Source of the DNA: Candidatus Heimdallarchaeota archaeon
Lineage (GTDB): Archaea > Asgardarchaeota > Heimdallarchaeia > Heimdallarchaeales > Kariarchaeaceae
Direction: 5' to 3'
Assembly: GCA_030149205.1 (NCBI GenBank)
Contig: JASBSB010000003.1
Coordinates: 1-32,000, forward strand
Length of the DNA: 32,000 nt
Shown: positions 1 to 32,000 of the stretch, piece by piece
Numbering within the stretch: position 1 is the first letter of the stretch
How the letters are laid out: every line of letters begins with the position of its first letter
The notes under the pieces: generated by a model
What the model saw: only the letters and a program-made list of their open reading frames with translations
The model's database searches: none
Told to the model about the DNA's origin: nothing
Translations under genes and position numbers: made by a program

Positions 1-80
1 GCACTAGTCAGCTCTGACCCCCTCTTATAAATCTAGTTCGATTCTAGCCGAATCTCAAGCGAGGTTCTCTCTCATCTGAA

Positions 81-151
81 AATCTTTCATCCATTGAGCC
101 TGAGGGCTCAATGCTTGTCCCAGGAGTTTTGGGACAAGCTTGAAGAAGATT
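81..151. repeat. Tandem-hairpin (three-way junction) element resembling IS200/IS605-family palindromic ends; possible non-autonomous miniature element or structured RNA
   Basis: Perfect 9-bp stem CATTGAGCC(92-100)/GGCTCAATG(105-113) with a 4-nt loop, abutting a perfect 10-bp stem GCTTGTCCCA(113-122)/TGGGACAAGC(130-139). A weaker closing stem pairs 81-89 with 141-151 (2-nt bulge). The hairpins are directly visible; the IS-end identity is recalled resemblance only. Confidence 0.5.
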
Positions 152-161
152 AATTAAATTA

Positions 162-1382
162 ATGAATTATTTTAACATTAAACTTAAGGTATTAGGTTTA
201 CTGGTTATTTTCTCATTTCTTCTAACCTCAATTCAGGCAGATTCTCCTCAACTAAATGCTACGTGTCTAGTCCCTTGTGAAAAAATAGTAGATGGTGGTC
301 CAGGAAAAGATGGAATTCCAGCAATTGATGCCCCTAAGTTTATATCCGTTTCTGAAGTTAATTTGGCAGATGATGAACTAGTTCTTGGTGTTTGGTCTGA
401 TGGAATCTTAAAGGCATACCCCTACAATATTCTTAATTGGCATGAAATTACAAATGATCAGTTCAATGATAAATATAAATCAATTACGTATTGTCCACTA
501 ACTGGGACTGGAATTGTATTCAGTCGGGGTAATGTAGACAAGAGCACCTTTGGGGTATCAGGAAAATTATTTGAGAATAACCTGATCATGTATGATAGAA
601 AAAGTGATTCCTATTGGAGTCAGATGCTTCAAGAGTCGATTGTTGGTAACAAGATTGGAACGAAACTTGTGGCAGAAATAGCGTTAGAAACAACATGGAA
701 AACTTGGAAAACCATGTTTCCCACAACGTTGGTACTGTCATCTGACACAGGTTATCAGAGAGATTATTCGTATTACCCCTACGGGAATTATCGAAGTTCC
801 CGAGACATATTTTTTGGATCCTCATATGATTCTGCCAAATCTCCAGACAATAAGTTTAATCCAAAAGAACTGACTACGGTTGTTAAAAGATCAGATTCAA
901 CTTTTGCAATACCGTTCTCAACTGTCAGTAAAGGTGTTGTTAATTTTAAAGACGGTTCTGAACAACTTAATCTCTTTTTTGACAAAGCAGCACATTTATC
1001 AGTAGTATTCACATCTCAGTCTCAAACATTCATAAAGTCTAAAATTTCAAACGGAAGTATGGGGTTGCCAACGTTTCTTGATCAAAAGCAGAATAGGTAT
1101 GATTTTTTAGGAAGAGTGATAGAGAACAAAACTGGAGTCAAAGACTTAATTATAGTTCCAAGCTATAATGCTTTTTGGTTTGCTCTAGTCTCATTTTTCC
1201 CAGATTCCAAAATTTTCAATGGGCAGAATTTCATTCAATATTCAAATTCTTCAAGACTATCTTCAACATTTACTGGAAATCCACAATCAGCAAGCTTTGA
1301 TACTTTAATTCCTGTTGGTCTACTCTCACTGCTTATCCTTATAGTTATTGTTAAACGAAGAAATATTTTTTCGTTTGAATAA
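162..1382 (+). CDS. DUF3179 family protein, secreted and C-terminally membrane-anchored
   Basis: N-terminal signal peptide; DUF3179 motifs GGPGKDGIPAID, YCPLTGTG and FGVSGKLFENNLIMYDRKSDSYWSQ; C-terminal hydrophobic helix followed by KRR. Confidence 0.85.
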   Translation: MNYFNIKLKVLGLLVIFSFLLTSIQADSPQLNATCLVPCEKIVDGGPGKDGIPAIDAPKFISVSEVNLADDELVLGVWSDGILKAYPYNILNWHEITNDQFNDKYKSITYCPLTGTGIVFSRGNVDKSTFGVSGKLFENNLIMYDRKSDSYWSQMLQESIVGNKIGTKLVAEIALETTWKTWKTMFPTTLVLSSDTGYQRDYSYYPYGNYRSSRDIFFGSSYDSAKSPDNKFNPKELTTVVKRSDSTFAIPFSTVSKGVVNFKDGSEQLNLFFDKAAHLSVVFTSQSQTFIKSKISNGSMGLPTFLDQKQNRYDFLGRVIENKTGVKDLIIVPSYNAFWFALVSFFPDSKIFNGQNFIQYSNSSRLSSTFTGNPQSASFDTLIPVGLLSLLILIVIVKRRNIFSFE

Positions 1383-2684
1383 ATCTTTATTAATTAAAAT
1401 TAATAAAACGAAGAGGGTTAATATTAAAACATAGGATTGAAATAAGATGGGTGATCTATAAATAGTAAAAACTGTATTTAGCTGGAAATTTTGATCAAAA
1501 GATTCAGTTGAATTCCATTGAATAAGAAACAACCCAAATACAAAACCAGTTTTATACTTTGATTCATTTACATTAATAGAAAATGAAATTTTGGAAACTT
1601 GTGTTGTAGGAGATATTGTTGAATTGCTATATAAGATTTCATTCAGGTAAGATTTGAACAAACCTGTGTAATTCTGCTGTGAGACATTATGCACCCCCAT
1701 TTGTTTTATCAAAGCATCTAGCTGTGTCTTGATTGAATCAAATTTTGATTGATTAACAAGACCCCATATATATGACATTTGAAGCGATGTTGCTGGCAAA
1801 TTTAATTCTGAAGTTACCTGGGCTCCCGTTGGATATGAGACGGTGCTTAGTTGATAAGGTTGAAATTGCTCTGTTAGTACTTTTACATTTAAAGAGCTAC
1901 TAGTGTTAAAGTTTTGTGAGTTGCCCTGAACTGGACCCACGATTGTAAATGCAATAATTAATCCAATTATGATTAAGGATCTAAGAATACTTGGAGAAAA
2001 GGTTGCGGGGGAAAACCTAATCCAATTCACTGTAAATTTAGGGTAACGATGTGAAATCTGCTGGTCTAAAACTGGGAGGACAATGATCCTAAGATAGACC
2101 AAAAATATAGTCAGATGTAAAAAGAAATCAAGTATAGGGTACTGCAATATATTGGTCTGAAAATATTGAATTCGTTGGTCAGGTGTCCAGTTTGTGAAGA
2201 ACACGTTGCTTCCTATTAATGGATTTACAGGAGTTATTTCAATGAATAGTCCTGCAACAGATAGAATAAAAGTGCTAAGATTTAGTAGTACTCCCCCCTG
2301 AATATCATAAAGAGTGGTATCAAATGGAAAGAATATGGCGAGGGGACCGAAGGATGAATCATAAAACATGTGAGTTAACCATAGAATCACGAATAGATTC
2401 AAATAAAACCTGGTTTCTGGATTGAAAATCTTTGGATACTTTTCTTTTAAGCCTTTAGAAATTGTAATTGTGTGAATAAAGAATAGGATAATCAATGGGT
2501 AAAAGATTGAATGAGACCAGGTACGATGAACACCCACCAATAGATCGAGATCAGGAAATACCGCCCCAAGAGAGACCAACAACAACAGCGTTCTATTTTG
2601 AAACATTTTAGCTCTATATTCTTTTGTGGAAAATATCAGGACTAATAAAACAGAGATCCCAAGATGTGATGTACCCCAAGTCAT
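1326..2684 (-). CDS. YdjM-like membrane metal-dependent hydrolase fused to a C-terminal extracytoplasmic domain
   Basis: Metal-ligand pattern SHLG...PDLD...HRTWSHS...THMFYD within TM segments (aa 1-110); S/N/T-rich soluble stretch at about aa 250-410; terminal TM helix and basic tail. Confidence 0.8.
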   Translation of the reverse strand: MTWGTSHLGISVLLVLIFSTKEYRAKMFQNRTLLLLVSLGAVFPDLDLLVGVHRTWSHSIFYPLIILFFIHTITISKGLKEKYPKIFNPETRFYLNLFVILWLTHMFYDSSFGPLAIFFPFDTTLYDIQGGVLLNLSTFILSVAGLFIEITPVNPLIGSNVFFTNWTPDQRIQYFQTNILQYPILDFFLHLTIFLVYLRIIVLPVLDQQISHRYPKFTVNWIRFSPATFSPSILRSLIIIGLIIAFTIVGPVQGNSQNFNTSSSLNVKVLTEQFQPYQLSTVSYPTGAQVTSELNLPATSLQMSYIWGLVNQSKFDSIKTQLDALIKQMGVHNVSQQNYTGLFKSYLNEILYSNSTISPTTQVSKISFSINVNESKYKTGFVFGLFLIQWNSTESFDQNFQLNTVFTIYRSPILFQSYVLILTLFVLLILINKDLFKRKNISSFNNNYKDKQ

Positions 2685-2795
2685 TAAGATTGTGAAATAT
2701 TGTTAATTAATAGCTTTTATGCTCAGTAGATAAAGGATTATAAAAATCAGAATTTTATGAATTCCTTTTTATTGAATTAAATTCTTATAAAATTA

Positions 2796-5700
2796 TTGCT
2801 AGAACAATTTGTGTGGTTTAGTATTCAATCAGAGTTCGGTATCACACTTGGGGAACTTGGAAAACTTGCTGGAGAGGCAGATCCCTCATTATTAGGGGGT
2901 CCCCTTATTGGAATTAAAAGCTTGGTTAGTACAGAAGCATCTAGTTCCGAGTCTAAATTTATGGATGGTTCAACTGAGCAAGCTGCATTTGGGGTCTCAG
3001 AAATCAGAACCAGTCAGGGAGTAATACTCAGTAGTTACATTATTTCAAAAACTAAGGGAGCAGTTAAGCAAAAAAACATTGAAATTATTCGAGATGTTGC
3101 AATAAACCTTGGAAGACAACTCGGACAACTTCCAAATCTGGAGGAATACACAAGTTCTGGTAGGAGAATTTCTCGGGAGACCATGTCAGTCGCACTGATT
3201 AATGCCTGTAAAATTGTCAGAATGAATCAAAAGATGACAGGGGACGTAACCACCTTAGATCAGAGGTTTCAGGATAAATTAATCGAGGTGTTCGGAGATA
3301 AAAAGAATTTGCTGTCTCTAATTGATGAATTTTTTGAAACAAAGGGATGGAGATTAACATTAGATTTTTGGGAAGATGGATTATTAACAAGAGAAAAACG
3401 TCGCCAACTTAGATTTCGTATGACTATTCACATCCTTAGTCTGTTAGCAGAGCAAGACCCCTTGTTAATGTTAAGGTCTTCTCATAAGCAAAACCTGATT
3501 GAAAAGTATGAACGAGCTCTTGAACAGATTTTAATCTCTTTGAACCCAGAACCTGAGTTAGAACTTGTGAAAGTTGTGCCCAATGAGATTGCTGAGAGCT
3601 TCTCTAGTACATTAGCAAAAATTAACCTTCGTGATTTGCATAACGCGATAGACATAATATTTGTTCAGGTGATCAAGAGGTCTTTTCTGTCGGCCTTAAA
3701 GGAAGAACCCAGTTTAGCCTTTATTCAAATCCCAAGGTATCCTCTATACAGTGCGTATTTAAAAAACCTCCCACCAACTCAGCTTCCACACCTAGGTTCA
3801 TTTTTATTGGAAATTATAAGACCCTCCTTGAATTCCAGGCAATTTACTTACCTAAGGGTCTTCTTCTCTAAATTTATGGAGCATATGAGAGGAGTTAAGA
3901 TTACTACCCCCACTTGGGCTCTGTTAATCTCCTTTTGTATGAACTTTGTAACAGAAGATGAGTATAAAAAAGGTGTAGATTCAATTTCAGACACCTCAAT
4001 AGATGGCAGATGGAAAAAAGCACTACTTAAAAATTTTAGTAGTAAGCAGACTCAGACATTTAAGATAGATTCATTTTTGGAGACCAGAATAATTGCTGAA
4101 TCTGTAGCCCAAGCCTTTGTTGAAGTAGTATTGTCAATCATCTATGATCAGTTAATAGGATCTGATTCAGAGAAAATCGGAGTTATCCCTGAAAAAATGA
4201 TAACCATGTATAAAGAGCTAGCACCTTCTGTCAAAGCTACAGGCGTAATGACATCCATTCTGAAATTTTTAAACTCGGATTTGTTTCCAGTTTCATTTTT
4301 AGCCCCACAACCTAGAGATTTCTTAATAGCTGCTCTGCAGACGAATTTTGCAACTTTGTCATATGGGGGTAGTTCATTAGATCTTGATGAAAAAAATCGG
4401 GTTAAATATCAAAAAGACAGAATCCCCCTGAATGAATTTCTGAATAAATTTGAAAATTATGAAATTATTTATGACAATGATAAACGGACAAGATCCGATT
4501 TAACGATCATGGAGCCTATATTCTTCCTTTCAATAACAGAAAAAATAAATGTTTTATTGAGGGCAATCACCTTATCTGCTGAAACTAAGGTTGTAGATAA
4601 TTGTGGAAATATTATAAAAGAATGGATAACGCAATTTACAGAAGAACTCAACCGAATGGACTCAAACTTTGGTAAAAAGAACATCAAAAACAAAGATGAA
4701 CTCATTAATCAAGACTTTTCGTACTTTAAACATGCCATTGTGTCAACAAATTCACTCCCACCAATAATTAAGAAGGAGTATGATGGGATAATTCAAACAC
4801 TGGAGACTGCCTCATCAAACCTCATTCTGGTTTGGAGTTCAATTGCAGCAAAAATTAAGTTAGATCAGTATTCATCTGATACTAGAAATTCCTGGAAAGA
4901 ACTTAAAGCAGAATTAGATAAAACCCTTAAACACAATTTAAACAAATTAGAGAAAACGATGAAAAATCATAAAGCAAAGATTTCTAATTATGTCAAATCC
5001 ATCAAAAAACCTCTAACAAAAGCCCTAAATAGAGATATAACTGAAAAAATTCTCAACTACTCCTCAAAATCCAATGATCAAAACTCATTAGAAAAACGAA
5101 CAAAAAACACTTTACGAACAATTGCAACGAAGTATCAATTTCATTCCTCCTTTACTAAAGACAACTTCAAACTGAGTTTTGCATTAGATCTATTTGAAAA
5201 TATTCCAGAAACTTTCTATGAATCAGCTTATGATTCATTAATTTCAAACAAACGGGCTGATGAAGTTGTAAGAGAGGCCTTAAGCAAAGCAAGTGACAAA
5301 CAAGATTTTGAGATTTTAATTGTAGATCGATCTTATGAGATTAGGAAGAGTCTTGAAAAAGGGATAGTTGAAACATTGGAATCAATTGAAAACATCTTTA
5401 TCGATAGCAACGCACCAATTTTTGCTGAGCCAGCGGGGGTTTTCCTCCAACTTGGAAAAATTCCGGTTGAGGAATTGGATAATGAAGATATACTCCTAAA
5501 TTCCCTCAACTTTCCTGGAATTTTAATTGAAAGAGAATCCATGGATTGGGTTATTAAGTATCAACTCCCTTACTCAGTAAATAAAAAACAACAGGAACCT
5601 AAATTGGTAACACTTTCTGATGCAATTAGATATATTACACTCGGTGAATTTTTTGATGATATGGCTTCAATTGAGCAAGCACTTTCTTATGTTGCAGAAA

Positions 5701-5798
5701 AGTTAGAAAGTACATCTCCGTCCAAACTTCGCAGAATTATTAGTCAGGTTGAGGGATTAATATTTAGTTTAGAAGACCTTAATATTACCTTAACTTAA
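2796..5798 (+). CDS. 1000-aa hypothetical protein: longin-like N-terminal domain, long alpha-helical body and coiled coil
   Basis: Uninterrupted 3-kb ORF from TTG. The N-terminus has two beta strands followed by DPSLLGGPLIGIKSLVSTE, which resembles the longin helix-1 pattern D..L.sG.l.Ai..f..E. No TM segments; Lys-rich heptad region at about aa 690-760. ORF reality is high confidence, the domain call moderate. Confidence 0.6.
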   Translation: MLEQFVWFSIQSEFGITLGELGKLAGEADPSLLGGPLIGIKSLVSTEASSSESKFMDGSTEQAAFGVSEIRTSQGVILSSYIISKTKGAVKQKNIEIIRDVAINLGRQLGQLPNLEEYTSSGRRISRETMSVALINACKIVRMNQKMTGDVTTLDQRFQDKLIEVFGDKKNLLSLIDEFFETKGWRLTLDFWEDGLLTREKRRQLRFRMTIHILSLLAEQDPLLMLRSSHKQNLIEKYERALEQILISLNPEPELELVKVVPNEIAESFSSTLAKINLRDLHNAIDIIFVQVIKRSFLSALKEEPSLAFIQIPRYPLYSAYLKNLPPTQLPHLGSFLLEIIRPSLNSRQFTYLRVFFSKFMEHMRGVKITTPTWALLISFCMNFVTEDEYKKGVDSISDTSIDGRWKKALLKNFSSKQTQTFKIDSFLETRIIAESVAQAFVEVVLSIIYDQLIGSDSEKIGVIPEKMITMYKELAPSVKATGVMTSILKFLNSDLFPVSFLAPQPRDFLIAALQTNFATLSYGGSSLDLDEKNRVKYQKDRIPLNEFLNKFENYEIIYDNDKRTRSDLTIMEPIFFLSITEKINVLLRAITLSAETKVVDNCGNIIKEWITQFTEELNRMDSNFGKKNIKNKDELINQDFSYFKHAIVSTNSLPPIIKKEYDGIIQTLETASSNLILVWSSIAAKIKLDQYSSDTRNSWKELKAELDKTLKHNLNKLEKTMKNHKAKISNYVKSIKKPLTKALNRDITEKILNYSSKSNDQNSLEKRTKNTLRTIATKYQFHSSFTKDNFKLSFALDLFENIPETFYESAYDSLISNKRADEVVREALSKASDKQDFEILIVDRSYEIRKSLEKGIVETLESIENIFIDSNAPIFAEPAGVFLQLGKIPVEELDNEDILLNSLNFPGILIERESMDWVIKYQLPYSVNKKQQEPKLVTLSDAIRYITLGEFFDDMASIEQALSYVAEKLESTSPSKLRRIISQVEGLIFSLEDLNITLT

Positions 5799-5806
5799 TT
5801 TTTTTC

Positions 5807-6628
5807 TCATTTATCTAGAAGATCAGAGATTTTATCCAACCAGTAGGTCGGTTGATATGATAAATTTGATAAATCTATTCCTCTTGACTTTCCAGTTCTG
5901 ACTAGAACCGAGTCTATTCCTAACTCATTCGCAACTTTAACATCAGCGTTTACTTCATCACCGATAATTACCACCTTCTTATTGGTCATTTCTTGGTTAA
6001 TGAATTTTACAGCTTCTTCAACTATTGATGGGTTAGGTTTACCAAGTATCTCATACTTTTTACCAGTTATTTCTTGCAACATAAGTCCATACGCACCGGT
6101 ATCTAATTCAAATCCATTTTCTGATTCGTAGTAATGTCCCTCTTGTAATATATAGAACTTTAATCCTTTAAGAATTAAAGTTAGTACTTTATTGAGATCA
6201 CTGGGTAGCTCCAAATCTCTGACATCACCAAGTACAACAGAGTCTGGAGTTCTAGTTGTCTTAGGAAGCCTCTTTGCAACAGAATTTGTGGTAAAACATA
6301 CGGGATTTATTACTCCACTCTCTATTAAAGTGTATAAGTGATCAACAACAGAATAAATTTCATTTTTCTTTAACCCTAATGATTTAATTTGAGGTTTTAT
6401 CATCAAATCTTCTTTATTCCTGCTATCTGTATTTGTTAAGGCAACAAAGGTACAATTCTCTCTTATAAATTTTAAGACCTGGAGGGATCTGTCATACAAC
6501 CCAAAATTATCATAAAATGTCCCGTTAAGATCAATGATAACAATATCATACTCTACTAACAAACTAGAATTGAATCTGATCATAAGGTGATACTGATTTT
6601 TATGATTAAATCTCTTCCACTGAGACAT
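5807..6628 (-). CDS. HAD-IIA hydrolase, LHPP/HDHD2-like subfamily
   Basis: Motif I DLNGT, motif II LTNTD, motif III GKP, motif IV IIGDEVNADV...GIDSVLVRTGK; cap segment VVLGD...LDTGAY. True start may lie somewhat downstream. Confidence 0.85.
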   Translation of the reverse strand: MSQWKRFNHKNQYHLMIRFNSSLLVEYDIVIIDLNGTFYDNFGLYDRSLQVLKFIRENCTFVALTNTDSRNKEDLMIKPQIKSLGLKKNEIYSVVDHLYTLIESGVINPVCFTTNSVAKRLPKTTRTPDSVVLGDVRDLELPSDLNKVLTLILKGLKFYILQEGHYYESENGFELDTGAYGLMLQEITGKKYEILGKPNPSIVEEAVKFINQEMTNKKVVIIGDEVNADVKVANELGIDSVLVRTGKSRGIDLSNLSYQPTYWLDKISDLLDK

Positions 6629-6693
6629 AAATAAATCAAGTTAGATACAATATTCGATGAATACTTTTAAGTCTTAAAATTTAATAAGGTCTT

Positions 6694-8511
6694 ATGGCAT
6701 CAAATCAACTTGTTTCTCTTTTTGGAATTGCAATTCTGTTGGTTTTGGGCGTATTTGCTGATGAACTTAGTGATAAAAATAAACGATTTCCTAGACTGCT
6801 TGCCTTACTTGGGATAGGAAGTTTTCTTGTAGTAAGTCAAAATTTCATTAATTTTAATTTTTATAGTGAGGCAATTTCAAATCTGCATAGTGTTGATAAT
6901 GTAAGATTCATTACAGAGTTGGTTCTTTCAATAGTTTTATTCAAGGAGGGAATAGAATTAGATTTTAGAGGGTTTCTTAAAGATATTAGAGTTATTTTAT
7001 TATTAGCGTTTATTGGGACACTAATCTCAACGTTGATTTTTGCAGTTTCTATATCTGTATTCCTGAGTTACCCATTTATACTCGCAATTATCGTCGCAGG
7101 AATTCTTACACCAACTGATCCTGCTGCCACCTTTTCTTTGTTTAAAGGTGGGTTAAAGGTAAATCCTAAACTCAAGAATATCATTGGTGGTGAAAGTGCC
7201 TTAAATGATGCTGTTGCTATAGTTTTAGTAACAGAATGGTTTCTTTCTAGTTTAGTCAAAGGATCAAAATCTTTAACTTTTGATTCGAATTTGATAAGTG
7301 AGGTATTGATTAGCTTTCTGGGAGCAATTCTACTTGGGCTAGCTTTGGCTTATTTCTTTTTATTTATCAACAAGAATATCAAACTTAGTATACAAACGAA
7401 TCTTCTCTCTTTGGCACTACTTATTACAAGTTTTATCTTCCCATTGTTTTTCCACGAATTTCATCTTCCAGTATCAGCAGCTATTACATCCCTCACTGCT
7501 GGAATAGTGTTTGGTAATCCCACAGTGTTTGGATTTAATAGATTCCCGCTCCATGAGCTAGAAGATTTTCAACACGTACTCTCAGAAACAGGTGAGTTAA
7601 TAGCTTTTAGTGCGATTGGAATGTTTATAGCGTACAATGATTTCGCTTTGGTCCTTGGATTAGCACTTCTTTTCACATTGCTTGGGTTAATAGCAAGGTT
7701 GATCACTGTGAATGTACTACTTTTTCCATATAAAGAAATTTCTCCGAAAAAAGCATTTTTTGTGGGTTGGGCTGGAATGCGAGGGTTGGCAAGTGGAACC
7801 CTTGTTTTAATAATTTATTCAACACTAAAACAATACCCATCTGTTGCAAATTCCCTTCCAGTTTCACCTGAAATCTTGGTTTCTGCAATTGTTTTGAGTT
7901 TACTTTTAAGTGCTCTTACTCAAAGTCTTCCGATGAAAAAAATCGGCTTAAGAACAGGAAGCCTTTCAAAAACAAATCTGGTTCTGAAGCTACAGATTGA
8001 AGAAGAGGTACTAACAGCCAAACTAAATTATCTACAGGATGTACGAAATAAAAGAGAGATCTCATTGAAGGAGTACCAACTTTTGACTTTACCGTTAAAT
8101 GATCAACTACAAAAGGTTAGAGCAGAACTTGAATTAGAGTCACAAAACCTTCAAACACAAATAAAAACAACAACATATGAGTTGTTGATGATACATTTGA
8201 TAGAAAAATCAACACATGAAAATGAGGAAACGCTTGAATTAGAAGAGATTTTGGAAGAGCTTACCGAAGAAGAAATTGAGCTTACTAATGAATTAGAAAT
8301 ACTATTAAATAAGTTATCTCAAGAATTCAAAAACCTGAGGATGGGGGTATCAAGAAAGAATGAAATTAAGACCCTCAATGAGTTTTTAGAAAAAACCTTA
8401 CAAGGTATAGAAGATGGATCACCAAGACTTCAAGCTCTTCTAAAAATTGTTAATAATATTAAAGACGAACATTTTACTGAGAAGGATTTACAAGAGGCTG
8501 ATCTAAAATAG
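6694..8511 (+). CDS. CPA1 (NhaP-type) cation/H+ antiporter with long acidic helical C-terminal tail
   Basis: About 12-13 hydrophobic segments; CPA1 motifs PTDPAAT, GESALNDAVAIV and GMRG; soluble Glu/Leu-rich tail at about aa 420-605. Confidence 0.9.
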   Translation: MASNQLVSLFGIAILLVLGVFADELSDKNKRFPRLLALLGIGSFLVVSQNFINFNFYSEAISNLHSVDNVRFITELVLSIVLFKEGIELDFRGFLKDIRVILLLAFIGTLISTLIFAVSISVFLSYPFILAIIVAGILTPTDPAATFSLFKGGLKVNPKLKNIIGGESALNDAVAIVLVTEWFLSSLVKGSKSLTFDSNLISEVLISFLGAILLGLALAYFFLFINKNIKLSIQTNLLSLALLITSFIFPLFFHEFHLPVSAAITSLTAGIVFGNPTVFGFNRFPLHELEDFQHVLSETGELIAFSAIGMFIAYNDFALVLGLALLFTLLGLIARLITVNVLLFPYKEISPKKAFFVGWAGMRGLASGTLVLIIYSTLKQYPSVANSLPVSPEILVSAIVLSLLLSALTQSLPMKKIGLRTGSLSKTNLVLKLQIEEEVLTAKLNYLQDVRNKREISLKEYQLLTLPLNDQLQKVRAELELESQNLQTQIKTTTYELLMIHLIEKSTHENEETLELEEILEELTEEEIELTNELEILLNKLSQEFKNLRMGVSRKNEIKTLNEFLEKTLQGIEDGSPRLQALLKIVNNIKDEHFTEKDLQEADLK

Positions 8512-9304
8512 CTTTTTTGAGTGTTGATGGATGAAGAGCAGTTTTTGTGCCAAACCAACTTAAATAAGAGCCATCAACCAGCTTACATCTCTCAGGTGAT
8601 AATCGGAGATACCTACTCAAAAAATCTCTGTCAACCTCTTTAAATTTATACGGTTCATCTGGAAGTATAACCCAATTTGGAATACATTTTTTGACCTCCT
8701 CAAGTGAAACCTCAGGATACTGTTTATCAGTTTGTACGATATTGCTCAACCCAACAGAGAACAGTATACTCGAAATATACGTATGTTTAGAAATTGACAT
8801 CCAAGGATTTTTCCAGATAGGACAAAACACTGACCAAACAGGTTCATCTTTTATTTCTTTTAATAATTTGACGTTTCTCAGATATTTTGCAATTATTGGG
8901 GTTATATCTAACTCAAACAATTTAATTAAATTCTTTAACATCTTATAATTATCATTAATCGTAGTGACCTTTGTACCATAGATTGGAAAACTATCCTTTA
9001 ACTTGTAGAAATCTTCAATTCTGTTTTCTTCCACATTCATCAAAATGAGGTCTGGTTGTAAATCTGCTATTTTTTGAATATTTGGATTTTTTGTCCCACC
9101 AACAATTACTCTTGGTTTATCTCTTGCATTTTTTGGTTGGTTACAAAATTTAGTAACTCCAACCAAGCTATTACCTAGACCTAAATCAAAAAGAGTCTTT
9201 GTCAATGAGGGTACTAGAGAAACCACGCGAGAGTATTTACTATGAGCCCTATTATTGATTGCATTATTATTCAATACTATTCGAATATAGTATACAATCC
9301 ACAA
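8474..9304 (-). CDS. Helical-backbone metal receptor (BtuF/cobalamin-binding-like)
   Basis: RVVSLVPSLTKTLFDLG, LVGVTKFC, VGGTKNPN and PDLILMNVEEN are typical of this family; also VILPDEPYKF and VDGSYLSWFG. Start codon uncertain. Confidence 0.8.
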   Translation of the reverse strand: MWIVYYIRIVLNNNAINNRAHSKYSRVVSLVPSLTKTLFDLGLGNSLVGVTKFCNQPKNARDKPRVIVGGTKNPNIQKIADLQPDLILMNVEENRIEDFYKLKDSFPIYGTKVTTINDNYKMLKNLIKLFELDITPIIAKYLRNVKLLKEIKDEPVWSVFCPIWKNPWMSISKHTYISSILFSVGLSNIVQTDKQYPEVSLEEVKKCIPNWVILPDEPYKFKEVDRDFLSRYLRLSPERCKLVDGSYLSWFGTKTALHPSTLKKAILDQPLVNPSQ

Positions 9305-9350
9305 AAATCTTTCGAGACCCGATAATATTATAGGTCAGGCAAATAATGAA

Positions 9351-10085
9351 TTATGATTTTTTCGACAGGTTAATTTCTTCTTTATACATTTTTGCGGCCT
9401 TTCCAGGGTCATTAGAGTTTTGAATTGCTCTAGTGACAGAGTACATGACTCTTGACCCAAATATTTTTGCAAGTAACGATGGTGCCCCACCCTGAGCCCC
9501 TAGTCCTGGAGCCAACACAAATTGATTATCCAATTTTCCTTGAGCCTCATTTAGTATATCTTCAGTTATGAAATTGGTTGTCCCTATAACAACCCCATCT
9601 GCGAACTTACTACAGCTTTCTAGGAAATATCGATAAATTGGATAGTTTGGATTAAATTGATACTGAAATTCTGGATTAGACATAAACAACAAAGCTATTA
9701 TGCCAATACCAAGAGACTGTCCATATTCAAATGATTGTTGAAGATTTCCTGGATATCCAGAGACAGTAATTAAATCAAACCCTTCCTTTTTCACAGATGT
9801 AAGGGCTGCTTCATTAGAAGATCCAATATCTGAAAGTTTGTGATCAATGATAGCAATCCTGTCAAATTCATGAATTAACCTTGTTATACTCTGAATTTGC
9901 TCAAGGGTTGCTCCGAGAAAGAACTGCCGGTTGAGTTTAAAAGCTACGGCATACTCATAGGTCTCTTTAATCAGGTTGTGTGTTCTCTTTATTCTCTCTT
10001 CAATTGATCCTTTGTTTGGGTCACTCCCAACACAAAGTTGAGTGTTGAGTTCCTCAATTTTATCGATAACGGTTTTAGAGTTCAC
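9351..10085 (-). CDS. pyrF: Orotidine-5'-phosphate decarboxylase (LCVGxDP subfamily)
   Basis: LCVGSDP, FKLN, catalytic DHKLSDIG (DxKxxD), PGLGAQGG and TRAI; GTG start. Confidence 0.92.
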   Translation of the reverse strand: MNSKTVIDKIEELNTQLCVGSDPNKGSIEERIKRTHNLIKETYEYAVAFKLNRQFFLGATLEQIQSITRLIHEFDRIAIIDHKLSDIGSSNEAALTSVKKEGFDLITVSGYPGNLQQSFEYGQSLGIGIIALLFMSNPEFQYQFNPNYPIYRYFLESCSKFADGVVIGTTNFITEDILNEAQGKLDNQFVLAPGLGAQGGAPSLLAKIFGSRVMYSVTRAIQNSNDPGKAAKMYKEEINLSKKS

Positions 10086-10163
10086 TACTGATTACCATAT
10101 TTAAAATTTTTAATCACTTCGATGTCCATCTAAACCTTAATGTAATTTTACACAACCAGCAGA

Positions 10164-10781
10164 TTGATGGATGAAAGAGAGCTTGTTATTGAGTTATTAA
10201 AGCATGAGATACTCCTCATCGGAGATTTCACACTTAAATCTGGACTTAAAAGCCCTTATTATCTTGATCTAAGATTGATACCATCCTATCCAAAGTTATT
10301 TCAAGAAGTAGTGTCACTCTTAGCTCAAAAGATTCAGAAAACAACAACAAATCTAAAGGGTATTGCTGGAATCATAACCGCGGGGATTCCTTTTGCCACT
10401 GGAGTCTGTCTTAAGCTACAGCTACCTTTACTCCAGGTGCGATCTGAGGTAAAAGATCATGGTACCAAGAAACTCGTTGAGGGAGTGCTCCCAAATGATG
10501 ATGGTGAGGTGTGTTTGTTAGATGATGTTATCACAACTGGTCTGAGCAAACATAATGCAATAGCATTCTTCAGAGACCAGAAGATCCCTGTAAAATATCT
10601 TTTCGTTGTAGTTGACAGATCGGATAAGAGTATGGACCTGGAAAAAGAGCTTGGTATAAAAATACATTCCTTACTTAATAAAAAGACTATACTGGAGGTT
10701 CTCAATTCACTGACAAAGGCAGATATCCCATCTCACTTTCTCGATAAAATAAAGACATTTCTTTCAGAACCATTAACCTGA
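10164..10781 (+). CDS. pyrE: Orotate phosphoribosyltransferase
   Basis: GDFTLKSGLKSPYYLDLR, RSEVKDHGT and PRPP-binding LLDDVITTG. The ATG at 10167 is an equally plausible start. Confidence 0.95.
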   Translation: MMDERELVIELLKHEILLIGDFTLKSGLKSPYYLDLRLIPSYPKLFQEVVSLLAQKIQKTTTNLKGIAGIITAGIPFATGVCLKLQLPLLQVRSEVKDHGTKKLVEGVLPNDDGEVCLLDDVITTGLSKHNAIAFFRDQKIPVKYLFVVVDRSDKSMDLEKELGIKIHSLLNKKTILEVLNSLTKADIPSHFLDKIKTFLSEPLT

Positions 10782-10806
10782 GATAAAATAAATAACTTAT
10801 CAATTA

Positions 10807-10822
10807 TTCCACTTGTGTGGAA
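10807..10822. terminator. Short hairpin between convergent pyrE and pyrC, possible terminator or binding site
   Basis: TTCCAC-TTGT-GTGGAA followed by an A-run (a T-run on the minus strand). Confidence 0.25.
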
Positions 10823-10893
10823 AAAATATATATACTGTAAAAAACCAATATGATTCAGTCCATCTTCAACTTGTGTCAATTGTCTATCAAATG

Positions 10894-11991
10894 TTATTTT
10901 AAGCTAACAGATAGAATTTTACCTTTCAATTTTAAATTGCTCCACAGTGACCATCCACACTTACTTTTAATTTCATCTCCTTTAAATGTCGTGAACTTTT
11001 CAGTATCTACAATAATTTCTCCTTTTGGTGGTGTTATTTTAACTTTTGAAAGCAGTTTTCTAGGATTATCTGAAATCATGTTTGTCAGAATTTTTTTTCG
11101 TAATTCTCCCCCTAAATGCTGATCAATAAGAAATGGATACAGTTCCTGAACTCCTGGAGCGCCAGAAATGGCATTTTTTTTGTCTTGAAGAGTGTGAGGC
11201 GCATGGTCACTGGAAACAATAGGTATTTTACCTTCTTTGAACAAGTCAGTTAGTAACTCTCGCTCTGATGGAACACGCAATGGGGGATTCATCACTCCGA
11301 GATTTTGGAACTCTGAAAGATCATTTTCTGAAAACTGTAGATACTTATGAAGAACATCCCATGTAACCTTTTGTTGGCCTCCCATAATTTCTGCAGATGA
11401 TCCCGCAGAAACATGAGTGATATGAAAATTCAGGTTAAATTCATCTTTAAGTTCCAAAACCTCATTAATAGCATTTATTTCTGCCTGAAGTGGTCGGTTT
11501 GCTGAATGATTTCGCCAGTCCAGAGTCTTTCTTATCAAATTATGATCTTCTGCGTGAAACATTACAATAAACTGTTCATTGCATGATTCTAAGGTCTCTA
11601 AACCAATTCTTAGATTCTTTTTTGAGATCATTAGGTCTCCTGTGGAATTTGCCATAAAGACCTTAAATATTTTTGTCTCTTTACTCAATTCTCTAAGCAA
11701 AGCAGGATTTTGGGTGTTCTTCTCTGTCAAACCCCCGACTAAATAGGTTTTCACCTTTATTGAATCCTTAGCGAGTATCACGTCACTTTTTGAATTCAAT
11801 TCCTGTTTTTGTTTAAATGATGCAATTGAGTCCATGACTGGAATTGTGTTTGGCATCTCAAGAGTTGTGGTTATTCCACCATGAAAGGCAGCAGTTTTGC
11901 CTGTGACGAAGGTTTCTTTCGCTGTTAATCCTGGCTGTCTAAAATGTACATGAATATCAATTCCAGATGGTAAAACTAGGTGAGAACTCAA
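10894..11991 (-). CDS. pyrC: Dihydroorotase
   Basis: DIHVHFRQPG, GGITTTLEMPNT, FKVFM (candidate carbamylated Lys), FHAED, HITHVS, MNPPLR and SDHAPH; TTG start with GAGG just upstream. Confidence 0.92.
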   Translation of the reverse strand: MSSHLVLPSGIDIHVHFRQPGLTAKETFVTGKTAAFHGGITTTLEMPNTIPVMDSIASFKQKQELNSKSDVILAKDSIKVKTYLVGGLTEKNTQNPALLRELSKETKIFKVFMANSTGDLMISKKNLRIGLETLESCNEQFIVMFHAEDHNLIRKTLDWRNHSANRPLQAEINAINEVLELKDEFNLNFHITHVSAGSSAEIMGGQQKVTWDVLHKYLQFSENDLSEFQNLGVMNPPLRVPSERELLTDLFKEGKIPIVSSDHAPHTLQDKKNAISGAPGVQELYPFLIDQHLGGELRKKILTNMISDNPRKLLSKVKITPPKGEIIVDTEKFTTFKGDEIKSKCGWSLWSNLKLKGKILSVSLK

Positions 11992-12031
11992 TCTAACCTC
12001 ATCTTATAAATAATTATATTTGTAGAGTTTG

Positions 12032-14035
12032 CTAGTTTTCTGAATTAATCCCTAAGTTTCTAAGAAATGCTTTGTTATTGGGCTCTCTTCCCAAGAATTT
12101 TTCAAGAAGTTCCTCTTCATCAAATTCATTCCCAGGTTCTAGTATAAATTTTCTATAATCGTGACCTACAGCTGGATTATCAGGGGATGTATCTTCAAAT
12201 CTAGTGTACATATCTTGAGCAAAGACTTTACTCCACATATAACCATAATACCCAGCATCATATCCACCCATTAGATGACCAAATGCAGCAGCACCATTTG
12301 CACCTTCCAATTCTGGAATCAAAGTCACCTGTCTTTTAAGTTCTCTCCAAGTTTTTCCGGTGTCCTCAATTTTCTCTGTATGAATCTTCATATCAAACAA
12401 TCCAAAGAAAATTTGCCTTAAATTACCTAAACCTGTCAACGAATGTCGGGCTTTGATCATTTTTGTGATCAATTCGTCAGGCAAGGGATCACCAGTATCT
12501 TTATGCTTAGAAATTCTCTTCAACACAGATGGTTCCCAAATCCAGTTTTCTAGCATTTGTGAAGGAGCCTCTACAAAGTCCCTAGCAACTGATGTCCCGG
12601 AAAATTCAACATATTTTGATTGTGAGGTGGTTTGATGAATGATATGACCAAATTCATGAAACAGGGTTATTACCTGTCCATGAGTTAATAAGGATGGAGC
12701 ATCTTCTGTAGGTTTATTAAAATTACATACCATTGCTGAAGCGGTGGGAACTCTTTTTTGGTCTTCATATCTCTCACGAAGCAACGTAAAAGCTGCAGCA
12801 TGGTTGTATTTCCCTTCGCGGGGGAACAGGTCTAAAAAGAACACCCCTAAAAATTCACCGCTATCCTTGTCTACAATACTATAGGAGATTACATCTTGAT
12901 GCCAGGTTTCGATATTCTCGATTTGTTTAAAATTAAAGCCAAGAACTTGCTGATAAAACTCTAACATTTGATCAACTACGTAAGTAACAGGAAAATATCC
13001 CTTTATCACTTCTGGATCCAAGTCATAATTTCGTTCGTTGTATATTCTTGAATAATATCCTTGTTCGTATGACTGAATCTCAAGATCTGTATCTACTCCT
13101 TTTTCTTCTTTTTTGAGTGCCTTTAAAGCATCTAACTCCTTTTCTCCCAAAGGTCTAAGCTTGTTTCGTAAATCTTTTAGAAAGTCCATCACATTATTTG
13201 GATTTTTAGCCATATTGACCTCTTGAACAAATGCAGCATGATTTGGATACCCCATAAGCTCTGCCATCTTCCATCTGTTTTGAAGTGTCTTTTCTAATCT
13301 TTCAACGTTTCCCTGTGCCATTCCTCTCTTTGCATATTCCTCATATAATCTTTTTCTGGTTGTAGTATTTTTTGCGTATTGGAATATTGGACCGACCTCA
13401 GGGTAAGATAGTCCCACCAAATAATTACCATCTTCATCCTTTTGATATAATGATTTTGCGGTGTCTGGAACTCCATCTATTTCGGACTCTGAAAAGGTCA
13501 ATTTCACATCTATGTTATACAGAGCTTGACTGTATTCAACTGACATTTTGACGTTTTCCTCTTTGAGCTTTTTAAGTTGATCTCTGATATCCTCAGATAA
13601 ATCTAATCCAGACCTTCTTAGGTCTCTTATGACCCTGTCTAGTAATCGCAATTGAAGCCTGTCTAACTTTGGATTACTGTTCTTGTAAACCATTAATTTG
13701 TCATAAAGTTTCTTGTTCAGATAGAGAGAGATATAATATTGACGTAGTTCTTGATTTGCTTGGGCTGATGCATCTCTTAATGCTTTATCCTCTGCCACAT
13801 AAGCTAAAAATCCTGATGACGCAGTGTTGTCACTTGCCATTGCTGATAACCTCTCCAACTCTAATACCGTATTTGAGAAGGTTAGCTTAGAATCATCGGT
13901 TTGTAATATCCCCTCTATGATTTTATCACCTTCTTTTATCGTATCCTCTGTAATTTTTTTTACGTCCTCAGGTGATAAATCCCATCGAAGTTTACTTCTA
14001 ATTGGTTGTAAATTATCTTCTAACTTACTTTCCAT
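12032..14035 (-). CDS. M3A metallopeptidase, thimet oligopeptidase/neurolysin-like
   Basis: Zinc motif HEFGH, DFVEAPSQMLENW, LDLFPREGKYNHAA and GYDAGYYGYMWSKVFA; 667 aa; no signal peptide. Confidence 0.95.
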   Translation of the reverse strand: MESKLEDNLQPIRSKLRWDLSPEDVKKITEDTIKEGDKIIEGILQTDDSKLTFSNTVLELERLSAMASDNTASSGFLAYVAEDKALRDASAQANQELRQYYISLYLNKKLYDKLMVYKNSNPKLDRLQLRLLDRVIRDLRRSGLDLSEDIRDQLKKLKEENVKMSVEYSQALYNIDVKLTFSESEIDGVPDTAKSLYQKDEDGNYLVGLSYPEVGPIFQYAKNTTTRKRLYEEYAKRGMAQGNVERLEKTLQNRWKMAELMGYPNHAAFVQEVNMAKNPNNVMDFLKDLRNKLRPLGEKELDALKALKKEEKGVDTDLEIQSYEQGYYSRIYNERNYDLDPEVIKGYFPVTYVVDQMLEFYQQVLGFNFKQIENIETWHQDVISYSIVDKDSGEFLGVFFLDLFPREGKYNHAAAFTLLRERYEDQKRVPTASAMVCNFNKPTEDAPSLLTHGQVITLFHEFGHIIHQTTSQSKYVEFSGTSVARDFVEAPSQMLENWIWEPSVLKRISKHKDTGDPLPDELITKMIKARHSLTGLGNLRQIFFGLFDMKIHTEKIEDTGKTWRELKRQVTLIPELEGANGAAAFGHLMGGYDAGYYGYMWSKVFAQDMYTRFEDTSPDNPAVGHDYRKFILEPGNEFDEEELLEKFLGREPNNKAFLRNLGINSEN

Positions 14036-14096
14036 TATTTAGTATCTTCCTAGAATTTAAAAAAGTACTGAAAAGGCGAATGTTAGAATTAGATAT

Positions 14097-14630
14097 TTAA
14101 AGTTGAGATTTTGATATTTCTTTAACCAATGTAGTAAACACATCATTAATTCTTGACCCCATGACAGCAGAGGTTTCAATATAGTGACAAGGAACCTGAA
14201 GCTCTGAAGATATCTGCTGTCTTAGTTGTAATGCGACTGTTGGTAGCACAATTCTCTTACTTTCAAGGTCTGATTTGTTGCCAACCAATAGAATTGGAGA
14301 GTATAATTCTTGAAGTCTAATTTCTTCTATCCATGTTTCCAGTTTTCTGAATGAATCTAAATTTGTAATATCGTACACCAAAATTATTCCCTTTGTCCCC
14401 TTGTAATAGAGGTCCCTAATAGATTGAAAGGTGTTATGACCAGCAAGATCCCAAATTTGTAGTTCATAGTTACCAAATGGTTTAACATCAAAGTCAGCCC
14501 CAATTGTTGGGTTATATGAGATAGAAAAGGTTTCATTTATGAACCTCTTACGAATACTTGTTTTACCAACAAATTTGTCTCCTAAGAGGATGATTTTGAA
14601 GAGTTCTTTAGAAGAGGAGGATGCAGTCAC
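14097..14630 (-). CDS. Rab-like small GTPase (Ras superfamily)
   Basis: G1 GDKFVGKT, G2 TIGADF, G3 WDLAGH, G4 GNKSD and G5 ETSA; RabF-like segments IGADF, ELQIW, YYKGT and LVYDIT; GTG start; no C-terminal Cys. Confidence 0.95.
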   Translation of the reverse strand: MTASSSSKELFKIILLGDKFVGKTSIRKRFINETFSISYNPTIGADFDVKPFGNYELQIWDLAGHNTFQSIRDLYYKGTKGIILVYDITNLDSFRKLETWIEEIRLQELYSPILLVGNKSDLESKRIVLPTVALQLRQQISSELQVPCHYIETSAVMGSRINDVFTTLVKEISKSQL

Positions 14631-14657
14631 TGTACTCGTTTACTTTAGCATACATCC

Positions 14658-14665
14658 TTTATAAA
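14658..14665 (-). promoter_or_regulatory. Archaeal TATA box for the Rab-like gene
   Basis: TTTATAAA ending 27 nt upstream of the GTG start, which implies a very short or absent 5' UTR. Confidence 0.5.
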
Positions 14666-14943
14666 TATTATTAGCTTGACATGTTACTTATTCTTAAAAA
14701 ATTGGAAGGATTCACATTATTTTAATGGATTTTTGACAAATTTACAAAAATTTAATTATCGATAAATTAATTTTAATTTAGTGTACACAAAGAACAAAAA
14801 ATCTCTGTTCTTATCGTTTTATTCATTAGTTTTGGTGACTGAATTAGTTGTTTTCCATATTGATAATTAAATTTTGTAAAGAAAAAAGGATTACAACTAC
14901 ACTTAACTCTTAAAGTTTTTTAATAGAATGGTGAATTTAACGT

Positions 14944-15708
14944 ATGAGTTGGACTAGAGAGATTACAGTCGATTTATGGCGGACCTCAACACATAGTGTG
15001 AACATTGGTATAAACAAACAAGAGCAGTTAATGTCAAAATCTCGACAATTTACCAAAGATACTGAGATTATAGGTGAGATATCTGAGAAGGGTGAAACTA
15101 CAGGATACGTAACTTATCGAAAAGATCAGTGGGATTCCAGTGAAGAAAAGCGGTTAGTTATAAAGATTTTTTCCGATTCTATAGGTTGGAAATCATCTAT
15201 GGAAGAGTTACATGCTCGAGAATTATCACAGAGTTTTTCGATAAACGAGGCTCTACCAATGTTTTCTACAAATATAAATAGGCTTGATTACTTGTTATTA
15301 ATTGAAAAAGTTCATCTTGGAGTTAGTTTCAATCAAGAGAAATATGTCTGTTTCTTGATCGATGACAAAACTGGGGAAGGAATGCCCATTCAGTTGGTTT
15401 CTGAAAGGATTTCAATAGGAGGTGACTGGTATGTCCTGGATCACCATGGAAACAAAATTGCAGAGATAGATGGAAAAAGCTTCAATATTGGCGGGAAATA
15501 TGTGATTAGGATGATTGACAACCTAGGTGTCTTTGAAAGAGAGTTAGTGGAAATTCTTGTGTTATTTGCCACATATTTAAAATTTAAAGATGAAGTGGAG
15601 AAGGATATAATGGAGAAGATCAAGCAACTAAGGCAATCAGAGGGAAATATCAAGGTGGATCCTGATGAATTAGCGCTTTATAGAAACCCTCGACGCATAA
15701 AAGTCTAA
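14944..15708 (+). CDS. Tubby C-terminal-like / LURP-one / scramblase-fold protein
   Basis: Beta-strand-rich soluble protein. IQLVSERISIGGDWYVLDHHGNKIAEIDGKSFNIGGKYVIRM fits the LURP-one repeat pattern and is followed by a hydrophobic helix (ELVEILVLFATYL), as in the barrel-filling helix of this fold. Confidence 0.55.
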   Translation: MSWTREITVDLWRTSTHSVNIGINKQEQLMSKSRQFTKDTEIIGEISEKGETTGYVTYRKDQWDSSEEKRLVIKIFSDSIGWKSSMEELHARELSQSFSINEALPMFSTNINRLDYLLLIEKVHLGVSFNQEKYVCFLIDDKTGEGMPIQLVSERISIGGDWYVLDHHGNKIAEIDGKSFNIGGKYVIRMIDNLGVFERELVEILVLFATYLKFKDEVEKDIMEKIKQLRQSEGNIKVDPDELALYRNPRRIKV

Positions 15709-15777
15709 TTCAAATTCAAAATTCGATTCTTTGGATGACTTTTTAACCAGACCTTTCGATATTTGATATAGATTGTT

Positions 15778-16683
15778 ATGGAACATCTTGTATCTATAAG
15801 AGATATTACAAAAGATGAAATTGAGAAATTAATCAATCAAGCACTTCGGATTGAAAAAAATCCTAGTGAATTTGTTGGGAGACTAAAAGGTAAAATCCTT
15901 GCCACTCTGTTTTATGAGCCAAGTACCAGAACTCGACTCTCCTTCGAATCTGCGATGTTAAGGTTAGGAGGTAATGTTCTTGGGTTTGCTGACGCAAAAA
16001 TTAGCTCAGTTAAAAAGGGGGAATCTATCGCAGATACAATTCGTATGGCTGCATCCTATAGTGACATCATAGTTCTAAGACATTTTCTTGAGGGAAGTGG
16101 CAGAGTTGCAACCGAATTTAGTGATGTACCTGTCATAAGTGGTGGAACAGGAATTCAAGAACACCCCTCACAAGCCCTGTTAGATGTGTACACTATCTAC
16201 AAGCATTTTGGGAGGCTTTCTAATCTCAAAGTAGGATTAGTCGGAGATTTAAGATATGGTCGAACAATTCCTTCTCTGTTATACACACTCGCAAAATTTG
16301 ATAATAATGTTGTATATCTATTCTCTCCGCGTGAGCTAAGAGTGAGAATGAGTGTAATGAATGACATTCAAAACAAACTTGAGGTTCATATTGGTGAAGA
16401 CCTCGATAAACATATCGACAAGCTGGATTTAATATATGTTACAAGAGTTCAAAAGGAAAGATTTCCAGATGAGGCAAGTTATGAGCGTGTTAAAGATTTC
16501 TATGTGATCGATAAGGACACGGTTTCTAAGGCAAAGGATGACTTTATAATCTTACATCCACTTCCAAGAGTCAATGAGATAGCTTATGAGGTGGATAAAA
16601 CACCTTATGCAAAATATTTTGAGCAGGCGAAAAACGGAGTCTGGATGAGAATGGCTCTTCTTTTGACCTTGTTGGAGGAATAG
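15778..16683 (+). CDS. pyrB: Aspartate carbamoyltransferase catalytic subunit
   Basis: FYEPSTRTRLSFE, KKGES, HPSQALLD, GDLRYGRT, TRVQKER and HPLPR. Confidence 0.98.
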   Translation: MEHLVSIRDITKDEIEKLINQALRIEKNPSEFVGRLKGKILATLFYEPSTRTRLSFESAMLRLGGNVLGFADAKISSVKKGESIADTIRMAASYSDIIVLRHFLEGSGRVATEFSDVPVISGGTGIQEHPSQALLDVYTIYKHFGRLSNLKVGLVGDLRYGRTIPSLLYTLAKFDNNVVYLFSPRELRVRMSVMNDIQNKLEVHIGEDLDKHIDKLDLIYVTRVQKERFPDEASYERVKDFYVIDKDTVSKAKDDFIILHPLPRVNEIAYEVDKTPYAKYFEQAKNGVWMRMALLLTLLEE

Positions 16684-16685
16684 TT

Positions 16686-17150
16686 ATGAAGACAAATGAG
16701 ATGTTAGTTTCAAAAATTAAAGAGGGAACAGTTATTGACAGAATTCCTGCTGGAAAGGCATTGAAATGTGTCAGTCTACTAAAAGTCGAAGAAGACCCTA
16801 AAACTATAATTACTATCGGAATGAGGGTACATTCAGATAAAGTAGGTATGAAAGATATTGTCAAAATTCATGGGAGATTTTTAACCGAAAATGAAAAAGA
16901 TGCACTTGCACTGTTTATCCCTGGGACAATGATTAGTTATATTGAAGATTACAATGTTTCGAAGAAAGAGTATTTAGAGACCCCTGATGAGGTCACTGAT
17001 GTTTTAGTTTGTAACAACCCCACATGTGCAACAAATTATAGAGAACCAGTAGTTACCAAATTTACAATTATGCAGAAAGAACCCATACTTGCAAGGTGTT
17101 TGTACTGTGACCGTGTAATGTTAGAAAAAAACATAATGGATCAGTTTTGA
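16686..17150 (+). CDS. pyrI: Aspartate carbamoyltransferase regulatory subunit
   Basis: GTVID(R)IPAG, KDIVKI and Zn ligands CNNPTC and CLYC; starts 2 nt after the pyrB stop. Confidence 0.96.
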   Translation: MKTNEMLVSKIKEGTVIDRIPAGKALKCVSLLKVEEDPKTIITIGMRVHSDKVGMKDIVKIHGRFLTENEKDALALFIPGTMISYIEDYNVSKKEYLETPDEVTDVLVCNNPTCATNYREPVVTKFTIMQKEPILARCLYCDRVMLEKNIMDQF

Positions 17151-17206
17151 TATAGTTGTCCGCTTAGATGAGGAAATTAATTAATACAGGATATTAGATT
17201 TGAGTT

Positions 17207-17533
17207 ATGGATGAATCAGATGAAGAACTCAAAAAAATATTGAGTTTAAAAGAATTGATTCATTCACCTGTAAGACTTGCAGTTCTTATGTTTTTGCTCC
17301 CAAGAACTTGGTGTACCTTTACAGAGCTTCAGATTGCGTTAAATCTCACTTCAGGAAATCTTTCAACCCATCTTAAGAAACTTGAGGAGGGAGAACTGAT
17401 AATTATTAGCAAAAAATTTGTCAACCGGAAACCAACGACTTCAATCCAAATTACGTTAATTGGACAGAAAGCCCTTGATGATTATGTGAATGAGTTAAAA
17501 GATATCATTCAGTATCATGACTCAACTCTTTGA
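17207..17533 (+). CDS. Winged-helix transcriptional regulator (HTH_34 / MarR-ArsR-like)
   Basis: IHSPVRLAVL...FTELQIALNLTSGNLSTHLKKLEE...KKFVNRKPTT. Confidence 0.9.
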   Translation: MDESDEELKKILSLKELIHSPVRLAVLMFLLPRTWCTFTELQIALNLTSGNLSTHLKKLEEGELIIISKKFVNRKPTTSIQITLIGQKALDDYVNELKDIIQYHDSTL

Positions 17534-18172
17534 ATCCATTAGTTCAAGCAAACCTGAGAAAAACATAGGGATTCCAAACCCTAATCCGAGTGATAACCCA
17601 AAGAAAACAACCAACTTATTACCGTAGATCAAAGCCAAGATTAATGTTAACGTTCCCACTAAGAATGGAAGTACGCCAACAGAATACACCAGAAATTTTC
17701 TTCCAAAATGAAGGAAAGATACATCCTTATCCTGAATTATTGATAAAGTGATAACAATTCCAAAAATAATCCCTACGAGTGGAGTGATGAAGTAATATAA
17801 CTGTAAAATAATTAGCAGGCTGATGAATACCCAAGCAGCGAAGGTTATCACGATGAAAATGAGTTGAAACCTTCTGTTAACCTTTGAGGTGACTGTTGGC
17901 TCTTTCTCATATTTCTTTGTATATCTTGAGAATATTGCCCAATAGAATACACCTCCAACCGATGGAAAAGCCCATACTAGAATAAGATAAATTGATAAAT
18001 TGTTTGAAAGAAAGATATAATCTAAGACACCGGCTTGAATAAACAAAGTTCCCCAGATAAGATTGATCATGGATGCAACATCTCGAAAGGTTCGAATCTC
18101 ATAAGATTTAATTGTCTCAATATAATTGATCACCTGACCTAGTTCTTGATTTGATGTGTTAGGGTCATTCAT
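17522..18172 (-). CDS. Hypothetical membrane protein with about 6 TM helices
   Basis: Six hydrophobic segments and a charged N-terminal helix; similar in size and layout to membrane proteins often encoded beside HTH_34 regulators. Confidence 0.7.
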   Translation of the reverse strand: MNDPNTSNQELGQVINYIETIKSYEIRTFRDVASMINLIWGTLFIQAGVLDYIFLSNNLSIYLILVWAFPSVGGVFYWAIFSRYTKKYEKEPTVTSKVNRRFQLIFIVITFAAWVFISLLIILQLYYFITPLVGIIFGIVITLSIIQDKDVSFLHFGRKFLVYSVGVLPFLVGTLTLILALIYGNKLVVFFGLSLGLGFGIPMFFSGLLELMDSKS

Positions 18173-18302
18173 TTAGGTTTTATTTCTGACTAAGAACTTT
18201 AAGTATTTCTTTACTTTGAATTACAAAGTGGTTTAAGTAAAAAACAACTCTCTAAAAAATATTATCTTGATATTTTAAATATAACCCCTTTAGAGATATC
18301 TC

Positions 18303-19265
18303 ATGACATTCGCATTAGAAGCCTCAGAGGTTAACAAGATATATGATAGCAATGTCCATGCACTGAATAACCTATCACTTAAGGTTGACCAAGGACTTGT
18401 TTACGGGTTATTAGGGCCAAATGGAGCTGGTAAATCAAGCTTTTTGAAAATCATCACAGGGTTAATAAAACCAACTTCTGGGTCTATTAACTTACTTGGC
18501 AAAAACATTAGAGAACTTAATGAACTTAAAGGAAAAATAGGTTATGTTCCGCAAGAGTTAGTGTTCGAGGATTATTTAACAGTAGAGGAAAATTTAAAAT
18601 TATTTGCAAGTTGTTTCTCTATCTCAAATCCCAAAGAAAGGATCTCTGAGCTACTTAAATCATTCCAGCTGGCTGAGATACGAAAGCGAAGAGCTGGTAC
18701 ATTAAGCGGTGGACAAAAACGAAGATTAAATGTTGCAATTGGTCTTGTAATTGATCCTGAAATCCTAATTCTTGATGAACCTAGTGCAGGGATGGATCCA
18801 CAAAGTAGAAACCTATTATGGGAAATGATAAATGACCTTTCAAAGAAGCAAGATATTACCATAATAATTTCTACTCATCTAATGGAGACTGCAGACAGGC
18901 TTTGCACAAAAATCGGAATTATTGACAAGGGTTATTTAATCACAGAAGGAACACCTGAAGAGCTGAAGGCAAGATATAATTCAAGCCTATCACTACAAAT
19001 AACGTTTAAGAAAATCCCTGATCAAAATAAAAAAATTGAGTTCAAAAATAGACTCAAGAAGATTATAGAAGATTGTGAAATTCAAGAGGATGAGAAATCT
19101 TTAGCAGTAAGAGGATCAAATTTAGAGTTAATATTAACTAAATTTATTGAGACATCAACTGAAATCATTGGAATCTCCAATATACAGGGAATAAATATTA
19201 ATCCTGTTACTTTAGAGGATGTTTTCATTCGCCTTACAGGGTCTAATTTGAGGGAGGGGAAATAA
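18303..19265 (+). CDS. ABC-2 type exporter, ATP-binding subunit
   Basis: Walker A GPNGAGKS, Q-loop VPQ, signature LSGGQ, Walker B ILILDEP and H-loop STH; C-terminal tail ending TLEDVFIRLTG. Confidence 0.96.
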   Translation: MTFALEASEVNKIYDSNVHALNNLSLKVDQGLVYGLLGPNGAGKSSFLKIITGLIKPTSGSINLLGKNIRELNELKGKIGYVPQELVFEDYLTVEENLKLFASCFSISNPKERISELLKSFQLAEIRKRRAGTLSGGQKRRLNVAIGLVIDPEILILDEPSAGMDPQSRNLLWEMINDLSKKQDITIIISTHLMETADRLCTKIGIIDKGYLITEGTPEELKARYNSSLSLQITFKKIPDQNKKIEFKNRLKKIIEDCEIQEDEKSLAVRGSNLELILTKFIETSTEIIGISNIQGININPVTLEDVFIRLTGSNLREGK

Positions 19266-20530
19266 TGGGCATCATCTATCAAATTTTTCTCAAAAATATA
19301 AGGGTCTATTACAGGAACAAACCTTCTCTTTTTTTCTCATTATTATTTCCTTTAGTCTTTATTGGAGTATTTGGAATCGCATTTCAGTACGGAGCACCTG
19401 GCAATTCACCAATTACAATTGGAGTGATTAATCTGGATCAGGGGATACCGGGCAACACTATTGTTCTTTCACAAAATGGAAGCAAATTATCCGGTAATTA
19501 TTTCTCACAAGAGTTTATTCAAATCTTAAAAAATGTGAAATATGAGGACAATAAAACTTATGCATTCGACATTAATCTCTACAATTCTTCAATTCAAGCG
19601 CAGAGTGATTTGTTAAGGAGAAATATATTAGCATTGGTCATTATTCCGAGTAATTTCTCATTACTTATGATGTCAAAGATTAGAGAATTTGTTGAAAAGA
19701 ACCATATTAATGCAAGTTTAAATGGGTTCCCACCAACAAATTATACATCTAATATTGTGGTTAAAGGTGATTCAACCTTACTCGGATACACTATAACCAG
19801 TACAATTGTTTCTCAAATTGCAAATTCATATGTCAATTTTTCACAGGCAAATAGTCAAAGATATGTGATCCTTGAGGGAACCACTCAAACAAAAGGAATA
19901 ACTGTATTTGACCTCACAACCCCTGGATTGTTAATTTTTGCTATCTTGAACAATCTGGGAACAATTACAGCGGTTGCTCTGATGGATAAGAGATTTGGAT
20001 TCTTAGATAGATTAAAGCTTTCAAAGTTAAAACCTTGGCAGTATATTTTTGGATTCACTCTGTCTCAAATATTGGTCGCCTTTGTGCAGGTTCCGATCAT
20101 GTTCTTTGCAGCCGTACTGTTTGGCTTTCAAGTTACCACTCAATACCTTCCAGCATTTGTGTTCATTTTCTTTTTTGCATTAAGTGTTACAGGCATGGGT
20201 TTATTTTTAGCAAGTTTCATCTCAAATCCAGATTCTGCGGGAGGAATCAGTGCAATTATTGGTACACCAATGGCATTTTTAGCTGGAGCTTTCTTTCAAA
20301 TCCCTAATCCAGTAATTATTGGAAAGGGAGGTATTTTAGGAGATCATATTTTTAGAGTATTTGATTTCTTACCTGCAACGCCAACCTTGACAGGTCTAAG
20401 ACTTCTGTTAATTGATGGGGTTCCCCTTCAAAACCTTTCCTTTGAATTGTCGCTTGTTGCAGCTCTCTCAATCCTTTATTTTGTAATCGGGTTAATATTT
20501 TATGCAAGACGACACCTTAGAACAAATTGA
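19265..20530 (+). CDS. ABC-2 type exporter, permease subunit
   Basis: One TM helix, a large extracytoplasmic loop with N-X-S/T sequons, then 5 TM helices; PMAFLAGAFF motif; start overlaps the ATPase stop by 1 nt. Confidence 0.92.
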   Translation: MGIIYQIFLKNIRVYYRNKPSLFFSLLFPLVFIGVFGIAFQYGAPGNSPITIGVINLDQGIPGNTIVLSQNGSKLSGNYFSQEFIQILKNVKYEDNKTYAFDINLYNSSIQAQSDLLRRNILALVIIPSNFSLLMMSKIREFVEKNHINASLNGFPPTNYTSNIVVKGDSTLLGYTITSTIVSQIANSYVNFSQANSQRYVILEGTTQTKGITVFDLTTPGLLIFAILNNLGTITAVALMDKRFGFLDRLKLSKLKPWQYIFGFTLSQILVAFVQVPIMFFAAVLFGFQVTTQYLPAFVFIFFFALSVTGMGLFLASFISNPDSAGGISAIIGTPMAFLAGAFFQIPNPVIIGKGGILGDHIFRVFDFLPATPTLTGLRLLLIDGVPLQNLSFELSLVAALSILYFVIGLIFYARRHLRTN

Positions 20531-20565
20531 TGAATAATTAAATTTCTAGTATCCTGGTTTAAGTT

Positions 20566-21444
20566 CTAGTATGCTCTCTTTTTACTTGAGTAGTATGTTA
20601 TTAACACTTGTTCAATCAATTCATCGGTATGAGCTTCAACAACTCTTACCCCAAGCCCTCTAAGTTTTCTCTTAAATTTTTCAATTTCCTTGATTTTTTG
20701 GTAGATGTTATAAAGATAAACACCTTTTGTTTCCAAATCAGATAGATCGACAGTTAGTGGTTTTCGGGTCTCAGGGTCTAGATACTTAACCTTACCAATG
20801 TTGCTAGGAAGAGAAAATTCACCTGTATCTGTTACTTGCAGAAGTTGAACCTCATGATTGAAGGCTTTTGCGATTCGGAACCCCTCAAGCGTTTTGTCAA
20901 TTGCATCATGGAGGTCTGTAACAACCAAAATTAAGCTTCTTCTTCTTAAAGCTGTGGCTACCTCTTTCAGTGCAACACCAATTTCAGTCGAGCCCTTTGG
21001 AATGAGTTCTAACAATTGTTTATAAATAAAATACTCATGAGACCTGCCTCCTTTAGGTGGGATAAATTTTTTCATATCCTCTGAAAATGCTCCAAATCCA
21101 ACATTATCCTTATTCTGTACTGTTGCATGGGTCAGACTTGCAACTGCTTCTACAGCCAGTTTAATTCTTTGTTCCCGTCCTCCAAGTAGCATAGAGGCAG
21201 AAAGATCAAGTAAAATCATCACATCCGTGTTTCTTTCTAGATCGAATTCTTTAACTATTAAATTTCCTCTTGTCTTTGCTGATGCTCTCCAATCAATTCT
21301 TCTGAGATCGTCTCCGGGTATATATTCTCTCAAATCTGCGAAGTCTGTTCCTTCACCTCGATAAAGTGATCTCCTGTTTCCAGATAAGAAGGAGGCGACT
21401 TTTTCTTGGGCAATTATCGCAAGGTCTTTGATTTGTTTTGCCAT
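20566..21444 (-). CDS. DUF58 family protein (vWA-like, usual MoxR partner)
   Basis: GEGTDFADLREYIPGDDLRRIDWRASAK, VKEFDLER, LLDLSASM and VVTDL. Confidence 0.93.
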   Translation of the reverse strand: MAKQIKDLAIIAQEKVASFLSGNRRSLYRGEGTDFADLREYIPGDDLRRIDWRASAKTRGNLIVKEFDLERNTDVMILLDLSASMLLGGREQRIKLAVEAVASLTHATVQNKDNVGFGAFSEDMKKFIPPKGGRSHEYFIYKQLLELIPKGSTEIGVALKEVATALRRRSLILVVTDLHDAIDKTLEGFRIAKAFNHEVQLLQVTDTGEFSLPSNIGKVKYLDPETRKPLTVDLSDLETKGVYLYNIYQKIKEIEKFKRKLRGLGVRVVEAHTDELIEQVLITYYSSKKRAY

Positions 21445-21538
21445 TAGTTGTTTCTCAGAAATCGATCTTCACCTGTAATTCCAAATCTAAAGAAAGTTAA
21501 AAACCTTTAGAATTTGAGTAATTTATTCAGAATATTGC

Positions 21539-22876
21539 TTATGAATGCTTGGCAAGAAACTCATCTATTATAGGCTCTAAATTTCCATCAATCTCTTTTA
21601 ATGAGTAAGTGACTCTTGCTGCTGGTATCTTAATGTTGATGATTCTTGTTAAGTCAATTGGAGTTCCAATAACCACTGCGTCAGCTCCAGACCTTGCTAT
21701 GGTCTCTTCTAAATCCTTCATCTGTTCCTCTCCATAACCCATCGCAGGTAATATTCCAGAACCTTTCAAATGAGAATATTTTTCATAGGTTGCCTTAATT
21801 GAGTCAACTGCAAATTCTTCTGGGTGCTGAATTATCTGAGCACCTAATCTTTGGGCAGCTATAGTCCCAGCACCTGTTTTGACCTCACCATGAGTTACTG
21901 TTGGACCATCCTCTACGACGAGCACTTTTTTACCTTTGATTAAATCTTCGTTATCAACAGTTATCTCTGAATCTGCTATGATCAGCTTTGCTGTAGGATT
22001 CCATTTCTTGATGTGTTCTTTAAGCTTATCAATACTTCCAGGGGGCGCTGAATCAGCTTTGTTTATAATTAACACGTCAGCTCTAATGAAATTCACCTGT
22101 CCGGGATAATATGACAGCTCATGTCCCACTCTATGAGGATCCAAGATAACAATTTCTAGGTCTGATTTATAGAATGGAAAATCGTTGTTACCTCCATCCC
22201 AAAGTACGATGTCAACCTCCTGTTCAGCTCTCTCAAGTATCTGTTTATAATCCACACCTGCGTATACGATGTTCCCAGCCTTGATGTGATGTTCGTACTC
22301 CTCCATCTCTTCGATTGTACAGTTTTGTTTTTTCATATCCTCAATTGATGCAAACCTCTGCCAAGTCATTTTAACAAGGTCACCATAAGGCATTGGATGC
22401 CTGATAGCTGCAACTTTCTTTCCCTTGGATTTTAGAATTTGGCTGACTCTTCTGGTTGTTTGTGACTTACCACATCCAGTTCTGACAGCACAGATAGAAA
22501 GAACTGGTTTCTTAGATTTCAACATGGTTTGTTTTGGACCAATTAGCATAAAATCCGCTCCAGCTGCATTTGCACGAGCACTCTGTGTCATCACATAATT
22601 ATATGGAAGGTCTGAATAGGCTAACACTACCAAATCGATGTCTAAATTTTTAATCAAAGTTTCGAGGTCTTTTACTGGATGTATTGGGATACCCTCGGGG
22701 TATCTTTCTCCAGCTAATTCCGCTGGATATTTTTTATCATCTATCCCTGGAATCTGTTCTGCAGTAAAGGCTTTGACATCATACATGTCTGCATTTGATC
22801 CGTCTCTAAACACAGTGTTAAAATTGTGAAAATCTCTTCCTGCTGCTCCCATGATAAGGGTGTTTATTTTCTGCAT
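21539..22876 (-). CDS. arcE: COG2403-type P-loop NTPase; most likely arginine synthetase (ArcE) family rather than true cyclic-2,3-DPG synthetase
   Basis: MGAAGRDFHNFN, YPAELAG, P-loop AVRTGCGKSQT, RHPMPYG, CTIEEMEEYE, WDGGNNDFPF, VEDGPTVTHG and PAMGY. These match my recollection of the Thermococcales enzyme characterised as arginine synthetase. Family call is strong; exact function needs a search. Confidence 0.72.
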   Translation of the reverse strand: MQKINTLIMGAAGRDFHNFNTVFRDGSNADMYDVKAFTAEQIPGIDDKKYPAELAGERYPEGIPIHPVKDLETLIKNLDIDLVVLAYSDLPYNYVMTQSARANAAGADFMLIGPKQTMLKSKKPVLSICAVRTGCGKSQTTRRVSQILKSKGKKVAAIRHPMPYGDLVKMTWQRFASIEDMKKQNCTIEEMEEYEHHIKAGNIVYAGVDYKQILERAEQEVDIVLWDGGNNDFPFYKSDLEIVILDPHRVGHELSYYPGQVNFIRADVLIINKADSAPPGSIDKLKEHIKKWNPTAKLIIADSEITVDNEDLIKGKKVLVVEDGPTVTHGEVKTGAGTIAAQRLGAQIIQHPEEFAVDSIKATYEKYSHLKGSGILPAMGYGEEQMKDLEETIARSGADAVVIGTPIDLTRIINIKIPAARVTYSLKEIDGNLEPIIDEFLAKHS

Positions 22877-23000
22877 GACTTGTAAATGAAAATATAATAT
22901 AAGAAATAATCTCTTGTGTCTTGATTCTTTGAAAGATAGATTAAACTTTAAGTCTGAGAATTACCTTTTATTTTTTAAAAGGTTAAAAACGAACATTGTC

Positions 23001-24008
23001 ATGGTCGAATTTATAGAGGCAATCCGAAGGCGTCAAAAGATTGCAATGGACTATTTTTTTGAAACAGCCCCAGAGTATATTCAACCAGAGATTCCTCTAA
23101 GAGAAGCAGCTCTCCATTACCCCAAACATGGTGGAAAAGGATTCAGACCTGCGATATTGATGCTGACCTGTGGTGCTGTTGGTGGAGATGAAAATTTGGC
23201 AATTCCAGCAGCTGCAGCAGTTGAAGCTTTACATGTCTCAAGTTTAATTCATGATGACATTATGGATAACGATGACACAAGAAGAGGAATTGAAGCGGTC
23301 TGGAAAAAATGGGACGATTCAATTGCAATACTAGCTGGTGATGTTCTTGTTGGGTTTGCCTTTAGATTAATCGCAAAACTACCCAAAATTAGTGACCAAC
23401 TCAAAAACAATTTGTTGAGCGGGTTGGCGTTAAAATACACAGAACTTTGTCATGGGCAAATGCTTGATATTGATTTTACCAGAACCTCTATAGATGAATT
23501 AACGATTGAAAAGGTCACCGAAATGCAATATCTTAAAACAGGGGTGTTATTCGAATTTTGTTGTGTTGCAGGTGCAAAGATAGGTCTCAACAAAGAACAG
23601 CATGAGTATATTGAGGTAATTCGATCTTATGCTAAAAATGCGGGAACTGCCTTTCAAATCCAGGATGACGTGTTAGGATTAGTTGCAGACTCAGAGACGA
23701 TGGGAAAGCCAAGATATTCAGATATAAAAGAAGGTAAACGAACAATTATTGCACTTCATGCCTTTCAACAGGCCAGTGATGCTGAGAAAAAGGTGTTATC
23801 AGACTTTTTTGGAAATCCTAAATCTACAGATAATGATTGTTTAAAAGTAATGGAAGTGTTTAAGTCAACTAAGTCAATCGAATTTGCGGTTGCAAAGGCT
23901 ATTGAGATGGCTCAAAATGCTATCGATGTAATATCTGTACTTCCTGAAAATGAGAACAAAAAAATACTCCTTGATTTTGCAAAACAGATGGTGGAGCGTA
24001 GCTCCTAG
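23001..24008 (+). CDS. Trans-isoprenyl diphosphate synthase (archaeal IdsA/GGPPS-like)
   Basis: GGKGFRP, FARM LIHDDIMD..RRG, GQMLD, LKTG and SARM FQIQDDVL. The ATG at 23001 is preferred over the TTG at 22914. Confidence 0.95.
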   Translation: MVEFIEAIRRRQKIAMDYFFETAPEYIQPEIPLREAALHYPKHGGKGFRPAILMLTCGAVGGDENLAIPAAAAVEALHVSSLIHDDIMDNDDTRRGIEAVWKKWDDSIAILAGDVLVGFAFRLIAKLPKISDQLKNNLLSGLALKYTELCHGQMLDIDFTRTSIDELTIEKVTEMQYLKTGVLFEFCCVAGAKIGLNKEQHEYIEVIRSYAKNAGTAFQIQDDVLGLVADSETMGKPRYSDIKEGKRTIIALHAFQQASDAEKKVLSDFFGNPKSTDNDCLKVMEVFKSTKSIEFAVAKAIEMAQNAIDVISVLPENENKKILLDFAKQMVERSS

Positions 24009-24457
24009 AATTCATCTATATTAAGAAAATTTAATAATGCGAAATTTGCAAGATGTGTGTATCCTAACTCTCGGGATGTTTCTGAAAGAAAATACCAAAG
24101 TTCTTTGGTAGAATTGATCGATAGTTGTCTGATTAGCAAATCCAATGCTTTTTCATGTTTTCCCTCTTTTACCAACTGTTGTAATGTATTTACAATATCT
24201 AAGAGAGCTAGATTATCTGACCATTCTTGGAAATAATTGTGATCCTTAAAATTAGAACGTTCTCCTCTATTTTGTTCGATTTTAAATTCATTGGAATTTG
24301 ATTCTCTAAATTTGGAATTATAGATTACTGCTTTCTGTGTCTCTCCACTTAAAAAGTGTAAAACTGCTAAAGTTTTATGGATAATTGGGTCTTCGGGACG
24401 GAGTAATGCCAATCCGCTAAATTCTGCAATCAATATGTCTACTGACTCTGCATCCAC
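24005..24457 (-). CDS. Small hypothetical protein with TPR-like helical pairs
   Basis: PEDPIIHKTLAVLHFLSGETQKA and KHEKALDLL...LWYFLSETSRELGYTHLA resemble TPR units; fills the gap between two real genes; GTG start. Confidence 0.5.
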   Translation of the reverse strand: MDAESVDILIAEFSGLALLRPEDPIIHKTLAVLHFLSGETQKAVIYNSKFRESNSNEFKIEQNRGERSNFKDHNYFQEWSDNLALLDIVNTLQQLVKEGKHEKALDLLIRQLSINSTKELWYFLSETSRELGYTHLANFALLNFLNIDEF

Positions 24458-24527
24458 AATAATAATAAGGGAAAAAATTAATATAAAGCTTGTAGAATTT
24501 TAATTCTGATATTTATTCTGTTTGAAT

Positions 24528-25934
<1,407 letters not shown>

Positions 25935-26034
25935 TTATCGTAAGTGCTACTGCTTGATTTTTACAAAATTTGGAAGATTGAGGATTTATGATATTAATAT
26001 TTCAAATTGTACATCCAAAGTTTCATTTTATACA

Positions 26035-26643
26035 TTAAGTCATCAAATTTTTATAGGAATCCTTGTAAACCTTGAAGTAAATCTCAACATCACCTGGTGG
26101 GATTCCTATCTGCTTCAATTCTGATTTGATTTCTTCTAAGGATCTAGATTTATTCATCTCAAGCTTTACAAACTGAGAAATGAATTCAAATCTTTCCCAA
26201 CCAAAAACTACCCAAGAAGTTGTTTCAATTACATAGTAATCAGGTTTGATAATAGACATAGGTTTGTAATAGATTGTTGCACATCGAAAATTTTCTATTC
26301 CCAGTCTTTCGAATTCTTTAATTACTACTTGAAGACTCTTACCGCTGTCAGCTACATCATCTACCAGCAACACCCTTTTTCCTTCTAAGGATGTAGATAT
26401 CTCTTGAGTGATGATAGGTGTTTCCCCTCTTTTTTCAATATCATGATAAAGTTCCACCTTCACATTAGCTGTTTCTCTTAGCAAGAAAAAGTCTGCAAGT
26501 AGCCTCCCAGGAATCCATCCCCCACGTGCAACACCAATGATCACTTCTGGTTTAAATTTATCAGCCAAAATCTTTTCAAAGAGAACCATGGTAGAATTAT
26601 AGGTCTCTTCCCAAGACTGAACATGAAATTCGATATCAGTCAC
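26035..26643 (-). CDS. Type I phosphoribosyltransferase, archaeal purine-salvage (Hpt/Gpt-like) type
   Basis: IIGVARGGWIPG, PRPP motif VLLVDDVADSGKSL and PDYYVIETTSWVVFGWE; GTG start. Confidence 0.9.
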   Translation of the reverse strand: MTDIEFHVQSWEETYNSTMVLFEKILADKFKPEVIIGVARGGWIPGRLLADFFLLRETANVKVELYHDIEKRGETPIITQEISTSLEGKRVLLVDDVADSGKSLQVVIKEFERLGIENFRCATIYYKPMSIIKPDYYVIETTSWVVFGWERFEFISQFVKLEMNKSRSLEEIKSELKQIGIPPGDVEIYFKVYKDSYKNLMT

Positions 26644-26729
26644 AACACATGAACAAAATTATAACATTTAAAGTATGTGACAGGCTCTCTGAGTTTTCCA
26701 CATTAGTTTTTTTTAATAAATACAAGTTT

Positions 26730-27002
26730 TTACCTTTGAAATTTGTTCCAATCAGATCCGAATAACTGATTTTGTTTAAATTCTAAGATTGACACAACCG
26801 CATTAAATTCTTCATTTTTCAATTGATACTTATGCTTGCTATGTTGGAGCAAAATATCAGCAGCCACTTGTTTCACTTGTTGAATGTTGTTCATAAATCT
26901 TGGATCATCTTTTTCAAGACCTTTTGCAATAATTTTTAATATATCAAGGACACGTTCAGGTTCATTTATCCTTCTTTCTATAACAACCACCAATTTATTC
27001 AA
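26730..27002 (-). CDS. Small helical hypothetical protein
   Basis: 90-aa ORF co-oriented with its neighbours, with protein-like amphipathic composition; TTG start; no recognised motif. Confidence 0.55.
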   Translation of the reverse strand: MNKLVVVIERRINEPERVLDILKIIAKGLEKDDPRFMNNIQQVKQVAADILLQHSKHKYQLKNEEFNAVVSILEFKQNQLFGSDWNKFQR

Positions 27003-27148
27003 GGCGCTCTAGTTAGATAAACTTTACTGAGAATTTTCAGTTCTGGCGCTATTTAAAATGAGTCCAAATTACAAGTGATTAATGATATTGTTTATTTATT
27101 TTTGCACACAATTTAAGTAGATACTCAAAAATTGTCCATTTGTTCAAA

Positions 27149-29539
27149 TCAGGGAGTTCTCTTCAGTAATCCTTTCTTGTACAAAATCGCAATCACAGCA
27201 CCTAGTGAGACAACACCAAGACCAATACCACCATACAACAAGAGATTAGAATCTATCCCTGAACCGCTAGCGGGAACTGTATTTGTGTTTTGTGAAACTT
27301 TGGAATATAATGATATATCATTTATTTTTAGAGGGTTCACTAAAAATGCACCTAAGGACTGATAGGATATTGGAACAAGCTCTACACTCAAAGTTCCATT
27401 CTTTGTATTTCCACCAACCCCAAGGTTAATCTGAAGTGATACTGCTATATTTGACAACATTGCTGTGTTAAATTCTAAAACAGTCTCATAATATGTGAAA
27501 TTATTTTCAACCACCATTGTTCCTGTGATACCACTAAACCAGCTTTGGCTACCACTTACAAGAAGATTAAGTGTTGAAGACATATTTTGGATCTTTATTT
27601 TAAGATAATACCCCGAATCTGAAGTTTTGAGATTAAATAGATAAAATATCGTAGTTTTAGTTTTGTTCAAGAATTCAGATAGCCCATTTGTTAAATCCAT
27701 TTCTTTGTAAGTTTTTAGATCAGTTGTCTGTTTTGCAAAGTAATTGTATCTTCTAAGGCTTATTGATGAGGAAGCTGCTGGATCATTCGTTTTTGTAACC
27801 GTCGGTGTTATCTGAGTAGAGTTCCACTTGGTATTTCCAGTCTCTTGAATCCGGATCAGGTTTCCTCGCAAATTAAATGAACTAGTTAAACTGGTCGAAC
27901 CAAACTCTGTAGAATTGTTTTGGACAAAGTTGGGGTTGTTTTTGTTCGCATACTGATCATAAGTCGCTGAATGAGCAATTCTACGACTTCCATCCAAGCT
28001 GTACAAGTCAAAGGTATAACTTACACTCATGTTTAAGTGATCTAAGTAAGTCACATTGAATCTGTCTTTAGTTGCAAAGTTTGTTGGTAAGAAGATGTAC
28101 TTAATCTGTTGGTATTTGGTTGAAACTGTTACAGATGACCCTTGAAACACTGTAGAAAGGCCAAAAACACTAAATCTAAATGAGCTTGACCCGTCCATCT
28201 TGTTATCATACACTCTTAAAAGATAATTGCCAGCAGGTAAAACTATTGGTTTGTCTGTTCTTGAGTTTAGCACATCGTTGGAAATGTAAGATAGAGTAAA
28301 CTGTGGGGTTTTACCAGATAAATCAATTACATCAATGTAAACTCTATCAGTACCATTAAGACCCAATACCACTTGACTGGTTGTTGAAAATCTAAACAAA
28401 TTACCAACAGGGGTTCCAAATGGTTGTACAGTAGTATCAAGATTGGGGACAATTTGCGGGATTTCCAGAAATGAACCCCAAAATGAATATTGTACATCGA
28501 ATCCTTTTGGTAAACCTAATTTAGCCTTCTCTGATGCAATGAATGGGTCTTTCTCATTAGGTGGTGTAATGACAATTGACACATATACCGGTTGATCATT
28601 TGAGGTTGTTTCTGTTCGAGGCAATGAAGCACCAAAAACATATTGGTGTCCAACAAATACTCTCATCCTGATATTTCCCATCAAATTCACAGACCTTGCA
28701 TAAACCTCTAATTCCTGATTTACAAAGGTTGTGCCTCCTAATTTGACCTCATAAAGTGAGTTAGCTTTGCTGGAATTGGAAGGCAGTAGACGGAACGTTT
28801 TGATTGTGGTCTTTGTACCAGTTAAACTTTCTAAAAACCCACCTTGTGTATCCGTTATTTTGAGATTGGTGTATACGGCAAAACTCGAAAAAATTAAACT
28901 GGAACCAGATCGAATCTGAAGAATGTGTGAACCGTTTTCAGGACCAACAAAGGTAAGAAATTCGTCAATCAGGGTAGCATATGATCGAGTTGTTGAACTA
29001 CTCACTCCAGATGGAGAAACTACTGTAAACGTAATTGAGACCGATGTACCTGAAGAAACAAGGTGAAATCCAATTCCATAAAGCATGTTTTGCGTCAGAT
29101 TAAGTTTGACATTATAAGTAGTAGATGGACTTATTGGAACGTCAATGAGCGAATCCACAGATGTGTTCACATTGTTTAAGTTGTAATAAGATGCGGAATA
29201 GGACAACTTCATTGGTTCATTTGACCGATTACTAAACTGTAGGTATTGATCTGTCAGACTTTTCCTTACATTTGGTTGTACATTTGAACTTACTAAGTTC
29301 CTTGAAGTTTGATCTGTGGAATACAAGTTGTACTGGGTCTGTGTTGACCAAATTTGACCTCCCAACTTGTCAAATATTGGATCATTCATTAGGTAAATAT
29401 CGTTACCTTTAGCAGAATTAAGATTTCCATTCACAATCTTTAATTCGGGTACCGTTAATTTCCCATCTGCCTGCGATTGAGGAAAGAGAGAGATTAACAG
29501 AATAAATACTGTTAAGAAAAGAAACAAAGATTTCTTCAT
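27149..29539 (-). CDS. Large cell-surface (glyco)protein, beta-rich, with signal peptide and C-terminal anchor
   Basis: Signal peptide ending near SQA|D; S/T/N-rich; about 15 N-X-S/T sequons; no Cys seen; C-terminal TM helix followed by KKGLLKR. Confidence 0.85.
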   Translation of the reverse strand: MKKSLFLFLTVFILLISLFPQSQADGKLTVPELKIVNGNLNSAKGNDIYLMNDPIFDKLGGQIWSTQTQYNLYSTDQTSRNLVSSNVQPNVRKSLTDQYLQFSNRSNEPMKLSYSASYYNLNNVNTSVDSLIDVPISPSTTYNVKLNLTQNMLYGIGFHLVSSGTSVSITFTVVSPSGVSSSTTRSYATLIDEFLTFVGPENGSHILQIRSGSSLIFSSFAVYTNLKITDTQGGFLESLTGTKTTIKTFRLLPSNSSKANSLYEVKLGGTTFVNQELEVYARSVNLMGNIRMRVFVGHQYVFGASLPRTETTSNDQPVYVSIVITPPNEKDPFIASEKAKLGLPKGFDVQYSFWGSFLEIPQIVPNLDTTVQPFGTPVGNLFRFSTTSQVVLGLNGTDRVYIDVIDLSGKTPQFTLSYISNDVLNSRTDKPIVLPAGNYLLRVYDNKMDGSSSFRFSVFGLSTVFQGSSVTVSTKYQQIKYIFLPTNFATKDRFNVTYLDHLNMSVSYTFDLYSLDGSRRIAHSATYDQYANKNNPNFVQNNSTEFGSTSLTSSFNLRGNLIRIQETGNTKWNSTQITPTVTKTNDPAASSSISLRRYNYFAKQTTDLKTYKEMDLTNGLSEFLNKTKTTIFYLFNLKTSDSGYYLKIKIQNMSSTLNLLVSGSQSWFSGITGTMVVENNFTYYETVLEFNTAMLSNIAVSLQINLGVGGNTKNGTLSVELVPISYQSLGAFLVNPLKINDISLYSKVSQNTNTVPASGSGIDSNLLLYGGIGLGVVSLGAVIAILYKKGLLKRTP

Positions 29540-29561
29540 TGAGTGTTGTATCGTATTTTCA

Positions 29562-29569
29562 TTATAAAA
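29562..29569 (-). promoter_or_regulatory. Archaeal TATA box for the surface-protein gene
   Basis: TTTTATAA on the minus strand ending 22 nt upstream of the ATG at 29539, consistent with a leaderless transcript. Confidence 0.4.
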
Positions 29570-29683
29570 TCAATGTAAGATAAATTAATTTTCTGATTAT
29601 TTTATATCAATTATATTTCTAAAAATATGGTAATTTATCAATTTGTTCAACTGAAATAGAGTTAACTAAATCTTTATCTACAA

Positions 29684-30799
29684 ATGGAATCAATTTACAT
29701 TATGACGGTGTTAGATGACATATACTCTCAACTTCTCTCAGCTTATAATTATTTAAATGTTACATCAGTTGCTGGAAACACTTACTTAGATTACACTATC
29801 GCATTCGGAATATTTCTGCTTCTGATTATTCTTCAATACTTTGGATTATTATTTATAAAGAGGTTCATTCGATTAACATTTAAGAAAAACCAGTACTTAG
29901 AGAATTTTGATTTAAATATTTTGGACTCATATGGTCTAAGTCAGATTCTTTATGTCTCACTCTATGTTGCCCTACAAAACCTTACATTGAGTTTACTTAT
30001 CTCTCAGGGTCTTTTAATAGGATTGATATTAATATTAATTTATTTTGGTATAAAAGTAAGTTTTGGATTAATTGATTTTTATGCTTCAAGAGAGAGACAA
30101 AAGGTAGATATTGAATCAAGAAATCTTGTTGAGCTCTTTACATTAATTTCAAAAATGACAATTGTCACTTTAATCATTCTATGGGGATTGTCATTAGTAG
30201 GAGTAAACATTACAGTCCTAATTACAAGTTTAGGAATATTCAGTGTTGCTATTGCCTTTGGTGCACAAAATATTATAGCAGACACAATATCTGCACTCCT
30301 TATTCTAATTGACAAACCATTTCAAATTGGTGATTTTGTCTCAATTGGGAATGATTCCGGGACAGTAACAAAAATAGGAACGAGATCAACTAGATTACAA
30401 ACGACCACTGGAAACATGTTAATTATCCCAAATAGAGATGTTTATTCATCCAGGATCAATAATTTTAGACGAATGGACAAGAGGAGAATAATTTACACAG
30501 TAGGGTTATCTTATGATTCTGATGTTAAGAAACTTAAAATGGCTTTACCATTGGTTAAAGAAATAGTTGACAGCCATGAATCAGTTCAGTTTATCAGAGC
30601 CTATTATGTTAATTTTGGTTCGTATACTTTTGATTTACAGTTAACTTATGATATTCTTACTGGTGATTATGAAACCTACTTAAGAGTTCAACAAGAGATA
30701 TTTTTAGATATTCTTGAAAGATTCACAGAGGAAGATATAAACATGCCATATCCCATTCAAGAAGTAAGAATGGCACAATTGAGATCTGAATCTGTGTAA
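29684..30799 (+). CDS. mscS: Small-conductance mechanosensitive channel (MscS family)
   Basis: AIAFGAQNIIADTISA, DKPFQIGDFV, GTVTKIGTRST and LIIPN; extra N-terminal TM helices. Confidence 0.93.
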   Translation: MESIYIMTVLDDIYSQLLSAYNYLNVTSVAGNTYLDYTIAFGIFLLLIILQYFGLLFIKRFIRLTFKKNQYLENFDLNILDSYGLSQILYVSLYVALQNLTLSLLISQGLLIGLILILIYFGIKVSFGLIDFYASRERQKVDIESRNLVELFTLISKMTIVTLIILWGLSLVGVNITVLITSLGIFSVAIAFGAQNIIADTISALLILIDKPFQIGDFVSIGNDSGTVTKIGTRSTRLQTTTGNMLIIPNRDVYSSRINNFRRMDKRRIIYTVGLSYDSDVKKLKMALPLVKEIVDSHESVQFIRAYYVNFGSYTFDLQLTYDILTGDYETYLRVQQEIFLDILERFTEEDINMPYPIQEVRMAQLRSESV

Positions 30800-30835
30800 T
30801 TTTGTCTTTCAACTTGAACAATTTATGAAATCTTC

Positions 30836-31999
30836 TTAATTAAGGAATAATCTACCCTTCTTAACGACAATCATTCCACTTTTAACAACAGCATGATAAT
30901 TACTCATATCTGATAAAACTGAGATGTTATTTAATGGATTTTTCTCTAGGATAACTAGGTCAGCGAGGTTCCCTTCCTTAATTGAACCAATTAATTTGTT
31001 ACCAATTAATTCTGAGGCAATCGATGTTGCTGATTGCAGAGCGCGAATCTCATTCATTCCTAAATCTTTGACATAAGAAATAATTTCTAGATGAGAGGTT
31101 CCATGCGGGTTCCCTGGAACCCCAGCATCAGTTCCACAGGCAATTTTAACGTTTTTCTGAACGGCTACTTTGTGATGTTCTATCATTGCGTTGTCAACTA
31201 AATTCGTCTTTTGCTGAATTTCTGGGGGTAATTGCTTCATTAATTCGGGTTTATCATTGAACTTTGAGGTTTGAGTTGGAACCAAAAAAATACCCTTTGT
31301 TTTCATCTCTTCTAAACTATCCTCACTCACAATACTCCCGTGTTCCACGCTGTCTACACCAGCATCAACAGCATGCTGAATTCCATTTGTGCTATGAGCA
31401 TGAGATGCAACTTTCATTCCTAACCTGTGTGCTTCTGTAACCATTTCTTCCAATTCCTCAGATTTCCAGAGTGTTCTTTCAAGTTGGGATTCTTGGCCGT
31501 GAAGAACACCTCCAGAGGTCATTGTTTTAATGAAGTCAGAGCCCTTGGTTTTTCTGTCTCTGACAGCTTCAATCACCCCATTTTTTCCTGCAAGGACTCG
31601 ACCTTCCTCTACAAACTTAGCTAGGTATCGTGGTCCAAAAAATTCTTGATTCCCCCATTGAGAAATAGGCTTTTGAGCAACATACAGATTTGGACCAACC
31701 AAAGTTCCATTATTTATTGAGTGCTTTAAAGGGGAACCCCAGTCAGCTCCTCCACAATCTCGTAATGTGGTGAATCCAGTTCTCAAATGGCGAAGAGAGT
31801 TATTATAGGCAACATAATATTCTGCCCCTTGTTTTTTCCGCATTAATTCTTTTGCCCAATCCACCTCAGATGAACTTTCAAGGTGAACATGACAATCAAT
31901 AAATCCAGGAAAAATGAATTTCTCAGATAAATCGATTTCTTTGTTTGTATCATTAAGATCTGTTGAATCACTATTTGAAATGTTTGTTATTTTTGTTCC
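30836..31999 (-). CDS. Metal-dependent amidohydrolase (Xaa-Pro dipeptidase-like), 5' end beyond the window
   Basis: Reading the frame past the listed start at 31864 gives ...IDLSEKFIFPGFIDCHVHLESS..., open to the window edge. Also GFTTLRDCG, IKTMTSGGV, SHAH, VEHG and GTDAG. Confidence 0.92.
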   Translation of the reverse strand, partial: GTKITNISNSDSTDLNDTNKEIDLSEKFIFPGFIDCHVHLESSSEVDWAKELMRKKQGAEYYVAYNNSLRHLRTGFTTLRDCGGADWGSPLKHSINNGTLVGPNLYVAQKPISQWGNQEFFGPRYLAKFVEEGRVLAGKNGVIEAVRDRKTKGSDFIKTMTSGGVLHGQESQLERTLWKSEELEEMVTEAHRLGMKVASHAHSTNGIQHAVDAGVDSVEHGSIVSEDSLEEMKTKGIFLVPTQTSKFNDKPELMKQLPPEIQQKTNLVDNAMIEHHKVAVQKNVKIACGTDAGVPGNPHGTSHLEIISYVKDLGMNEIRALQSATSIASELIGNKLIGSIKEGNLADLVILEKNPLNNISVLSDMSNYHAVVKSGMIVVKKGRLFLN

Positions 32000-32000
32000 C

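Follow-up and report, generated by a model that had tools for sequence, protein, structure and literature searches.

What can a small GTPase do when a histidine stands where the Ras superfamily carries its catalytic glutamine? The question is raised by a gene of a Candidatus Heimdallarchaeota archaeon (genome G000) located within the window, by which we mean the whole 32,000-nucleotide stretch of DNA analysed here. A preliminary description had pictured its product as a Rab-like protein with a Q61H-equivalent and a bulky P-loop, acting either as a slow, mostly GTP-bound switch or together with a GAP that supplies the catalytic residue in trans.

The gene, its motifs and its paralogues

The gene, its motifs and its neighbours are located as follows.

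12032..14035, (-) strand: M3 (thimet-type) oligopeptidase gene (Pfam Peptidase_M3, E 5.7e-134)
14097..14630, (-) strand: Ras/Rab-like small GTPase gene (ORF with GTG start, 177 aa)
14163..14171, (-) strand: G5, S-A-V (within ETSAV), SA being residues 154-155 (S154 invariant, A155 nearly so)
14268..14279, (-) strand: G4, NKSD, residues 118-121, guanine specificity (N118, K119 and D121 invariant)
14433..14453, (-) strand: switch II / G3, WDLAGHN, residues 60-66 (pattern match G000:C7:14436-14456)
14436-14438, (-) strand: His65 codon CAT (reverse complement of ATG), read from the sequence
14505..14507, (-) strand: switch I Thr42 (equivalent to Ras T35), a column invariant in the alignments
14559..14582, (-) strand: P-loop (G1), GDKFVGKT, residues 17-24, K19 and F20 corresponding to Ras G12 and G13
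14658..14665, (-) strand: TATA-box-like TTTATAAA, 28 nt upstream of the GTG start, read directly
14944..15708, (+) strand: gene of a 254-aa Tubby/LOR-like barrel protein (from the fold match of its predicted model, and synteny)
15778..17150, (+) strand: pyrB and pyrI, marking a conserved gene block (Pfam OTCace_N/OTCace and PyrI/PyrI_C)

The database copy of the GTPase (P0002) agrees with the ORF in both length and start, and its highest-ranking Pfam profile was Ras (PF00071; 143.3 bits, E 6.5e-42, curated cut-off 21.6), followed by Roc and Arf (Arf E 8.4e-17). The protein carries the full G1-G5 set (GxxxxGK[ST], the switch I Thr, DxxG with D61 and G64, NKxD and SA), while the catalytic Gln that follows DxxG in the Ras superfamily is absent and replaced by His65. 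This Gln is frequent, not universal, in the superfamily. In HMMER alignments His65 was found opposite the catalytic Gln of Rab1A/Rab1B and, in a chain mutated from Q to L, opposite the Leu. Hence, the ORF translation and the Rab1 alignment bear out what had first been read from the DNA: a switch II of WDLAGHN with its His codon at 14436-14438, and a GDKFVGKT P-loop in which Lys and Phe correspond to Ras G12 and G13.

The Rab-like character proposed at the outset was upheld by both sequence and structure. The best PDB sequence matches were Rab1A/B, Ypt1 and Sec4 (E ~1e-31), and an AF2 model built from 50 relatives (pLDDT 93.1) had Rab1b, Rab6 and Rab10 as top structural matches (TM 0.8-0.86), the best 50 of these matches being eukaryotic Rabs throughout (TM 0.75-0.87). 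By eye, five RabF-like segments were recognised (IGADF, ELQIW, TFQSIR, YYKGT and LVYDIT), for which the Rab consensus is IGVDF, KLQIW, RFRSIT, YYRGA and LVYDIT. The GTPase is thus Rab-like in sequence and fold. Its C-terminus (...EISKSQL) ends directly after the last helix, its sole Cys is C148, and the prenylatable C-terminal Cys motif and hypervariable tail of Rabs are absent from the sequence. This agrees with the earlier remark on the missing Cys and tail. No membrane anchor is visible, and the trait is general among archaeal Rab-like proteins, which lack C-terminal Cys and hypervariable tail (PMC4915359).

In phylogenetic trees this single-domain protein, devoid of a lipid-anchor motif, nests among Asgard Ras-like sequences with no supported sister, and its nearest relatives in the database search were Kariarchaeaceae, Hodarchaeales and Heimdallarchaeota proteins. 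Judged by its sequence, it belongs both to the Ras superfamily and to the Asgard RasL group (a term of Klinger et al., here in the sense of 10.1101/2024.02.28.582541).

In the host genome, an assembly of 12 contigs totalling 3.3 Mb, 27 matches to Pfam Ras were counted, and the unusual residues could be set against those of the paralogues. The residue after DxxG is Gln in ~18 of them and His in a single one (the 14097-14630 gene); the rest have Asp (1; L015), Glu (3; L017, L018 and L020) or Arg (2; L024 and L027), or are degenerate at this position (1). At least seven paralogues besides the present gene are thus without Gln at this site. The degenerate one, L022 (345 aa), has GVGRT as its P-loop and a G3 that has likewise degenerated, and it looks like a pseudo-GTPase. 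None of the ~23 Ras-like paralogues whose motifs were read carries the Gly-Gly pair of Ras G12/G13, typical P-loops being GDGAVGKT, GDPMVGKT and GDARVGKT. Since non-Gly P-loops are normal in this genome, the argument from Ras G12/G13, on which the preliminary description drew, does not transfer. What is particular to this GTPase is the K-F pair, found in it only among the 265 proteins collected.

The genomic slot and the origin of the histidine

Three genomes of the same genus (G001, G002 and G003) and two public assemblies share one gene order: M3 peptidase (-), GTPase (+), 254-aa gene (+), pyrB (+) and pyrI (+). The flanking genes of G000 are those of its congeners, and the GTPase gene is inverted, so that it shares a strand with the peptidase gene. 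The M3 oligopeptidase gene lies 61 nt downstream of the GTPase on the same strand (the two being divergent in the congeners), and the 254-aa gene is divergent from the GTPase in G000, while in the congeners it starts 56-66 nt downstream of a co-oriented GTPase of the Gln type. No convincing inverted repeats, as scars of an inversion, were found flanking the GTPase gene. Going by the usual layout of archaeal promoters, the TATA-like box would be a putative promoter of the GTPase gene; its 28-nt spacing is what a leaderless or short-leader transcript of an archaeon would call for. The 313 nt that separate the divergent GTPase and Tubby-like genes also contain an AT-rich palindrome (AAAATTTAATTATCGATAAATTAATTTT; 14747-14774) and an 18-nt inverted repeat (14858-14875; 94% complementary, 93 nt between its arms), which may be a regulatory site or may reflect chance in AT-rich DNA.

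The 254-aa protein had no match in Pfam. Its model (pLDDT 76) found its best folds in At5g01750 (Z 10.2), a LURP-one-related protein, and in a PIP2-bound C-terminal domain of Tubby (Z 9.8), with all other chains at Z <=7.5, so that a Tubby/LURP-one-like barrel is predicted. The family comprises ~11 database clusters, all of Heimdall type, and in the gene contexts of its more distant homologues no adjacent GTPase was seen. Therefore, the adjacency of the two genes is a matter of gene order within the genus rather than a conserved module, and may simply be inherited. A complex prediction of the GTPase with the 254-aa protein, GTP and Mg scored 0.00, which is uninformative either way.

The slot GTPase of the congeners (L066:3374-3934 in one of them) reads GDARVGKT...WDLAGQK, with Gln at the catalytic site, and is 41-43% identical to the G000 copy, where ~70% or more would be expected from the following identities of the block.

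pyrB: G000 vs G001, 74%; G001 vs G003, 82%
pyrI: G000 vs G001, 60%; G001 vs G003, 75%
254-aa gene: G000 vs G001, 47%; G001 vs G003, 64%
GTPase: G000 vs G001, 41%; G001 vs G003, 81%

The slot GTPase is usually as conserved as pyrB, and the G000 copy is ~2x more diverged than expected. The closest G000 matches to the congeners' slot GTPase are 41-44% identical and include the 14097-14630 gene; a closer counterpart was not found elsewhere in G000. Conversely, the best matches of our GTPase in the three same-genus genomes (42-43% identical) are orthologues of other paralogues, and its best database match beyond itself is 46% identical, which leaves it with no close homologue.

The trees, which comprise archaeal-type sequences only (140 rows, and a careful version of 74 rows), gave the GTPase a branch of 1.26-1.51 (medians 0.54-0.73) and no supported sister; in free trees it was not sister to the slot GTPases. 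The AU test rejected neither a clade joining it to them (delta lnL 9.9, p 0.26) nor one joining it to the His-type proteins P0007/P0010/P0018 (delta lnL 5.3, p 0.37). Given this unstable position and the long branch, in-situ orthology with the slot GTPase stands only as a candidate reading, and from the Gln of the congeners it follows that the His is either lineage-specific or was brought in by a replacing paralogue. In the preliminary description, Gln in the orthologues, as a sign of a sequencing error or a private mutation, was named as an outcome that would refute its reading. A sequencing error is very unlikely, but the positional counterparts in the congeners do have Gln, so that this refuting outcome came about in part.

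Under the second of these origins, an older His-type paralogue lineage would have replaced the slot gene in inverted orientation, and the His would be inherited, not newly acquired. The highest identities of the GTPase (42-46%) are indeed with His-type proteins of Kariarchaeaceae and Hodarchaeales, the AU penalty for the clade with P0007/P0010/P0018 is the smaller one, an inversion is compatible with insertion, and the same-family genome G004 has a His-type gene elsewhere together with a non-His GTPase near the 254-aa gene. Against this, replacement requires a loss and an insertion at exactly one intergenic slot, none of the three same-genus genomes (completeness 82-89%) has a His-type gene, the His-type gene of G004 sits in unrelated surroundings (RIO kinase, AHSA1, TetR), and grouping with the His-type lineage was unsupported in every free tree. 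On balance we consider replacement unlikely, though worth keeping in view. An AHSA1 query from this G004 neighbourhood had no match in G000, G001 and G003. In the same genome, a GTPase gene (G004:C205:4101-4604, (-) strand) located 1.5 kb from the 254-aa homologue contains one in-frame TGA and may be a broken copy or carry a sequencing error.

By parsimony of position, we favour accelerated divergence in situ, with a Q-to-H change, over replacement by a paralogue. With Gln in the congeners and a gene that is inverted and ~2x diverged, His65 and K19/F20 would represent lineage-specific remodelling and not family traits.

Recurrence and possible role of the histidine

A DNA pattern for IWD[LIFM]AGH had 18 matches in 17 of 400 Asgard genomes (11 of 85 genera), all of them inside small-GTPase ORFs with a P-loop, and the reversed-pattern control had 0. 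Within the order (41 genomes) five His-type genes stand against 672 Ras-like matches (~0.7%), and many of the nearest database relatives of the GTPase likewise read WDLAGH. Across Asgard small GTPases, as far as the single pattern IWD[LIFM]AGH covers them, the oddity singled out in the preliminary description is therefore sporadic but recurrent. On the tree, at least four origins of the His fall on well-supported (starred) branches, and nine are counted by parsimony; with at least four changes on supported branches, the His arose repeatedly. A limited search of the literature on Asgard GTPases found no mention of His-type members.

Gly at the Ras G12 position was found in 0 of the 18 genome pattern matches, and in the collected set it is missing from 18 of 19 His-type proteins vs 45 of 111 of the Gln type. 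On supported branches this coupling of His with a non-Gly P-loop amounts to four independent pairs, too few for power, and hence it remains a lead. No conserved partner was found beside the His-type relatives P0003 and P0004, whose gene contexts differ; the two small ORFs downstream of them are mutually unrelated and had no convincing Pfam match.

One His-type lineage (L075, L076 and L077 from G014, G018 and G016, respectively, together with P0054/P0056) has a C-terminal extension of ~120 aa ending in ...LSFLEE or ...LSFLDD. Its motifs are GEPLVGKT or GERLVGKT and WDLAGHD or WDLAGHV, and it was found in all three genomes of one family belonging to the same order as the host. Many long proteins, probably of eukaryotic origin, also came up in the profile search (P0122-P0130 and others). 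Each carries between two and six Rab-like G domains in tandem, and in some the residue following DxxG is His, Lys, Ser or Leu.

How, then, might this GTPase work? That Q61H impairs hydrolysis in Ras, as the preliminary description had it, is true of KRAS, both intrinsically and with a GAP (PMC8560773). In Sar1, His79 occupies the position of Ras Gln61, and the H79G change lowers the rate of Sec23/24 GAP-stimulated hydrolysis (PMC2150902). Since Sar1 His79 works with a GAP, we reason that a natural His in the catalytic position need not disable the protein. SRbeta and the translational GTPases, too, make use of a His that follows DxxG. Considering that the residue has become fixed again and again in proteins whose binding residues are all retained, we take it to be most likely a working, partner-oriented one; the GTPase would then most likely be a working switch with altered, partner-dependent hydrolysis. 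We envisage a functional switch that has kept its binding of guanine nucleotide, and in which His65 would stand in for the water-orienting Gln as Sar1 His79 does; intrinsic hydrolysis would be low, and a partner would have to orient His65. An arginine finger of the RasGAP style appears unlikely because of the non-Gly P-loop (K19/F20). No candidate GAP emerged from the analysis. Taken jointly, an intact and selected RasL GTPase with a lineage-specific catalytic site, operating as a working switch with a partner-oriented His, is the best explanation that we can offer, and we put it forward tentatively, as plausible rather than probable.

Its main rival is the slow, mostly GTP-bound switch of the preliminary description: His65 and K19/F20 would abolish efficient hydrolysis, leaving a constitutively 'on' switch or a scaffold whose output is set by expression or nucleotide exchange and not by a GAP. 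The behaviour of KRAS Q61H speaks for it, as do the uniqueness of the K-F pair and the presence in G000 of paralogues with D, E, R or a degenerate P-loop, which makes hydrolysis-poor forms seem tolerated. The working His of Sar1 weighs on the other side, Gln-type paralogues too mostly have non-Gly P-loops, and repeated fixation of His in independent Asgard lineages fits a working residue better than random loss. We hold this rival to be distinctly unlikely.

The working, partner-oriented reading could also be widened from the single protein to a group, with the His-type Ras-like GTPases forming a recurrent, convergent Asgard class that is non-Gly at G12 and uses a partner-oriented His in the manner of Sar1, SRbeta and EF-Tu. 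In this broad form we regard it as very doubtful. If true, it would imply an Asgard GAP mechanism distinct from arginine-finger GAPs, with the present GTPase as the most extreme member.

With the downstream operon severed by the inversion, relaxed selection might have let the gene drift towards loss, and the odd catalytic residues would then be early decay; divergence ~2x that expected from the neighbouring genes, the unique P-loop and the long terminal branch speak for such a course. Yet the reading frame is uninterrupted, and none of the residues that are invariant in the family or bind the nucleotide has been lost. Among ~46 columns that are >=80% conserved in 50 relatives, the GTPase departs from consensus at 3, which is the set median, its fold is confidently predicted, and the TATA-like box is properly spaced from the start. 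Where the protein diverges, it does so at variable positions and at the catalytic site, a pattern more in keeping with a selected protein of changed function than with decay. We therefore view decay as highly improbable; from the evidence of its sequence the gene looks intact and selected.

The codon itself was followed in reads with a mixed outcome. In the probable source run (which is no independent evidence for codon 65) a 190-kb contig with a word depth of ~75 has zero differences from the window. A hydrothermal-vent metagenome from another study (run X2), which is independent, yielded fragments of the locus at 95-99% identity and ~4x depth, and thus a close strain exists outside the source sample. 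Its fragments span 13900-14157, 14552-14749 and 14837-15000, with codon 65 outside them and the P-loop <=30 nt from a contig end, where differences go unlisted. Although the codon is thereby seen in one assembly only, the chance that it is a sequencing or assembly error is practically negligible, given the depth of the source contig and its complete match, the same His in 17 further verified GTPase genes, and a divergence that is spread over the whole protein and not confined to one base.

Significance and comparison with known systems

The small GTPases of Asgard archaea are investigated as forerunners of eukaryotic trafficking switches. One diverged paralogue among ~26 in G000 is, alone, no major surprise and a modest curiosity. 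The recurrence of the His together with a mostly non-Gly P-loop nevertheless provides a defined set of proteins for testing Sar1-like hydrolysis by a partner-oriented histidine against the alternative of Gln plus an arginine finger, and the GTPase and the Gln-type slot GTPase of its congeners constitute a ready natural pair for comparison.

With the Asgard RasL ('Rab-like') GTPases the protein shares a single G domain of ~180 aa, RabF-like segments, a short C-terminus without prenylation Cys, and membership of a genome with many paralogues (27 Pfam Ras matches in this case). A sequence match was also obtained to the Thorarchaeota Rab (PDB 7EZB, PMC10933270; E 1.6e-26). It departs from the RasL group by the His after DxxG, the unique K-F P-loop and the long branch.

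Among eukaryotic proteins, Rab1/Ypt1, Sec4, Rab6 and Rab8 provide the best sequence matches and, at 32-38% identity, the best structural matches, and segments resembling their RabF motifs are recognisable in the GTPase by eye; in published phylogeny, Asgard sequences specifically sister to Rabs were not found (10.1101/2024.02.28.582541). Unlike eukaryotic Rabs, the GTPase has a beta2-beta3 hairpin shorter by 4 residues, lacks the C-terminal Cys and hypervariable tail, carries His in place of the catalytic Gln, and reads K-F instead of S-G in the P-loop.

Sar1, of the Arf family, has a G3 of the form DxGGH. The GTPase is similar to it in having His directly after DxxG, the residue needed in Sar1 for Sec23/24-stimulated hydrolysis (PMC2150902), and differs by a G3 of DLAGH, without Gly-Gly, and by a Pfam Arf score far behind that of Ras (E 8.4e-17 vs 6.5e-42). 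No N-terminal amphipathic helix of the Sar1/Arf type was evident by eye in its N-terminus (TASSSSKELFK). The weak Arf profile, the DLAGH motif and this lack of an evident helix rule out membership of Sar1/Arf; the likeness of the His is convergent.

KRAS Q61H shows the identical residue change at the same structural position. In KRAS the change is an acquired mutation, and the protein around it is adapted to Gln and to the arginine finger of RasGAP, whereas the His of the GTPase is natural and fixed, in a protein whose P-loop is already without both glycines.
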